Source: an uncultured Prolixibacteraceae bacterium (GTDB lineage: Bacteria; Bacteroidota; Bacteroidia; Bacteroidales; FEN-979). Taken from it: 64,000 bases of DNA. The notes below the pieces were generated by a model, which saw nothing but the letters and a program-made list of their open reading frames with translations, did not search any database and was not told the DNA's origin. How positions within the stretch are numbered: position 1 is the first letter of the stretch; each line of letters opens with the position of its first letter. Location of the stretch: contig CAZSDU010000006.1 in the NCBI GenBank assembly GCA_964605775.1, forward strand, positions 10,258 through 74,257, in the 5' to 3' direction. Position numbers and translations under genes: made by a program. Of the stretch, positions 1-64,000 are shown one piece after another.

Positions 1-2
1 AT

Positions 3-872
3 TATTTTGTTGAACTCGGGGAAAAAGTATCGAAAGGTCAGCAGACCGGGTTGCTGGAGCTTAGCAGTTCTGGTCTGTTCCTGGGTACGATTTCAGGGTT
101 GAAGGATACTGTTTCCAATGAAACGGTTCTCATCGGGAAAAATGAACCCATGGCCGGGACGGAAAAAGATGTATTCGGAGAATTATTTAAATATTATGCT
201 GATGTCAGCGTATTTGAAAAAGTTGATACCATCATCCGTAAGATAAATATTGATACCATGACTCTGGAGCGTCAGTTTCTGAAACGGACAATGGTGGAAA
301 AATCTCCTGAACAGAAAGCCAAAGAAGCCTCCGATGTCATTACAAAGATCAAAGATAATCGTTTTAATCTTCTGAGCGGGTACCAGGAAGTCAATTATAA
401 TAAGGAAACCCTTGAATATATGGACACTCAGCTTAAACAAATGGAAAGGGAATATATCAAATTATTTACGGGAATCAGCCTGCATAAAACTTTAACATTC
501 AGCTATAAGTATATCCCTTTACCCAACCAGATCAACACGGAGATCCCGATCTTCAAATTCTGGAAATCCAAAGGGGTGATTGGATTGGATGAACCCGGAG
601 GAAGAGTGGTGACCATCAACATTCAAAGGGTGGGGAATACCAATTCGGTTTCCGCTTATCTTGCCCGAGCTGAAAAGTCCGCCAAATCCAATGGATTTTA
701 TTATCGTATTCCTGAATTGGCAAGGGTTACGGTGAAACTTGACGAAAACACACAGGTGGAAAATCAATGCCTGATCAGCCAGTTAGGACTTGTTTCTTTC
801 CTTCCCTCCCATAAATGGAAAGTGCGTTTACATGAATCCACCGGTGGAGTCAAAGGACTGGAGATACAGTAA
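3..872 (+). CDS. DUF4831-like protein, 5'-truncated by the window edge
   Basis: Frame 3 is open from base 3, with no stop before the listed M at 51, and ends at 872. The C-terminal FYYRIPE...QLGLVSFLP stretch resembles Bacteroidota DUF4831 proteins from memory. The family call is tentative. Confidence 0.5.
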   Translation, partial: YFVELGEKVSKGQQTGLLELSSSGLFLGTISGLKDTVSNETVLIGKNEPMAGTEKDVFGELFKYYADVSVFEKVDTIIRKINIDTMTLERQFLKRTMVEKSPEQKAKEASDVITKIKDNRFNLLSGYQEVNYNKETLEYMDTQLKQMEREYIKLFTGISLHKTLTFSYKYIPLPNQINTEIPIFKFWKSKGVIGLDEPGGRVVTINIQRVGNTNSVSAYLARAEKSAKSNGFYYRIPELARVTVKLDENTQVENQCLISQLGLVSFLPSHKWKVRLHESTGGVKGLEIQ

Positions 873-875
873 AGG

Positions 876-1691
876 TCAGGAATGCAGGGCCAGATGAATA
901 CGGGTCAACTGCTTTAAAAGATCGTTCAGTTGATGAAGGGGAAGCATGTTTGCACCGTCCGATTTGGCGTGAGCCGGGTCATGGTGAGTTTCCAGAAAAA
1001 TGCCATCCGCTCCCACGGCAATGGCCGCTTTGGCAATGAACTCAATAAGATCAGGCCGGCCACTTGTTATTCCTTGCGGAGTATTGGGAAGTTGTAAAGC
1101 ATGGGTCACATCCATGATAACCGGAACCCCATGTTTTTTCATATCAGGGATATTTCTGAAGTCAACGATCAGATCCTGATAACCAAACATATTCCCACGC
1201 TCGGTGAGCATAATTTGATGATTTCCGGTTTCTGCAATTTTATCAAGTGCAAATCTCATGGATTCAGCCGAACAAAACTGGCCTTTTTTAATATTCACTG
1301 TTTTTCCGGTACGGCCGGCTGCTTTCAGCAGATCGGTTTGTCTGCAAAGAAAGGCGGGAATCTGAAGAACATCCACAAATTTTGAAGCTAATGTCGCTTC
1401 TTCCTCGGTATGGATATCAGTAAGTGTCGCAATGTCAAGGTTCTTACCCACCTCCTTGATGATTTCCAGTGCTTCACGATTCCCGATTCCAGTGAAGGAA
1501 TCGTTTTTCGTACGGTTGGCCTTTTTATAAGAAGCTTTAAAAATAAAGGGAATTTTAAGTTCTTCCGTGATCTTTTTGATTTGTGATGCAATCCTTAACG
1601 GCATCTCTTCATTTTCAACCACACAGGGGCCTGCAATCAAAAAGAACATTCCTGATTCCTTGAATTTCAATCTATTTATGTCTGGTATCAT
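876..1691 (-). CDS. kdsA: 3-deoxy-8-phosphooctulonate synthase (KDO8P synthase)
   Basis: 271 aa with ATG at 1691. FFLIAGPCVVENEE, FKASYKKANRT and DVTHALQLP are typical KdsA motifs. Confidence 0.9.
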   Translation of the reverse strand: MIPDINRLKFKESGMFFLIAGPCVVENEEMPLRIASQIKKITEELKIPFIFKASYKKANRTKNDSFTGIGNREALEIIKEVGKNLDIATLTDIHTEEEATLASKFVDVLQIPAFLCRQTDLLKAAGRTGKTVNIKKGQFCSAESMRFALDKIAETGNHQIMLTERGNMFGYQDLIVDFRNIPDMKKHGVPVIMDVTHALQLPNTPQGITSGRPDLIEFIAKAAIAVGADGIFLETHHDPAHAKSDGANMLPLHQLNDLLKQLTRIHLALHS

Positions 1692-1716
1692 ACTAACAAT
1701 TTTTTTGTTTTCGTTG

Positions 1717-2985
1717 CTAATATTTGTACTTCCCCTTCCACAAGCTTTTCAATCTTGCCCTGAGTTCATTTTCCCGTGGATTATTTTGTGGATCATAAAA
1801 CTTCTGGCTTTTTAAGGCATCAGGAAGAAATTCTTGCTCAACAAAATTTTGATCAAAATCATGGGCATAGAGATAATCCTTTCCATAACCGATTTTTTTC
1901 ATCAATCCAGAGGGAGCGTTTCTGAGATGAAGGGGTACAGCCTGGTCTCCAGATTCTTGAATTGATTTCGTTGCTTTTCTGATGGCCAAGTAAGAGGAAT
2001 TGCTTTTTACTGAGCATGCCAGGTAAATGGCGGTCTGTGAAAGAATCAGGTCACTCTCAGGATAGCCGATCACATCTACTGCCTGAAAACAATGACTAGC
2101 CAACAACAAGGCATTGGGATTGGCATTCCCAATGTCCTCTGAAGCAAGAATCAGCATTCGTCTTGCAATGAATTTCGGATCTTCTCCTGCCATGACCATC
2201 CTGGCAAGCCAATAAACTGCTGCATTGGGATCACTACCCCGGATGGATTTGATAAATGCGGAAATAATATCATAATGCATTTCCCCGGTTTTATCATACA
2301 TTGCAAGGTTCTGCTGGATGACATGGATGGCCTTTTCATTGTCAATGACAATCTTATCAAGCGATCTTTCCGATGACTGTACAATTAATTCCAGGGCATT
2401 TAAAAGCTTTCTCGCATCTCCTCCTGAAATCCTGAGGAGTGCCTCGCTTTCCGTGATTTCTATTTCCTTCCCGGATTCCTTTTCTAAATATTGTTTCCCC
2501 TGGTTAAGAAGTTTCAGCAGATGATCCTCTTCAAGCGGCTTTAGTACATATATTTGGCAACGCGACAGGAGTGGAGAGATCACTTCAAAAGAGGGATTTT
2601 CAGTAGTTGCTCCGATAAAAGTTACGATGCCTTTTTCCACTGCTCCCAAAAGGGCATCCTGTTGTGATTTGCTGAAACGGTGAATTTCATCAATAAACAA
2701 AAACGGACTGTCTCCGGCTTCCTTCGCTTTATTGATAATTTCTCTGACTTCTTTCACTCCGGAACTGATAGCACTCAGGGTAAAAAACCTTCGCTTCAGA
2801 TGCTGGGAAATAATAAAGGCAAGCGTGGTTTTTCCTACTCCCGGAGGTCCCCAGAGAATCATGGAAGGGAGTTTACCCCTGGAAATAGCCTGGGATAAAA
2901 CAGCCTCTTTCCCAATTAAGTGTTCCTGGCCCAGGTAGTCATCCAGGGTATTTGGACGTAGCTTCTCAGCAAGTGGAATCAGCAT
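1717..2985 (-). CDS. rarA: replication-associated recombination protein A (AAA ATPase RarA/MgsA)
   Basis: Walker [12 protein letters not shown], Walker B FIDEIHRF and a MgsA-type C-terminal domain. The track start at 3006 is TTG. The ATG at 2985 gives [11 protein letters not shown], the usual RarA N-terminus. Confidence 0.9.
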
Positions 2986-3158
2986 TTTTTTGGAATAGAA
3001 TTTCAAAGATACTTCATTATCATATTCGAAAATTCCAATTTTTTTCCAATTCCATGTTTTCTTAGCCTTAAATCTTAAAAAATGTTAAAAATAATCATGC
3101 TGATATTCAGTAACTTAAGCGAAATGTTAAAAAATGTTAAAAAAAAGTGTCTGGATTA

Positions 3159-3191
3159 TTTGGAGCGTATTATTCCTTTACTATATCTTTG
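3159..3191 (+). promoter_or_regulatory. Bacteroidota sigma-A type promoter (TTTG, 21-nt spacer, TATCTTTG)
   Basis: TTTG at 3159-3162 and TATCTTTG at 3184-3191. It lies inside the GTG-extended ORF 3147-3497, which supports the ATG at 3219 as the true start. Confidence 0.4.
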
Positions 3192-3218
3192 TATCCGAAT
3201 TTAAAAATCAATAAACAA

Positions 3219-3497
3219 ATGAAAAAACTTGCAACATTATTAGTTATTGGCGCAGTAGCATTTATGTACTCCTGTGGCCCAAGCGCAAAAGAAATCGAAG
3301 AAAAAAGAATTGCTGATTCAATCCGCGTTGCTGACTCATTAGCAATGGTACAGGCTGAACAGCAGAGGGTTGCTGATTCTATTGCTCAGGCTCAGATTGC
3401 AGCTGCTCATCAGGATTCTATCACCCAGGGTTGGATTAAGGAAGATGGAACTCCTACTGACAAATTAAAGAAAGAACTGAAAAAAATTAAGAAATAA
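3219..3497 (+). CDS. small lipoprotein with ADSI/ADSL repeats
   Basis: MKKLATLLVIGAVAFMYSCGP is a signal peptide with a lipobox Cys. ADSIRVADSLAMV...RVADSIAQAQ repeats follow. A strong terminator lies downstream. Confidence 0.6.
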   Translation: MKKLATLLVIGAVAFMYSCGPSAKEIEEKRIADSIRVADSLAMVQAEQQRVADSIAQAQIAAAHQDSITQGWIKEDGTPTDKLKKELKKIKK

Positions 3498-3523
3498 GCG
3501 ATACTGCTTATCAGTTCTTAAAG

Positions 3524-3563
3524 GAAGAGGGGGCGTCGGTTAGACAGCCCCCTCTTCTTTTTT
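3524..3563. terminator. bidirectional rho-independent terminator
   Basis: Perfect 11-bp stem GAAGAGGGGGC (3524-3534) / GCCCCCTCTTC (3547-3557) with a 12-nt loop, followed by a T-run at 3558-3563. It sits between the convergent lipoprotein and pntB genes. Confidence 0.75.
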
Positions 3564-3571
3564 GAAAAACA

Positions 3572-5044
3572 TTAAAGATTCTTTATTTCTGCAATGAGCT
3601 TTTGCATGCTGGCTTTGGCATCACCGAATAGCATACGCGACTTGGGCATGAAGAATAGGTTGTTTTCAATGGCAGCATAACCCTTTGCCATACTTCTTTT
3701 CATGATTATCGTATTTTTTGCTTCCCAAACTTTAATAACCGGCATGCCATAAATCGGGCTGGAAGAATCTTCCTCTGCAGCTGGATTGACAACATCATTG
3801 GCGCCGATGACAATGACCACATCGGTATTCCCCATGTCGTTATTGGCTTCTTCCATTTCCTGAAGCTTCTCATAGGCAACGTCCGCTTCAGCAAGAAGGA
3901 CATTCATATGGCCTGGCATACGTCCGGCAACCGGATGAATGCCATATTTTAATTCGACACCTTTTGTTCCGAGCAGGTTTTCCAGCTCATGGCACAGATG
4001 CTGTGCCTGGGCTACAGCTAAGCCATAACCTGGAACGATCAATACTTTCTGGGAATAACTTAGCAATACTGCAGCATCGCTAAGGGATATTTCTTTTACG
4101 GTTTTATCCACACCTGATGCAGTTGAAGCAGAGCTTCCGCCAAAGGCCCCGATGATGACATTTAGCAGCGAACGATTCATGGCCTTGCACATGAGAATGG
4201 TCAATATCGTGCCTGATGAGCCGACGAGTATTCCTCCGGTTAGCATCGCCTGGTTATGATAGAGAAATCCTCCCATAGCCGCTGCAACCCCGGTAAAAGA
4301 ATTCAATAAGGAAATAACGACCGGCATATCAGCGCCTCCGATTGGCATAACAAAAGTAACACCATAAACCAACGCGAGTCCTGCCAGGACATAGATCATC
4401 CAGTTTTCCCCATCCACAGGCTCCTTGAACATGATAAATACCACAAAAATCAATAGAATGACCAGAAAAGCAAGATTGATAAATCTTAAGACCGGATTTT
4501 TTATATCTCCTAAACGCTCATCCAGTTTTCCAAAAGCAATCATAGAGCCTGCAAAGGAAACTCCCCCTATCATCAATCCCAGAAGTATGGCCAGTGCTTC
4601 TCCGTTTAGCATGGTGGTGGCGTGTTCACTGGCCAACATGGTTTGCATTCTTGGAAATTCCATCATCGAAATCAGTGCCGCACAGGCACCACCCATCCCG
4701 TTGAACAGGGAAACCATCTGTGGCATGGCGGTCATCTTCACTTTTTTTGCAGCCATCCAACCGGTTACTGATCCGATAAACAGCGCAACGAGAATCCATC
4801 CTAAATTGTGGATTCTTTGAAAGCTTCCGTCATCCATTTTTGTTTTATGAAAAAGAATGGTAAAAAGGATTGCCAATCCCATTCCCGCTGCTGCCCATAG
4901 GTTTCCGCTCCTTGCCGTATCCGGATGGCTGAGCTTTTTCAGCCCCATGATGAATAAAATAGAGGCCAGGATATAAGATAATTCCAGAATGGAGAGATAA
5001 GGGGAAAAATCAAAGTTTTTTGTCAGTGTAATGATCGTTTCCAT
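3572..5044 (-). CDS. pntB: NAD(P) transhydrogenase subunit beta
   Basis: 490 aa. The N-terminal half is multi-TM and the C-terminal half is an NADP(H)-binding domain III (GYGLAVAQAQH, HPVAGRMPGHMNVLLAEA, VIGANDVVNPAA). Confidence 0.9.
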   Translation of the reverse strand: METIITLTKNFDFSPYLSILELSYILASILFIMGLKKLSHPDTARSGNLWAAAGMGLAILFTILFHKTKMDDGSFQRIHNLGWILVALFIGSVTGWMAAKKVKMTAMPQMVSLFNGMGGACAALISMMEFPRMQTMLASEHATTMLNGEALAILLGLMIGGVSFAGSMIAFGKLDERLGDIKNPVLRFINLAFLVILLIFVVFIMFKEPVDGENWMIYVLAGLALVYGVTFVMPIGGADMPVVISLLNSFTGVAAAMGGFLYHNQAMLTGGILVGSSGTILTILMCKAMNRSLLNVIIGAFGGSSASTASGVDKTVKEISLSDAAVLLSYSQKVLIVPGYGLAVAQAQHLCHELENLLGTKGVELKYGIHPVAGRMPGHMNVLLAEADVAYEKLQEMEEANNDMGNTDVVIVIGANDVVNPAAEEDSSSPIYGMPVIKVWEAKNTIIMKRSMAKGYAAIENNLFFMPKSRMLFGDAKASMQKLIAEIKNL

Positions 5045-5053
5045 AGAGATGTT

Positions 5054-5365
5054 TTATTTCCGTGTTTTCTTTTTCCTGAACATTTCGAGCATGCGGTCGG
5101 TCACCACAAATCCTCCGACCACATTCAAAGTTCCCAGGATTACTGCAATGAATCCCAGGATCATGGATAAAACATTATCCGCATGTCCCATCACAATAAT
5201 GGCACCGATAATCACTACACCATGTATGGCGTTAGCACCAGACATCAGCGGTGTATGCAATACTGATGGGACATGCGATATGACTTCTATGCCTAGAAAA
5301 ATGGAGAGGATAATGATGAAGATCGCTTCCCTGTATTCCATGAAAAAAGTTAGCATTTCATTCAT
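5054..5365 (-). CDS. pntAB: NAD(P) transhydrogenase subunit alpha part 2 (membrane part)
   Basis: 103 aa and hydrophobic. The HTPLMSGANAIHG motif is present, and the gene lies between pntAA and pntB as in split pnt operons. Confidence 0.85.
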   Translation of the reverse strand: MNEMLTFFMEYREAIFIIILSIFLGIEVISHVPSVLHTPLMSGANAIHGVVIIGAIIVMGHADNVLSMILGFIAVILGTLNVVGGFVVTDRMLEMFRKKKTRK

Positions 5366-5376
5366 TGTGAGATAAT

Positions 5377-6531
5377 TTATGAATTTATAATGGATTTGAT
5401 TCTTTCATTGGTGATTTCCTTGTTGTGCGTGATACAGGTACCCTTAATCAGGTCATCTTCCCAGTTCAGGTTAAATTCACCCTTGGTATTGATCATTAAC
5501 TTGAGAAAATTGATAACATTTTTTCCAAACATTTTACTCGCATCGGTGGGCAGGTCAACGGGGAAAAATGAATTCCCGATGATTTTCACCCCGTGAGCAA
5601 TAATGGTTTCATTGTTGCGGGTCAGTTCGCAATTTCCCCCTGTGGATGCAGCTATATCAATGATGACCGACCCCGGTTTCATTTCTTCTACCGTTTCCTT
5701 TTTAAGTAATAACGGGGCCTTCTTGCCCGGAATCTGAGCAGTACAAATCACAACATCAGACTTTTTGGCATGATCATGGATGGCCTGTGCCTGTTTCATT
5801 TTAAAATCTTCGCTTTGCTCGACAGCGTAACCGCCTGCCGTTTTATCATCGATTGCCCCTTCCACTTCCACAAATTTTCCGCCTAGTCCCTGAACTTCCT
5901 CTTTTACAGCAGCACGGACATCAAAAACTTCCACCACTGCCCCGAGTTTCCTCGATGTGGCAATGGCTTGCAAACCGGCCACTCCGGCTCCTAGTATCAG
6001 CACCTTTGCCGGAGTAATAGTCCCGGCTGCAGTCATAAACATTGGAAAGAATTTTGGAAGTGAATTTGCAGCCGTCAGTACTGCTTTATAACCTGAAATG
6101 GTGGCCATTGAAGATAGTATATCCATAGCCTGAGCACGTGAGGTGCGGGGAATCACATCCAGACTGAAACAGGTAATGTTTTTTCCGGCCATGGATTTAA
6201 CTAATTCAAGATTAAAAAAAGGATTGATCTGTGCCAGGAAAATTTTGCCTTCAGTGGAAAGGGATAATTCCTGTTCAGACAAAGGATTGATTTTTATAAG
6301 AAGCCTGGCTTCTCTGATCACCTCTTCTTTGGATGTGATTTTTGCTCCCGCGGAAATATATTCCTCATTGGATGCAAATGACCCAGATCCGGCATCTTCC
6401 TCTATGTAGAGGTCAACCCCCATCTTGACAAGGATGGAAACAGCTTCCGGAAGAAGTGCCACCCGCTGTTCGGGATATTCTTCCTTTAAAATTCCAATTA
6501 TCATAGGTTGTTTTTCTGTTTGGTGTAACAT
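5377..6531 (-). CDS. pntAA: NAD(P) transhydrogenase subunit alpha part 1 (Re/Si-specific, AlaDH-like)
   Basis: 384 aa with the Rossmann motif ILGAGVAGLQAI and an AlaDH/PNT N-terminal domain. The alternative ATG at 6504 (MIIGILKEE) fits homolog N-termini better. Confidence 0.9.
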   Translation of the reverse strand: MLHQTEKQPMIIGILKEEYPEQRVALLPEAVSILVKMGVDLYIEEDAGSGSFASNEEYISAGAKITSKEEVIREARLLIKINPLSEQELSLSTEGKIFLAQINPFFNLELVKSMAGKNITCFSLDVIPRTSRAQAMDILSSMATISGYKAVLTAANSLPKFFPMFMTAAGTITPAKVLILGAGVAGLQAIATSRKLGAVVEVFDVRAAVKEEVQGLGGKFVEVEGAIDDKTAGGYAVEQSEDFKMKQAQAIHDHAKKSDVVICTAQIPGKKAPLLLKKETVEEMKPGSVIIDIAASTGGNCELTRNNETIIAHGVKIIGNSFFPVDLPTDASKMFGKNVINFLKLMINTKGEFNLNWEDDLIKGTCITHNKEITNERIKSIINS

Positions 6532-6533
6532 GG

Positions 6534-7025
6534 TTAATCTTTGAATTTGACGGATAAATGGCTTCCATCACAAAAAGGTTTTCTTTCTGAAGATCCGCAT
6601 CGACAGAGGGCAGCGACTTCTGAATCAACCTTGATTTTTTTCTTTTTTGAATCCCGGATAATAAAATTTCCGCTGATTAGGGCCGGACCATTTTCCAAGA
6701 TCTGAATCCTGGCATATTTCGATTTCTTTTTTTCCGGAGAAGCTGTTTTCGATGAAGGGAATTTTGAGCTTTTTAAATACGTTAACGCCCTTGATGGACA
6801 ACTGTCAACTGCTTTAATGATGGCCTTGCTGTCACTGCCGTGTATATTGATCCAGGGTTTCTTTTTTGTGTTAAAGACCTCCGGAAGACCAATGATGCAA
6901 TTGGCGGAATGAATACATAACTCTGGCCTCCAGTAAACGGTTACTTCACCATTGGAATGTTGCTTTACCGTCTCTTTGTCTTTTTTGAATGATAATAGTT
7001 CTGATTTGGTGACCTTATTTGACAT
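6534..7025 (-). CDS. Fe-S protein: divergent 4Fe-4S mono-cluster domain fused to a CDGSH iron-sulfur domain
   Basis: N-terminal CIHSANCIIGLPEVF...CPSRAL is a mono-cluster ferredoxin-like pattern. C-terminal CRCGSSERKPFCDGSH is the CDGSH 2Fe-2S signature. The track start at 7121 is TTG, and the ATG at 7025 gives MSNKVTK. The stop is 2 nt from the pntAA start. Confidence 0.7.
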   Translation of the reverse strand: MSNKVTKSELLSFKKDKETVKQHSNGEVTVYWRPELCIHSANCIIGLPEVFNTKKKPWINIHGSDSKAIIKAVDSCPSRALTYLKSSKFPSSKTASPEKKKSKYARIQILENGPALISGNFIIRDSKKKKIKVDSEVAALCRCGSSERKPFCDGSHLSVKFKD

Positions 7026-7171
7026 ACAATGTATCTTAAAATTTTCGTAAAGGTAAAAATTATTAATTTTGAAAACAAAGCGATTAGTTTCTATTTCATC
7101 AAGAAATAGTTTATCTGACAAGGTTTCATTGAAACGCCTGTCTCAATGAGTAGAGTGGTATATTAAACCAT

Positions 7172-8431
7172 ATGAATATGCCTGATATAATCTATAAAAA
7201 AGTTTTCCCATCTTGTTTCCACTTGTGTTGGATTTTATTCCTGATTTTCGGATTTATCGGTACTTCCTGCAAGAAATTTCAGATTGATTTCCCGGAAATT
7301 TCTGGTCTTCAGAAAATTGAAAACTATGAAGGGGGATTTCTTTACAAGACAAATTCTGGAAAATTTCATGTAATCAGTCTTAATGGTAACTATCTCCAGA
7401 TGGGAAGGCAATATGGATATTTGCTGGGAGGTCTGATGAAAGAGTATCATCAGGAGGTTGAAAATATTATGCATGAGACCGGAATCAGTGAAAGCCAGAT
7501 GAATTCCTTCGCGCTATCTTATTATAATATGCAGCCATATCCTTTTAAACAGATGATGGACGGGATGGCCATGACCTCCGGATTGAGCGTCAGTCAGCAG
7601 CGGTTTGTCTGCAGTTCCATGAGCATGATGTACGAAGTCTGGCCGGGATGCAGCAGTATTCAAGTGTGGGAAAATTATTCCAAGGACAGGAAAATGATTT
7701 GTGGCCGGAACTGGGATGCACAAAAAGGAAGATTTAATTATTTAGGGAAATACCTTGTGATCGTACTATACAACCCGGGTACTTATGTTCAAAGCGTGGC
7801 AGAATTCAATTATGTTGGATCCCTTTCCCCACAAACGTTAATCAATGAAAAAGGACTTTATTTGGATGTTCATGCATGTCAATTGCTGGATACTATATAC
7901 TTACCCGGGCGATTACCAGCAGGTTACCTGCTTTTTTCTTTCCTACTGAACAGTACAAACATGGATGAATTATCCAGATATTTTTCTTCTACTCGGCCTG
8001 CAGTTTCTTTACTGGTAAATGCAGCAGTTGCCGAACACGCTTGCTGCTATCAATGGCCAACTTTTGATATCCATAAACGGGAAGCTGACTCTGCCGGGCT
8101 GCTGGTTTCGACCAACCACTTTATTGGTTATCCTAGAGATTGGCCATTGCTTCCTATCCCGGATGACCCGGAAAAAGCAGCTTATACGATTCAACGATTT
8201 GATAACCTGATGGAACTTGCCTGGCAAAACAAAGGGGTCATAGATACGGAGAAGATGATGACCCTAATGGAATTGACTATTCCCAATAGGGGAGCGGCAT
8301 TCCCAGATAATGACCCCAGTTATGAGACCTATTATCAGATAGTGACTGTTCCACAAGATTTAATCTGGTATGTTAAGGCGGTGAATTATTCAGATTGGGA
8401 GAAAATCCCATTAACAGAATTGTTTCGCTGA
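7172..8431 (+). CDS. lipoprotein, C45/Ntn-hydrolase-like (acyltransferase/hydrolase family)
   Basis: The signal peptide ends in lipobox GTSC. PGCSSIQVW (candidate Gly-Cys autoprocessing site) and GRNWD resemble peptidase C45 / choloylglycine-hydrolase-type Ntn hydrolases. Moderate support only. Confidence 0.45.
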   Translation: MNMPDIIYKKVFPSCFHLCWILFLIFGFIGTSCKKFQIDFPEISGLQKIENYEGGFLYKTNSGKFHVISLNGNYLQMGRQYGYLLGGLMKEYHQEVENIMHETGISESQMNSFALSYYNMQPYPFKQMMDGMAMTSGLSVSQQRFVCSSMSMMYEVWPGCSSIQVWENYSKDRKMICGRNWDAQKGRFNYLGKYLVIVLYNPGTYVQSVAEFNYVGSLSPQTLINEKGLYLDVHACQLLDTIYLPGRLPAGYLLFSFLLNSTNMDELSRYFSSTRPAVSLLVNAAVAEHACCYQWPTFDIHKREADSAGLLVSTNHFIGYPRDWPLLPIPDDPEKAAYTIQRFDNLMELAWQNKGVIDTEKMMTLMELTIPNRGAAFPDNDPSYETYYQIVTVPQDLIWYVKAVNYSDWEKIPLTELFR

Positions 8432-8445
8432 TTTTTATCAAAAAT

Positions 8446-8467
8446 CCTGCATGGGTCAGCATGCAGG
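8446..8467 (-). terminator. hairpin terminator after the CAP-SPOR gene
   Basis: 8-bp stem CCTGCATG (8446-8453) / CATGCAGG (8460-8467) with a 6-nt loop. On the minus strand it is followed by AUUUUUGAUAAAAAU. Confidence 0.4.
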
Positions 8468-8525
8468 AAGGTTTCGATTGGATTCACAGCCTGAATTTAA
8501 TCGCAGAAATGAATAGTTCTCATGA

Positions 8526-9467
8526 TCAGTTTTTCAGCAACCAGGCATCCTTGTACTTTTTCTTGATTTCTTTCAGTTTACTCATGGTCTCTGTTTTATT
8601 TGGAGATTCAAATACAGAGATCCTGGCTTTGCCTTCTTTTTCAAGAACTTTTACTGAAGGAAAACCTTCAGCAACTAATTTTGGAAGCATTTTTGAAGCA
8701 GTTTCCAAGGGAATATTACTTCTGATAATGATATAATACATACCTGTCCCTGCTTGCGTTGGTTCAATATTAATTCCAGGTTTATTCTCTTTTTTTGCTG
8801 CTAAAGGGTTGACTGATTTTTTTTCTTTTTTAGTTGGTTTAATGGAATCAGCTGAACCCTGAACGGACAGATTCCCACAGTAAACCGCAGTCCCTGCAGG
8901 ATCATTCATCTCGCCAAACCAGGCACAGGCATAATTTTCATAGATCCCTATGCCAATGGCATTCCATTTTTTTCCGAGCCACTTTCCACTGTTTAACAAA
9001 AAGTTTCTCGTGTAATCAATGGATTTCCATTCCGCAATAATACTGTCTGGAATTGCAGTGCTGTTCTCCCAGTATACAATTTCATATCCTTTCCCGGGGT
9101 AAGGAGTGAACTCTTTAGGTTTATTCCATACCGAATTTTTCTTATTTTCATCCCGGGGATAACAAAATGATTTCCATGGTCCTTTGTCTGACCAGGAATA
9201 AGAAGTACAGGGCTCCTGATCGGGATGATTGAAGAAGAGATCCTTTGCATGGGAGCTCGCCACATAACACAATGACCTTGAAAGAGGAACAGCAGTAAGT
9301 TCATAGCGTTTACGGTAATCATTGATCATTTTATAAAGCTGCATTTCAGCCTGGCTGATGCAAAAATCAGAAGGAATCACAGGAGAGACCTTCACATGAT
9401 TTTGGGCGGATAAAAAAGTACACCTAAAGACAAAAATAAAAAGGAAAAAAATTCTTAGGTGAATCAT
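8526..9467 (-). CDS. secreted CAP (SCP/PR-1-like) domain protein with a C-terminal SPOR domain
   Basis: Signal peptide is present. YRKRYELTAVPLSRSLCYVASSHAKDL is CAP-domain-like. The C-terminal 70 aa (YYIIIRSN...ARISVFESPNKTETMSKLKEIKKKY) looks like a SPOR peptidoglycan-binding fold. The start overlaps the upstream stop as ATGA. Confidence 0.6.
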   Translation of the reverse strand: MIHLRIFFLFIFVFRCTFLSAQNHVKVSPVIPSDFCISQAEMQLYKMINDYRKRYELTAVPLSRSLCYVASSHAKDLFFNHPDQEPCTSYSWSDKGPWKSFCYPRDENKKNSVWNKPKEFTPYPGKGYEIVYWENSTAIPDSIIAEWKSIDYTRNFLLNSGKWLGKKWNAIGIGIYENYACAWFGEMNDPAGTAVYCGNLSVQGSADSIKPTKKEKKSVNPLAAKKENKPGINIEPTQAGTGMYYIIIRSNIPLETASKMLPKLVAEGFPSVKVLEKEGKARISVFESPNKTETMSKLKEIKKKYKDAWLLKN

Positions 9468-11464
9468 TCATTTAATGGTGTTAATGTTCGCTGATTTGCA
9501 ATGGTTCTGATGTTGTTCTCCAGTCCCGAAATCCGGGCATAGAATCCAAACCCACCGTAATTATTTTCGATCTTCAATAAAAGCTTATTCCATCCTGGTT
9601 TAATGTTTAACATTATTTCTGCCTGATCAGGCTCTGCTACGCGGATACCGGAGAAACGATATACTTCTTTATTATTAAAGAAAATTTTCATGCCATCATC
9701 CGAGCCAACATATAACCCTACCTTGTCAGGCGTTATGGCGTAAATAAAACTTGTAGCATAGACAACAGCCATCTCGTGGGGTCTCATTTTTTCCATTAGT
9801 GAGAGATATCCATCCTCAGGGGTTTGTACGTATTTCCAACGGATTGGTTTCCCATTGATCCCTGTAAATACCCGGTTCGTGTCAAAATTTTCCAGCTCAG
9901 GTGCAAAAACGATATCAAGCCCTTTGCGATCACCGTTTTTTTCTTTCTGGTTTGGGAAAGGGCCAAGAAGGTACCATTCCGGGATATAGTTTCTTTTCGG
10001 TTGAAGAAGAATACCGTCAATTCCAATATCATAGCCGTAGGCAATGGGATCTTTTCCGCTCACGACAAATCTTAGATCAAGCGATTTCCCTTGATTGTTC
10101 AGATTCTCCAGCAACACAATCCCATCCGGAAGCAGAACAGGAGCATATCCTTTAATTTCTCCGGCTTTGCTTCCATTGACATAGATATCCACATTCGCAT
10201 AAGAGGGACCTTTTGTATAGAAAATGGTCAGATGATCAATCGCTTCCTTTAATCCAGATAAGGTCAACTGAAAAACAGAATTTACGTGGGCTGAAATGAA
10301 TAGCTGTTGATTATTTCCCCAATCAGCGCCAAAATCCGACATGTCCATGACCTTCGACTGAAGTCCTTTCAGGTCAAATTTAAGTGTTTCTGCTTCAAGG
10401 ATTGTTTTTGGTTTGATGATCCGTAAGGGGATTCTCTGACCCGCTTTCGGCATTGAGGGGAAAGCGTGATGCGGTTCTGACTGGTACCAGTATACTGTGC
10501 TGCTGTAATCAGCAATTGACTGATTCCCATGTCCATGTTCGAAAGTGAGCTTGACTGATCTTCTGAATGGAATGGGATCTGATACATAAAACCTATAAGC
10601 GGAAATCCTTCCCAGTGAATCATTCTTGTCACTGAGGCCACTGAAGGAACCGGAAAACTCCCCGGATTTAAAATGTGATGTTCCGGAAAAAAAATGCTCT
10701 GTTCCGGTACCGTATATACCAGGTTTCTTTTCTCCATCCACATAAATCATTTCATCACCATCCAGAAAATCAAAATTGCCTGAATAAGATTGGATATTCA
10801 GGTTCAAACCCACAATATGACCATTCCCCTTGGTTCGGAGTAAAGTATAATTGGAATCATAATCGGTACGCATATCCCTTGTCCAATGAGCATGGAAATA
10901 TGCGACATTACGATCAAGCACCCCTTCGAATTTATGATAATTGATCTGATAGGAAAACGATGGAATATCCCGCATGGTCTCATTCACGATCTCAATTCTA
11001 GCATGAACTTCAAAAGGCATAGGAAAATAACAGATATATCCTCCGCCCGTCATACCGAGATATTGGGAAATATAAGGTTGATATGCAAATCCGTTACCAA
11101 AAAAATCCCCGAAAGGGACTTCAACGGAAGGATTTTTTTCATTATTCCAATATATCCTGATCAGTATCCTGCGGAGAAAATAGGGGTCAGGGGAATTCAG
11201 TGCAAACCATATCCTGGTAATCATTCCTGGTCCTTCTACATCAAGAATCCTGGCTTTCTTTCCTGCCGGAATGACTATAAAATCATCATTTCCTCCCCCT
11301 AAATCATGACTTGAAACCTGAATTAATTTACTGTTCTTTAATAAAGGTAAGGCAGCAGGGGAGATCAGCCTTTCTATATCTGCATTGTTCACCGAATCGC
11401 AGGAAACCAGGAAAACGGAAAATAGAATACTGGTAATGGATAAGGAACAAATAAATTTTTTCAT
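9464..11464 (-). CDS. DUF2961 / GH172-family glycoside hydrolase with a C-terminal beta-sandwich extension
   Basis: GPGMITRIWF and FEHGHGN are typical DUF2961 motifs. A signal peptide with a Cys is present. The track start at 11485 is TTG, and the ATG at 11464 gives MKKFICSL. Confidence 0.75.
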   Translation of the reverse strand: MKKFICSLSITSILFSVFLVSCDSVNNADIERLISPAALPLLKNSKLIQVSSHDLGGGNDDFIVIPAGKKARILDVEGPGMITRIWFALNSPDPYFLRRILIRIYWNNEKNPSVEVPFGDFFGNGFAYQPYISQYLGMTGGGYICYFPMPFEVHARIEIVNETMRDIPSFSYQINYHKFEGVLDRNVAYFHAHWTRDMRTDYDSNYTLLRTKGNGHIVGLNLNIQSYSGNFDFLDGDEMIYVDGEKKPGIYGTGTEHFFSGTSHFKSGEFSGSFSGLSDKNDSLGRISAYRFYVSDPIPFRRSVKLTFEHGHGNQSIADYSSTVYWYQSEPHHAFPSMPKAGQRIPLRIIKPKTILEAETLKFDLKGLQSKVMDMSDFGADWGNNQQLFISAHVNSVFQLTLSGLKEAIDHLTIFYTKGPSYANVDIYVNGSKAGEIKGYAPVLLPDGIVLLENLNNQGKSLDLRFVVSGKDPIAYGYDIGIDGILLQPKRNYIPEWYLLGPFPNQKEKNGDRKGLDIVFAPELENFDTNRVFTGINGKPIRWKYVQTPEDGYLSLMEKMRPHEMAVVYATSFIYAITPDKVGLYVGSDDGMKIFFNNKEVYRFSGIRVAEPDQAEIMLNIKPGWNKLLLKIENNYGGFGFYARISGLENNIRTIANQRTLTPLNE

Positions 11465-11490
11465 GCATGAGGTATTGACCTGCAAATTTA

Positions 11491-13653
11491 CTACTTCTTG
11501 TATTCATCTATCAATAATCTGGCAATTATGGCATTCCAGATGTAGTTTGACGGACAATTCAGCACTTCATTGTCGGGACTGTAGGATTCCCAGAAATTGT
11601 GATTCTTTGATAACTGGGTGGCAACGCAGTTAAGCATTTTATCAGCAAGCTGATGTGCCAGATCGTCATAGCCATATTGACGAAGACCATTGTAAACCAT
11701 ATAATCCCAGAGCATCCAGATGGGACCGTTCCACTTGCAGCAATAATCAACAGTGGGATTGTACCAAGGATCCTGGGCTGATAAGGTTGGTACTCCATAG
11801 CGTCTCCAGAACTTCGTGCTGTCAGACAGTGTGACCACTAATTTACCAGCACGTTCTTTTGTCGCTACCCCGGCCCATAATGACAGAAATCCGATAATCT
11901 CCTGGCGGCGAAGGTCACGGCTTAAAAATTTCCATGAATGATCAGATTTATTAATGGAATAAAAAAAGCTGGTGGAATCATCCCACATCCGTTGATTGAC
12001 TAATCGGCTAACCTTATCTGCCTTGTCTGACCAGTCTTTTGCTTCCTGGTTTCTGCCAAGGATATGGGCCATTTTAGACAGCGAACGTTCCTCCTTGATG
12101 ATCATGAGGCTAAGGTCAAGACATTCCAGTTCATCTGATATGTCTTCTTTGTCAACCTCCAGGTAACGTTCGGCTGAAACCTGAAATACTGCATTATACC
12201 AGTCCCTGACATTCTCAATGATCCCATAGGGTCCCCATTCAAAGGTGCCATCATGATCCTGATCCCTGTTATCCATCAACCATTCGGTGTATTTTTTTCC
12301 TGATAGATAGGCTTCTTCCAGAAATTTCCTGTCTTTGCTCACCTGGTAGATTTCCCAGTTTATCCAACTGTAAAAAGGAGCGGAAGTAGTTGACATATTT
12401 TTATGGGGGTAATCCTGCATTCCTCTTGGCCCATGACGATAGGCAATTAATCCATCCTCCCTTTGCTGTTCCATATATACCCTTTGCGAATTTTCAGCCG
12501 ACCTGGGATCCAGGTATACATAGGCCAGCATACTCAAAGATTCATGTAGTACCTGATGTCCATGACCCCAGCCCCAGATTGGATTTCGGGAAAATGAATA
12601 GAAATTATATTTTGTATGGCCTTCAGGAGGATACATGCAACTTCTGGCAAGATTAAAGGCGCTGAGATACAATAATTTCTCAGTCTTTGATGGAAAAGAG
12701 ATTCGCGGGATTTTCGAGAAAAGGATAAGATTGTCCTCATAATAGGTTTTTAAAAGCTCGCTTTTCAAAGGGTTCATTTCGCTGATCATTTTTCCTGAAT
12801 CTTCTTTTTGAGCCTGTGTTCCCCTGAGAATTCGAAAATTGACCGTCTCACCAGGCTTCAATCTTTTTTTTAGATGAAGTGAGATAAGTCTGACAAAACC
12901 ATTGTGTTTAAGATTCAGGGAGTCTGATTTTCGTTCGGCATAGAAATCGGTTTTGATCTGTTGGTGAAAGCAATCCGGATTTCCTGTATATCCCCCATAG
13001 GAATAAACTTCACAGTTAGCAGAAAAAAAATCAGAAAAACGGGTCGGATACCCAAGCTCGGGTTTCAGACTGCTGATTAAGCGATAGGGACTTTCATAAC
13101 GCTTCGTGAGATAACCGTTTCCTTGCTTATCGTATTCAATAATTTCCAGCGAATCATGGTCTGCTTCAAAGATGGGATAAAGATCAAGATCATGACTGAT
13201 GTTGTCTGTATTCTTAATCAGCATATCAATCAATGCAATTTGTGAACTGTATACAAAAAATGTCTCTTTGACCTGGATACCCCTGAAGGGTTCATATTCA
13301 AGGATAGCCATATCAGGGAAAGAAAAGCGGATCAATGGTTTTTTTAAATATTCTCCTATACGGGGAATGACTACCTGATCTACCTTCCACAGACAGTATA
13401 TTGTCCCGGCTTGATCGCTGGAGTAACTTACGGGCTTACAGTCAGAATAATAGTCGATTTTATAGGCCTTATCACCATATAATGAGGAACGTTTCATCGC
13501 CGCGGCATAGCTGGTATAAAGTGGATCATTAGACTTGGCAGAGATCCGCATATAATCTTCAACCATTCTGAAATCCTGAGCATTAATAAGAATACAGGAA
13601 ATGCAGAAACAGAAAAGAAAAAGAGAAAAGTTACGCATGTTTATAATATTCAT
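11491..13653 (-). CDS. secreted (alpha/alpha)6-barrel glycoside hydrolase, GH63/GH37/MGH1-like
   Basis: 720 aa with a signal peptide. The C-terminal half (DHDGTFEWG, RRYGVPTLS, CKWNGPIWMLWDYMVYNGL, FWESYSPD) matches the trehalase / mannosylglycerate-hydrolase type catalytic domain. Confidence 0.7.
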   Translation of the reverse strand: MNIINMRNFSLFLFCFCISCILINAQDFRMVEDYMRISAKSNDPLYTSYAAAMKRSSLYGDKAYKIDYYSDCKPVSYSSDQAGTIYCLWKVDQVVIPRIGEYLKKPLIRFSFPDMAILEYEPFRGIQVKETFFVYSSQIALIDMLIKNTDNISHDLDLYPIFEADHDSLEIIEYDKQGNGYLTKRYESPYRLISSLKPELGYPTRFSDFFSANCEVYSYGGYTGNPDCFHQQIKTDFYAERKSDSLNLKHNGFVRLISLHLKKRLKPGETVNFRILRGTQAQKEDSGKMISEMNPLKSELLKTYYEDNLILFSKIPRISFPSKTEKLLYLSAFNLARSCMYPPEGHTKYNFYSFSRNPIWGWGHGHQVLHESLSMLAYVYLDPRSAENSQRVYMEQQREDGLIAYRHGPRGMQDYPHKNMSTTSAPFYSWINWEIYQVSKDRKFLEEAYLSGKKYTEWLMDNRDQDHDGTFEWGPYGIIENVRDWYNAVFQVSAERYLEVDKEDISDELECLDLSLMIIKEERSLSKMAHILGRNQEAKDWSDKADKVSRLVNQRMWDDSTSFFYSINKSDHSWKFLSRDLRRQEIIGFLSLWAGVATKERAGKLVVTLSDSTKFWRRYGVPTLSAQDPWYNPTVDYCCKWNGPIWMLWDYMVYNGLRQYGYDDLAHQLADKMLNCVATQLSKNHNFWESYSPDNEVLNCPSNYIWNAIIARLLIDEYKK

Positions 13654-13671
13654 AAGTGAAGGAATCCGTGC

Positions 13672-15231
13672 TTATTCGTATGATTGTATTTCATCCATGA
13701 TGATCAGGGTTTCCGGGTCCTGTAACAGATAATCCGGAAGCAAGCAGTCCCCCTGCTTGAAAATTGCTATTTTCCTGCCTTTCCTTTTGATCTCCTCATA
13801 CTGAAATTTGGATGGAATGAAGCCATAGGAAGGTAGATCAGTATAGAACATACATTCGATATAATGTCTGCCTCGAACATTGAAAACAACAGCATTCTCT
13901 GGAAGACGTGTATGAAGAGATTGGAAAATGAATTTGTTATGGATTTGTATAGACTTAACCGGATTATCTGACCATCCTGACTTCCAATTGAATGCAACCA
14001 GAAAAAAGAATAAGGCAGTCAAAACCCAACCGGTCAAATCTGGGAACCTTGATCGTTTAATAGTCTGTTGATGAAAAAAATCAAGAAAAGCAGCTATGCC
14101 TGAATAAACCGGAAGTGCAACAATGAATGGATAACTAAGCATTTTTGTTTTGGCGAGGGAGAAGAAGAGATAAACAAAAACAGGCAGGATCAGGATGCTG
14201 AATGGAAGGAATGGTCCTTTGATTTTCATGAACAGAAAGACCAATCCCAAAGGAATAAAATATATCAAGACATTGCCGTATAATTGATGGATGTGCTCAA
14301 CATAAAACCACGGGGACCCTCCGTGTCCTTCAACGACCTGAAAAAAATGTAAGGCACTGTATGAATAAGTTTGGGCTGCTTCGGTTGGATACCAGGTAAA
14401 AATGAGTATCTGCCAGGGTAACACGACTAAAATGGTGATTAAAAGGGAGAAAAAAAAGTTCATCGTCTCCTTGAATAATTTGCTTTTCCGAATGATCCAG
14501 GCTTCGTTCTTCCGGAAAATGCCAGCAAATAGGTAGGTTGCCCACGCCAAATAAACCAGTAATCCTGGTATCCATTTTGTCAGTATGGCACAACCTGAGA
14601 AAATCCCGATAAGGATAATCCATAATTTTCGATCCGAAAAAACATATTCAGTCCAAACCCAGATACTGCAAGAAATAAAAAAAAGAAAAGCAACATCATT
14701 GTGTTCGAGTTCCTGCCTGCCTGCAACGAGTTGCATCAGGTAATAAGAAGTCGAAAACAAAAAGGCAGTTAAAAAGCCTGTGTTTTCATTGGTCAGCAGT
14801 TTAACTGTCCGGTAGGTGACAAGAATCAAAAGGGATGCCATGATAACACTTGGAAGACGTAGGGATACTTCACTGAAGCCGAAAATCTTGTAGCTTATTG
14901 CAATAAGCCAGAGAAAAAGTGGCTGCTTGTGCAACCAGACAATGGCCCTGTCCCATCGGCCATAAGACATGGTTAATACAGGATCGTCATATAAGGTTGG
15001 CAGGAGTGGATGCTTCATCAGGTTTTTTGCAACCAACGCATGAAAACGTTCATCCCAAAGATTCAGAAACGGATCCAACAGGGAAGAGAAAAGAAATAAA
15101 AGAAATCCGCCGGTAAACAGGAATAAAATGGCTTTCCGGTGTTGTTTCATCTGATTTATGCAAAGACTTCCGCTTACCAAGATAACTCCGGAGATCAGAA
15201 GCAAGCTTTGTATGGATGAAAATTCTCTCAT
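13672..15231 (-). CDS. GT39/ArnT-like (PMT_2) membrane glycosyltransferase
   Basis: 519 aa with about 12 TM segments. The N-terminal WDERFHALVAKNL loop motif is typical of dolichyl-/undecaprenyl-phosphate-sugar dependent GT-C transferases. Confidence 0.75.
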   Translation of the reverse strand: MREFSSIQSLLLISGVILVSGSLCINQMKQHRKAILFLFTGGFLLFLFSSLLDPFLNLWDERFHALVAKNLMKHPLLPTLYDDPVLTMSYGRWDRAIVWLHKQPLFLWLIAISYKIFGFSEVSLRLPSVIMASLLILVTYRTVKLLTNENTGFLTAFLFSTSYYLMQLVAGRQELEHNDVAFLFFISCSIWVWTEYVFSDRKLWIILIGIFSGCAILTKWIPGLLVYLAWATYLFAGIFRKNEAWIIRKSKLFKETMNFFFSLLITILVVLPWQILIFTWYPTEAAQTYSYSALHFFQVVEGHGGSPWFYVEHIHQLYGNVLIYFIPLGLVFLFMKIKGPFLPFSILILPVFVYLFFSLAKTKMLSYPFIVALPVYSGIAAFLDFFHQQTIKRSRFPDLTGWVLTALFFFLVAFNWKSGWSDNPVKSIQIHNKFIFQSLHTRLPENAVVFNVRGRHYIECMFYTDLPSYGFIPSKFQYEEIKRKGRKIAIFKQGDCLLPDYLLQDPETLIIMDEIQSYE

Positions 15232-16074
15232 TCAATGTTGACCTGTAAGGTAATCTAAGATATTTTTAGTAAAAAGTTCAAGATTTTCACGGTTAATGTT
15301 TTGACTGATAAAATCCATATAGGCTCCAACGGCGATGATTTTTCCTTTCCCCAGACTATATTCTATTACCAGTTTTGAATTTTCTCTGATGTAATTATCA
15401 TCCCAGTCAACACCGATAATACGGCCTTTCTGCGGAATTTGATCTTTAAAGAAGCCTGTCATGGAAACCCTTTGATCATGTCCAGGAACGACAAGGTAGG
15501 CCACTCCGTTCATCCCTTTGAAAACAGGATGCTCCTGAAAGGAATGAATGCCCAGCTTTCTATCGTAACCCTGGTCAACCGGTGGTTTTACACTGTCATA
15601 AGGAATCATGGATTCAATACCCAGGATATTTAAATAATGAAAGGCATGCATGGATAAAAGCAGATTTCCACCATTTTCAAGATATGTTTTTATACCTTGA
15701 ACGAGGTCTGTCCTGGTTTCCAATTTATTGAATGCGGCGGTATCTGTGTCATGAAACCATAATAGGGGATAGGATCGAATGGCTTTAAAAGAGAAACTGC
15801 CCAGGCTATGATACACTCCCTGATATTGTTTTAACCCATCCAAGAAATCAAATGCCGATTTGCTGGCATCATCATTCTCTACAGAGGATTTTCTGCCAAT
15901 GAAACCGATTACCATCTTCTGGGTTTCGGTATTTCGTTTTGATTTTTTCCGGTTAAGTGTAATCTTATGCATCTTCAGGCTTTGTCCTTTGACCGACTGG
16001 CAAAAAACGGGCTGAGGAATGAGGAAAGAGGAAAGAAATATAAGAAGAATTAGCAGGATAACGACCGTTTTCAT
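15232..16074 (-). CDS. secreted hypothetical protein (possibly class I glutamine-amidotransferase-like/ThuA-like fold)
   Basis: Signal peptide is present. The gene abuts its neighbours (stop at 15232 directly follows the GT39 start at 15231, and ATGA overlap with HAD at 16071-16074). The fold suggestion, from LLWFH...YLENGGNLLLSMHA, is weak. Confidence 0.5.
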   Translation of the reverse strand: MKTVVILLILLIFLSSFLIPQPVFCQSVKGQSLKMHKITLNRKKSKRNTETQKMVIGFIGRKSSVENDDASKSAFDFLDGLKQYQGVYHSLGSFSFKAIRSYPLLWFHDTDTAAFNKLETRTDLVQGIKTYLENGGNLLLSMHAFHYLNILGIESMIPYDSVKPPVDQGYDRKLGIHSFQEHPVFKGMNGVAYLVVPGHDQRVSMTGFFKDQIPQKGRIIGVDWDDNYIRENSKLVIEYSLGKGKIIAVGAYMDFISQNINRENLELFTKNILDYLTGQH

Positions 16075-16718
16075 ATGAACTGAATTAATTCCAAAAGGGA
16101 AGAAAAAACGGGTAATCGGGTGGCCTTTAACCGCTCCACGGAGTGATGGCCATTGGTAATCAGAATGCAGGAAATGCCGATTTCGTCAGCAACTTCAGCA
16201 TCATGACAAGTATCCCCGATGAACAATACTTTTTCCGGAGCGATTTTCAGATTTGTCATCAACCTAATTCCAAGCTCAGTTTTTCCATGAGCATAATGAT
16301 CTCCGAGACCATAGATATGGGTGAAAAAGGAATGGATCAGATAGCATTGAGTTTCAGCAAGCAGTTCCTGTTGTTCTCTTGCTGAGAGTATGCACTGGCA
16401 ATAATCATTCCTTGAAAAAGCCTCTAAAACGTTGACAACATCAGCATGAAGCCTGCTTTCTTTCTGACGCATGTTATAACGGATCATAAATTCCATCCCG
16501 ACTTTCTCAAAGGGTTCCTTGTTAAAGTCAAATCCCAGTTTGAGATAATAATCCCTGACTGGAAAATCAAATAAATTCCGGTATTCTTCCAGTGTTTTAA
16601 CAGGAAGATTCCGTTCTTTGAGCATACTGTTCATCACGTCCACGCAAAGCCAGGCATCGTCCAGTAAGGTGCCGTTCCAATCCCAGATGATATGTGAGTA
16701 TTTAGAGAAATCTATCAT
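16071..16718 (-). CDS. HAD-family phosphatase (phosphoglycolate-phosphatase-like)
   Basis: HAD motif I as IIWDWNGTLLDD, motif III/IV as FIGDTCHDAEVA, 215 aa. Confidence 0.8.
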   Translation of the reverse strand: MIDFSKYSHIIWDWNGTLLDDAWLCVDVMNSMLKERNLPVKTLEEYRNLFDFPVRDYYLKLGFDFNKEPFEKVGMEFMIRYNMRQKESRLHADVVNVLEAFSRNDYCQCILSAREQQELLAETQCYLIHSFFTHIYGLGDHYAHGKTELGIRLMTNLKIAPEKVLFIGDTCHDAEVADEIGISCILITNGHHSVERLKATRLPVFSSLLELIQFI

Positions 16719-16734
16719 TCTAAGTTGTAATTTT

Positions 16735-17715
16735 ATGTCTTCAAAAATAATGAAAATACCGACCCTTATGTTGGATGTATCAAGCTTTCTTGAACCCCTC
16801 GAAATACTTCATGATTGTACAATCTGTCCGAGAAACTGTCATGCCGACCGCTTCAAGGGTAAAACGGGTTACTGCAGAAGTGATAATTCTTTCAACATCG
16901 CTTCCATCTGCGTACACAAAGGAGAAGAACCGGTCATAAGCGGAAGCAAAGGAATTTGCAATATTTTCTTTACCAATTGCAACCTTCAATGCTTGTTTTG
17001 TCAGAATCATCAGATTAGTGATACCGGTATCAGCCGTGCCTTGTCCTCGATGAGCCTGGAAGAGGTGATTGAAAAAATAATCGAGATTCTCAACACCGGA
17101 ATCGATATGGTCGGGTTTGTTTCCCCTTCACATTTTATTCCCCAGATGCTTGCCATCATCAATGCTACCCATGCCCATGGGTATCATCCCCGATGGGTAT
17201 ATAACACCAATGGCTACGATCAAGTGAGTACACTTAAAACACTTGAAGGCATTATTGATATCTATCTTCCAGATATGAAATATATGGATTCCCAACTTGC
17301 TTTAAGATGGTCAGATGCTGAGGATTATCCTGAAACAGCGGCCAAAGCCCTCAAAGAAATGTTCCGGCAAAAAGGATCAGGACTGATGCTGAATGAAGAT
17401 CATACTGCTGCATCCGGAATGATTGTTCGTCATCTTGTCCTTCCCGGACAGATTGAAAACAGCAAAGAAGTGATCCGTTTTCTGTCATCCGCTTTATCTC
17501 CTCATCTGCATATTTCGTTAATGTCACAATATTTTCCTGTAAAAAAAGTGATGGGAAATGATTTACTTTCCCGTACCCTTACAAACAAGGAGTATCAACA
17601 AGTGATCGATGAAGCGGAGAAACAGGGCATGGAAAATGGATGGATACAGGATTTTAAGAGTTCATTGCATTATCTCCCGGATTTTGACAGGAAACATCCT
17701 TTTGAAAATATATAG
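16735..17715 (+). CDS. radical SAM protein, PflX-like (PFL-activase homolog, COG1313 type)
   Basis: CNLQCLFCQN is the CxxxCxxC radical SAM motif. An N-terminal CTICPRNCHADR...GYCR extra cluster is present. The track start at 16618 overlaps the HAD gene. ATG at 16735 (or 16768) is more plausible. Confidence 0.8.
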   Translation: MSSKIMKIPTLMLDVSSFLEPLEILHDCTICPRNCHADRFKGKTGYCRSDNSFNIASICVHKGEEPVISGSKGICNIFFTNCNLQCLFCQNHQISDTGISRALSSMSLEEVIEKIIEILNTGIDMVGFVSPSHFIPQMLAIINATHAHGYHPRWVYNTNGYDQVSTLKTLEGIIDIYLPDMKYMDSQLALRWSDAEDYPETAAKALKEMFRQKGSGLMLNEDHTAASGMIVRHLVLPGQIENSKEVIRFLSSALSPHLHISLMSQYFPVKKVMGNDLLSRTLTNKEYQQVIDEAEKQGMENGWIQDFKSSLHYLPDFDRKHPFENI

Positions 17716-17855
17716 CTGACGTTTTGCCAATCATAGCATGCCAGTATCCGGTTTTATCGAATTTTTGAATGATATAAAAAATAATATTTGTTTGCGAACA
17801 TCCAACGGAGTATTTTTGACCAATATAATCCATCATTAACCCAAAACCAATTGAT

Positions 17856-19061
17856 ATGCGACCACCTTTTTTCATCATTTTTTTATTCTTTTCCTATTTG
17901 TTTCCCAGTTTAGTTTTAGCTCAGGATGAGAAAGCAAAACCCGATTCCGGATATATTTTTACCACGGTTAAGCAACTTCCGGCCACATCGGTAAAAAATC
18001 AATATCGTTCAAGCACCTGTTGGAGTTATTCTACCATATCCTTCCTGGAGTCTGAACTGTTGAGACTGGGGAAAGACACCTTCGACCTGTCAGACATGTT
18101 TCCGGTTCATAAGGCCTATCCGGAAAAAGCGATGATGTATGTAAGGTTTAATGGGAAACATAATTTTGGCCCCGGGGGTGCCGCCCATGACGTGATCAAT
18201 ATGATGAAAAAATACGGCATAACTCCTGAATCTGCCTATAGCGGCCATGTTATCGGAGAAATCAATCCTGTTCATGCAGAAATGGATGCAGTGCTGGAAG
18301 CTTATGTTGATGCTGTGGTGAAAAACCCGAATAAGAAGCTGACCCCTGTATGGATGAAGGGCTTGGATGGGCTGGTAAATGCCTACCTTGGTGAAATCCC
18401 TGAAAAGTTTGAATATCAGGGCAGGGAATATACCCCGCGAACATTCTGTTATAAGCTGGGATTGAAACTGGATGATTATATCGAGATCACCTCCTATACA
18501 CATCATCCGTTTTATTCAAAATTCATTATTGAAATCCCTGACAATTGGGAACTGGGTGAGGTATATAATGTACCGATGGAAGACATGATGCAGATCATTG
18601 ATCATGCCGTGATGAATGGATATACCTTGGCCTGGGGTGCAGATGTCAGCGAAAAAGGTTTTTCATGGAAAAACGGAGTGGCCATTATTCCCGATAAAAA
18701 CGCTCCGGAGGTTACAGGAACAGATAAAGATCGTTGGACAAAAATGAGTGATACGGAAAAGGAGAAATTGTTATTTAAATTTGATCATCCCGTTCCTGAA
18801 AAAAATATCACCCAGGAAATGAGACAACTGGAATTCGACAATTATCAAACAACCGATGATCACGGACTTCACCTGACCGGAATAGCCAGAGACCAGAACG
18901 GGCATAAATATTATATTGTCAAGAATTCATGGGGAACTGAAAATAATCCTTACAAGGGATATATATATGTGTCTGAAGCTTATGTCAGGCTAAAGACGAT
19001 GGATATTATGGTAAATAAAAATTCAGTTCCGAAAGAGATCCGAAAAAAACTGGGTTTTTAA
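17856..19061 (+). CDS. secreted C1-family cysteine peptidase (aminopeptidase C / bleomycin hydrolase-like)
   Basis: Signal peptide is present. NQYRSSTCWSYS carries the catalytic Cys, and KNSWG lies in the C-terminal catalytic region. Confidence 0.85.
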   Translation: MRPPFFIIFLFFSYLFPSLVLAQDEKAKPDSGYIFTTVKQLPATSVKNQYRSSTCWSYSTISFLESELLRLGKDTFDLSDMFPVHKAYPEKAMMYVRFNGKHNFGPGGAAHDVINMMKKYGITPESAYSGHVIGEINPVHAEMDAVLEAYVDAVVKNPNKKLTPVWMKGLDGLVNAYLGEIPEKFEYQGREYTPRTFCYKLGLKLDDYIEITSYTHHPFYSKFIIEIPDNWELGEVYNVPMEDMMQIIDHAVMNGYTLAWGADVSEKGFSWKNGVAIIPDKNAPEVTGTDKDRWTKMSDTEKEKLLFKFDHPVPEKNITQEMRQLEFDNYQTTDDHGLHLTGIARDQNGHKYYIVKNSWGTENNPYKGYIYVSEAYVRLKTMDIMVNKNSVPKEIRKKLGF

Positions 19062-19096
19062 ATTCAGTTATCCATAATACAAACTTGCAGGTTCTT

Positions 19097-20284
19097 CTAT
19101 TCTGAAATTTTGTCCAATGCATGGATCAGCCTGTCGCATGCTTCGGTGATTTCTTCTTCAGAAATAGTAAGCGGGGGAGCTATCCGGAATGCTGACCTGA
19201 AAAGAAACCAATCAATAATGATTCCCTCATTTAGTGTTTCTAAGGATAATTTCTGTCGGTTTTTTTCATTGGCCAGATCAATGCCCATCATCAGTCCGGC
19301 CCTCCTGATTTTTTTGATGGCAGGATGGCCGGCGATTCGTTGTTCAATCTGAAATCCTTTTCTTTCAACCGTTTCTATCAGTTTGTTTTCAAGTAATACC
19401 ACAAGGCCTGCAAGACCCGCGGCACAACTTAGCGGATGCCCGCCAAAAGTGGTGATATGTCCAAGTTCCGGCTCATACGCGAGGGTCTGCATGATCTGGT
19501 GGGATGAAATAAAAGCGCCAAGAGGCAAGCCTGCTCCCAGCGCTTTGGCCAGCACCAGAATGTCTGGGAGAATATCATCATGCATATAGCTAAACAATTT
19601 ACCTGTTCTGCCAAATCCCATCTGAACATCATCAATGATCAGCAGTGCACCGGTTTCATTACAACGGTTTCTTAGTGCAGCTAAAAAGCCTGGTAAAGGC
19701 AGAATAATGCCGGCTTCCGCTTGTATGGCTTCACACACCACACAAGCAGTTTTTTCGGTAATCTTATCCAAATTTTCAAAATCATTGAAATCTAGTTGTC
19801 GGATGTCAGGTAACAATGGCCTGAATGCGTTTCTGAGGTTTTCATTCCCTAAAATACTTAATGCTCCCTGTGTGGAACCATGATAGGCATTTCTGAAAGA
19901 AATGAACTCAAACCGGCCTGTAAAACGTTTAGCAAGCTTCATCGCTCCCTCAATGGCTTCGCTTCCTGAATTGACAAAATATACCGTATCCAAAGGAGTA
20001 GCTGTAAGTTCGGAAAGTTTCTGGGCCAACAGAACCTGGGGAGATTGAATGAACTCCCCGTAGACATTCAGGTGAAGGTATTTTTCCGCCTGCTTCTGAA
20101 TGGCCTCAAGAACTTTCGGATGACGGTGACCGATATTGCTAACTGAGATTCCCGACACCATATCCATATAGGCTTTCCCATCCCGGCCATATAACCAGAT
20201 CCCCTCTGCACTGACAATATCCAATGCCATCGGATTGAATGATGGGAGTCCCATATGCCTGAAAAATATTTCGCGTTCAGTCAT
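19097..20284 (-). CDS. class III PLP aminotransferase (acetylornithine/omega-aminotransferase family)
   Basis: 395 aa. FVNSGSEAIEGAMKLA, IIDDVQMGFGRTG and LAKALGAG contain the PLP-Lys region. Confidence 0.85.
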   Translation of the reverse strand: MTEREIFFRHMGLPSFNPMALDIVSAEGIWLYGRDGKAYMDMVSGISVSNIGHRHPKVLEAIQKQAEKYLHLNVYGEFIQSPQVLLAQKLSELTATPLDTVYFVNSGSEAIEGAMKLAKRFTGRFEFISFRNAYHGSTQGALSILGNENLRNAFRPLLPDIRQLDFNDFENLDKITEKTACVVCEAIQAEAGIILPLPGFLAALRNRCNETGALLIIDDVQMGFGRTGKLFSYMHDDILPDILVLAKALGAGLPLGAFISSHQIMQTLAYEPELGHITTFGGHPLSCAAGLAGLVVLLENKLIETVERKGFQIEQRIAGHPAIKKIRRAGLMMGIDLANEKNRQKLSLETLNEGIIIDWFLFRSAFRIAPPLTISEEEITEACDRLIHALDKISE

Positions 20285-20355
20285 CAGATTTTTTCAACGA
20301 AGATACTAAATGAAAATATACATAAACTTCTTAATTTCGCCGTTTTGCTATCGAT

Positions 20356-21156
20356 ATGAAAAACAAAGTTATCATAATCACGGGTGCTTCTTCCGGGATC
20401 GGGAAAGCCCTCGCCATTGAATCCTTCAGCCGGGGCGCCAAGGTTGTTCTTGCAGCCAGAAATATCGAAAAACTGAGCGCCATTACAAACGAATGGGACA
20501 CCCAGAAATACCTTCTGGTACGAGCAGATGTTAGAAAAGAAAGCGATTGCCTGAACATCATCCAGTCTGCATCTGAGAAATTCGGACATATCAACATCCT
20601 CATCAATAATGCTGGAATTTCCATGCGCGCATTATTCGAAGAAGTTGATCTTGAAGTCATCCAAAATCTAATGAATACCAATTTCTGGGGGACAGTATAT
20701 TGTTCAAAATTTGCTTTACCTTATCTGTTACAAACCAAAGGATCCCTGGTCGGAGTTTCCTCTGTTGCTGGTTATAAAGGATTACCGGGAAGGGCAGGTT
20801 ATTCAGCTTCAAAATTCGCCATGCAAGGCTTCCTCGAAGTCCTGAGAATCGAAAATATGAAAAAGGAACTCCATGTACTCATCGCCTGCCCAGGTTTTAC
20901 GGCTTCCAATATCCGGAATGTGGCTTTATCAAAAGATGGAAGCCAGCAAGGTGAAACCCCTCTGGATGAAACTAAATTAATGTCGGCAGAAACGGTCGCA
21001 AAGCATATCATCAGGGCCATTGAAAAGAGAAAAGACAGGTTGGTACTGACTTCCCAGGGAAAAATGACCGTTTTGCTCAATAAATTCTTTCCTAAATTGA
21101 TGGACAAAATGGTTTATAACCACATGGCTAAAGAAACTGACTCACCCTTCAAATAA
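20356..21156 (+). CDS. SDR-family oxidoreductase
   Basis: ITGASSGIGKALA cofactor motif, NNAG, and YSASKFA catalytic YxxxK. Confidence 0.85.
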   Translation: MKNKVIIITGASSGIGKALAIESFSRGAKVVLAARNIEKLSAITNEWDTQKYLLVRADVRKESDCLNIIQSASEKFGHINILINNAGISMRALFEEVDLEVIQNLMNTNFWGTVYCSKFALPYLLQTKGSLVGVSSVAGYKGLPGRAGYSASKFAMQGFLEVLRIENMKKELHVLIACPGFTASNIRNVALSKDGSQQGETPLDETKLMSAETVAKHIIRAIEKRKDRLVLTSQGKMTVLLNKFFPKLMDKMVYNHMAKETDSPFK

Positions 21157-21190
21157 TTAATCAGGAAAATGATTTACAATTTATCTTCTA

Positions 21191-22096
21191 TTACTTACTT
21201 CTGGGATGAAATTGAATAATCGCACTTCTGAGATAATCTCGGTCCAGGTGAGTATAGATTTCAGTTGTTGTAATGGATTCATGACCAAGCATTTCCTGAA
21301 CAGCCCTAAGGTCTGCTCCTCCTTCAACAAGATGAGTGGCAAATGAATGCCGGAAGGTATGAGGACTGATATTTTTTTTAATTCCAGCCTTTCTGGCAAG
21401 TTCTTTGATGATCGTAAATATCATGACACGTGATAATTTCCTTCCTCTTCTGTTCAGGAATAATATGTCTTCATGACCATGTTTGACATTGACTAGAGGT
21501 CTTATCCTGTTGAGATAATGCAATATCTCTTCCCGGGCAATACTTCCGATAGGGATAAGTCTTTCCTTATCTCCTTTTCCTGTTATTTTAATAAAACTAT
21601 CCTTAAAAAATAAATTTGATATTCTAAGATGAATCAATTCAGATACACGAAGTCCGCAGCCATAGAGTGTTTCCATTATGGCTTTGTTACGTGCCCCTTC
21701 CATCGTACTTAAATCAATGGCTTGAATGATTCTATCGATCTCTTCCAAACTCAGGAAAACAGGTAATTTTCTTCCGATCTTTGGCGCATCAAGCAAACTT
21801 GTCGGATCCTGATGGATTAGGTTTTCGATCAATAAGTATTTATAAAATACTTTCAAACCGGAAATTATCCTTGCCTGTGTTCTGGGAGTCAGTTCAAGTT
21901 CGGATATCCAACGTATAAAATTTTGTAAATCAGAAAGTTTAACCTCACCGGGAGACAGGCTTGTTCCCGTGAGAGTAAAATATTGATTTAGCTTCTCCAC
22001 ATCATGAACATACGCCTTGACAGAATTTTCAGACAATGAACGCTCAAGTTGAAGATAGGTTTTGAACCCCCTGATAAAGGAATACCAGTCCGCCAT
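21191..22096 (-). CDS. xerD: site-specific tyrosine recombinase XerD
   Basis: 301 aa. HTFRHSFATHLVEGGADLRAVQEMLGHESITTTEIYTHL carries the HxxR and catalytic Tyr. An N-terminal SAM-like core-binding domain is present. Confidence 0.85.
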   Translation of the reverse strand: MADWYSFIRGFKTYLQLERSLSENSVKAYVHDVEKLNQYFTLTGTSLSPGEVKLSDLQNFIRWISELELTPRTQARIISGLKVFYKYLLIENLIHQDPTSLLDAPKIGRKLPVFLSLEEIDRIIQAIDLSTMEGARNKAIMETLYGCGLRVSELIHLRISNLFFKDSFIKITGKGDKERLIPIGSIAREEILHYLNRIRPLVNVKHGHEDILFLNRRGRKLSRVMIFTIIKELARKAGIKKNISPHTFRHSFATHLVEGGADLRAVQEMLGHESITTTEIYTHLDRDYLRSAIIQFHPRSK

Positions 22097-22153
22097 CCAT
22101 TGAAGATTTTAAGATGAATTCAGTCAATTAAAGAATAAAATTAGGAAAAAATT

Positions 22154-22184
22154 TTTGTTATTTCCACGGATTTTTTTAATTTTG
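22154..22184 (+). promoter_or_regulatory. Bacteroidota sigma-A type promoter for rpmG
   Basis: TTTG at 22154-22157, a 19-nt spacer, then TAATTTTG at 22177-22184. The ATG is 29 nt downstream. Confidence 0.5.
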
Positions 22185-22212
22185 CAGTCCTTTTAAATAA
22201 AGTGGGAATAAT

Positions 22213-22401
22213 ATGGCTAAGAAGAGTAAAGATCAAAGGATTCAGGTTATTCTGGAGTGTACGGAACAAAAGTCAAGCGGAGTTCCGGGAATTTCCAGAT
22301 ATATCACAACCAAAAACAAAAAGAACACACCTGAGAGATTGGAAATTAAAAAGTATAATTCCTACCTGAAAAAGGTGACCGTACATAAGGAAATTAAATA
22401 A
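22213..22401 (+). CDS. rpmG: 50S ribosomal protein L33
   Basis: 62 aa. [18 protein letters not shown]...[21 protein letters not shown] is a typical L33 sequence. Confidence 0.9.
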
Positions 22402-22409
22402 TATGCATT

Positions 22410-22571
22410 ATGGCAAAGAAAGTAGTTGCTAGTTTTAAAAGCTCGACGGGAAAAGATTTTACAAAAGTTATCCGTATGGTTAAATCCCAAAAATCAGGGG
22501 CTTATGTTTTCAAAGAAACCATCGTTCCCAACGATATGGTGAAAGACTTTTTAGCAAATAAAGACAATTAA
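22410..22571 (+). CDS. DUF4295 family small protein
   Basis: A 53-aa ORF absent from the track because it is under 60 aa: MAKKVVASFKSSTGKDFTKVIRMVKSQKSGAYVFKETIVPNDMVKDFLANKDN. It has the conserved Bacteroidota position directly after rpmG. Confidence 0.7.
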   Translation: MAKKVVASFKSSTGKDFTKVIRMVKSQKSGAYVFKETIVPNDMVKDFLANKDN

Positions 22572-22591
22572 ATCCGGTTGTTTTTGCAGAG

Positions 22592-22625
22592 AAAAGCTTT
22601 TTTCTGAGTGAAAAAAGCTTTTTTT
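22592..22625 (+). terminator. rho-independent terminator after rpmG-DUF4295
   Basis: Perfect 13-bp stem AAAAGCTTTTTTC (22592-22604) / GAAAAAAGCTTTT (22610-22622) with a 5-nt loop, then TTT. The stem is AT-rich, so its strength is uncertain. Confidence 0.6.
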
Positions 22626-22665
22626 GTATCATTAATGGTCAACACCCTCTTCAAAAAAAAAGTAT

Positions 22666-23616
22666 ATGGGTCTTTTTAATATTTTTTCAAAGGAAAAAAA
22701 AGATATCCTTGAAAAGGGGCTTCAGAAGACCAAGACCAATTTATTCTCGAGGCTATCCAAAGCCATTGTCGGAAAATCGAAAATCGATGATGAGGTACTC
22801 GATAATCTGGAGGAGATTCTTATTACTTCTGATGTCGGAGTCGAGACAACATTGCGTATCATTGAGCGGATTCAAGCCAGAGTGGCCAGGGAAAAATTTA
22901 TTGGTACAGCTGACCTGAATGCCGTTTTAAAAAACGAGATTGCTGACCTTCTTCTTGAAAACAACATGCTGGACTTCACCGAATTTGATGCACCGGAAGG
23001 TAAAAAACCTTATGTCATCATGGTTGTTGGAGTTAATGGCGTCGGAAAAACCACCACTATCGGAAAACTTGCATTTCAGTTTAAAAAAGCCGGAAAATCT
23101 GTCCTTCTGGGCGCAGCAGATACGTTTAGGGCTGCGGCTGTGGAACAGATTTCTATTTGGGCCGAAAGGGCAGGGGTGCCTGTTATAACCCAGGGCATGG
23201 GGGCTGATCCTGCCTCTGTTGCCTATGATACGGTTAAATCGGCCATCGCCAGAAATATCGATGTCGTGATCATTGATACAGCCGGTCGTTTACATAATAA
23301 AATAAACCTGATGAATGAATTGTCGAAAATCAGGAAAGTATTACAAAAGGTGATTCCTGATGCACCCCATGAAATCCTGCTGATTCTTGATGCATCCACG
23401 GGTCAGAATGCCTTTGAGCAAGCCAGACAATTCACTTCAGCCACCGAAGTCAATGCCATAGCCCTGACAAAACTTGACGGAACCGCAAAAGGCGGTGTGG
23501 TAATCGGAATCTCCGACCAATTCAAAATCCCGGTCAAATACATTGGCGTTGGAGAAACCATGGAAGACCTCCAGGTATTCAACCGTCTTGAGTTTGTTGA
23601 TAGTCTTTTTACTTAG
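22666..23616 (+). CDS. ftsY: signal recognition particle receptor FtsY
   Basis: SRP GTPase motifs GVNGVGKTTTIGK, DTAGR and TKLDGTAKGG. Confidence 0.9.
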   Translation: MGLFNIFSKEKKDILEKGLQKTKTNLFSRLSKAIVGKSKIDDEVLDNLEEILITSDVGVETTLRIIERIQARVAREKFIGTADLNAVLKNEIADLLLENNMLDFTEFDAPEGKKPYVIMVVGVNGVGKTTTIGKLAFQFKKAGKSVLLGAADTFRAAAVEQISIWAERAGVPVITQGMGADPASVAYDTVKSAIARNIDVVIIDTAGRLHNKINLMNELSKIRKVLQKVIPDAPHEILLILDASTGQNAFEQARQFTSATEVNAIALTKLDGTAKGGVVIGISDQFKIPVKYIGVGETMEDLQVFNRLEFVDSLFT

Positions 23617-23632
23617 TCACCTGATATTGATT

Positions 23633-24943
23633 ATGAAAACATTAACACGCTCTAAAAAAATCGGGATGGTGTCGCTGGGGTGTGCCAAGAACCTTGTGGA
23701 TACAGAGCGTTTAATGAAACAAATGGAGGCCAACCATTTCACCCTCATTCCTGATCCATCGGAAAATGATCAGATTGACGTTATCATTATCAATACTTGC
23801 GGATTTATCACGGATGCCAAACAGGAATCCATTGATGCCATCCTTCAGTTTGTCAGGGCAAAAGAATCTGGTCTCGTTAAGGAAATCTTCGTGATGGGTT
23901 GTCTCACTCAACGTTATGGCACAAGGCTTGCCCACGAAATCCCTGAAGTTGATGGTTTTTTTGGCATTGCTGATCATGAAAAAATAATTTCCCGGCTGGG
24001 TGGCCATTACAAGTTTGAATTAATTGGTGAACGACGAATTTCAACCCCGGCACATTATGCTTATCTTAAAATTGCCGAAGGCTGTGACCGTCAATGCTCC
24101 TTTTGTGTCATTCCGTCAATCCGGGGAAAGCATGTTTCCCGATCCATGAATGAAATTCTGATCGAAGCACACAAACTCGCCGACAGCGGAGTTAAGGAAT
24201 TGATCCTTATTTCCCAGGATACTACCTATTACGGACTTGACCTGAATAAGAAAAGACAACTTCCCGAGCTCCTTAAAAAACTCTCAGATATACCTGTATT
24301 TGAATGGATCAGGCTTCATTACACATTTCCCGCCGGATTTCCCATGGAGATCCTTCAGATCATGAAACATGCACCCAACATCTGCCAGTACATTGATATT
24401 CCCTTACAGCATGCCAGTACCAGAATACTGAAATCAATGAAGCGGAATATGAGCTTTGAAAAAAGCAGTGAACTTGTATTAAAAATCAGGGACATGCTCC
24501 CGGAGGCCGCCATCCGGACCACTTTTATCGTGGGATATCCAGGAGAAACGGATAATGAATATGCAGAACTTGAACGATTTGTTAAAAATTGCAAATTTGA
24601 AAGAATGGGGGTATTCACCTATTCCCATGAAGAAGGTAGCGGTGCTTATACGCTAAAAGATAATGTCCCTGCAACAGTTAAGAAGCAAAGAGTAGCTAAA
24701 CTGATGCACATCCAGGAAGAAATATCATACGCTTCGAATACAAAGAAAATAGGAAGGACCATGAAGGTGGTTATCGATGCTCTCGAAAATGAGCATTATA
24801 TCGGCCGGTCTGAGTTTGATTCTCCGGAAATCGACAATGAAGTTTTAATTAAAAAGTCGAATAGAACCCTTCAAATTGGAAATTTCTATCCAGTGAAAAT
24901 TATTCACGCAGGTAATTTTGAATTATTTGCCGAACTCATTTAA
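23633..24943 (+). CDS. rimO: ribosomal protein S12 methylthiotransferase RimO
   Basis: UPF0004 N-domain (SLGCAKN, INTCGF), radical SAM CDRQCSFC and a TRAM C-terminus. The track start at 23543 overlaps ftsY, and the ATG at 23633 gives MKTLTRSKKIGMVSLGC. Confidence 0.9.
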   Translation: MKTLTRSKKIGMVSLGCAKNLVDTERLMKQMEANHFTLIPDPSENDQIDVIIINTCGFITDAKQESIDAILQFVRAKESGLVKEIFVMGCLTQRYGTRLAHEIPEVDGFFGIADHEKIISRLGGHYKFELIGERRISTPAHYAYLKIAEGCDRQCSFCVIPSIRGKHVSRSMNEILIEAHKLADSGVKELILISQDTTYYGLDLNKKRQLPELLKKLSDIPVFEWIRLHYTFPAGFPMEILQIMKHAPNICQYIDIPLQHASTRILKSMKRNMSFEKSSELVLKIRDMLPEAAIRTTFIVGYPGETDNEYAELERFVKNCKFERMGVFTYSHEEGSGAYTLKDNVPATVKKQRVAKLMHIQEEISYASNTKKIGRTMKVVIDALENEHYIGRSEFDSPEIDNEVLIKKSNRTLQIGNFYPVKIIHAGNFELFAELI

Positions 24944-24970
24944 TTTTGCAGACCTAATAAACATAAAACC

Positions 24971-25750
24971 ATGAAAAATATTATCCTCTTGCTGTTTGTC
25001 ATGATTATTGTGACACCCTCTTTCCTGAATGCCCAGGTAAAACCTGTGGATGGCATGCTCAATGATACCATAAACAGGTGGGATGAGAAAAAAATGAAAA
25101 CCGGATACTGGGAGGAGAAACTTGGAGAATTAACCTTAAAAGGTTTTTATGTCAGTAATCAGAAAACAGGTAATTGGGCCTCTTTTTATGCAAACAATAC
25201 CTTATCTAAACTTGAATATTTTTCAAATGGAGTCAGGGATGGAATTTCCATTCAGTTTGACCGCAGAAGTAAAATTTCCCAATTGGAATATTACAAGAAT
25301 GGCCTTCTTCATGGACCTTCAGTGACCTACAACCAGTATACTGATTACCCTTCGTCAGAATCACATTACCTCAATGGTAAAAAAAATGGAGTGACCCGTT
25401 TGTTTTATGACAATAATAAGCTTCAGGAAGAATCATATTATAAGGATGATTTGAAAGACGGATCTTCCAAATGGTTTGATAAAAATGGCAGAACCCTGGC
25501 TGAATATAATTATAAAATGGGAAAATTTGAAGGCTTGCAAAAAACCTTTTATGAAAATGATACCATTCAGTCCCTGGTGACGTATATAAATGATCAGATG
25601 TCAGGCCCCACCAATGAATATTACAGGAATGGCGTGCTTAAAACTTCTGGTCAGTTTGTGAATGGTCTTAAAGAAGGGACCTGGACGGAGTACGATGAAA
25701 CCGGCAAGGCCATTAAAATAATTAAATATAAAGCAGGGATTGTCAAATGA
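24971..25750 (+). CDS. secreted MORN-variant repeat protein (YwqK family)
   Basis: Signal peptide plus repeated G.W..(Y/F)Y.NG.L modules (GYWEE, GNWASFY, GPSVTY, GVTRLFY, GSSKWF, GLQKTFY, GTWTEY). Confidence 0.7.
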   Translation: MKNIILLLFVMIIVTPSFLNAQVKPVDGMLNDTINRWDEKKMKTGYWEEKLGELTLKGFYVSNQKTGNWASFYANNTLSKLEYFSNGVRDGISIQFDRRSKISQLEYYKNGLLHGPSVTYNQYTDYPSSESHYLNGKKNGVTRLFYDNNKLQEESYYKDDLKDGSSKWFDKNGRTLAEYNYKMGKFEGLQKTFYENDTIQSLVTYINDQMSGPTNEYYRNGVLKTSGQFVNGLKEGTWTEYDETGKAIKIIKYKAGIVK

Positions 25751-26178
25751 AAAAGATTGAAAACCCCTATTTACATCTTGAGGGTTATTATTGTTTCGGA
25801 TGTGCCCCTGACAATCCCAACGGACTTCATATGAACTTTCAGGAAGGGGCAGAGGAAGAAATAATCTCTGTATGGGAGCCAACTCCTTTTTTCCAGGGTT
25901 ACCTGAATGTTTTACATGGGGGGATTCAGGCAACGTTGATGGATGAAATCGCAAGCTGGACTGTTTATGCCAAATTAAACATCTCAGGAGTGACTTCCAA
26001 AGCTGAAATCCGTTACAAAAAAGCCGTTTATATTGACCAGGGCCCAATAACACTGAAAGCCATCCTTGTGAGAATGCGAAAAAACCTGGCAGATGTTTCT
26101 GTTAAACTCTATTCATCAAAAGGGGAACTGTCAGCAGAAGGGAACTTTACGTTTTTTACTTTCCCAAAGTCCACCTAG
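25747..26178 (+). CDS. PaaI-family hotdog-fold thioesterase
   Basis: 143 aa. N-terminal CFGCAPDNPNGLHM and LHGGIQATLMDE are typical of this family. The start overlaps the upstream stop (ATGA at 25747-25750). Confidence 0.65.
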   Translation: MKKIENPYLHLEGYYCFGCAPDNPNGLHMNFQEGAEEEIISVWEPTPFFQGYLNVLHGGIQATLMDEIASWTVYAKLNISGVTSKAEIRYKKAVYIDQGPITLKAILVRMRKNLADVSVKLYSSKGELSAEGNFTFFTFPKST

Positions 26179-26399
26179 AATTTCCTGCTATTTCTGATGA
26201 CATAATCTTTTCTGACCGGCTTGGATTTGAAGTTGTACCTAAGGTTGTAATTATTCCGGTTCTTTTTGATCTTCACCATTTTCTGCTGATTGTTCGTATT
26301 GCAAAGAGTCATTCTGGATTTGCAGGATACAAGAACAGAGCCTATTAGAAAATTCAATATAAAGATGAAGGAGAAACGAAATAACCATTTTGACTTCAT
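26175..26399 (-). CDS. small basic lipoprotein, hypothetical
   Basis: MKSKWLFRFSFIFILNFLIGSVLVSCK is a signal plus lipobox, followed by a very basic tail. I recall no homology, so it may not be a real gene. Confidence 0.35.
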   Translation of the reverse strand: MKSKWLFRFSFIFILNFLIGSVLVSCKSRMTLCNTNNQQKMVKIKKNRNNYNLRYNFKSKPVRKDYVIRNSRKF

Positions 26400-26539
26400 A
26401 GCAGAGAAAATCATCTTTAAAGCGCTTACAAATTTATTAAATATCTGGTTTCGGGAAGAAAAAAATTTTACTTTTGCAGGATTACGTCAAATCTACTCAG
26501 GAATATTAAGGAATTGATTATCAATTAAAAATTTCGAAT

Positions 26540-27853
26540 ATGAAAAAAATAACCATGCACAAATCAATCCGGATCACGCTGACCCTTATCATACTTGCAT
26601 CATTTCAATTAAATGCTCAGAAAAATGAATGGCTGAACCAGGTCATAACCGTTAATAGCGGTAAATATGAGACTACTCCTCCTTTTGTGGATTATGTTAC
26701 TGTACAAACCTATAATCCTGTAAATCATCAAACCTTGATTTTTGATAGAATCTATACCCAGTCTGCCCAGGACGTTGTCATTAAGGGTGATTATGCCTAT
26801 GTTGCTGCAGGGGATTCCCTTATCATGTATAATATCAATAACCATCAACGGGTGGTTGCAAAATCTGACTCTGGCATTAATAAGCTCTATGTTTATAATA
26901 ATCGCTTGATTGTCAGTAAACAATGGCCTATCAAACGCTTCTTCGTAGAAGTCCTTGATGCCACTGATCTTTCTCTGGTTGCCAGAATTCAGAATATTTC
27001 AGGGGATTGTGCGGGAATTGTTGCTGATGGAGATTCCATTTATATTGCAGTTCCAGGGGGTTTCGGAACAACTGTTGGGAAAATTGCCGTGCTGAGCACC
27101 AACCCCTGGTCATTGGTCAGAGAAATCAACCTGGGGACTGATGCCCTTGGAATTTGGAACCTGTATAATTTTAATGGTCATATTTTTTCTGTTAACCGTA
27201 CCCTGATCGGTGGAAATCCAATCGGAAGCATTTCAAGATATACTTTGTATACATATACATACTTAAACAAAGTCTTTAATGTGACCCTGGGGGATGGCAT
27301 TGGCATATATAATAACCTGCTCTATGTAAACATGAATAACGGGATAGGAACCATCAATCTGTCCAACCTTCTGATTGCAGATACCGCCTTGATTCCTGAC
27401 CTTGGATTCGTAAACCGGATTTTCATTACATCGGGTGGAATTGAATATGTTAACGGAGATATCTTTCTTAATATAGGCAATAGAATTAATTTTGGAGTTT
27501 GCGTTCAGTATACCTCCTCCGGCGATTCAATTTCTTCCTATGTGACCGGAATCAATGCCGATGCCCTGGCTTTCGATTACAGAACTCCTGTTGGGATTGA
27601 TAATGTTTCTGAAAAAATTAACCTGGAGTTTTATCCAAATCCTGTTCGAGATGATGTCTGGATTAGCATTCCCGGCAATATTTCAATGACTGACATTGAA
27701 ATCTCTGATCTGATGGGTAAATCCTGTATTAGAGAACAAGTCAATGGTAAAAATTTAATCAGTATCAGTTGTACAGACTTGAAACCTGGTATTTATTTTA
27801 TCACTGTATGGACCAGCCAGGGAAAATGCACTAAAAAATTTGTTAAACATTAG
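26540..27853 (+). CDS. T9SS-secreted beta-propeller-like surface protein (YncE/DUF5074-like N-region)
   Basis: Signal peptide is present. Repeated blade-like segments (GDYAYVAAGDSL, NNRLIVS, DGDSIYIAV, NGHIFSV, NNLLYVN) follow. The C-terminal FYPNPVRDDVWISI...GIYFITVWTSQGKCTKKFVKH is a T9SS sorting domain. Confidence 0.7.
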   Translation: MKKITMHKSIRITLTLIILASFQLNAQKNEWLNQVITVNSGKYETTPPFVDYVTVQTYNPVNHQTLIFDRIYTQSAQDVVIKGDYAYVAAGDSLIMYNINNHQRVVAKSDSGINKLYVYNNRLIVSKQWPIKRFFVEVLDATDLSLVARIQNISGDCAGIVADGDSIYIAVPGGFGTTVGKIAVLSTNPWSLVREINLGTDALGIWNLYNFNGHIFSVNRTLIGGNPIGSISRYTLYTYTYLNKVFNVTLGDGIGIYNNLLYVNMNNGIGTINLSNLLIADTALIPDLGFVNRIFITSGGIEYVNGDIFLNIGNRINFGVCVQYTSSGDSISSYVTGINADALAFDYRTPVGIDNVSEKINLEFYPNPVRDDVWISIPGNISMTDIEISDLMGKSCIREQVNGKNLISISCTDLKPGIYFITVWTSQGKCTKKFVKH

Positions 27854-27893
27854 GAGTCATATATTCTTCATTTCCGTTGTTTAAGTATTTACA

Positions 27894-28898
27894 ATGAAAT
27901 TATTAGCAGAATATCTGATCTTCATAATCGTTTTATCCTGCGGCATAACTTCAGCAAGTTTTTCACAGTTTCCGCCTCCTGCCGGTCAAGTCGGCTCGAC
28001 TGCCATTCATTGTGACAGCTCTATTTTCATAGGCTGGGCAAAATCATGTACAGCGAACAGGGGATATATAAATGTTGCCGATACCAGCGAGTATTACGGA
28101 GGTTCCAATAGGGCTTCCTATGGGAACGAATACATGACCTCTGATAAAGCTGATAACTTTGTGCTGAGCCTTGGCGATGGAGGATCAGCAACACTGTCGT
28201 TTGAAAACCCGATGTCCAATGGACCTGGCTTTGATTTTGCCGTGTTTGAAAATAGTTTTGGAGATGAATTTCTGGAACTTGCTTTTATTGAAGTCAGTTC
28301 TGATGGAATTCGTTTTGTAAGGTTTCCATCGGTTTCTTTGACTCAGTCAGATATTCAAACCAATACATTTGGAACCATTGACGCTACAAAAATCCATAAT
28401 CTGGCGGGGAAATACCGTGTATTGTTTGGTACCCCTTTCGACCTCGATGACCTGAAGGATAGTGTAGACATCGATCTTAATCATGTTGTGAAAATAAGGG
28501 TAATCGATGTTGTAGGCTGCATCCAGAATGAATTTGCAACAAGAGATGGCAGCGGAAATATCATTAACGATCCATGGCCAACACCATTTAATACAGGAGG
28601 ATTTGATCTGGATGCCATCGGGGTGATCCACTTTGCAAGTCAGGGAGTAAATGATTCTCAACCATTACTGGACATACAGGTCTTTCCGAATCCTGTTTCA
28701 GACTGGCTGACTATCCATGTTTCAGGTCATCACCTCTTGAGCCTGAAAATCCTGGATCTATCTGGAAGAATTCTGCACCAATTACCCATAGAACAGCATT
28801 CAAAGATTGACCTGAAATCTTTTCCTCAGGGGATTTATCTGTTACAATTCTCAACGCCTGAGGGTCAATCGTTTTTCAGAAAACTTTCCAAACTTTAA
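27894..28898 (+). CDS. T9SS-secreted cell-surface protein, unknown beta-sandwich domain
   Basis: Signal peptide is present. The conserved-looking core is GPGFDFAVFENSFGDEFLELAFIEVSSDG. The C-terminal FPNPVSDWLTIHV...GIYLLQFSTPEGQSFFRKLSKL is a T9SS sorting domain. Confidence 0.7.
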   Translation: MKLLAEYLIFIIVLSCGITSASFSQFPPPAGQVGSTAIHCDSSIFIGWAKSCTANRGYINVADTSEYYGGSNRASYGNEYMTSDKADNFVLSLGDGGSATLSFENPMSNGPGFDFAVFENSFGDEFLELAFIEVSSDGIRFVRFPSVSLTQSDIQTNTFGTIDATKIHNLAGKYRVLFGTPFDLDDLKDSVDIDLNHVVKIRVIDVVGCIQNEFATRDGSGNIINDPWPTPFNTGGFDLDAIGVIHFASQGVNDSQPLLDIQVFPNPVSDWLTIHVSGHHLLSLKILDLSGRILHQLPIEQHSKIDLKSFPQGIYLLQFSTPEGQSFFRKLSKL

Positions 28899-28962
28899 AC
28901 TGCTGAAAAACCTTAGATTCATTTTATTCCTTGCCGCGATCTCCGGTATCTGTTCCGGCCTG

Positions 28963-30825
28963 TTGGCTCAGAATATGGAGGATACCTTACATTTGCCCGA
29001 GTTTGAGGTTAAAGCAAATTATGTGATCGATAATCATGGATTTAAACGGATTAAATTCGATTCCATTACCCTGATTCCTCACATAGCTTCAGATCTTTCA
29101 CTCATACTTTCTGAATATTCTACCATTTTTGTTAAATCATATGGAAACGGAACCCTTGCCACACCTTCCTTTCGGGGGACAACCGCACAACATACACAGG
29201 TACAGTGGAACGGGATAAACCTCAATTCTCCTATGCTCGGACAGATAGACCTGTCTCAGATTCCGGTTGCTCAGTTTGAAAAGATAGAGATACTCTATGG
29301 TGCGGCAGGAATTGCACTCACCAGCGGAGCTTTCGGAGGTGTGATCAATATGGTGAGTAGCCCTGATTGGAATAATAGATTTAATATAATGGGAGCTCAG
29401 AGCTTCGCCAGCTTCGACAATTACTCCACCAATGTCAGCCTGGCTATGGGTAACAGCCATTTACAATCGCATACAAAAATCAATTATTCTTCGAGCCTGA
29501 ATGATTTTCCATATTTTAATGATCAGTTGCAGGAAAAGGTGTATCAACAAAATGCTTCATTTAAACAATTTGGAATTTCTCAGGAGTTCTATTGGAAATT
29601 AAAAGATAAGCACCTTTTTTCTGCCCGGTTATGGTATAGCCAATCCGATCGCAACCTTCCACCAACCATCCTTTCTGACCCAAACCAATCGGAAAAGCAG
29701 AAAGATGATATTTTACGCGCCATTATTGAATATAAATATGTCGAAAAAAAGTATCATTTCATGATCCATTCGGCTTTATCCGACCAGTTCATGAACTATC
29801 GGAACGACAGTTTGAATTCCAATCATCAAGTTTATACCTGGATTAACAGAGCTCGCTTCACGTATAACGGAATTAAGAAGCTCAGTCTTAAGCCAGGGTT
29901 AGATTTCAATTATGACTGGGCTTTCTCAGATGGTTACCAGGGGATGAAAACCAGAATTACCACCAGTTTATTTGCTGAGATTTTTTATGATATTTCCAAG
30001 AAAATTAAGGGATCAATGGTGTTTCGTGAGGAATTGATCGATGGAAAATTTATGCCTGTCATTTCAACCCTTGGAATGGAATATAAACCGTTTAACAAAA
30101 TTAATTTTGTTCTTTCATCAAACATTGCCAGGAATTACAGATTTCCGACCCTGAATGAACTGTACTGGAGCCCGGGAGGAAACCCAGACCTCAAACCTGA
30201 GCTGGATTATATCGTGGAACTCGGTAGCACATATAATTTATTATCACATCACGGCAATTTGTTTCTTGAGGCCTCATTATCAGGATATTATTCCTGGATA
30301 TATGACATGATTGTATGGATTCCAATGGAAGAAAATATAAGCCTTTGGCGGCCTGAGAATGTCAATGAGGTTCTAGCCCGCGGGTTTGAATTCAGTCTGA
30401 ATCTGAAATGGACTATTTTTGGATTTGACCTGGGATTAAAAAATAATTATTCCTATAATCGATCTACTTATGAGAAGTCATCTTCACCCAATGATCAGAA
30501 ACAGGGTAAACAATTGATTTATACCCCGCTGAATTCATTAAACAGCATGATTTCTATTGAAAAATGGAAATTCTTCCTCAGGTATAATTTTATGTTTATC
30601 GGGAAAAGATTTACCTCTAATGATAACCTTTCCTACATGCCTGCGTATAACTTATCTAATATTATTTTAGGAAAGAATATTAATTTGAAAAATATTTGTT
30701 TAACTTTACAAGCAGAAATTAAGAACCTGTTCAATCTCGACTATCAGTCAATTAAAAACAGACCGATGCCGGGTATTAATTATGGATTAACAATAAAAGT
30801 TTCATTTATCAAAGGAAACAGGTAG
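28963..30825 (+). CDS. TonB-dependent receptor (small, BtuB/CirA-size, no SusC-type N-extension)
   Basis: The plug region is ATPSFRGTTAQHTQVQWNGINLNSP and IEILYGAAG, followed by a long beta-barrel. The start is uncertain: the listed start is TTG at 28963, and the signal-peptide-like sequence lies upstream without a canonical start (see findings). Confidence 0.8.
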   Translation: MAQNMEDTLHLPEFEVKANYVIDNHGFKRIKFDSITLIPHIASDLSLILSEYSTIFVKSYGNGTLATPSFRGTTAQHTQVQWNGINLNSPMLGQIDLSQIPVAQFEKIEILYGAAGIALTSGAFGGVINMVSSPDWNNRFNIMGAQSFASFDNYSTNVSLAMGNSHLQSHTKINYSSSLNDFPYFNDQLQEKVYQQNASFKQFGISQEFYWKLKDKHLFSARLWYSQSDRNLPPTILSDPNQSEKQKDDILRAIIEYKYVEKKYHFMIHSALSDQFMNYRNDSLNSNHQVYTWINRARFTYNGIKKLSLKPGLDFNYDWAFSDGYQGMKTRITTSLFAEIFYDISKKIKGSMVFREELIDGKFMPVISTLGMEYKPFNKINFVLSSNIARNYRFPTLNELYWSPGGNPDLKPELDYIVELGSTYNLLSHHGNLFLEASLSGYYSWIYDMIVWIPMEENISLWRPENVNEVLARGFEFSLNLKWTIFGFDLGLKNNYSYNRSTYEKSSSPNDQKQGKQLIYTPLNSLNSMISIEKWKFFLRYNFMFIGKRFTSNDNLSYMPAYNLSNIILGKNINLKNICLTLQAEIKNLFNLDYQSIKNRPMPGINYGLTIKVSFIKGNR

Positions 30826-30842
30826 AAGTTCAATCAAAATCA

Positions 30843-31964
30843 TTGACCGTGAAGGTAACCCACCACAATTTAAATATCACCTTAATTATTTTTTTTACCC
30901 TTGCAATAACTGTCCTTACTTCTTGTTCAAAGGATCCCATCAGGGAAATAACGGATGATCCCGATACAACGACGATTCACACTTCATACACAAATGGCAT
31001 TTTTATTATCAATGAAGGTAATTATAACTGGGGCAATGCCACCATATCTTTCATTGACGAGAAAACAGGGAATGTTCAGCAAAACATTTTCCAGAAAGCA
31101 AACCAACGGAGCCTTGGTGATGTCGCTCAATCCATGGGAATTTTCAGGGATTATGGTTTGATCTTAGTGAACAATTCTAACAAAGTAGAAGTAGTGGCCT
31201 TGAAAGATTTTAAATCCGTAAAATCCATTACTGGATTTACATCCCCAAGATATCTTGCCATTGTTGACTCAAATAAAGCTTATGTGTCTAATCTTAAAAA
31301 AGACATTACGGTCATTAACCTGAAAGATTTTACTGTCGAGAGAACGATCCAAACTCCAACCTGGACTGAGGGTTTGATTAAGTTTGACCATTATGTTTTC
31401 GTGACTAGTATTGGAAATTATTATTCTTCCAATATGAACCGCAAGGCTCAGATTTATATCATTGATGTTGATAAGGATATCATTGTAGATAGTATTGTAA
31501 CTGGCAAGGAACCCATGGGCATCGTAATGGATAGAAAACAGAAAATCTGGGTTTTGTGCACTGGCGGATATGATCATTTTGAAGCACCAAGTCTATTACG
31601 CATTGATCCTGGCTTACGCCTGATCGAGAAAACATTTACATTCCCTTTAAATAGTGGGATTCCTTCCCGTTTGTGTATCAACCCGACTGCTGACACCTTA
31701 TATTTTATTAAAGATGGTATTTATCAAATGCCGGTCGCATCGGCTGAACTTCCATCCGCTTCTTTTATCAAGTCTGAAGGAAGGTTGTTCTACGGATTGT
31801 CCATCCATCCACGAAGTGGGGCAATATTTGTCTCCGATGCCATAGATTATGTTCAGAGTGGAATGGTTTATCAATATCATCAGAAAACTGGTCAGTTAAT
31901 TAAATCATATACCGCCGGTCGTATTCCCGGGTCATTCTGTTTTACTTCCCAAACCGGAAATTAG
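30843..31964 (+). CDS. YncE-family / DUF5074 beta-propeller lipoprotein
   Basis: TTG start. The signal peptide ends in lipobox LTSCSKD. IFIINEGNYNWGNATISFID, LGDVAQSM and NKVEVVALKDF are characteristic of DUF5074 proteins, which usually sit next to TonB-dependent receptors. Confidence 0.7.
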   Translation: MTVKVTHHNLNITLIIFFTLAITVLTSCSKDPIREITDDPDTTTIHTSYTNGIFIINEGNYNWGNATISFIDEKTGNVQQNIFQKANQRSLGDVAQSMGIFRDYGLILVNNSNKVEVVALKDFKSVKSITGFTSPRYLAIVDSNKAYVSNLKKDITVINLKDFTVERTIQTPTWTEGLIKFDHYVFVTSIGNYYSSNMNRKAQIYIIDVDKDIIVDSIVTGKEPMGIVMDRKQKIWVLCTGGYDHFEAPSLLRIDPGLRLIEKTFTFPLNSGIPSRLCINPTADTLYFIKDGIYQMPVASAELPSASFIKSEGRLFYGLSIHPRSGAIFVSDAIDYVQSGMVYQYHQKTGQLIKSYTAGRIPGSFCFTSQTGN

Positions 31965-32597
31965 TATTCCGGCAGATTTTATAAGTTCCTGGAACTCTGA
32001 TAAAATCATTGCCGTCGCCCCCCAAACAATATGTTCATTGATTTCCCAGCAAGGGACGCTGAAACTGAAACCAAGCTTTATTTTTATTCTCCGGGTTTTA
32101 ATGTTTTGCTCGTTCATTAAGTCACTTATACGTACTTCAATGATCTCTGCTACTTCTCTGGGATCAGGTATAAAATCAGGTCGGCTTTTGGTAAACCCGA
32201 TAAATGGGCTTACCATATAATTACTTGGAGGAATGTAAAGGGGTGTCAATTCTCCCAAAAAATGAATGGTTGAAGCAAGAATTCCAATTTCTTCTTGGGA
32301 CTCTCTGATAGCAGTCCCCCATAGGTCAGGGTCAAAATTCTCAAACTTACCTCCGGGTAAGCTGATCTGGGATGAATGAACGCCATGATAGTCAGGTCTC
32401 TGGATAAGTACAAAAGACATCTCTTCCTGATACGGATAAAGAAGAATCAAAACACTGCTTCTTAACGGATTTTCAGGTTTAATTCTCCTCCATTTGGTAA
32501 TCCGCTTCAAAGAAGACATTCTTGATTGGGCCGAAATTCCTGGTAAAGTACCTGATAATCTATCTTTTAACTTCGAAATAATAATTTCAGAATTCAT
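31932..32597 (-). CDS. NUDIX hydrolase, CoA pyrophosphatase-like
   Basis: NUDIX box LPGGKFENFDPDLWGTAIRESQEEIGI. The upstream LLYP...VLIQR pattern is typical of the CoA pyrophosphatase subgroup. Confidence 0.8.
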   Translation of the reverse strand: MNSEIIISKLKDRLSGTLPGISAQSRMSSLKRITKWRRIKPENPLRSSVLILLYPYQEEMSFVLIQRPDYHGVHSSQISLPGGKFENFDPDLWGTAIRESQEEIGILASTIHFLGELTPLYIPPSNYMVSPFIGFTKSRPDFIPDPREVAEIIEVRISDLMNEQNIKTRRIKIKLGFSFSVPCWEINEHIVWGATAMILSEFQELIKSAGILISGLGSKTE

Positions 32598-32746
32598 GGA
32601 ATGAACAACTTTTCAACAACATTTAAACAATCTTCTGTTTTCATTTTTCTAATTTACTATAAAACAGATAAATATGATAATTATTTTATTCACAATTTGT
32701 TAATAACTATGGTTAAGAAGTTGTTCTTATAAATATTGTAAAAAAC

Positions 32747-32778
32747 TTGCATTCCGCATCCTTTTCATTGTATATTTG
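32747..32778 (+). promoter_or_regulatory. Bacteroidota sigma-A type promoter driving the orphan RNA
   Basis: TTG at 32747-32749, a 21-nt spacer, then TATATTTG at 32771-32778. It sits at the end of a very AT-rich 180-bp tract, immediately before the composition switch. Confidence 0.45.
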
Positions 32779-32784
32779 TTTTTC

Positions 32785-33093
32785 AGGTGAGCGATAAAAG
32801 GCCCAGAGAGATCAGGAGTTTGAAAGCAAAAATCGCAAGGTAGCTGCACTCAATCATCCAGCCCGAAGTTAAGCCGAGACCGCAAGAATCGAGCCTATTA
32901 AGGGTGATTTCGAAAGGGGATCCGGAACAAAGCAGACTGTAAGGAAAGCCGAGTGAAGGAACCGGGGAGAAAAGGGAAGGGGAGACCCGGAACAAGTACG
33001 ACCAGCCTAAATAACCGTAACTTGAACGTACCAGGTAACTACGGTTGCCAGGAAAACGGGATGGGAATTTCTTCGGCCAGAAGAGGTTCCCAT
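32785..33093 (+). ncRNA. candidate ncRNA of unknown class (about 310 nt, purine- and GGA-rich, own promoter and terminator)
   Basis: There are stops in all plus-strand frames. Composition changes abruptly relative to the flanks. A consensus promoter lies upstream and a 14-bp terminator hairpin lies at the 3' end. Internal repeated motifs and local hairpins are present (for example the GAAA-capped stem at 32906-32922 and CCGGG 32962-32966 / CCCGG 32986-32990). No downstream plus-strand gene exists. The 5' end is inferred, not observed. Confidence 0.5.
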
Positions 33094-33102
33094 CGGTGTT
33101 TT
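33061..33102. terminator. bidirectional rho-independent terminator
   Basis: A 14-bp stem (two G-U pairs) between 33061-33074 and 33080-33093 with a 5-nt loop. CGGUGUUUUAUU follows on the plus strand and CCCGUUUUCC on the minus strand. It is shared by the RNA unit and the convergent gene ending at 33117. Confidence 0.7.
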
Positions 33103-33116
33103 ATTCCCTACAGTTA

Positions 33117-33881
33117 TTAAAGTAAATAGGGCAGCACAGCTTTGCGGTTTTTTGGGTAATCCGGGAAAATTGAATGATACCATTGATGATGATGCAAGGC
33201 TCGAGGCAGGAGATTGACAAGGGTCCAGATGGCAAATGCAAGCCCTGGAGAACTCCAGGTAAGTAAAGCAAAACCAAACCATTCCAGAATCTCTCCAAAA
33301 TGATTCGGACAAGAAACAAACCTGAAAAAGCCTTTCATCGGGATAATATAACCTGTTTCGCCTGGTTTTCGTAAATGAATGAGAATATTATCCGATTGCC
33401 AGTTGATAAACATCCCGAAGAAAAATATTAAAATTCCAGAGATAAACCTGAAATCAAGAAGGTAAGAAAGAGGGTAATGAGATTCATTGGCCAGGCTGCC
33501 TAAAAAATACCCATTGATAAACCCATTGACGAAATTAAAACCAATAGCCATGAATACGATGGCAAGGGGCATTTTTTTTCCCTTGGTTCTCAAACGGAAT
33601 GGAAAGATGAGTGTCCGGTTGATATAATGTAATACCCAGAGGCCAAAAAAAATCCAGGTTACTGTTGGATGTATTCCTGACCCGAAAAGGTAAAAACCGG
33701 CAAAAACAAGCAATGCTGGCATTTCCATTAAAATCCAACCTGCACGGTTATCAATCATGGCGCCCCATTTTTTTGTGGTATGCCGGCCATAGGGTGCAAT
33801 GATATGGATAACCACAGGAAAAATCAAGATTGCTATGGCAATCCAGATATATACGATGAAATAAAAAGTAGATTCCTTCAT
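33117..33881 (-). CDS. 3-oxo-5-alpha-steroid 4-dehydrogenase (steroid 5-alpha-reductase) family membrane protein
   Basis: 254 aa and polytopic. The C-terminal GYIIPMKGFFRFVSCPNHFGEILEWFGFAL matches the conserved 5-alpha-reductase C-terminal domain. Confidence 0.75.
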   Translation of the reverse strand: MKESTFYFIVYIWIAIAILIFPVVIHIIAPYGRHTTKKWGAMIDNRAGWILMEMPALLVFAGFYLFGSGIHPTVTWIFFGLWVLHYINRTLIFPFRLRTKGKKMPLAIVFMAIGFNFVNGFINGYFLGSLANESHYPLSYLLDFRFISGILIFFFGMFINWQSDNILIHLRKPGETGYIIPMKGFFRFVSCPNHFGEILEWFGFALLTWSSPGLAFAIWTLVNLLPRALHHHQWYHSIFPDYPKNRKAVLPYLL

Positions 33882-33887
33882 CTGTCA

Positions 33888-34871
33888 TCAATTTTTTAAA
33901 TATTCATTCGCCTGAAACCAAACCAACATATCACGCAGGGAATCACTCAAGGGTCTGGGATCAAATCCAAGTTCTTGTTTTGCTTTGTTATTACTGATCA
34001 AACGATTTCCTTCTTTTATAATGGTCAGTGATTCACTGGTATAAAGAGGTTGAGTGCCAGTCATTTTGCTGAATAAACTGATGAAAGGCAACCCAATACG
34101 AGCAGACCAGAAAGGCAGAACGGTCATCACGGTCTTTTTTTTGGTATGTTGCCTGATTAGCCCGGATAATTCTTTGATGCTGTGCCAATGCCCTGAAAGT
34201 AAATATTTCTCACCCTTCCTTCCATTTTCTATCGAGGATATAGCAGCAGCAACCACATCTCTGACATCTACCCAGTCGTAACCACCGGGAACAAGAGCTG
34301 GAATTTTCCTGTGATACAGGTCAAGAACAGCCTGGCCTGTCAAAGAAGGTTCGGGATCGGCAGGACCGATGATGGCGGTAGGACTTAAAACCAAAGCATT
34401 CAGACCCTGATTCACTGAAGCCATGACTGCTCTTTCTCCTTCTGCCTTTGAACGATCATAGGCAAATCCTTCACCAGAAACGAGAGGTCTGGTTTCATCG
34501 AGGGATTGATCCAGAGGGTACTGCTTAAAGGCATGTATAGAGCTGAAATGTATAAATTTACGAACGTTACAGCGGATGGCGACTTCAATCAGATTTTTTG
34601 TCCCTTCAACATTGATCCGATTGACCATTCCATCCGGATCGCCGGTGATGGAAATTTTGGCGGCCAAATGAAAGACGACCTCGGCGGCAGTGAGAAATGG
34701 GGAAATTGACTCCTTTGCCAGGAGGTCTCCCTTGTAAATTTTGACGGCTAAATTTTTTAATCCTTGTGAATTTTTATGAGTGAATGCCCTGACTTCATGA
34801 CCCTGGTCCAACAGGGCTTTACAGAGGTTTACACCAACATGCCCGTTGGCTCCGGTTACAGCAATGATCAT
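33888..34871 (-). CDS. NAD-dependent epimerase/dehydratase (extended SDR, dihydroflavonol-reductase/3beta-HSD-like)
   Basis: MIIAVTGANGHVGVNL Rossmann motif and YDRSKAEGE catalytic YxxxK. It lies 6 nt upstream of the reductase gene. Confidence 0.8.
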   Translation of the reverse strand: MIIAVTGANGHVGVNLCKALLDQGHEVRAFTHKNSQGLKNLAVKIYKGDLLAKESISPFLTAAEVVFHLAAKISITGDPDGMVNRINVEGTKNLIEVAIRCNVRKFIHFSSIHAFKQYPLDQSLDETRPLVSGEGFAYDRSKAEGERAVMASVNQGLNALVLSPTAIIGPADPEPSLTGQAVLDLYHRKIPALVPGGYDWVDVRDVVAAAISSIENGRKGEKYLLSGHWHSIKELSGLIRQHTKKKTVMTVLPFWSARIGLPFISLFSKMTGTQPLYTSESLTIIKEGNRLISNNKAKQELGFDPRPLSDSLRDMLVWFQANEYLKN

Positions 34872-35012
34872 TATATATAGGGTTTAGTTGCAAAAATAAC
34901 AATATTTCAATAATAATTAATTTAGAATATTATCTTATAATTAATATTATGTTAAGTAGTGTGTTTCAAAAAAGAAGCCGCAATAATACGACTTCTCTTA
35001 AGGGTATCTGCC

Positions 35013-36218
35013 CTATTTTTTTCTTAGTTCATTGATCTTAACATTTATTTCCTCGATTTTATCCTTCTTGCCCTGAATTGAATAAATCTGTTTTAGTGAA
35101 AGCAAAGTATTCATATCGCTGGGATCGAGTTCATTTGCAATAGTTAAAAATGGAAGTGCAAGCTCAAAATTCTTAGTTCCCTGATCTGAAAGCTTTTTAT
35201 ACTCTTCTGCTTTTTCCAAAGGTAACTTATTGGCAGCATTATGATAATTTGCCCCAGTATTAAAGTACAAAGCTCCAAGATTAAAGTAGGCATCAAAATA
35301 TTTTGGATTTATCTGAATGGCCTTTTCATATGCTTTTACAGCATTCCCAAAGATTACACCTCTTTCTTCCATTGTTTTAATGGTATCATTATATGCTTTG
35401 TCGTATAATGTGCCCATGACAAAGAATACCGATGGATTTAATGAATCGGTTTGTGTGATCATTTTAAGTTTTTCGAGCGCCTTTTCATCTTCACCAAATC
35501 CCAGATACATATTGGTTTCAGCTTTAATCAGATCTTCATCTTTGGGAAAAAGATCACGACCTTTCTTCATAATATCATAGGCATTCTCTTTTTCCCTTAA
35601 CTTGGTATAATAATTTGTTAAACCAATATACACTTCTGCCGTATTTTTTCCGGCTTTCAGTGTACTTAAATAATAATCGCGTGCTTTATCATATCTTTCT
35701 GCTTTATCAGCAGCTACAGCAGCAATGAGTAACAATGCAGTATCTGTTTGATTGACAATTTGAAAAAGATTTGCTGCATTTTCAATTTTGAACATAGATT
35801 CCTCATATTTTCTTTGGTTGAACTTCTCCACCCCTTCCTGATAAAACCTTTGTCTGAGTGTATCAATATTCACCTGAATTTCTTCGGTATATTTCTTCTT
35901 GGTATCAAATTTATAAGCATTTTTAAAGGACGAAAGAGCAATGTTGAGAAATTCCTGATTACCAGGATTATCCCTGTACAGATTAATATAAATCAACGCT
36001 TTATAAAACCATGTCTTTCCATCTCCCGAGGTTTCTGAATTGACAGAAGCATCATCAATATATTTTTTTGCTTCAGCCAATTTCTTTTGTTTATCGTCCT
36101 GGGTTTTTGCACGATTATACTCTTTCAGAAAATTGTATGCAGTTTGTGTATTAACACTCTGAGCTTTAACGTAAATAAAAGCCAGAACAAGCAATGAACC
36201 GACAAGAATCCTTTTCAT
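35013..36218 (-). CDS. secreted tetratricopeptide-repeat protein
   Basis: Signal peptide plus multiple TPR-like A..Y..A....P modules (AYEKAIQINPKYFDAYFNLGALYF and others). Confidence 0.7.
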   Translation of the reverse strand: MKRILVGSLLVLAFIYVKAQSVNTQTAYNFLKEYNRAKTQDDKQKKLAEAKKYIDDASVNSETSGDGKTWFYKALIYINLYRDNPGNQEFLNIALSSFKNAYKFDTKKKYTEEIQVNIDTLRQRFYQEGVEKFNQRKYEESMFKIENAANLFQIVNQTDTALLLIAAVAADKAERYDKARDYYLSTLKAGKNTAEVYIGLTNYYTKLREKENAYDIMKKGRDLFPKDEDLIKAETNMYLGFGEDEKALEKLKMITQTDSLNPSVFFVMGTLYDKAYNDTIKTMEERGVIFGNAVKAYEKAIQINPKYFDAYFNLGALYFNTGANYHNAANKLPLEKAEEYKKLSDQGTKNFELALPFLTIANELDPSDMNTLLSLKQIYSIQGKKDKIEEINVKINELRKK

Positions 36219-36291
36219 ATTAATTCTATTTTAAATTTTTAGGCCACAAAGATAAAAAATATGGTTTGAATTGTTGTGTATTTGTAACAAA

Positions 36292-38820
36292 TTAATTTTC
36301 AGTTTCAACACTGCTTTCCTCTTGGGAGGTTACGGGATCGCCTTCTGTCACTTCATCATGTATATTCTCCGTATCTTCCACTACATCAACCTTTGTAACA
36401 GCCGCAATGGAATCACCTTCATCAATTTTTATCAGTCTTACTCCCTGGGTGGCACGTCCGACAATTCTTAATTCAGAGACAGCCATCCGGATAATTACAC
36501 CTGAACGATTAATAATCATAAGATCGTCATTATCAGTTACATCTTTAATGGCAATTAAAGCACCTGTTTTATCGGTGATGTTGATGGTCTTTACCCCTTT
36601 TCCTCCGCGGTTGGTTACCCTGTAATCATCAATACTCGAGCGTTTCCCGAATCCGTTTTCCGAAACAACAAGAATTTCACATTTTTTTTCTATGGGAATA
36701 CAAATCATGCCAATCACTTCATCCTTTGGGCCCGATAGGCGGATTCCCCTGACTCCGGCTGCATTTCGCCCCATCGGCCTGACAGTTGTTTCATTAAATC
36801 TGATGGCTCTCCCGGATTTCAGGGCAAGCACAATTTCATCAGATCCCTGCGTAAGCTTTGCTTCCAGAAGTTGGTCTCCTTCATGAATGGTGATGGCATT
36901 GATCCCGTTTTGTCTCGGTCGTGAATAGGCTTCCAGTGAAGTTTTCTTGATCGTCCCGTTTTTTGTTGCCAGTATGATAAAATTGTGCGTGATGTATTCA
37001 GTGTCTTTCAAATCTTTAATATTGACAAATGCCCTTACCTTATCATCACCTTCAATGTTTATCAGATTTTGTATGGCTCTTCCTTTAGACGTTTTTGCTC
37101 CTTCAGGGATCTCATATACCCGCAGCCAGAAGCATTTCCCTTTTTCCGTAAAAAACAACAAGTAATTATGGTTTGTCGCCACAAATAAATGCTCAAGAAA
37201 ATCCTCATCCCTTATTTCAGATCCTTTGACGCCTCTCCCTCCCCTGTTCTGACGACGGTATTCAGATAGCGGTGTCCGTTTGATATAACCAAGATGAGAA
37301 ATGGTAATGACCACATTTTCATTAGCAATTGTATCCTCAATCCTGAAATCCGAAGCAGAATATACAATTTGAGTTCTTGGTTCATCCCCGTATTTTTCTT
37401 TAATCTCGAGCAATTCCTTTTTAATGATTTCCATTCTTAATCCAACATCACCCAGCAAATCTTTATAATACGAGATTAACTTCAATAATTCAGTATATTC
37501 TTCCTTGATTTTATCTCTCTCTAGTCCTGTTAAACGTTGCAGGCGCATGTCAAGAATTGCTTTAGCCTGCATATCAGAAAGTTGAAAACTTTCCATTAAT
37601 CCCTGTTTTGCAATTTCCGGTGTCTGTGAGGCCCGTATCAAGGTAATTATTGCATCCAGATTATCCAATGCAACCAGCAGGCCTTCAAGAATATGTGCTC
37701 TTTTCTCTGCCTCAGCATGATCGAATTTAGTCCGACGGATTACGACCTCATGCCTGTGCTCGACATATTGAATAATGAGGTCTTTTAAGTTAAGGATTAC
37801 CGGACGACCTTTGACGAGCGCAATATTATTGATGCTGAAAGAAGTCTGCAATGCGGTCATCTGATAAAGCTTGTTGAGAACAACATTGGTTATGGCTTCT
37901 TTTTTAAGCTCGTAAACAATTCTGACGCCTGAACGATCTGATTCATCCCGGATATCAAAAATTCCTTCGATTTTTTTATCATTGACAAGATCCGCCGTTT
38001 TTTTAATCATTTCCGCCTTATTGATCTGATAAGGAATGGAGGTAACAATGATTTTTTCCCGCCCATTTTCTTCCTGCTCAATTTTTGTCTCACCACGCAA
38101 AACGATTCTTCCCCTGCCGGTTTCGTATGCCTCTTTCACGCCTTCATAACCATAAATAACTCCACCGGTCGGAAAATCAGGGGCTTTGATGAATCTCATC
38201 AGCTCAGGAATTGTAATGTCGCGATTGTCAATATAAGCAATGATCCCATCCACTACTTCACTAAGGTTATGGGGTGCCATATTTGTCGCCATCCCGACTG
38301 CTATTCCGGAAGCTCCGTTGATTAAAAGATTCGGGATTCCTGAAGGGAGTACCGTAGGCTCCTTTAAAGTGTCATCAAAATTTAATCGCATATCAACCGT
38401 ATCTTTTTCAAGATCAGCCAACATCTCTTCTGCAATTTTTTTAAACTTTGCCTCTGTATACCGCATGGCCGCGGGACTATCACCATCCATGGATCCAAAA
38501 TTGCCCTGTCCGTCAACCAATGGATACCTTAAACTCCATTCCTGGGCCATACGTACCATGGCATCATAAACGGAAGTATCACCGTGTGGATGATATTTTC
38601 CCAGCACTTCACCCACAATCCTGGCAGATTTTTTATAGCTTCTGTTCGAAAACAGACCCAATTCATACATGCCGAAAAGTACCCTGCGGTGCACTGGTTT
38701 TAATCCATCACGAGCATCCGGTAAAGCCCTTGCCACAATGACTGACATCGAATAATCAATGTAAGCCGTCTTCATCTGGTTCTCTATGTTTACCTGAATG
38801 ATCTTTTCTCCGTTTTCCAT
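36292..38820 (-). CDS. gyrA: DNA gyrase subunit A
   Basis: 842 aa. [32 protein letters not shown] (active-site Tyr), C-terminal beta-pinwheel repeats and an acidic tail. Confidence 0.95.
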
Positions 38821-39095
38821 TTTTATATTCTAGGTTATATGATTGAAATACAGATAGATAATTTTGATTTTTCTATTCAACGAAGATAAGAATTATCCGT
38901 GTGATAACCATGAGATTCTGATGAATTATTTTAACCCATTACTAACATGGAAATGTTAATAAATTAAGGGTTTTTGAAAAAAAATACAGGGTTTGAATCC
39001 TACCTTTGAAAAGGTATGACAGAATGCCTTTTTTTGTATATGGTTCAATTTTTGTTAGTTTTATACGTTTATTTGAAGTTCACAATTTTATAATT

Positions 39096-41633
39096 ATGGA
39101 AGCAAGGTTTTCTCAGCGTGTAAAAGACGTTTTAATATACAGCCGCGAAGAAGCTCAGCGATTGGGTAACGATTACATCGGACTTGAGCATTTTTTGCTT
39201 GGCATTATCCGGGAAGGGGATGGTTTAGCCATCAGGATATTAAGAAATCTCGGTACGGATCTGAAAGAAATCAGAAAAAAAGTGGAATTGGCTGTAGCCA
39301 GTCATAAAGAGGAGACAAAAAATCCCGAGAACCTTCCGCTGATCAAGCAAGCTGAAAGGGCCTTAAAAATCACTTACCTTGAAGCAAAGCTGTTCAATAG
39401 TGAATTAATTGGAACGGAGCATTTGTTATTGGCAATTTTAAAAGATGAAAACAACCTGGTGACTAAAACATTTTCAAATTTTGGGATCAGTTATGAGTCT
39501 GTCAAAGAGGAACTAACCCTGATCTTAACCAATGGTCAAAGCAATAAACAGTCTGACCCTCAAGATATTTTACCGAAAGATGATGACGAAGAAGATCCTG
39601 AAGAAGGTTCGAAGGCTTTTAGTTCCGGTCAGAAGAAGCCCCAGGATTCCAAATCAAAAACACCTGTTCTTGATAATTTTGGAAGAGACATTACAAAATC
39701 AGCAGAGGAAGGCCGCCTTGATCCTATTGTCGGAAGGGAGAAAGAACTTCAGCGGATTGCCCAGGTGTTAAGCCGTCGTAAAAAAAACAACCCCATATTG
39801 ATCGGGGAACCTGGTGTCGGGAAATCGGCAATAGCCGAAGGACTAGCTTTGCGCATTGTGCAAAGAAAAGTATCCAGAGCCTTGTTCAACAAACGCATTG
39901 TTTCACTTGATCTGGCTTCTCTGGTTGCCGGAACCAAATATCGTGGACAGTTCGAAGAACGCATGAAAGCGGTGCTGAATGAACTTGAAAAAAATTCAAA
40001 TATCATTCTTTTCATCGATGAGATCCATACTATTGTCGGTGCAGGAAACGCCTCAGGTTCCCTGGATGCCTCCAATATGTTCAAACCTGCCTTGGCCAGG
40101 GGTGAAATTCAGTGTATTGGTGCCACTACACTGGATGATTACCGTCAGTACATTGAAAAAGACGGAGCCCTCGAAAGACGTTTTCAGAAAGTGCTTGTCG
40201 ATCCCACCACAGCGGAAGAAACCGTTGAAATCCTCAATAATATTAAAGAAAAGTATGAGGATCATCATCTGGTTCAATATACCGATGATGCAATAAAATC
40301 CTGCGTTTCACTGACCAACAGGTACATCAGTGACCGTTATTTACCAGATAAGGCCATTGATGCATTAGACGAGGCAGGAGCCCGCGTTCATATCTCAAAT
40401 ATCCATGTCCCTGATGAAATAGTGACCATTGAAAACCAGATCGAAGAAACCCGGAAGCTTAAAATGAATGCCATTAACAGCCAGAAGTTTGAAGAAGCTG
40501 CTGATTTGAGGGATCGTGAAAGAAAATTACAGGAAAGTCTTGAACGTGAAAAAAGAAAATGGGAAGAAAACGCGAAAATAAACCGTCAGATAGTTACCGA
40601 AGAAAATGTCGCTGAAGTTGTTGCCATGATGACCGGTATTCCTGTTCAGAGAATCGCGAAAAATGAAAGCGATCGCTTACTGAATATGGAAGATGAACTT
40701 GCCGGTTCAGTCATAGGTCAGAATGAAGCCATTCAGAAAGTTGTACGATCTATCAGGAGAAACAGGGCAGGACTTAAAGATCCTAATAAACCCATCGGAA
40801 GTTTTATTTTCCTGGGTCCCACAGGGGTTGGAAAAACCCATTTGGCAAAAATTCTCGCCAGGTATTTATTTGATACCGAAGATGCCCTGGTCAGAATAGA
40901 CATGAGTGAATATATGGAGAAATTTGCCGTTTCCAGGTTGATCGGAGCACCTCCGGGATATGTCGGATATGAGGAAGGTGGGCAATTGACTGAAAAAATC
41001 CGACGTCGCCCCTACTCTATCGTCCTTCTTGATGAAATTGAAAAAGCACATCCTGATGTGTTTCATCTGTTATTACAGGTACTCGATGACGGCCAACTGA
41101 CAGACAGCTTTGGACGAAAGGTCGATTTTAAAAATACCATTGTGATCATGACTTCCAATATCGGATCCAGACAATTGAAGGATTTTGGACAGGGAGTCGG
41201 TTTTGTCACTTCAGCAAGAGAAGCTGCCAGTGCTGAGCATACAAGAGGAGTAATCGAGAATGCCCTTAAAAAAGCATTTGCCCCTGAATTTCTGAACCGG
41301 ATTGATGATGTGGTGATCTTCAATGCCCTTGAGCGTGAAGATATTCATAAGATCATTGACATAGAATTAAAACAGCTCTATGAACGGATTAAAAATATGG
41401 GATATCAGATTACCATCAGCGCTGAAGCCAAAGAATTTATTGCCGAAAAGGGATGGGATGCCCAATTCGGAGCCAGACCCCTGAAGCGAGCCATTCAGAA
41501 ATATATTGAAGATAAACTGGCAGAAGAAATCATTAAAACAAAAATTGCTCCGAATGACCTAATTGTCATTGATTTTAATAAAGAAATTGAGGAAATCAGT
41601 GTTTTGGTGAGAACTAATGAGGAGAAAGCTTAA
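39096..41633 (+). CDS. clpC: ATP-dependent Clp protease ATP-binding subunit ClpC
   Basis: Double Clp_N repeats, two AAA+ modules (GEPGVGKSAIAEG and GPTGVGKTHLAK) and the UVR motif FEEAADLRDRE. The track start at 39006 adds a hydrophobic extension, and the ATG at 39096 gives MEARFSQRVKDVL. Confidence 0.9.
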   Translation: MEARFSQRVKDVLIYSREEAQRLGNDYIGLEHFLLGIIREGDGLAIRILRNLGTDLKEIRKKVELAVASHKEETKNPENLPLIKQAERALKITYLEAKLFNSELIGTEHLLLAILKDENNLVTKTFSNFGISYESVKEELTLILTNGQSNKQSDPQDILPKDDDEEDPEEGSKAFSSGQKKPQDSKSKTPVLDNFGRDITKSAEEGRLDPIVGREKELQRIAQVLSRRKKNNPILIGEPGVGKSAIAEGLALRIVQRKVSRALFNKRIVSLDLASLVAGTKYRGQFEERMKAVLNELEKNSNIILFIDEIHTIVGAGNASGSLDASNMFKPALARGEIQCIGATTLDDYRQYIEKDGALERRFQKVLVDPTTAEETVEILNNIKEKYEDHHLVQYTDDAIKSCVSLTNRYISDRYLPDKAIDALDEAGARVHISNIHVPDEIVTIENQIEETRKLKMNAINSQKFEEAADLRDRERKLQESLEREKRKWEENAKINRQIVTEENVAEVVAMMTGIPVQRIAKNESDRLLNMEDELAGSVIGQNEAIQKVVRSIRRNRAGLKDPNKPIGSFIFLGPTGVGKTHLAKILARYLFDTEDALVRIDMSEYMEKFAVSRLIGAPPGYVGYEEGGQLTEKIRRRPYSIVLLDEIEKAHPDVFHLLLQVLDDGQLTDSFGRKVDFKNTIVIMTSNIGSRQLKDFGQGVGFVTSAREAASAEHTRGVIENALKKAFAPEFLNRIDDVVIFNALEREDIHKIIDIELKQLYERIKNMGYQITISAEAKEFIAEKGWDAQFGARPLKRAIQKYIEDKLAEEIIKTKIAPNDLIVIDFNKEIEEISVLVRTNEEKA

Positions 41634-42451
41634 AACCGGTTAAACAAATCCTCATCTTTCATGACCTTCTGAACATTTATGCCATTCATCTCGCCAGAAG
41701 GAAAAATATATCTAAACAAATCATTGATCTCACTGTCACCTACGAAGAGGTATTTCAGATTAATTGAAAATCCATTATTTTCGTAAAATAGCTCATTGCC
41801 CATAGGATCAATGATATAAAATAAATCAGTATTCAATGCCTGATGGTCAAGATATTTCGAAGAAAGTGTACCGACAATCTGTGCCGGTTTTATGCTCTGC
41901 ATTTCCGTAAAAAGGTATTCGCCCATCACAAAACGCTCATCCATAAAGTAGTATAATGACTTCATCTTGATTCCGCCCAATAACTCATTGAAACCTATAA
42001 CTTTGACCCTTGATTCACCCATCCTGGCCGTATTGATGCATTCGGGATTCCCTTTTTGCCTGACAAGGTTTTTATAGGATGATAAATATTTCACTTCTCC
42101 AAACTCAAGTTTTGTTTTGGTAATAAAATGCTCCGCATTCTTCATTTTCTTAAAGAAGGGCACAAAATGCATGGTTATTTCATCACGGATACAGTTATTA
42201 TGAGGATTTCTCAGGTTATGTTCCTTGAAAAATTCAATAAACTCAAAGCTGAACTTTCCATAGACCAGGATGATATACCATAGGCGAAAAATCGGGAAGA
42301 CCCTTCTTCTTAGAAAAACGACAGTGATAATAAATATCAATACCACAACAAGCGCTATGATAATATTCCTTAGGGTCGGATCCATGGATGAACTATCTTT
42401 TGCAGTTCTGACCAGAAAAATCAAGCCCAGATAAGAATTCAGATTAAGCAT
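41630..42451 (-). CDS. hypothetical membrane-anchored protein, last gene of the etf/acyl-CoA dehydrogenase operon
   Basis: One or two N-terminal TM segments (IIIALVVVLIFIITVVFL) and a soluble domain of about 200 aa that I do not recognise. The track start at 42499 lies inside the upstream CDS, so I use the ATG at 42451. The 3' end overlaps the clpC stop by 4 nt. Confidence 0.5.
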   Translation of the reverse strand: MLNLNSYLGLIFLVRTAKDSSSMDPTLRNIIIALVVVLIFIITVVFLRRRVFPIFRLWYIILVYGKFSFEFIEFFKEHNLRNPHNNCIRDEITMHFVPFFKKMKNAEHFITKTKLEFGEVKYLSSYKNLVRQKGNPECINTARMGESRVKVIGFNELLGGIKMKSLYYFMDERFVMGEYLFTEMQSIKPAQIVGTLSSKYLDHQALNTDLFYIIDPMGNELFYENNGFSINLKYLFVGDSEINDLFRYIFPSGEMNGINVQKVMKDEDLFNRF

Positions 42452-42473
42452 TGAAAATTTTCTTAATGAAGCA

Positions 42474-44258
42474 TTAAAACTTATATGTATTGTCATCAAT
42501 CAGTTTATCCGCAATCTTTCTTCTTGATTCTTTAACATTGATTGCCTGAACTTTTGATAACATATCAATGGCATCATTGACCACAATCATCTCGTTTCCC
42601 GTCGAAATGGAATGGATGGCATCATGGGCGGCTTTCTCTATCTTTCCAGCAGTATCATAGATCAGAACATCCAACATTTCCTTGTATAAAGCAGATGCAT
42701 CCATTCCTTTGATATGCTCGATCTTTTCCACCCTTAGTAAAAGTGATTCAGCCACATAAATTCCAATAATGACATCAGAAATATTGTTGAGGACTTCCTG
42801 CTCCTGGATAAGTTTCTTGTCGAAATGATGGGATGCGGCATGAATGGCCAAGAGAGCAATTCTTTTAAAATTTTTAACGTATGCTTTCTTTTCTTCGAAA
42901 TATGATTTTGCATTATTGGTCTCAGGTTTGATTTCGCTGATTCCATGAAAGATTTTTTCTGCCTCTCCAAATAAGTTAAAATCACCTTTCATGGCTCTTT
43001 TCATCGCGGTATCAACGACAAGCAGACGATTGATCTCGTTGGTGCCCTCAAAAATCCGATTGATTCTGGAATCCCTGTATCCACGTTCAACCGGCATCTC
43101 CGCTGAATAGCCCATTCCTCCATGAATCTGAACAGCTTCATCGATGACGTAATCCAGCACCTCAGAACCATAAACTTTCAGGATGGCAGCTTCAACAGCA
43201 TAATGACTGATCCCTTCAATACTTGCATGACCTTTTTCCATACCTTCAGCTTTATTCTTTTCGATCTGGTCATCGATATCTTTACTTAACCTGTATATGG
43301 CTGATTCGAGCGCAAAGGTACGGATTACCTGTTCAGCCAGTTTATACTTGATAGCACCAAAAGTTGAAATAAAAACTCCAAACTGTTTACGTTCATTGGC
43401 ATATTTAACAGAATCGCTGATTGCTTTTTTGGCTGCGCCCAAAACATTGGCTCCCAGTTTAATTCTTCCCATATGGAGGATGCTTAATGCAATCCTGAAA
43501 CCTTCACCTCGATTTCCAATTAAATTTTCAACCGGAACTTTGACATCATTGTAAAAAATCTGAGCAGTAGATGATCCTTTTATTCCCATTTTGTGCTCAT
43601 CCGGGTTGACAATCACACCTGGCAGGCTGCGTTCTACAATAAAAGCGCTAAGTACCCTGTCTCGTTCAATTTTAGCAAATACGGTTTGAATATCGGCAAA
43701 GCCTGCATTGGTAATCCACATTTTCTGTCCATTTAAGAGGTAATATTTTCCATCTTCTGATAGAACAGCGGTGGTTTTCCCCGAATTGGCATCGCTTCCT
43801 GCACCAGGTTCCGTTAGGCAATAAGCACCCAATAGATCCCCGGTGGCCAGGCGGGTGACATATTTCTGTCTTTGTTCCTCATTCCCGTAATACATGATCG
43901 GAAGTGTGCCGATTCCAGTATGGGCCATGAAAGCAACAGAGAAAGAATACCCTGCCCCAATGGTCTCAGCAGCAAGCATTTGGGTTACAAACGACTGGCC
44001 AAAACCCCCATATTCCTCGGGTAATGAGATACCCATCAGACCCAGATCACCAGCTTTTTTTAAAATACTTTGCATGAGGTTGATATCAGGAGCATCTATT
44101 TTATCGATGACAGGATACACTTCTGTTTCCAGAAAATCCCGACAGGTTTGGGCAATCATTCTTTGCTCTTCGTTGAATTCTTCCGGAATAAAAACATCAT
44201 TGGATGAAATCTCATCAACGAGAAATTCTCCGCTTTTCAGAACCTTTCTGTTTTCCAT
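42474..44258 (-). CDS. acyl-CoA dehydrogenase (long, FadE-like with a C-terminal extension)
   Basis: 594 aa. CLTEPGAGSD, WITNAGFAD and QIHGGMGYS are ACAD motifs. Confidence 0.9.
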   Translation of the reverse strand: MENRKVLKSGEFLVDEISSNDVFIPEEFNEEQRMIAQTCRDFLETEVYPVIDKIDAPDINLMQSILKKAGDLGLMGISLPEEYGGFGQSFVTQMLAAETIGAGYSFSVAFMAHTGIGTLPIMYYGNEEQRQKYVTRLATGDLLGAYCLTEPGAGSDANSGKTTAVLSEDGKYYLLNGQKMWITNAGFADIQTVFAKIERDRVLSAFIVERSLPGVIVNPDEHKMGIKGSSTAQIFYNDVKVPVENLIGNRGEGFRIALSILHMGRIKLGANVLGAAKKAISDSVKYANERKQFGVFISTFGAIKYKLAEQVIRTFALESAIYRLSKDIDDQIEKNKAEGMEKGHASIEGISHYAVEAAILKVYGSEVLDYVIDEAVQIHGGMGYSAEMPVERGYRDSRINRIFEGTNEINRLLVVDTAMKRAMKGDFNLFGEAEKIFHGISEIKPETNNAKSYFEEKKAYVKNFKRIALLAIHAASHHFDKKLIQEQEVLNNISDVIIGIYVAESLLLRVEKIEHIKGMDASALYKEMLDVLIYDTAGKIEKAAHDAIHSISTGNEMIVVNDAIDMLSKVQAINVKESRRKIADKLIDDNTYKF

Positions 44259-44287
44259 ATTTGCTAAAAAATTAAAATTGTCTGTTT

Positions 44288-46375
44288 CTATAATCCAAGG
44301 TTAACGGCTATGATCTCTGCAATATCATAGTTTTTGACCTTTTCTTCCCTGTTTTTATATTTAATGCCATCTGTTATCATTGTCATGCAGAAAGGACAAG
44401 CAGTTGCAATAATGGAAGGGTTTGTTCCCAAAGCTTCTTCTGTCCGTTCAATGAAGATTTCCTTTTGGCCTTGTTCTGCTTCTTTGAACATCTGTCCTCC
44501 ACCAGCTCCGCAGCAGAGTGCAAAACTTTTATTTCTCTCCATTTCAATAAAAGTTCCTGAAAGGGTTTTCAGGATTGATCTCGGTGCCTGATAAATATCA
44601 TTTGCCCTTCCTAGATAACAAGGATCATGATAAGTGATTGTGTCTTCGGCAAAAGCATTCTGATCCAGTTTTAGATGACCGGAATCGATGAATTTTACAA
44701 GAAATTGCAGATAGTTTTCCACTTCTATTTCCGCTCCGAGGTCAGGATATTCATTTTTAAAAACATTATAGCAATGCGGGCAAACAGTGATAATTTTTTT
44801 AATATCATACGATTCAAAAAGTCTAATGTTCTGCAAGGCCTGCATTTGGAAAAGCATCTCGTTTCCTGCGCGGCGTGCCGGATCACCTGTACAGGATTCT
44901 TCCCGTCCCAGTACTGCATAACTGACATTAAGAAAAGACAGGATTTTTGCAAAAGCAGCGACGACTTTTTTAAACCGGTCATCGAAAGCTCCGGCACAGC
45001 CAACCCAGAACAAATACTCAGGTCTTTCTCCACGGCCAAAGACATCCGACATAACAGGCACTGGCACTTTCAGATCTTTGGCCCAGAGTAACCTGTCCTC
45101 GGCGGAATATTGCCAGGGAGCTCCGTTATTTTCGATATTGCTGAAAATTGACTTCAAACCACCGGGAGCTGACCCTTTTTCCATGACAAGATATCTCCGC
45201 ATATCGAGGATCAGACCAGGATGGTTAATGTTAATCGGACATTCTTTGGCACATGCATTACATGTTGTACATGCCCATAATTCTTCTTCCGTGATATAAT
45301 CGAGGACAAGTGCTTTTTGGTCATCGTAATTTTTTCCATTTTTTCTTAATCCCGGCCCCTTTTCTTTCATCCTGGCCCTCACATCCATCATGATTTTGCG
45401 GGGGGAAAGTTTTTTCCCTGTCAGATTGGCCGGGCAAACCGAGGTACATCTGCCGCATTCGGTGCAGGAAAGGGCATCAAAATAATTTTTCCAGGTTATG
45501 TCTTCTGCATCTTTTACCCCAAAGCGCTCGACTTCTGCAGAAATATCTGCCGGATCTGCCATTTCAGGATATATCATCAGTTTCACTTCCCTGGTTACTT
45601 GGTCCATATTTGAGAGTTTCCCCAGTGGATCGAGTCTGGACAGAAAAACATTAGGAACAGACATGAATACATGAAAGTGCTTGGAATAAGGCAGCATATT
45701 GGCAAAAATAAAAATCAATAGAATGTGCATCCACCAGAAGAACTCATAAAGGGAAGATACTTGCAAGCGGGAATGTCCCTGGAAAAATATTGCAAAAAAC
45801 TGGCTGACAGGATAATACCCTGCAAAATGTCCATCGTTTGCTTCACTAAGCTTTATATATGCGATATTCATGCCCAGGAGGGAGATCATCAGCAGCAGGA
45901 TCATCGTGAGTGCAATATTGGCATCAAGATGGGATATCTTTTTCATCTCAATCCCTTCAAATCTTTTGATATGTAAAAACAGCCTCCGGAAAAGAAAGAT
46001 TAGAATTGCAATGGACACAAGAAGTCCGAAAATATCACCTAAGGCGACAATGATGTTATATATATTCCCTAGACCGCTTAATGATTTCTCTTTGCCCAAG
46101 AGCCCATCTATAACCATTTCAATACTTCCGAAGAGAATCACACAAAATCCCCAGAAAACGAGTGCATGAAAAAAACCGATTACCGGTTTTCGAAAAAGTT
46201 TTGTCTGTCCGAAGGCAACCCTAAGCATTAAAAAAAATCGCTTTCCTATATTTTGCACCGGAAAAGCAGGTCGTGTCAAACGAAAGAAGCCAATAATTCT
46301 ATTTACAGTGAACCCAAATACACCCAAGGTAATGAGGAGGGTAATTGCGAAAACAATTTGTTTGACCATAAGCAT
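44288..46375 (-). CDS. membrane-bound Fe-S oxidoreductase (polytopic N-domain, 2x[4Fe-4S] ferredoxin motifs, two CCG domains; HdrD/GlpC/EtfD-like)
   Basis: 695 aa with about 6 N-terminal TM helices. [12 protein letters not shown] and [12 protein letters not shown] are cluster motifs, and the C-terminal CCGAGGG is a cysteine-rich CCG motif. The gene lies between etfA and the ACAD. Confidence 0.8.
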
Positions 46376-46378
46376 GGG

Positions 46379-47350
46379 CTATTTCATTTTCATTTCTTTC
46401 ACCGCTTCCACCAATGAGGGTAATATTTTGGAAGCATCGCCGACAATACCATATTGTGCAGCCTGGAAGATCGGGGCATCTTTATCCGTATTGATTGCCA
46501 CAATTATTTTTGAGGCACTTACCCCGGCCAGGTGCTGGGTAGCGCCTGAAATTCCAATGGCGAAATAAAGATTGGGTGCAATAATCTTTCCCGTCTGGCC
46601 AGTATGTTCTCCGTGAGGTCTCCAGCCTTCATCCGATACGGGACGTGAACAGGCAGTGGCAGCACCAAGTAAACCCGATAGTTCCTCAAGCGGACCCCAG
46701 TTGTCAGGTGATTTCATTCCCCTACCTCCGGAGACTACAATTTCAGCATCCGTTAAAAGAATTTTTCCTGTTTGCTTTTGTGTCTCCTTAACTTTTGTTT
46801 TAATGAGATTGCCTGAAACTGGAATGTTCATTCTTTCATAAGTCACATCTGCCGGTTTTTCAATTAATTCAAATGAATTCTGTGCCAATGTAATAATCTT
46901 GTTTTCGGATTGAATCCGAACGTGAGCATAAGCGTTTCCCGAGAAGACCTTCTTATTTACGACAAACGGGTCGGTACTTAGCGGCAGTTTACTTACCCCT
47001 GAAGCAATTCCAGCCTTCAATTGAACCGACAGTCGGGGGGCAAGGGCTTTCCCGGTGATATTATTGGAAAGGACCACTACCGAAGCAGATTCTTTTCTGG
47101 CCACCTCGGAGATGGCTGAAGTATATGCCTGAGTATCAAAAGTATTGTAAATTTCATTATCTAGAGTGAGGACCTTTTTAGCTCCGTAATTCCCTAATTT
47201 CTCAAGTTCTGTTTGTTCCACTTTTCCGATCGATAACGCGACAGGCTCAGTAGAGAGCATCTCAGCAACTTTGGAAGCGTATGAAATCAATTCGAATGAA
47301 AGTTTTTTAAACTTCCCATCCCAATTTTCGACAAAGATTAAAACTGCCAT
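46379..47350 (-). CDS. etfA: electron transfer flavoprotein subunit alpha
   Basis: 323 aa. The C-terminal FAD-binding region is VSGGRGM...PELYIAIGISGA-like (here [19 protein letters not shown]). Confidence 0.9.
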
Positions 47351-47373
47351 ATTTCGTATTGGTTAATTTTTGA

Positions 47374-48123
47374 TTAAATAATTTTAGCCTCTGTTTGTAG
47401 TAATTCTATCAATTGCCGGGGATTTTCAGGATCAATGAACTTGCAAGACGCCCTGGGTTTTGGCATTTCGAAATCAATGATTTCCGTCAATGGTTCCAGT
47501 GGGATAGGTTCAAACACTTTGATGGGTTTTGTTCTGGCCATCATGATTCCTCTCATGGCAGCAATTCTGGGTTCTTTGGCAATGCCTTTCTGGACCACTG
47601 CAACCATGGGTGATGAAATGTTGATAATTTCTTTTCCCCCATCAATTTCGCGGGTGATCATAAGTTCCCCATTTTCAATTTCAATATTGGTAACTGAGGA
47701 TACTGAAGCATATCCAAGCAGTTCAGCCAGGATCCCTCCTACGTTAGACCCATTGTAATCACTTGATTCTATTCCACACAAAATAAGATTAAAAGGATTT
47801 GTTTTGATTACTTCTGCCAGTTGTGCAGCAACGAAAGAAGCATCTAGTGGTTCAGCATTGATACGTATCGCATCGTCTGCTCCTATGGCCAATGCTTTTC
47901 TTATAGTCGGTTCAGATGCGATGAGACCTACATGTGCGACTGTCACAGATTGAATTCCCAGGGCAGAATTATCTTTTAATTCCAATGCCCTTGTCAACGA
48001 CAACTCATCCCATGGATTAATCACCCATTGGATTCCATTAACATCAAGGGTTTTATTCTCATGAATGAATTTTACCCGTGTTGTGGTATCGGGAACATGA
48101 CTAATACAAACCAAAATTCTCAT
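47374..48123 (-). CDS. etfB: electron transfer flavoprotein subunit beta
   Basis: 249 aa. MRILVCISHVPDTT...INPWDELSLTRALELK is a typical EtfB N-terminus. Confidence 0.9.
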   Translation of the reverse strand: MRILVCISHVPDTTTRVKFIHENKTLDVNGIQWVINPWDELSLTRALELKDNSALGIQSVTVAHVGLIASEPTIRKALAIGADDAIRINAEPLDASFVAAQLAEVIKTNPFNLILCGIESSDYNGSNVGGILAELLGYASVSSVTNIEIENGELMITREIDGGKEIINISSPMVAVVQKGIAKEPRIAAMRGIMMARTKPIKVFEPIPLEPLTEIIDFEMPKPRASCKFIDPENPRQLIELLQTEAKII

Positions 48124-48197
48124 GGAAATAGATTTTATTTTCAGTTAAAATTATCGGGTTGCAAAGATACAAGAATTTATAACTGATTGTTCAGCAA

Positions 48198-49028
48198 TCA
48201 AGCTTCTTCCTCCAGGCATTTATTATATTGTGTCATGGCTTTGAGACTCATGGCCATACTTGAAAAACCCCCGTCATGAAAGATGTTTTGCATGGTAATT
48301 TTACGACTAAGATCCGATAGGAGAACGATGGAAAAGTCCGCACATTCTTCAGCTGTAGCATTGCCCAAAGGTGACATCCGCTCGGTAAAATCAACCAGCC
48401 CGTCAATTCCTTTAATTCCACTGCCCGCCGTAGTTCTTGTAGGTGATTGGGAAATGGTGTTTATCCTGATTTTTTTTTCACGGCCATAGATATACCCAAA
48501 ACTTCTGGCAATGGATTCCAGTAATGATTTTGCATCTGCCATATCATTATATCCATAAAGTGTTCTTTGTGCAGCGATATATGAAAATGCGAGCACCGAA
48601 CCCCATTCATTGATGGCATCCAGTTTCTTCGCGACTTGCAGTAGTTTATGAAACGACAATGCCGAAATATCAATCGTTCTTAGAAAGTAATCATAATCCA
48701 GATCATCATACTCTCTATGTTTTCTAACATTCAATGACATCCCAATAGAGTGCAGAACAAAATCGACTTTTCCGCCCAAGATATCCATTGATTGTTTAAA
48801 TACTTTTTCCAGGTCGTTGACACTGGTAGCATCGGCTGGAATGATTTCCGCATTACAAAGTTTTGCAAGTTCATGAATTTCACCGAATCTTAAGGCAACA
48901 GGAGTGTTTGAAAGGGTAAAAACCGCACCTTCTTCATGGGCTCTTATTGCTGTCTTCCAGGCGATTGACTTATGATCAAGAGCACCAAAAATGATTCCCT
49001 TTTTACCTGTCAGGAGATTGTATGCCAT
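48198..49028 (-). CDS. fabI: enoyl-[acyl-carrier-protein] reductase (NADH), FabI
   Basis: 276 aa. LTGKKGIIFGAL...SIAW, HSIGMS and YNDMADAKSLLES (Y-x6-K) are FabI-type SDR features. Confidence 0.8.
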   Translation of the reverse strand: MAYNLLTGKKGIIFGALDHKSIAWKTAIRAHEEGAVFTLSNTPVALRFGEIHELAKLCNAEIIPADATSVNDLEKVFKQSMDILGGKVDFVLHSIGMSLNVRKHREYDDLDYDYFLRTIDISALSFHKLLQVAKKLDAINEWGSVLAFSYIAAQRTLYGYNDMADAKSLLESIARSFGYIYGREKKIRINTISQSPTRTTAGSGIKGIDGLVDFTERMSPLGNATAEECADFSIVLLSDLSRKITMQNIFHDGGFSSMAMSLKAMTQYNKCLEEEA

Positions 49029-49069
49029 GAGATCTTTTTTTAAAGTAATGATTTAACTAACATTAATAT

Positions 49070-50725
49070 CTAACTATTAAGCAATTCTTTAGCAGTCTGT
49101 AAGGCTGCATTTGTCACCTTGTCATTGCTAAGCATTTTAGCTATTTCTTCCATGCGTTCTTTGGCTGACAATTGCTTAATATAAGAAGTTGTAAAATCTT
49201 GTTTTTCTGTTTTATATACTTTGTAATGCCATTCACCTTTTCCGGCAATCTGAGGAAGGTGAGTGATGGCTATGACCTGCATATGGCTTGACATTTTTTT
49301 CAGAATATCCCCAACCTTCCCAGCAATTTCTCCGGAAACTCCAATATCGATTTCGTCAAAAATAATGGTTGGGAGCAGGTTTTTCTGACTGACCATTGAT
49401 TTAATACAAAGCATCAATCTCGAACGTTCGCCTCCGGAGGCTATCTTTGATATTTCATTAGGTTCAACTCCTTTATTGGCACTAAAGAGAAAGTGAATTC
49501 TGTCAAGCCCATCTTTGCTTAGCTCAGGCTGAGATTTACATTCAATGATCAAATTTGCATTGTGCATACCTAATCGGGAAGATAATTTTACCATTTCTTT
49601 TTCAAATGCAGGGATTGCTTTTTTTCTGGCCTTGCTTATCATTTCTGCAGTTTTTAAAAGTCGAGTAGAGATATTCTCAATGGTAGATTTGACACGCTTT
49701 ATCTTTTCTTCCAAATATTCACCTTCAGATAATTTATTTTCAATATTATATTTGATGTTTAAAAGTTCATCAACAGTAGTTACTTTATGCTTCTTTTCAA
49801 GTTGATAAATTTGATCCAGACGGGTGGATGTGTTTTCGATTTCAGCAGGGTTGAAAAAGATCTTGTCATTGATTCTCTCTATGCTTGAAGCAATGTCCTT
49901 GATATCGATTAAATTACTTTGCAATCTTTCCTGAATATCTAAAATTGCTTCCTGAAAGCTGGAGACGGAATGCAGATGGTGAATGACTTCAGAAAGCCGG
50001 GAAAGAACATTAAACTCATCTTGAGCAAGAATTTCAGTGGATTTGTACAGACCTGATTTGATTTCTTCAGCATGGGTAAGCAGCTGAAGCCTGTGTTCTA
50101 ATTCATCCTGCTCCCCTATTTTTAGTTCAATGCGGTTCAATTCATGGAGTAAAAAGGAGAAATAATCTCTTTCTTCTCTGGCTTTAATATCCTTTTCCTG
50201 TAAGAAGTTTAATTCATTTTCGAATTTCTGAAGTTCAAGAAAGCCGGTTCTGTATTTTGCTACATCTTCCAAATGACCCGTATAACTATCCAGGACAGCC
50301 AGTTGAAAATTGGTGTCGTTGAGGGTAATGATTGCATTTTGCGAATGAATATTCACCAGTCTGTCTCCTAAATCCTTTAACACTGAAAGACCAACTGGTG
50401 AATCATTGATAAAAGCCCTTGATTTTCCCTGTGGATTGATTTCCCTTCGAAGAATGGCAATATTATCCTGATCAAGATCATGGGCAATAAAGAATTCATC
50501 AAGGTGATAATTTTCGATATTAAAAGTTCCCTCAATGATACACTTAAGGGATTTATTCAGAAGGACATTGCTGTCTGCACGTTGCCCGAGGATTAATGAC
50601 AATGCCCCCAGGATGATCGATTTTCCTGCTCCCGTTTCTCCTGTGATCACTGAAAAACCACGGCAGAAATCAATCTCAAGGTCGTGAATTAATGCATAAT
50701 TTTTGATGGCAAGTTTCTGGAGCAT
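49070..50725 (-). CDS. recN: DNA repair protein RecN
   Basis: 551 aa. The N-terminal Walker A is ITGETGAGKSII, the middle is coiled-coil, and the C-terminal ASGGERSRLML and IFDEIDIGVSG are the signature and Walker B. Confidence 0.9.
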   Translation of the reverse strand: MLQKLAIKNYALIHDLEIDFCRGFSVITGETGAGKSIILGALSLILGQRADSNVLLNKSLKCIIEGTFNIENYHLDEFFIAHDLDQDNIAILRREINPQGKSRAFINDSPVGLSVLKDLGDRLVNIHSQNAIITLNDTNFQLAVLDSYTGHLEDVAKYRTGFLELQKFENELNFLQEKDIKAREERDYFSFLLHELNRIELKIGEQDELEHRLQLLTHAEEIKSGLYKSTEILAQDEFNVLSRLSEVIHHLHSVSSFQEAILDIQERLQSNLIDIKDIASSIERINDKIFFNPAEIENTSTRLDQIYQLEKKHKVTTVDELLNIKYNIENKLSEGEYLEEKIKRVKSTIENISTRLLKTAEMISKARKKAIPAFEKEMVKLSSRLGMHNANLIIECKSQPELSKDGLDRIHFLFSANKGVEPNEISKIASGGERSRLMLCIKSMVSQKNLLPTIIFDEIDIGVSGEIAGKVGDILKKMSSHMQVIAITHLPQIAGKGEWHYKVYKTEKQDFTTSYIKQLSAKERMEEIAKMLSNDKVTNAALQTAKELLNS

Positions 50726-50739
50726 AAAAACAATTTATC

Positions 50740-51645
50740 CTATTTTGCATCAAGAATTGCCTGATATTTAGAGCTATTGGCAGGATCGATTTCTTTCAAC
50801 AGATTGGTTACATTCGTTTTTTCCATCGGAGGAACACGCTGGTCAGAATAAATATTCACAAATTCATCCCTTTTGGCATCAAAAACAAGTTGGAGGGCAT
50901 ATAAGCCCGGTTTGGCATTATAAACTTTCTGGAGCAGATTAAGACTTTCTGTCGTATTATTTCTTCCCTGATCAACTTTCTCGTACATCTGATCGAGTCC
51001 GAGACGATGAAAAGAATAAGCAAACTCTCTTAAACCGGAATTTGCCGGATTCATATAACCATTGATCAGCCAGTATCTGTTTTTATCATTTTCATATGCT
51101 TTCCATCCAGGTTCCTGGGCATTTTGAGCGGCATTCACCACTTCCTGAGCTTTTTCAAGGAAAGGAGATCCGCCGTTAAGGGAATACGAATCAAAATAAA
51201 GACCCAGTAATACATAGGAATAGTAAGCCATGAGGGAGGTTAAATTGGACGTAAAAGTGCCATCTGAATAATCCAGGGGTTGATATTCGACATACCTGAA
51301 TTGAATTCCTTTGTCAATATAGTTCAGCAGGACAGAGTTATAGGCTGTATTTAAAACGGGCCGACGTAAAACGACATTTAAATTGGCCCTGAATTCATCA
51401 GATCCAAGACGGTCAGTCACTGTCATTAACATTGTGCATTCTATTCTTTCTTCGGTTTTAAAATTATAATTGGACCATTTGCGGTTGTTCATGAACTCAA
51501 AAAGGGCATTTTGCAAGGTTTCAAAAATCTTTTTATCCGTTCCTTCAAGCTGGGGAGAGGTCACATTTATTGAACAATTAAATTCCTGGGAATGAAGATC
51601 AAGGAAAATCAGCAGAAACGCAAAAACGAATAATAGTTTTTTCAT
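50740..51645 (-). CDS. DUF4835 family protein (secreted)
   Basis: A signal peptide starts at MKKLLFVFAFLL (ATG at 51645, 1 nt after the coaBC stop). The position between coaBC and recN is the conserved Bacteroidota location of DUF4835. The track start at 51708 lies inside coaBC. Confidence 0.6.
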   Translation of the reverse strand: MKKLLFVFAFLLIFLDLHSQEFNCSINVTSPQLEGTDKKIFETLQNALFEFMNNRKWSNYNFKTEERIECTMLMTVTDRLGSDEFRANLNVVLRRPVLNTAYNSVLLNYIDKGIQFRYVEYQPLDYSDGTFTSNLTSLMAYYSYVLLGLYFDSYSLNGGSPFLEKAQEVVNAAQNAQEPGWKAYENDKNRYWLINGYMNPANSGLREFAYSFHRLGLDQMYEKVDQGRNNTTESLNLLQKVYNAKPGLYALQLVFDAKRDEFVNIYSDQRVPPMEKTNVTNLLKEIDPANSSKYQAILDAK

Positions 51646-51646
51646 A

Positions 51647-52861
51647 TCAGTCTGAATTAATATTCTGTTTTTGACCGCAGATAACATCAAAGATGTCGGA
51701 GGCAACATTCTTTTTCGATTTCAACACGCCATGAATGACATTACCTTTTTTATCTATGATTGTAATTCTATTGGTTGGACAATTGAATCCCTCACCTTTT
51801 ACATTTGCAGCATTCAATACAATAAAATCAAGGTTTTTAGTTTTCAGTTTCTTTCTTGCATTCTGAATTTCATTGTTTGTTTCCAAGGCAAAACCAACGA
51901 TGATTTGATGTTTTCTTTTCTGTTGACCAAGTTGATTGAGAATGTCAGGGGTAGGTAAAAGATCAAGATGCAAGGGTTTATTTTTTTTCTTAATTTTCTG
52001 CGACTGTGGTTCTTTTACTTTAAAATCAGCGACTGCAGCTGCCATCATAATGATATCAGCTGATTTTGACTCGCCGAGACAAGCCTGGTGCATCTCGTCT
52101 GCAGATTCAACATTGATTCTGGTAATGGATGGGTGATATACTGAAAGGTTTGTGGGGCCCGTGATCAGGAGAACTTCTCCTCCTCTTGAGGCCGCCTCTT
52201 CGGCCAAAGCGAAACCCATTCTGCCAGAGGAATAATTTCCAATAAACCTCACAGGATCAATCTTTTCATAAGTTGGTCCTGCGGTGATCAGAATTTTTTT
52301 TTTACCTAAACTCTTGTTTTGTTTAAAATGTGACTCAATGAGATGGAGGATAATTTCCGGTTCCTCCAGTCGTCCTGGTCCGGAAAGACCACTGGCCAAT
52401 TCTCCCACCTGAGGTTCAATGATGGTATTACCGTAGGAACGGAGTTGTGTAATGTTCTTTTGGGTTGAAGGGTGCAGATACATATCCATGTCCATTGCGG
52501 GTGCAATAAAGACCGGGCATTTGGCCGATAAATATGCCGTTATAACAAAATTATCGGCAATCCCATTTGCCATTTTTCCAAGTGAATTGGCGGTTACAGG
52601 AGCAAATAGCATAAGGTCTGCCCATTGTCCCAATTCCACGTGGTTATTCCAGCTACCGTTTTCAGGGTGGAAGGGTTCAACCATAACGGGATGTGAAGAC
52701 AAGGTCGCCAGGGTTAGGGGTGTCACAAAGTCTCTGGCGATGGGAGTCATGATAACTTTGATTTCAGCACCTTCTTTGATAAGCAGACGGATCAGCAAAG
52801 GGATTTTATAGGCAGCGATACTGCCAGTAATGCCAATGACTATTTTTTTTCCCTTTAGCAT
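51647..52861 (-). CDS. coaBC: bifunctional phosphopantothenoylcysteine decarboxylase / phosphopantothenate-cysteine ligase
   Basis: 404 aa. The N-terminal flavoprotein domain is ITGSIAAYK...PAMDMDM, and the C-terminal DFP domain is ITAGPTYEKIDPVRFIGNYSSGRMG. Confidence 0.9.
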   Translation of the reverse strand: MLKGKKIVIGITGSIAAYKIPLLIRLLIKEGAEIKVIMTPIARDFVTPLTLATLSSHPVMVEPFHPENGSWNNHVELGQWADLMLFAPVTANSLGKMANGIADNFVITAYLSAKCPVFIAPAMDMDMYLHPSTQKNITQLRSYGNTIIEPQVGELASGLSGPGRLEEPEIILHLIESHFKQNKSLGKKKILITAGPTYEKIDPVRFIGNYSSGRMGFALAEEAASRGGEVLLITGPTNLSVYHPSITRINVESADEMHQACLGESKSADIIMMAAAVADFKVKEPQSQKIKKKNKPLHLDLLPTPDILNQLGQQKRKHQIIVGFALETNNEIQNARKKLKTKNLDFIVLNAANVKGEGFNCPTNRITIIDKKGNVIHGVLKSKKNVASDIFDVICGQKQNINSD

Positions 52862-52879
52862 GGTGATTGTTTTGAAGAA

Positions 52880-53215
52880 TTAGAAATCTTCTGCTTTTTC
52901 CTTATGTGGATTTCTGAAGTACACTTCATCATTCAGGTATTCATGAATGGAGATCAGGGTCGGTTTGGGAAGATGTTCATAGTATTTCGCAATTTCAATT
53001 TGTTCACGATTTTCAAATACTTCTTCCAGGTTATCCGTTGTAGTGGCAAATTCAGAAATTTTCTGATTTAATTCTTCTTTCATTTCCAATCCGATCTGGT
53101 TGGCTCTTTTTGAAAGCACTGCCACCGTCTCATAAATATTGTTCGTCCCCTTTGTGAAATCTTCAATATTACGTGTAACGGCATTGAGTTCAGTTTTAAT
53201 TTTTTTGTAATCCAT
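52880..53215 (-). CDS. rpoZ: DNA-directed RNA polymerase subunit omega (Bacteroidota long form)
   Basis: 111 aa. NIYETVAVLSKRANQI is the omega core motif. The position between bamD and coaBC is conserved. Confidence 0.65.
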   Translation of the reverse strand: MDYKKIKTELNAVTRNIEDFTKGTNNIYETVAVLSKRANQIGLEMKEELNQKISEFATTTDNLEEVFENREQIEIAKYYEHLPKPTLISIHEYLNDEVYFRNPHKEKAEDF

Positions 53216-53219
53216 GGTT

Positions 53220-54059
53220 TTATAATGGTTTTGTTAATTGTTCTGTTTTTCTTTGATCCTTTTGATAGATCAACTCAAGTTCCTTTCTGGATTTTTCCTT
53301 TAAATCTTTTACTTCTGAAAGAAACTGACTTTCGGGATATTGACTTACAAATTCATTATATGCATTAATTGCTTTTAAATGTCTGTCTTTTTTCTTTTCC
53401 TCTATACTCTCTTTCGCGAATCGATGATAAGATTTAAAGATTAAAAAGAGGATTTCTTCTTTACGGCTGGTTCCCGGAAACTCTTTCAGAATATTGCTAA
53501 GCGCCTGGATTGCGGCAGCATAATCATCCATTCTGTAATACATTTTGGCTATCCGGTAATCCTTATGTTCGAGTTTTTCTCTGAGTTTATCAATCAGATC
53601 ATTGCATTCCGATACTCTTTTACTGCTGGGGTATATATTTGTAAAAAGCTGCAGATCCTTGATTGCATCGTAAGTGGTGGTCTGGTCGAGGGTAAAATCA
53701 GGGGAACTGAGATAATTACAATAGGCGCTCATGAATAAACATTCTTCAGCAAGCTGGGAATTAGGAAAATTGTTTGCGTATCTTTTAAAATAATAGGAAG
53801 CCAGGGTATAATCCTTCTGATTGTAATAACAATAAGCATAGGCATAATAAATCTTCTCTGATTTGTCTGTCGCCCTCATCACCCCTACCAGTTGATCAAA
53901 TAGCTGAAGTGCTTTGGAATAATCTTTTTCATTATAATATTTCATGGCAGCTTCATATTTTTCATCCACGGATCCATTTTTGACCAGTTTCTGAAAGCCG
54001 CATGAATTAAGGCTTACAATGAATAAAAAAGAAACAAGAATACGGAAGGTTAATTTCAT
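53220..54059 (-). CDS. bamD: outer membrane protein assembly factor BamD
   Basis: Lipoprotein signal MKLTFRILVSFLFIVSLNSCG followed by TPR-like repeats (YEAAMKYYNEKDYSKALQLF and others). The track start at 54074 is TTG, and the ATG is at 54059. Confidence 0.75.
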   Translation of the reverse strand: MKLTFRILVSFLFIVSLNSCGFQKLVKNGSVDEKYEAAMKYYNEKDYSKALQLFDQLVGVMRATDKSEKIYYAYAYCYYNQKDYTLASYYFKRYANNFPNSQLAEECLFMSAYCNYLSSPDFTLDQTTTYDAIKDLQLFTNIYPSSKRVSECNDLIDKLREKLEHKDYRIAKMYYRMDDYAAAIQALSNILKEFPGTSRKEEILFLIFKSYHRFAKESIEEKKKDRHLKAINAYNEFVSQYPESQFLSEVKDLKEKSRKELELIYQKDQRKTEQLTKPL

Positions 54060-54154
54060 GGCGCAAAGGTACAATTTTTCATTGAAATTTTGGTATTTTT
54101 GCCGGCGAAAGCATTATCTATTGTAACGTAACAATCAACAAAATCTTATCTACC

Positions 54155-55408
54155 GTGGATATTTTCGAAAAAGTAGTGAATCATATGGGGCCATTGGGTC
54201 AGCTCGCTGATTATGGATACGGGTATTATTTTTTTCCAAAACTTGAGGGGGAAATATCCAACCGTATGTTTTTCAGAGGAAAGCCTGTTCTGGTCTGGAG
54301 TTTAAATAATTATCTGGGGTTGGCCAATCACCCGGAAGTCAGGAAAGCTGATGCTGAAGCATCAGCAGCCTACGGTCTGGCATCCCCCATGGGAGCAAGG
54401 ATGATGTCGGGACAAACGGAATATCATGAAAAGCTGGAAAGGGAGCTTGCGGAATTTGAACATAAAGAATCTGCGTATCTGCTTAATTTTGGTTATATGG
54501 GCATGGTTTCCATCATCGACTCACTCCTCGACCGTCATGATGTAGTGGTTTATGATTCGGAATCGCATGCCTGTATTCTGGATGGTCTAAGGCTGCATAT
54601 GGGCAAACGTTTTGTTTTCCCGCATAACAATTTGGAAAAGTTTGAACAGCAGCTTAAACGTGCCCGGAAATTAGCCGATCAGAACAAGGGGGGAATACTG
54701 GTCATCACAGAAGGCGTTTTTGGTATGCCTGGAGATTTAGGAAATCTTAGCGGCATGTTACAGTTTAAAGACAAATATGGATTCAGGTTGTTGGTGGATG
54801 ATGCACATGGATTTGGCACCATGGGAAAAAATGGGTCCGGTACTTCTGAGGAGCAGGGAGTAGTTGATGGCGTTGATGTTTATTTTGGCACTTTTGCCAA
54901 AGCCATGGCAGGAATCGGTGCCTTTGTTGCCAGTGAAAAACGGATTATCAAAGCCTTGACATTCAATATGCGTTCACAGATTTTCGCCAAATCATTACCT
55001 ATGCCCATGGTTATTGGTTCCCTGAAACGCCTTGAATTACTCCGCAACCAGCCTGAATTAAAAGATAAATTATGGACCATTGTAAGGGCTTTGCAGCATG
55101 GATTACGGGAAAAGGGTTTCGACATTGGTCGTACCCAATCACCGGTAACCCCTGTTTTTCTGAAAGGTGGACTGGGTGAAGCCACACAGATCGTTGCAGA
55201 TTTACGGGAAAACTATGGTGTATTTTGTTCCATGGTAATTTATCCCGTTGTCCCAAAAGGAGTGATTATGCTGAGACTAATCCCTACTGCATCGCATACG
55301 CTTGAGGATGTAACTTATACCATAGATGCATTTTCCGAGGTCAGAAAAAAACTCGATGAAGGGAAGTATTCTTCGGGAGTTATTCCCGATGTTGCCGATA
55401 TTTATTAG
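54155..55408 (+). CDS. alpha-oxoamine synthase family PLP enzyme (serine palmitoyltransferase / 8-amino-7-oxononanoate synthase / Kbl-like)
   Basis: 417 aa with a GTG start. NNYLGLANHPEV, DDAHGFG and GTFAKAM (PLP-Lys) are present. Substrate cannot be assigned from the sequence alone. Confidence 0.8.
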   Translation: MDIFEKVVNHMGPLGQLADYGYGYYFFPKLEGEISNRMFFRGKPVLVWSLNNYLGLANHPEVRKADAEASAAYGLASPMGARMMSGQTEYHEKLERELAEFEHKESAYLLNFGYMGMVSIIDSLLDRHDVVVYDSESHACILDGLRLHMGKRFVFPHNNLEKFEQQLKRARKLADQNKGGILVITEGVFGMPGDLGNLSGMLQFKDKYGFRLLVDDAHGFGTMGKNGSGTSEEQGVVDGVDVYFGTFAKAMAGIGAFVASEKRIIKALTFNMRSQIFAKSLPMPMVIGSLKRLELLRNQPELKDKLWTIVRALQHGLREKGFDIGRTQSPVTPVFLKGGLGEATQIVADLRENYGVFCSMVIYPVVPKGVIMLRLIPTASHTLEDVTYTIDAFSEVRKKLDEGKYSSGVIPDVADIY

Positions 55409-55414
55409 CCATTC

Positions 55415-56470
55415 ATGGAGAGGGAATCGCATTCCACACGGGAACAGATTTATCGTATCTACCGGAGGGTTCGTTTCCTGATCAGGCGTACCTGGAAAAC
55501 AAAGACCAGCTTAATCATCTCTGAACAACCTGTACCTAAGAAGGAATTAACACTTCGGTACAGGATTTATCGGGTTTACAGAATACTCAGGTTTTTATGG
55601 CGAACGGGAGCGCTGACGACCGTACCGGTAAAAAATATCGCTGGTTCATTCAGGTTTACAGATTATCCGAAACGAACATATCTGGCCATCGGAATCAATT
55701 CTCTCGCCGTTTTTCTGATTACCTATCTTCTTGTTTATTTTTTAAGCCACCTGATCACAGCGCTTTCTGCTTCTGCATTCGGCATAAGAACTATATTATA
55801 CTATTATGATGTGGAATATCTGATCCGGGGTTATGACTGGACAGATGACGCAGTGAAAGCCGTATTCAGCAGCGCTCCCTTGTTTTCTTTGCTGTTTGCC
55901 CTATTGCTTTTGATCCTTTATCTTTATGTTGCTGCTGAGACGGGTTTACTGAGATTATTCGTATTGTGGACATTCTGTCATTTTATCCTCCGCTTTTTTG
56001 GTGATATGTTTGTGGGTGTCATCCTGGATGAAGGTTTCGGTTATGTAATCATGTATCTTTTTGTCATGGATACCGGGAAAATGATCCTCTGCCTATTTGC
56101 ATTTATATGCCTTTTCACGCTCGGTTATATGATGACACGATATTTCCTGTACTCAGGAAATTCATATTTTAACGCGATAAGGAGAAATAACAGGATCAGG
56201 TTTGTCCTTGCTCAGTTTATTCTGCCCATGATTCTCGGGAATATCATTATCATTCTCCTGAAGATTCCACAGATTACCCTGTTTGAAATATTCCTGAACG
56301 CTTCAATGCTCTTTTTACTTTTACCCGTATTATTAAGAAGCATCAATCTTCAGGATCTTTTCTTTGATGAAGACCCCAGAAAGGTGAAAATCGTTGTGAG
56401 ATATATTGTTATGGCAATACTACTTGGAATTGCTTTTCGGGTTGTATTGAGTATCGGGATCAATTTTTAA
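55415..56470 (+). CDS. polytopic membrane protein, hypothetical, with a duplicated basic N-terminal motif
   Basis: 351 aa. The N-terminus has two copies of YRIYR.VR.L.R.W.T, followed by about 8 TM segments. The gene starts 6 nt after the oxoamine synthase stop. Confidence 0.55.
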   Translation: MERESHSTREQIYRIYRRVRFLIRRTWKTKTSLIISEQPVPKKELTLRYRIYRVYRILRFLWRTGALTTVPVKNIAGSFRFTDYPKRTYLAIGINSLAVFLITYLLVYFLSHLITALSASAFGIRTILYYYDVEYLIRGYDWTDDAVKAVFSSAPLFSLLFALLLLILYLYVAAETGLLRLFVLWTFCHFILRFFGDMFVGVILDEGFGYVIMYLFVMDTGKMILCLFAFICLFTLGYMMTRYFLYSGNSYFNAIRRNNRIRFVLAQFILPMILGNIIIILLKIPQITLFEIFLNASMLFLLLPVLLRSINLQDLFFDEDPRKVKIVVRYIVMAILLGIAFRVVLSIGINF

Positions 56471-56497
56471 GCTTTCGCAATAGATCCGGGAACAATT

Positions 56498-58219
56498 TTA
56501 CCGTAATAAAAGCTTATCCTGGAAGATTTTTGATGTATTGGATAACTGAATAACATACATGCCTGACGGAAAACCATTACGATTTATCCTGATTTTCATA
56601 TCCTTCTGGTCCCCCTCAATTCTTTGCTGGTATTGAATCTTGCCGGTAATATCCATTATTGACAACAACCATCCCTGCGCATCACTGTACGGCAAATGCA
56701 GATCAAAACAGCCATCATTAGGGTTGGGAAAGATCATGAATTTCTGGATACTGTTTTCGGGCAGAGAAATGTTCAGGGGACGAAGTTGTACATCGAGGCG
56801 TAGCTGTTGCCGTTTTTGGATATTGATATCATTGATGGTTTTCGGGAAATATCCGGCTGCAGAAAAGGTTACACTATAAGTGCCCTGGTTGATGGGACGG
56901 GCATAGAAACCAGAAGGAAGTTTGGAATAGACAAAAGTACTGTCATTCTGAATATCGTGATTAAGTACAAAGACTTTTGCATGGAGTTTCTCTCCGGTTA
57001 CGGTGTCGGTAACGATTCCCTGAAATCCGTAGTTGGATTGCTCAATATAATTCAGGAAAGAGCGGTAATTATAGTTCCAATGAGCCATTAATTGAGATGC
57101 AGGTAAAAAATGAACTGTGGAAATCTCAATGGTGACTTCACGGCAATGTTGAAAGAAATTCATATAATCCTGCCGTCCTCCAAAAATTTGATACCAGGCA
57201 TATCCATTGGTTATTCCGTTATTAAGGTCATCAAAATACCCCGCAGGGCTATATTTTTGTGCAGTATCGGCATATTCTCTCCCAGTATATCGCCACCAGT
57301 TGTCATCCGGGGTTAATTTCGACCAGCGGTCCCAGGGGTAGTTATAGACTTCGATGCCCCCGTGAAAATTGGCTGCCATGACAAAATGGTTATTGCTGGC
57401 GTAGTCCATAAATCCAAGGGTTTCGGGTTGTTTTACTCCGGTATTCACCCCTCCCGGATCAGGAAAGTTTCGATTCAGGTCAACTCCGGCATAATTACCC
57501 CTGGTAGGATTGGTTATGGTCGAACCATTGCGGTAAGTTCCGTCAGGATTAGCGAGAGGGTTAATGAATATTTCTGTATTGTTAACGATATCGGTAATTC
57601 TTGGACTGACGCCATATCCCCTGACCAAGGAGTCGATAAGATGGAGCATAAGTACATAAGCTGTTGTTTCATCACCATGAATGCTGGAAGTATAAAAAAA
57701 TTCAGGTTCAGCTTCAGAAACATTAACAGAATCACTGATCTTAAGTGCAATGATTTTCCTTCCCAGAAGCGTACTTCCAATCGTATCCAGTCGGCAAAGT
57801 TCAGGATAGGCAGCTGCATAATAAAGCATTGTATCCAAGTATTGCTGATAGGTCGGATAGAAATTCCACAAACCGGCAGATTTCGAATACCCTTCCAGAA
57901 GTTGTGGATGTATCTCAGATTCAGGCAATATTCCACCCGGGTTGGGGAGAATGGTATAAGGAATATTCAGGTTTAGGAAAGATTCAAATTCAGTCTGGTT
58001 AGCATAGGCAAAAACTTCCTGGTCCCTGTAATTATCAATAGAGATTGTCCTTGTCAAAAGATCGAGTGCATTTCTGTCGTTCAGGGTAAATTTAAAATAA
58101 ACCTCTCCCCAGTCCCTAAAAATACTATCCGTTGTTTTCTGATCCATGGTTTGTGAGAAAAGATCCAGCGTAAAGAACGACAAGGTTAAGGTTAGCAGAA
58201 TGATCAGTAGGTGTTTCAT
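56498..58219 (-). CDS. M14-family zinc carboxypeptidase with a T9SS C-terminal sorting domain
   Basis: Signal peptide is present. SSIHGDETT is the HxxE zinc site and NFHGG carries the second His. The C-terminal FPNPNDGCFDLHL...GMYVIQLSNTSKIFQDKLLLR is a T9SS CTD. Confidence 0.8.
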   Translation of the reverse strand: MKHLLIILLTLTLSFFTLDLFSQTMDQKTTDSIFRDWGEVYFKFTLNDRNALDLLTRTISIDNYRDQEVFAYANQTEFESFLNLNIPYTILPNPGGILPESEIHPQLLEGYSKSAGLWNFYPTYQQYLDTMLYYAAAYPELCRLDTIGSTLLGRKIIALKISDSVNVSEAEPEFFYTSSIHGDETTAYVLMLHLIDSLVRGYGVSPRITDIVNNTEIFINPLANPDGTYRNGSTITNPTRGNYAGVDLNRNFPDPGGVNTGVKQPETLGFMDYASNNHFVMAANFHGGIEVYNYPWDRWSKLTPDDNWWRYTGREYADTAQKYSPAGYFDDLNNGITNGYAWYQIFGGRQDYMNFFQHCREVTIEISTVHFLPASQLMAHWNYNYRSFLNYIEQSNYGFQGIVTDTVTGEKLHAKVFVLNHDIQNDSTFVYSKLPSGFYARPINQGTYSVTFSAAGYFPKTINDINIQKRQQLRLDVQLRPLNISLPENSIQKFMIFPNPNDGCFDLHLPYSDAQGWLLSIMDITGKIQYQQRIEGDQKDMKIRINRNGFPSGMYVIQLSNTSKIFQDKLLLR

Positions 58220-59112
58220 GAGTGATCCATATTATCAATGATCCATTTAATTTGTTTATAAACATCCTTTTTCACAGGAACAAGGGGTAATCTTAACAGA
58301 TTCTGGCAGAGTCCCATAATATTCAGCCCGGCTTTGATTCCTGAAGGACTACCATCAAGGAAAAGGGAATTGATTAAATCAATTAAGCTGTAATGCAATT
58401 CCCTGGCTTTTTCAAACTCACCCAACAACCCTTTACGTACCATTTCAGAAAAAGCCCGAGGGTAAGCGTTGGCTATTACAGAGATCACACCATCGGCACC
58501 GGCGGATAACAATGGCAGAGTTAACCCATCATCACCTGAAAACACGAGAAAATCTTTGGGTTTATTTTTGATTACCTGGTAAATCTGATCAAAATTGCCG
58601 GAAGCTTCTTTAATCCCAATAATATTGGGGACCTCACAGGCCAGCCTGATCGTGGTAGATGCACTGATGTTGCTGCCTGTTCGACCGGGAACAGTATATA
58701 GGATCACCGGCACAGGACTAGCTTCGGCGATGGTTTTAAAATGAAGATAGATTCCCTCCTGCTGTGGCTTGTTATAGTATGGAGATACAGATAAAATAGC
58801 AGCAATATCTTTAAAGGGTGTGGCATGAATATTTAAAACAACATCGGAGGTGGAATTGCCACCAATGCCAACGACCACCGGCACTCTGTGATTTACCTTT
58901 ATTACCGAAAATTCAATCAGGGCTTTCTTTTCCTGTTTGGAAAGGGTTGAAGCTTCCCCGGTGGTGCCAAGAACAACAACAAAATCCACTCCTCCGTCAA
59001 TCACATGGTCAAGAATTTTTTCGCAGGCATCAAAATCAATGGCACCTGACTTTTTAAAAGGAGTGATCAGTGCAACCCCGGTTCCTTTAATATTTTTCAA
59101 TCCCTTTTTCAC
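58216..59112 (-). CDS. dapA: 4-hydroxy-tetrahydrodipicolinate synthase
   Basis: 298 aa with a GTG start. GTGVALITPF, VLGTTGE, YNKP and GIKEASG (catalytic Lys) are present. Confidence 0.9.
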   Translation of the reverse strand: MKKGLKNIKGTGVALITPFKKSGAIDFDACEKILDHVIDGGVDFVVVLGTTGEASTLSKQEKKALIEFSVIKVNHRVPVVVGIGGNSTSDVVLNIHATPFKDIAAILSVSPYYNKPQQEGIYLHFKTIAEASPVPVILYTVPGRTGSNISASTTIRLACEVPNIIGIKEASGNFDQIYQVIKNKPKDFLVFSGDDGLTLPLLSAGADGVISVIANAYPRAFSEMVRKGLLGEFEKARELHYSLIDLINSLFLDGSPSGIKAGLNIMGLCQNLLRLPLVPVKKDVYKQIKWIIDNMDHS

Positions 59113-59647
59113 GATTAATTATGGTTAGATAGTGTTTTACATATCCCAGGTATTCATCAAAACCAACATTTGCTTTAGGGTCAATCATAAAATCATAGTA
59201 CTTGGCATTCTCTTCTGAAAAACGTCCGACTTTACAATATGACTTCGACAAGCCACAGATGTATCTAAGAGGGAAACTATCCTGGAGGCTCAGATCAATC
59301 AGGATATCAAATTCCCTCGAAATAAAATCTCTGACTGTGGCATGTATAGGTTTATAAAACCAAGTCATGTCTTTTTTTGAAAAAAAGTCGAAGGAGAGTC
59401 TGGGAAGGAAACGGGAAATCAGTTCACGGTTTTTAACAAAGCCAAGTGCCTTCACTTCTTTATGATCATGCTGCAATTCGGCGACAAATTCTGAAACTTT
59501 TTCATAGTCAGGAACATCCTCAAGCGTATAAACAATTCCGATATGCCTTGCATCCATCAGGTTCAACATTCGTTTTTGACGCGAATGATGTGATACTTCC
59601 TTCATGAAAGCGTAGATTCCTATGCGTCTACGAATAGCTCCAAGCAT
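59087..59647 (-). CDS. hypothetical protein (DUF6913-like, conserved upstream of dapA in Bacteroidota)
   Basis: 186 aa. It overlaps the dapA start by 26 nt in the same orientation. The family name is from memory of synteny only. Confidence 0.45.
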   Translation of the reverse strand: MLGAIRRRIGIYAFMKEVSHHSRQKRMLNLMDARHIGIVYTLEDVPDYEKVSEFVAELQHDHKEVKALGFVKNRELISRFLPRLSFDFFSKKDMTWFYKPIHATVRDFISREFDILIDLSLQDSFPLRYICGLSKSYCKVGRFSEENAKYYDFMIDPKANVGFDEYLGYVKHYLTIINREKGIEKY

Positions 59648-59743
59648 GATAACGTTTGTCAGGTTTCAGATTTTGCAAAGTTACTATTTTCCCCAATCAG
59701 ATATCCTTGAAATGTATAATTTTGACGAAAAATCCCATTCAGG

Positions 59744-60511
59744 ATGCAGATCATATTTTTAGGCACAGGAACTTCCCAGGGGGTTCCTGTTATTGCCTGT
59801 CATTGCCCTGTATGCAGTTCTTCCGATTTCAGGGATAAAAGGCTAAGATCATCTATCCTGATTCATCTCGGGGATAAACGCATTGTCGTTGATTGCGGCC
59901 CTGATTTTAGACAGCAAATGCTCAGGGAGGAAACGGACCGGATTGATGCCATCCTGGTTACCCATGGGCATAAAGACCATATCGGAGGACTGGATGATGT
60001 CAGGGCATTCAATTATATACTGCAGAGACCAACCGATGTTTATGTTGGACAACCGGCTTACGGTATCATACAAAGAGAGTTCTCCTATGCTTTTGAGAAA
60101 AATCCCTATCCGGGGGTCCCGGAAATAAACCTTATTGAATTTCGAAATGAACCTTTTCAAGTTCAGGATATTTCTGTCATTCCAATCATGGCTTACCATT
60201 TTAACCGGGATCAGTATGTCTACGGATTCCGGATTCAAGATTTCACCTACCTGACTGATGCCGTGCACATTCCGGAACATGAAAAACAAAAAATATGCGG
60301 TAGTAAGGTTTTGGTGTTAAATGCATTGAGAATAAAGAAACATTATTCCCATTTCAGCCTTGAAGAAGCCTTAGCCCTGATGAAGGAATTTAATCCGGAA
60401 CGCGGTTATCTCACGCATATCAGTCATCAGATGGGAAAACACGAAGAGGTAAATCCCGGGCTGCCTGTTAATGTCCAGCTTGCTTACGATGGACTAAACA
60501 TCACCGTATAG
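59744..60511 (+). CDS. MBL-fold metallo-hydrolase (PhnP/GPP-like)
   Basis: LGTGTSQGVP and VTHGHKDHIGG (HxHxDH motif), 255 aa. Confidence 0.8.
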   Translation: MQIIFLGTGTSQGVPVIACHCPVCSSSDFRDKRLRSSILIHLGDKRIVVDCGPDFRQQMLREETDRIDAILVTHGHKDHIGGLDDVRAFNYILQRPTDVYVGQPAYGIIQREFSYAFEKNPYPGVPEINLIEFRNEPFQVQDISVIPIMAYHFNRDQYVYGFRIQDFTYLTDAVHIPEHEKQKICGSKVLVLNALRIKKHYSHFSLEEALALMKEFNPERGYLTHISHQMGKHEEVNPGLPVNVQLAYDGLNITV

Positions 60512-62135
60512 TTTTCCTGACCCTTTTTAATGTCAGCAGATTCATGGGATTGCTGCCTAATCCATGGATATTTTTCCTGACAAACCTTAATACTCTGTCA
60601 TAATATAGAATGATCACCGGGGAATCACGCATGAGTATTTTCTCCATTTCGCGGTAATAGATTATCCTCAGGCTGTCGTCAATGACCGATAAAGCTTTTT
60701 CATAAAGTTCGTCGAAGGCAGGATCAGAAAAATGAGTATAATTTGGTCCCTTTGGACAAAAGTTCCTGCTGTAAAACAGGGATAAATAATTTTCGGCATC
60801 CGGGTAATCAGCGATCCATGAAGCCCTGTAAAAGGGTAATTTTGCTTGGGCTTTCATTTCCTTGACGGCAGCCGGAGGACTGACTTCAATGTTGATCTCA
60901 ATGCCAAGCTCACCTGCCTGAGACTGAATAAATTTGCAAATATCAAGGTAGTCGGGGGTTGAAGTAAGGGTTATCGGGTTAAGCCCCCTCCCAAAGGGAT
61001 ATCCGGCTTCTTTCAACAACTGCATCGCTTGTCTGGGGTTATAATCATAGAACAAATTCGCCGCATCAAAGGAAGGAAAACCTTCAGGGACAATGCCATT
61101 GACACCGGGTGTTCCGATGCCATTTCTCAAGTAACGTATCATTTTTCCGCGATCAAAGGAATAATTAATCGCTTGTCGGATCTTTTTTCTTTTTAACGGA
61201 TTGTTTTTCATTACCGGATTCAGGCTATCCATCATAAAACCAAGGTATTCAGTATTTAAATAAGGTTGAGCAATGAGCTGGATTTCTTCGGCATATTTGT
61301 CTTTAAGATCTCCTTGAGGAGTGAGTAATTCATCTTTATATGTAGGATCTATTCCCGACATAAAATCCAGTTTGCCCTTGATAAATTCCAAAAATGCAGA
61401 TTGCTTATCTGCTACGAAAGTGATGGCCACCGCATCAAGGTATGGAAGCTGCTTCCCATCCTCTGTTTCAAAGTACTTTTTGTTTTTCACCAATATCAGT
61501 TTCACTCCTTCTTTCCACATTTTCAAGTTAAAAGGGCCTGTGCCGACAGGATTTCTTCTAACATCACTGCCATAATAAGAAATGGCTTCTTCGGGTATCA
61601 CGGAGCAATATTGCATGGTCAGAAGTCCGAGAAAAGGTGGAAATGCTTTTTTCAATCTGATTGAGAATGTGGAGTCATTGATGGCATGAAATGCTTTTTC
61701 GCCATCCTTGTCTATATCCACATTCCCAAAAATCCATGCCCCGGGAGAAGCCGTTTTCTCATTGATTATTCGGTAAAAGCTATACCGGAAATCAAGGGCG
61801 GTGACTTTCCTCCCTTTTCCTGATTTGAAACATGGATTATCATGGAACACAACATCTCTACGAAGGTGAAAAGTATAGGTGCAGCCGTCAGAAGATATTT
61901 CCCATGATTTTGCAATACAGGGAAGCACTTCCAGCTTATCGTCAAGCTGCACTAAACCATCAAATAACTGATGGGTCGCCCATATCGTGGATTGATCCCT
62001 GGCAAAACCAGGATCAAGGGTGGTGATGTTCGCCGGTTCATTATACCTGAAAACGCTTTTCCCTTCATTCTCGTGTTTAAGATTACAAGAAAAAAGAAGA
62101 AAAACGAGTAAGATGATGCTGGTCGAATTTTTCAT
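60501..62135 (-). CDS. ABC transporter substrate-binding lipoprotein, family 5 (peptide/nickel type)
   Basis: Lipoprotein signal MKNSTSIILLVFLLFSCN. The body is SBP_bac_5-like (LDPGFARDQ, LVQLDDKLEVLP, DVVFHDN). The track start at 62147 is TTG, and the ATG is at 62135. Confidence 0.8.
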   Translation of the reverse strand: MKNSTSIILLVFLLFSCNLKHENEGKSVFRYNEPANITTLDPGFARDQSTIWATHQLFDGLVQLDDKLEVLPCIAKSWEISSDGCTYTFHLRRDVVFHDNPCFKSGKGRKVTALDFRYSFYRIINEKTASPGAWIFGNVDIDKDGEKAFHAINDSTFSIRLKKAFPPFLGLLTMQYCSVIPEEAISYYGSDVRRNPVGTGPFNLKMWKEGVKLILVKNKKYFETEDGKQLPYLDAVAITFVADKQSAFLEFIKGKLDFMSGIDPTYKDELLTPQGDLKDKYAEEIQLIAQPYLNTEYLGFMMDSLNPVMKNNPLKRKKIRQAINYSFDRGKMIRYLRNGIGTPGVNGIVPEGFPSFDAANLFYDYNPRQAMQLLKEAGYPFGRGLNPITLTSTPDYLDICKFIQSQAGELGIEINIEVSPPAAVKEMKAQAKLPFYRASWIADYPDAENYLSLFYSRNFCPKGPNYTHFSDPAFDELYEKALSVIDDSLRIIYYREMEKILMRDSPVIILYYDRVLRFVRKNIHGLGSNPMNLLTLKRVRKTIR

Positions 62136-62178
62136 GGTGTTGGGCAAAATTACTTTTTTTTTATTATCGGGAAGTCAG

Positions 62179-62211
62179 TTGATTCCCCTGATAGATTTTC
62201 ATGTACCTTTG
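62179..62211 (+). promoter_or_regulatory. Bacteroidota sigma-A type promoter for the M1 peptidase gene
   Basis: TTG at 62179-62181, a 22-nt spacer, then TACCTTTG at 62204-62211. The ATG is 20 nt downstream. Confidence 0.4.
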
Positions 62212-62230
62212 TTCAATTAACCATTTTATC

Positions 62231-64000
62231 ATGAAAACATTTTTTCTCCTTTTCTTCATTTCTTTCTTTCTCCATTTTTTTTGTTATGCCCAGACAAATT
62301 TCTCCGATGGGGCCAGGGAGTGTTCATTAAGAAAATCATTGCTTCAGGATATTCCCTCACGACCGGCCTCCCCAGAAAGTGGTCCTTCTCATACGTTTGA
62401 TGTCTTGAGTTATTCCTTGAATCTTAACTTATATTCCTGTTATACTGGAACTTATCCCAACAGTTTCAAAGGTTCCAATACCATAACCTTCAGGGTTGAT
62501 TCAAGCCTCAATGCCATCGTGCTGAATGCAACAAATTCATCCCTGATCATTGATTCGGTAAGGCTTGCGGGGGCATCCTTTACACATTCCGGGAATCTGC
62601 TCAGTATTGCACTCAACCGCCAGTATTATCCGGGTGAAACGGCAACTGTAAAAATATTTTATAGCCATAAAGATGTTGAGGATTATGCTTTTTATTCGAG
62701 CGGAGGATTTGTTTTCACTGATTGTGAGCCAGAGGGAGCAAGAAAATGGTTCCCCTGCTGGGACAAACCAGCAGATAAAGCAAAGGTGGAATTATTCGCC
62801 AAGGTACCCTGGAATGTAAAGCTGGGCTCGAATGGCAGCCTTGTTGACTCGACATTTTCGGGAAACGGGGATACCCTGACTTATCATTGGGTAAGTGAGG
62901 AAAATGTAGCTACTTACCTAATGGTTATCACCTCGAAAGTCAATTATAACCTGGATATCGTATATTGGCATAAGCTTAGTAACCCTGCCGATAGTGTCCC
63001 CATAAGGTTTTACTACAATTCAGGGGAAAATCCAGGGATGATTAAGGATATGATTGTTCCGATGACCACCTGGTATTCGGAAAATTTTTGTGAGCATCCG
63101 TTTACCAAGAATGGCTTTGCTACACTGAATAATCAGTTTGGCTGGGGTGGAATGGAAAATCAGACCCTGACAAGCCTTCGGCCTTACGGATGGCAGGAAG
63201 GACTGGTTGCCCATGAGTTTGCGCATCAATGGTTTGGGGATATGATTACCTGTGCTACCTGGGCAGATATCTGGTTAAACGAAGGTTTTGCTACCTGGAG
63301 TGAAGCCTTTTGGTATGAAAGTTATGGGGGTTCCCCTGCCTACAAGTCACAGATCAATCAATATGCTAATGATTATCTTGCTTCAAACCCTGGTTGGGCC
63401 ATTTCTGACCCTTCATGGGCTGTAACCACGCCAAATTCCAATACCCTTTTTAATTATGCAATAACTTACGCCAAGGGTGCCTGTGTCATTCATCAACTCA
63501 GATATGTTCTGGGGGATTCCTTGTTTTTCGCCGTTTTAAAGACCTATTGTGCCGATACCAACCTAAGATATAAATCGGCCGTGATCAACGATTTTATTGA
63601 AATCGTCAATGATGTTTGCAATGATAATTATAATTGGTTTTTCAATGAATGGATTTTTTTACCCAATCACCCTGCTTATCATAACACTTATAACATACAT
63701 GAACTTGGTAATAACCAGTGGCAGGTTAATTTTTTTGTTGAACAGACTCAATCGAATCCTTCATTTTTCAAGATGCCAATAGAAATTAAGATCAAGTATG
63801 AGGATTACACCGATACCCTGTTCCGTGTCATGAATGAAGCCAATTACCAGCAATATAGCTGGATATTCAATAAAAAGCCCATCATGTTATTTTTTGACCC
63901 CAATAAAAATATCGTTTTAAAATCCGCCAGTACCATCGTCGGAGAACCCGGGATTCTTCCTCAAGAAGGTCAAGAGGCAGTATTTCAGAATTATCCCAAC
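62231..64000 (+). CDS. M1-family metallopeptidase (aminopeptidase N-like), secreted, 3'-truncated by the window edge
   Basis: This ORF is not in the track because it has no stop before the window end. My translation from ATG 62231 gives a signal peptide MKTFFLLFFISFFLHFFCYAQ, then GGMENQT, HEFAHQWFG and WLNEGFA (exopeptidase motif, HExxH and the downstream Glu). The last codons, FQNYPN, look like the start of a T9SS CTD. Confidence 0.85.
   Translation, partial: MKTFFLLFFISFFLHFFCYAQTNFSDGARECSLRKSLLQDIPSRPASPESGPSHTFDVLSYSLNLNLYSCYTGTYPNSFKGSNTITFRVDSSLNAIVLNATNSSLIIDSVRLAGASFTHSGNLLSIALNRQYYPGETATVKIFYSHKDVEDYAFYSSGGFVFTDCEPEGARKWFPCWDKPADKAKVELFAKVPWNVKLGSNGSLVDSTFSGNGDTLTYHWVSEENVATYLMVITSKVNYNLDIVYWHKLSNPADSVPIRFYYNSGENPGMIKDMIVPMTTWYSENFCEHPFTKNGFATLNNQFGWGGMENQTLTSLRPYGWQEGLVAHEFAHQWFGDMITCATWADIWLNEGFATWSEAFWYESYGGSPAYKSQINQYANDYLASNPGWAISDPSWAVTTPNSNTLFNYAITYAKGACVIHQLRYVLGDSLFFAVLKTYCADTNLRYKSAVINDFIEIVNDVCNDNYNWFFNEWIFLPNHPAYHNTYNIHELGNNQWQVNFFVEQTQSNPSFFKMPIEIKIKYEDYTDTLFRVMNEANYQQYSWIFNKKPIMLFFDPNKNIVLKSASTIVGEPGILPQEGQEAVFQNYPN

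Follow-up and report, generated by a model that had tools for sequence, protein, structure and literature searches.

A predicted non-coding transcription unit of ~320 nt occupies positions 32783 to 33102 on the plus strand of the window, the whole 64,000-nucleotide stretch of DNA that was analyzed, and the RNA that it would produce carries, judging from covariation among relatives, an elaborate and evolutionarily conserved fold. It is a predicted new RNA family outside the described ones, set apart by Rfam 15, ARAGORN, and a literature search. The original prediction had read the locus as an orphan non-coding transcription unit, and that reading is supported by the Rfam, conservation, open reading frame (ORF), and promoter/U-tract results; the Rfam, conservation and synteny, covariation, and coding checks that it had proposed all came out in its favor. 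Our preferred interpretation, to which we give about an even chance of being right, is that this is a stand-alone structured non-coding RNA, likely trans-acting, whose fold would bind a protein or ligand, a mechanism that we infer.

The gene, its promoter, and its upstream sites

The gene lies in a 519-bp gap between the start codon of a NUDIX gene (32597) and the stop codon of a steroid-5-alpha-reductase-like gene (33117), coordinates that we reproduced from the original prediction. Composition changes abruptly near 32785, as had been observed: the AT-rich flank at 32600 to 32800 has a GC fraction of 0.17 to 0.27, while the fraction over 32800 to 33100 is 0.49 to 0.53, with AT skew and GC skew both strongly positive. 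The RNA is indeed purine-rich, but the hand estimate of two-thirds was slightly high, as the computed purine content is 63% (GC 50%). Covariance model R1 matches the window at 32783 to 33105 with 270 bits. The 5' end is probably at 32783 to 32785, given that covariation with the P1 partner extends to column 1 of the alignment (32783), and we infer that the 3' end falls within the U-tract. The RNA gene and the elements upstream of it are as follows.

32598 to 32685, no strand assigned: AT-rich upstream region with TTAACA/TGAACA-like repeats (GC 0.17 to 0.25)
32686 to 32706, no strand assigned: 21-bp palindrome (9-3-9), TTATTCACAATTTGTTAATAA; family consensus TTATTAACAAATTGTTAATAA; centre at about -89
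32721 to 32730, plus strand: third half-site, TTGTTCTTAT; family TTGTTyATAT; centre at about -61; conserved block in the upstream alignment
32747 to 32749, plus strand: -33 element TTG with an A-run before it; invariant in 21/21 and kept in 47/47 upstream regions
32771 to 32778, plus strand: -7 element TAnnTTTG, here TATATTTG; T, A, and TTTG invariant (n = 21); TAnnTTTG in 47/47
32783 to 33102, plus strand: the RNA, ~320 nt, from the covariance model R1 match and covariation, with predicted ends

The promoter was found where the original prediction had put it, with TTG and TATATTTG separated by a 21-nt spacer, and its boxes are conserved around a spacer sequence that varies among relatives. 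We take the TTG/TAnnTTTG type to be the Bacteroidota sigma-A consensus; a sigma-70 promoter scan, whose model is unsuited to Bacteroidota promoters, gave nothing relevant. The plus strand is favored because G-U cells exceed A-C cells (313 versus 125) and because of the orientation of the promoter and of the terminator and U-tract.

Stop codons occur in all three plus-strand frames of the window, as had been noted, and in those of 51 of the 52 homologues. No conserved ORF, small or otherwise, runs across the 52 sequences, the longest ORFs varying in strand, frame, and length, and 1- to 2-nt indels are found throughout the alignment. Taken together, the indels, the stops, and the lack of a shared ORF therefore leave no protein-coding signal. 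As far as sequence evidence goes, the locus has the generic attributes of a structured non-coding RNA gene, namely compensatory structure, non-coding character, and its own promoter and terminator.

The AT-rich region at 32598 to 32685 follows the clpS stop codon in most relatives and the NUDIX start codon in the window. Motifs of the AATGAACA / TTATTAACA type recur there ~11 nt apart in an alignment of 47 upstream regions, and TTTTCAACA is found at window position 32610. The 21-bp palindrome, a putative transcription-factor site, is kept in 47/47 upstream regions at constant spacing to the promoter and occurs once in the 64-kb window, where 0 occurrences are expected by chance. Fuzzy matches to it in 760 kb of DNA (n = 79) cluster at the RNA, which 65 of them adjoin, and 7 more flank RNA slots. 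A literature search with the palindrome sequence gave no description of the motif. The conservation of palindrome and half-sites suggests that expression of the RNA is regulated.

These half-sites resemble DnaA boxes. We consider it unlikely, though worth stating, that the RNA is a new large tertiary-structured class (a ribozyme, ligand sensor, or ribonucleoprotein core) whose regulator reads 9-3-9 palindromes of DnaA-box-like half-sites (TTATNMACA); if true, an ornate RNA would be linked in Bacteroidota to a regulon for replication or nucleotide status.

A conserved multi-junction fold

The predicted fold consists of P1, an invariant internal loop (GAGCGAUAAAA / ACAAUAACCGUA), a four-way junction, three GNRA-capped arms, a 3' hairpin, and the terminator, all on the plus strand.

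32783 to 32788, plus strand: P1 5' strand UCAGGU, pairs with 33020 to 33025
32789 to 32799, plus strand: J1/2, GAGCGAUAAAA, 5' side of the P1-P2 internal loop, nearly invariant
32800 to 32802, plus strand: P2 5' strand GGC, pairs with 33005 to 33007 and opens the four-way junction
32803 to 32813, plus strand: P3 5' strand, includes GAGAUC, pairs with 32906 to 32917
32815 to 32859, plus strand: P4 arm, a long irregular hairpin with a conserved internal loop (GGUGAAAGC / AGCACUC) and a GNRA (GCAA) tetraloop
32860 to 32905, plus strand: P5 region, variable in sequence, with a near-invariant C-GCAA-G tetraloop hairpin at 32880 to 32887
32906 to 32917, plus strand: P3 3' strand, includes GAUUUC, pairs with 32803 to 32813
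32918 to 32963, plus strand: P6-P7 arm, a 5-bp stem, two internal loops, and a GNRA-capped apical stem
32965 to 33003, plus strand: P8-P9 arm, a 2-bp stem, a purine-rich loop (AAGAAA / GAGUAA), P9, and a GGG/CCC hairpin
33005 to 33007, plus strand: P2 3' strand, pairs with 32800 to 32802
33008 to 33019, plus strand: J2/1, (C)UAAAUAACCGUA, family ACAAUAACCGUA, 3' side of the P1-P2 internal loop, invariant
33020 to 33025, plus strand: P1 3' strand ACUUGA, pairs with 32783 to 32788
33027 to 33058, plus strand: P10, the 3' hairpin domain with a C(UACG)G-type loop, 6/8 inner pairs compensated
33060 to 33094, plus strand: terminator hairpin of 14 to 15 bp from a pattern scan, lower stem GAUGGGAAC / GUUCCCAUC near-invariant
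33095 to 33102, plus strand: U-tract GGUGUUUU, conserved on the plus strand

Evidence for this fold comes chiefly from covariation in 52 related sequences, where 48 to 49 of the 78 predicted base pairs undergo compensatory change. All five covariation measures lie above 500/500 shuffles, a control that ignores phylogeny, and above all slid controls, with MAFFT and model-fitted alignments alike. Paired cells amount to 92.2%, versus 84.8% in the shuffles, and the covariation score is 0.296, versus 0.163 in the shuffles (0/500 reach it) and 0.04 to 0.09 in the slid controls. An initial covariation scan, in which G-U pairs were allowed, proved too noisy for so purine-rich an alignment, and a simple scan for additional covarying helices or pseudoknots yielded no convincing addition. 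Folded alone, the window sequence is only marginally better than its shuffles (z = -1.74).

The support is spread over the whole structure. Three of the six P1 pairs are compensated (AU:37/GC:12; CG:21/UA:12; UA:40/GC:2/CG:1), and P2 covaries as well (UA:28/CG:11/UG:11/GC:2 and GC:48/AU:2). In P3, where 6/7 modelled pairs are compensated, relatives offer such examples as GUGAAAC/GUUUCAC and CUGAAU/AUUCAG, and the extended duplex has a mean of -5.7 kcal/mol, whereas shuffled partners average -2.6 and cross-sequence partners -3.1. The P4 helices are 86 to 100% paired (8/11 pairs compensated); the closing pair of the P5 hairpin is CG:51/UG:1, and the remainder of P5 aligns poorly. Compensation extends to 13/13 pairs of P6-P7 (e.g., UA:22/CG:17; GC:33/AU:10), and it recurs in P8-P9 (GC:27/AU:16, GC:19/GU:18/AU:8, GC:26/AU:12) and in P10 (AU:10/CG:10/UA:10; GC:29/AU:14).

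The terminator hairpin of the original prediction was recovered by the pattern scan with 15 pairs, followed by GGTGTTTTAT. Its cells are 99% paired, with 6/14 pairs compensated, in the upper stem, and one locus (L027) has a fully compensated stem, GAAGCGGAAU / GUUCCGCUUC. The minus-strand equivalent of the U-tract is U-poor at most loci (consensus CCCAUCCCGUCAUCC).

While the stems covary, invariant nucleotides cluster in the internal loops and junction flanks. The J1/2 columns (7 to 17) are at least 90 to 98% identical in the 52 sequences, and AAUAAC.GUA of J2/1 is invariant in 52/52; the two sides of the P1/P2 loop have also been given as GAGCGAUAAAA / AAUAACCGUA. The proposed J1/2-J2/1 pairs show no variation at all and are hence candidates only. 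A pseudoknot between J2/1 and the P10 loop (CCGUAG/CUACGG) was rejected, its variation being uncompensated.

The local helices drawn in the original prediction fared less well. Those at 32906 to 32922, CCGGG/CCCGG, and GTACG/CGTAC are complementary in the window but do not belong to the conserved fold, and the AACCGTA/TACGGTT helix is contradicted by the uncompensated variants AACAGUA and AACUGUA and by loops CCACGG and CUAAGG. A similar fate befell the suggestion, put forward as inference only, of a CsrB/RsmZ-type protein sponge built on GGA repeats. The window RNA is purine-rich and does contain the ~12 GGA triplets that inspired it (12 by our count), but the family mean of 10.9 against 9.0 expected from composition is no enrichment, there is no repeated hairpin unit, and most GGA triplets sit in covariation-supported stems of a multi-junction fold. 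Nor did any CsrB, RsmY, or RsmZ model match, even at E<=10, and we regard a sponge of this type as highly improbable.

Distribution, neighborhood, and loss

Full or near-full-length homologues number 63 (54 distinct), all from Prolixibacteraceae-like metagenome-assembled genomes (MAGs) and metagenomes, the carriers being 20 of 30 genome loci and 42 metagenome loci. The strong, syntenic conservation across these 63 loci is accompanied by covariance-model scores of 187 to 333 bits, and the RNA of a relative with a 70%-identity reductase still scores 206 bits. The range is only a group of uncultured freshwater/anoxic Bacteroidales. Of the metagenome pattern matches (n = 56), 14 were dropped as chance matches in coding genes; most of these lay antisense to a class II ribonucleotide reductase gene or within a phage gene. 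Viral contigs were scanned twice: one pattern scan gave 0 matches, and the other gave a single chance match, which fell in a coding gene of a phage and had no nhmmer similarity.

All but one locus share the same slot, in the order (NUDIX<-) clpS-> RNA-> <-steroid-5-alpha-reductase-like gene, and at all but one locus, including the clpS-less ones, the terminator ends 0 to 100 nt from the reductase stop codon. The RNA is kept without clpS in the window and at three other loci (L001, L028, and L055), and at L022 it lies intact between two transposase genes, one of which separates it from the reductase. The promoter boxes around a variable spacer, the retention without clpS, and L022 therefore argue for an independent unit. 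The conserved neighborhood is family-wide synteny and holds no functional signal; a functional link to clpS was rejected, as the RNA occurs without clpS and clpS without the RNA.

One alternative draws on this same arrangement. In a riboswitch-like sensor, the P1-closed domain would bind a metabolite and modulate termination at 33060 to 33102, and read-through would be antisense to, or collide with, the reductase-epimerase operon, as in the riboswitches known to control antisense transcripts. P1 does enclose a multi-junction domain with invariant loop nucleotides, upstream of a terminator; the unit and the reductase gene converge directly at every locus but one, even where clpS was lost; and L027 is a remnant in which internal deletion has removed the body but left the promoter, P1, P10, and the terminator. 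However, inherited synteny explains the convergence equally well, and the RNA at L022 is intact despite a transposase gene before the reductase. The original prediction was also right that no plus-strand gene follows: in the window and at the homologous loci alike, there is no same-strand gene downstream, and the next feature is the stop codon of the convergent gene. No conserved anti-terminator pairing was found. P1, P10, and the terminator lie next to one another without overlap, and all three helices can form at once; P6, the sole upstream lookalike of a terminator strand, was rejected as an anti-terminator because it covaries away from complementarity to the terminator sequence. The terminator itself, long (14 to 15 bp) and with a conserved U-tract, is probably constitutive. 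We consider such a sensor unlikely.

At eight loci (L004, L010, L011, L019, L021, L025, L089, and L090), the whole module is cleanly missing. RNA-less loci are scattered over the reductase tree, which is a neighbor-joining tree of a single protein with no support values. Because the module is cleanly missing from several close relatives, the RNA looks ancestral to the Prolixibacteraceae-like clade and dispensable, and its repeated loss therefore points to an accessory or conditional role.

Known families, candidate functions, and related systems

Rfam 15 (4227 models) gave 0 matches at gathering score over the whole 64-kb window. At E<=10, the interval 32600 to 33200 produced three chance-level matches of 16 to 19 bits against thresholds of 40 to 60, one of them inside the RNA, and ten homologous loci gave no significant match and no recurring family. 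ARAGORN found neither a tRNA nor a tmRNA in the window. In the matches of a literature search on Prolixibacteraceae/Draconibacterium non-coding RNAs, Bacteroidetes structured RNAs, and large non-coding RNAs, the RNA is undescribed.

The original prediction had seen no RNase P, tmRNA, or SRP identity, and Rfam even at E<=10 and ARAGORN agree. Bacterial RNase P RNA (RF00010, RF00011), which is marked by a P4 pseudoknot with the CR-I and CR-V regions, gave no match even at E<=10, the CR-I motif GGAAAGUCC is not in the family consensus, and RNase P RNA is further disfavored because the RNA is missing in close relatives. For tmRNA, whose 5' and 3' ends build a tRNA-like domain and which carries a tag frame, ARAGORN was negative, Rfam gave no match, and there is no shared ORF; for SRP RNA (domain IV with symmetric and asymmetric loops and a GNRA loop) and 6S RNA (a long rod with a central bubble), there is no Rfam match at E<=10, and the consensus branches at a four-way junction instead of forming a rod. 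What would speak for a divergent housekeeping RNA of these four kinds is a P1-like stem formed from 5' and 3' segments, as in RNase P and tmRNA; relatedly, the DnaA-box-like half-sites upstream could be taken to mark an element acting at the level of DNA (for instance, a cluster of DnaA boxes or an origin) rather than an RNA. Beyond the negative Rfam and ARAGORN results, the absence of the unit from close relatives cannot be reconciled with an essential element, be it housekeeping RNA or origin, and the covariation, which includes G-U pairs, operates at the level of RNA. An origin of replication was rejected on the further grounds that the site shows neither a GC-skew switch nor divergently oriented genes. 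A small protein gene, the other non-RNA option, lacks a conserved ORF. We assign this whole set of explanations next to no probability.

Under our preferred reading of a stand-alone, trans-acting structured RNA, the RNA's own Bacteroidota-type promoter would start transcription, probably under the control of a DNA-binding regulator acting via the palindrome (~-89), the half-site (~-61), and further repeats, and the intrinsic terminator would end the transcript. The RNA may then act in trans through its three-dimensional fold, binding either a protein (as a decoy or a ribonucleoprotein scaffold) or a small ligand, with the invariant P1/P2 loop and the junction as the putative functional site. 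A fold-based function is suggested by the invariant loops and covarying stems, the three conserved GNRA loops, the lack of a target site in the window, and the unenriched GGA content; linear base pairing and GGA-based sequestration appear less likely.

Base pairing nonetheless deserves consideration, since Bacteroides small RNAs likewise are stand-alone units, each with a promoter and a terminator of its own, and conserved unpaired stretches are present. A trans-acting small RNA of this sort would pair with mRNAs through a single-stranded segment, either the purine-rich P8 loop or J1/2. Yet 320 nt, 78 conserved pairs, and five branch points exceed what a seed-bearing small RNA needs, the best-conserved unpaired stretches are opposed across an internal loop and so unlikely to be free, and the only complementary sites in the 64-kb window are on the gene's own opposite strand. 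This explanation seems to us improbable. A catalytic RNA, that is, a ribozyme of a new class, we hold to be quite improbable. Large ribozymes share with this RNA its size, multi-junction fold, GNRA tetraloops, and invariant junction nucleotides, but nothing indicates a site of cleavage or ligation, a substrate, or association with mobile elements or processing targets, and the repeated loss counts against an essential processing role.

Several known systems invite comparison. Like the protein-sequestering regulators 6S RNA, CsrB/RsmZ, and GlmY, the Prolixibacteraceae RNA is an independent unit with a promoter, likely regulated, and a terminator, and it plausibly works through its shape rather than by coding. 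Unlike 6S RNA, however, it has no rod or central bubble; unlike CsrB/RsmZ, it has no repeated GGA-loop hairpins or GGA enrichment; and it matches none of the Rfam models of these RNAs. The B12 riboswitch-controlled AspocR and EutX exemplify riboswitches that control antisense or non-coding transcripts. Riboswitches of this type resemble the present RNA in their P1-closed multi-junction domain, invariant loops, intrinsic terminator, and converging gene, but we found no conserved alternative pairing between sensor and terminator and no riboswitch model match, and the domain, at 265 nt, is larger than most aptamers. Closer in phylogeny are the Bacteroides small RNAs such as GibS, which has its own promoter and terminator; these share the phylum, the TTG/TAnnTTTG promoter type, and the intergenic stand-alone arrangement. 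In contrast to them, the Prolixibacteraceae RNA is 2 to 3 times longer and far more structured, with no sequence relationship detected and no seed-target pairing evident in the 64-kb window.

Few bacterial non-coding RNAs exceed ~300 nt and also have complex folds backed by covariation, and this RNA is a well-defined large-RNA candidate from a phylum, Bacteroidota, in which RNA biology has been poorly charted. Its 54 distinct sequences are accompanied by a testable secondary structure and an obvious functional hot-spot in the P1/P2 loop and four-way junction. Its confinement to an uncultured clade is a limit. Still, the putative conserved operator upstream offers a route to the regulator, and hence to the inducing condition, a handle that most orphan RNAs lack, and natural presence/absence variation offers a route to a co-varying protein partner.

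The nearest parallels are OLE, ROOL, GOLLD, and the raiA motif RNA, which likewise are stand-alone and have large covarying multi-helix folds, conserved loops and junctions, and GNRA tetraloops. The Prolixibacteraceae RNA matches none of their Rfam models and comes from a different phylum; it has no phage or tRNA association, and it has its own conserved upstream palindrome. At ~320 nt, it is smaller than OLE, ROOL, and GOLLD, which span roughly 580 to 800 nt, raiA being roughly 200 nt. Like the present RNA, all four are restricted in distribution. Those large non-coding RNAs that have been explained proved to be ribozymes, ribonucleoprotein cores, or unusual RNA assemblies.

The RNA unit in the window

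The 519-bp gap between two minus-strand genes that contains the flagged interval very probably holds a real structured RNA gene. Comparative sequence analysis establishes it as a non-coding, plus-strand unit with its own predicted promoter and terminator, giving an RNA of ~320 nt whose fold is elaborate and conserved. The original prediction of an independent non-coding RNA belonging to no known family was right, and its comparative support is good.

The RNA unit and its neighbors in the window
31932-32597, minus strand: NUDIX hydrolase (PF00293)
32747-32749 and 32771-32778, plus strand: promoter (TTG, 21-nt spacer, TATATTTG)
32783-33102, plus strand: RNA unit
33117-33881, minus strand: steroid-5-alpha-reductase-family protein (PF02544)

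Several details noted by eye also held up. The TTG, spacer, and -7 element of the promoter lie where they had been placed; a terminator scan recovered the claimed 3' terminator, a hairpin of 15 pairs (33060-33094) with GGTGTTTTAT directly after it; and the abrupt change in composition is evident, GC content being 0.17-0.27 at 32600-32800 but 0.49-0.53 at 32800-33100, where purine skew is strong (the RNA is 63% purine and 50% GC). The suggestion of a GGA sponge of the CsrB/RsmZ type fared less well, as GGA is not enriched (10.9 observed versus 9.0 expected), and we consider such a role very unlikely. Single-sequence folding was slightly better than that of shuffles on the plus strand (z = -1.74) and no better on the minus strand (z = +0.56). 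As anticipated, Rfam 15 gave no family at threshold anywhere in the window; a permissive Rfam scan of 32600-33200 returned three matches, all chance-level, and ARAGORN found neither a tRNA nor a tmRNA in the window.

Homologues, gene order, and loss

With the reductase as bait, we collected 30 related loci from species-representative genomes, all of them MAGs labelled Prolixibacteraceae, Draconibacterium, Bacteroidales, or Bacteroidota and many from stratified lakes. The full-length RNA was found by nhmmer in 20 of these 30 loci in a constant gene order, so the proposed check for conservation in related genomes came out in its favor. Searching with a two-part pattern of invariant core positions brought in 56 metagenome stretches (42 with the RNA, 14 being chance matches in coding genes), and two pattern scans of viral contigs yielded no genuine match. 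Removal of duplicates and two truncated copies left a family set of 52 distinct full-length sequences. Beyond that set, reductase homologues led to further copies at 206 bits (loci L087/L088, whose reductase is ~70% identical) and 245 bits (L091/L092).

The constant order is DUF5074, the divergent NUDIX gene, clpS, the RNA, and a convergent reductase-epimerase pair. The clpS gene (90 aa, PF02617) lies on the same strand as the RNA and has its stop ~140 nt before the promoter region. Most relatives encode ClpS between NUDIX and the RNA (e.g., L006, 5268-5537); the window (32598-32784) and loci L001, L028, and L055 keep the RNA without clpS in the slot. In L022, an intact RNA lies between two transposase-like ORFs, 4035-5759 (574 aa) and 6307-7545 (412 aa), which part it from the reductase and take the place of clpS and NUDIX. 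Elsewhere in the window, an 875-aa AAA+ protein is encoded at 39006-41633. Its domains are a pair of Clp_N repeats, a UVR motif, and ClpB_D2-small, and it seems to resemble ClpB less than it does ClpC, which could partner ClpS.

In six close relatives (L004, L010, L011, L019, L021, and L025; about 4763-4830), the distance from the end of clpS to the reductase is only 7-70 nt, and the entire ~560-bp module, from repeats and promoter to RNA and terminator, is cleanly gone from the same slot. In L089/L090, an ORF of 299 aa (3847-4746) that matches no Pfam family fills the RNA slot. The family covariance model had zero matches in any of these loci. L027 carries an internally deleted "mini" RNA (4801-4932) that has lost ~190 nt of the body and keeps the promoter, the upstream palindrome, consensus helices P1 and P10, loop remnants, and a terminator whose stem shows fully compensatory changes. 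RNA-less loci are scattered among RNA-bearing ones in a neighbor-joining tree of the reductase computed without support values, which suggests that the RNA is ancestral and repeatedly lost; within its one clade it is inherited vertically.

The consensus fold

RNAalifold, run on MAFFT alignments of 21 and then 52 sequences, returned from both the architecture already derived by hand. The family was realigned with R1, a covariance model of 323 positions, 78 pairs, and 5 branch points. In the model-fitted and plain MAFFT alignments, respectively, 92.2% and 91.0% of cells were paired (shuffles, 84.8% and 84.4%), 49 and 48 of the 78 pairs showed compensatory change (shuffles, 30.2 for both), and the covariation score was 0.296 and 0.282 (shuffles, 0.163 and 0.164). 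None of 500 shuffles reached the observed value on any of five measures in either alignment, and the slid-control score was 0.04-0.09 in both. Because the plain MAFFT alignment agrees, the covariation is not a fitting artefact.

Elements of the consensus fold (plus strand)
32783-88 with 33020-25: P1
32789-99 (GAGCGAUAAAA) opposite 33008-19 (ACAAUAACCGUA): P1/P2 internal loop, both sides nearly invariant
32800-02 with 33005-07: P2, opening a four-way junction with almost no linker
32803-13 with 32906-17: P3, a long stem
32815-59, inside P3: P4 arm with conserved GGUGAAAGC / AGCACUC loop and GNRA cap
Inside P3, after P4: P5 region, variable apart from a C-GCAA-G hairpin (32880-87) that hardly changes
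32918-63: P6-P7 arm, 13/13 pairs compensated, GNRA cap
32965-33003: P8-P9 arm with purine-rich internal loop and GGG/CCC hairpin
33027-58, 3' of P1: P10 with UNCG-like loop
33060-94, after P10: terminator with U-tract

The putative pairs within the P1/P2 internal loop never vary. The distal half of P3 is rewritten by lineage (UCAAAAAC/GUUUUUGA, GUGAAAC/GUUUCAC, CUGAAU/AUUCAG, GAGAUC/GAUUUC). The energy of the P3 duplex is -5.7 kcal/mol, versus -2.6 with shuffled partners and -3.1 with cross-sequence ones. Three of the four local helices originally proposed fall outside this fold, and the fourth, AACCGTA/TACGGTT, is contradicted by uncompensated variation. No convincing additional covarying helix or pseudoknot emerged from the family alignment.

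G-U cells exceed A-C cells (313 versus 125); with the promoter and the U-tract, this settles the strand as plus. The longest ORF changes in strand, frame, and length between homologues, which argues that nothing is coding and disposes of the conserved small ORF that would have spoken against an RNA. Given negative Rfam and ARAGORN results, no consistent ORF, no GC-skew switch at the site, and a module absent in relatives, a housekeeping RNA, coding gene, or DNA element is scarcely credible.

Across the 52 sequences, the terminator's lower stem, GAUGGGAAC / GUUCCCAUC, hardly varies, which is unexpected because only pairing should matter. Bidirectional use of the terminator was rejected as the reason, the minus-strand equivalent having no U-tract in most loci. 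A riboswitch-like element that controls read-through into the convergent operon would fit the architecture and the convergent arrangement, but no alternative pairing is conserved and the terminator is strong, and we regard this reading as improbable.

Upstream elements, possible function, and described RNAs

Across 47 homologous upstream regions, a -33 TTG (after an A-run) and a -7 TAnnTTTG are conserved with a variable spacer. Every one of the 47 loci examined also has, farther upstream of the promoter, a 21-bp palindrome that is close to perfect, GTTATTAACAAATTGTTAATAAC.

Elements upstream of the promoter (L006 counterpart of the region: 5130-5270)
32686-32706: palindrome, 3' edge ~-78, centre ~-89
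32721-32730: third half-site, TTGTTyATAT, centre ~-61
32598-32685: further TTAACA/TGAACA-like repeats, ~11 nt apart

The window has a single copy of the palindrome, against 0 expected by chance. Fuzzy matching gave 79 hits in the 760 kb examined, 65 of them scored as adjoining the RNA; 7 further matches flank RNA slots in L027 and L087-L092, and the palindrome persists in RNA-less L089/L090 and beside the L027 remnant. The DnaA-box consensus is TTATNCACA. The half-site TTATNAACA is one position off that consensus, and the window's left half-site, TTATTCACA, matches it exactly, as do some other copies. Five unrelated loci, retrieved as chance pattern matches, have the same 9-3-9 design, TTTTCCACA-CAA-TGTKRATAT (L054, 7955-7975; L036, 2582; L050, 7697; L061, 8049; L073, 5605). 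In L054, where its position was examined, the element lies 60-80 nt upstream of a gene for a 1142-aa class II ribonucleotide reductase; one regulator type may act on both that gene and the RNA, which we offer as a lead only. Separately, the window has a self-overlapping palindrome, TGTTTATAAACA, at 58253-58264 (TTATAAACA on both strands), close to where ORFs 56498-58219 and 58216-59112 meet, with the same half-site type as the 9-3-9 palindrome and a different layout.

Invariant nucleotides lie in the internal loop and the junction, the stems covary freely, and three GNRA tetraloops are conserved. This pattern is the signature of an RNA that depends on its three-dimensional shape, and it favors a folded RNA acting in trans. 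We infer, with about an even chance of being right, that the RNA would bind either a small ligand or a protein, in the second case as a decoy or an RNP scaffold; that the P1/P2 loop and junction would be the functional site; and that the upstream operator would set its expression level. A base-pairing sRNA is just as improbable as riboswitch-like control, since the structure goes far beyond what that role needs and no target was found within the window; a ribozyme seems less likely still. The outcome is a new RNA of unusual complexity, well supported by comparison, that is restricted to an uncultured clade and so far offers no functional clue; the operator and the natural presence/absence variation provide experimental handles on it.

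We found no description of the RNA in the literature. It has the generic features of a structured ncRNA gene and lacks each defining feature that could be checked for RNase P RNA, tmRNA, SRP RNA, 6S RNA, CsrB-type sponges, and classical riboswitches. Nearest in kind are the orphan "ornate" RNAs OLE, ROOL, GOLLD, and raiA and the shape-based regulators 6S and GlmY, although it is a member of none of them, and we regard it as a new family within a known kind.
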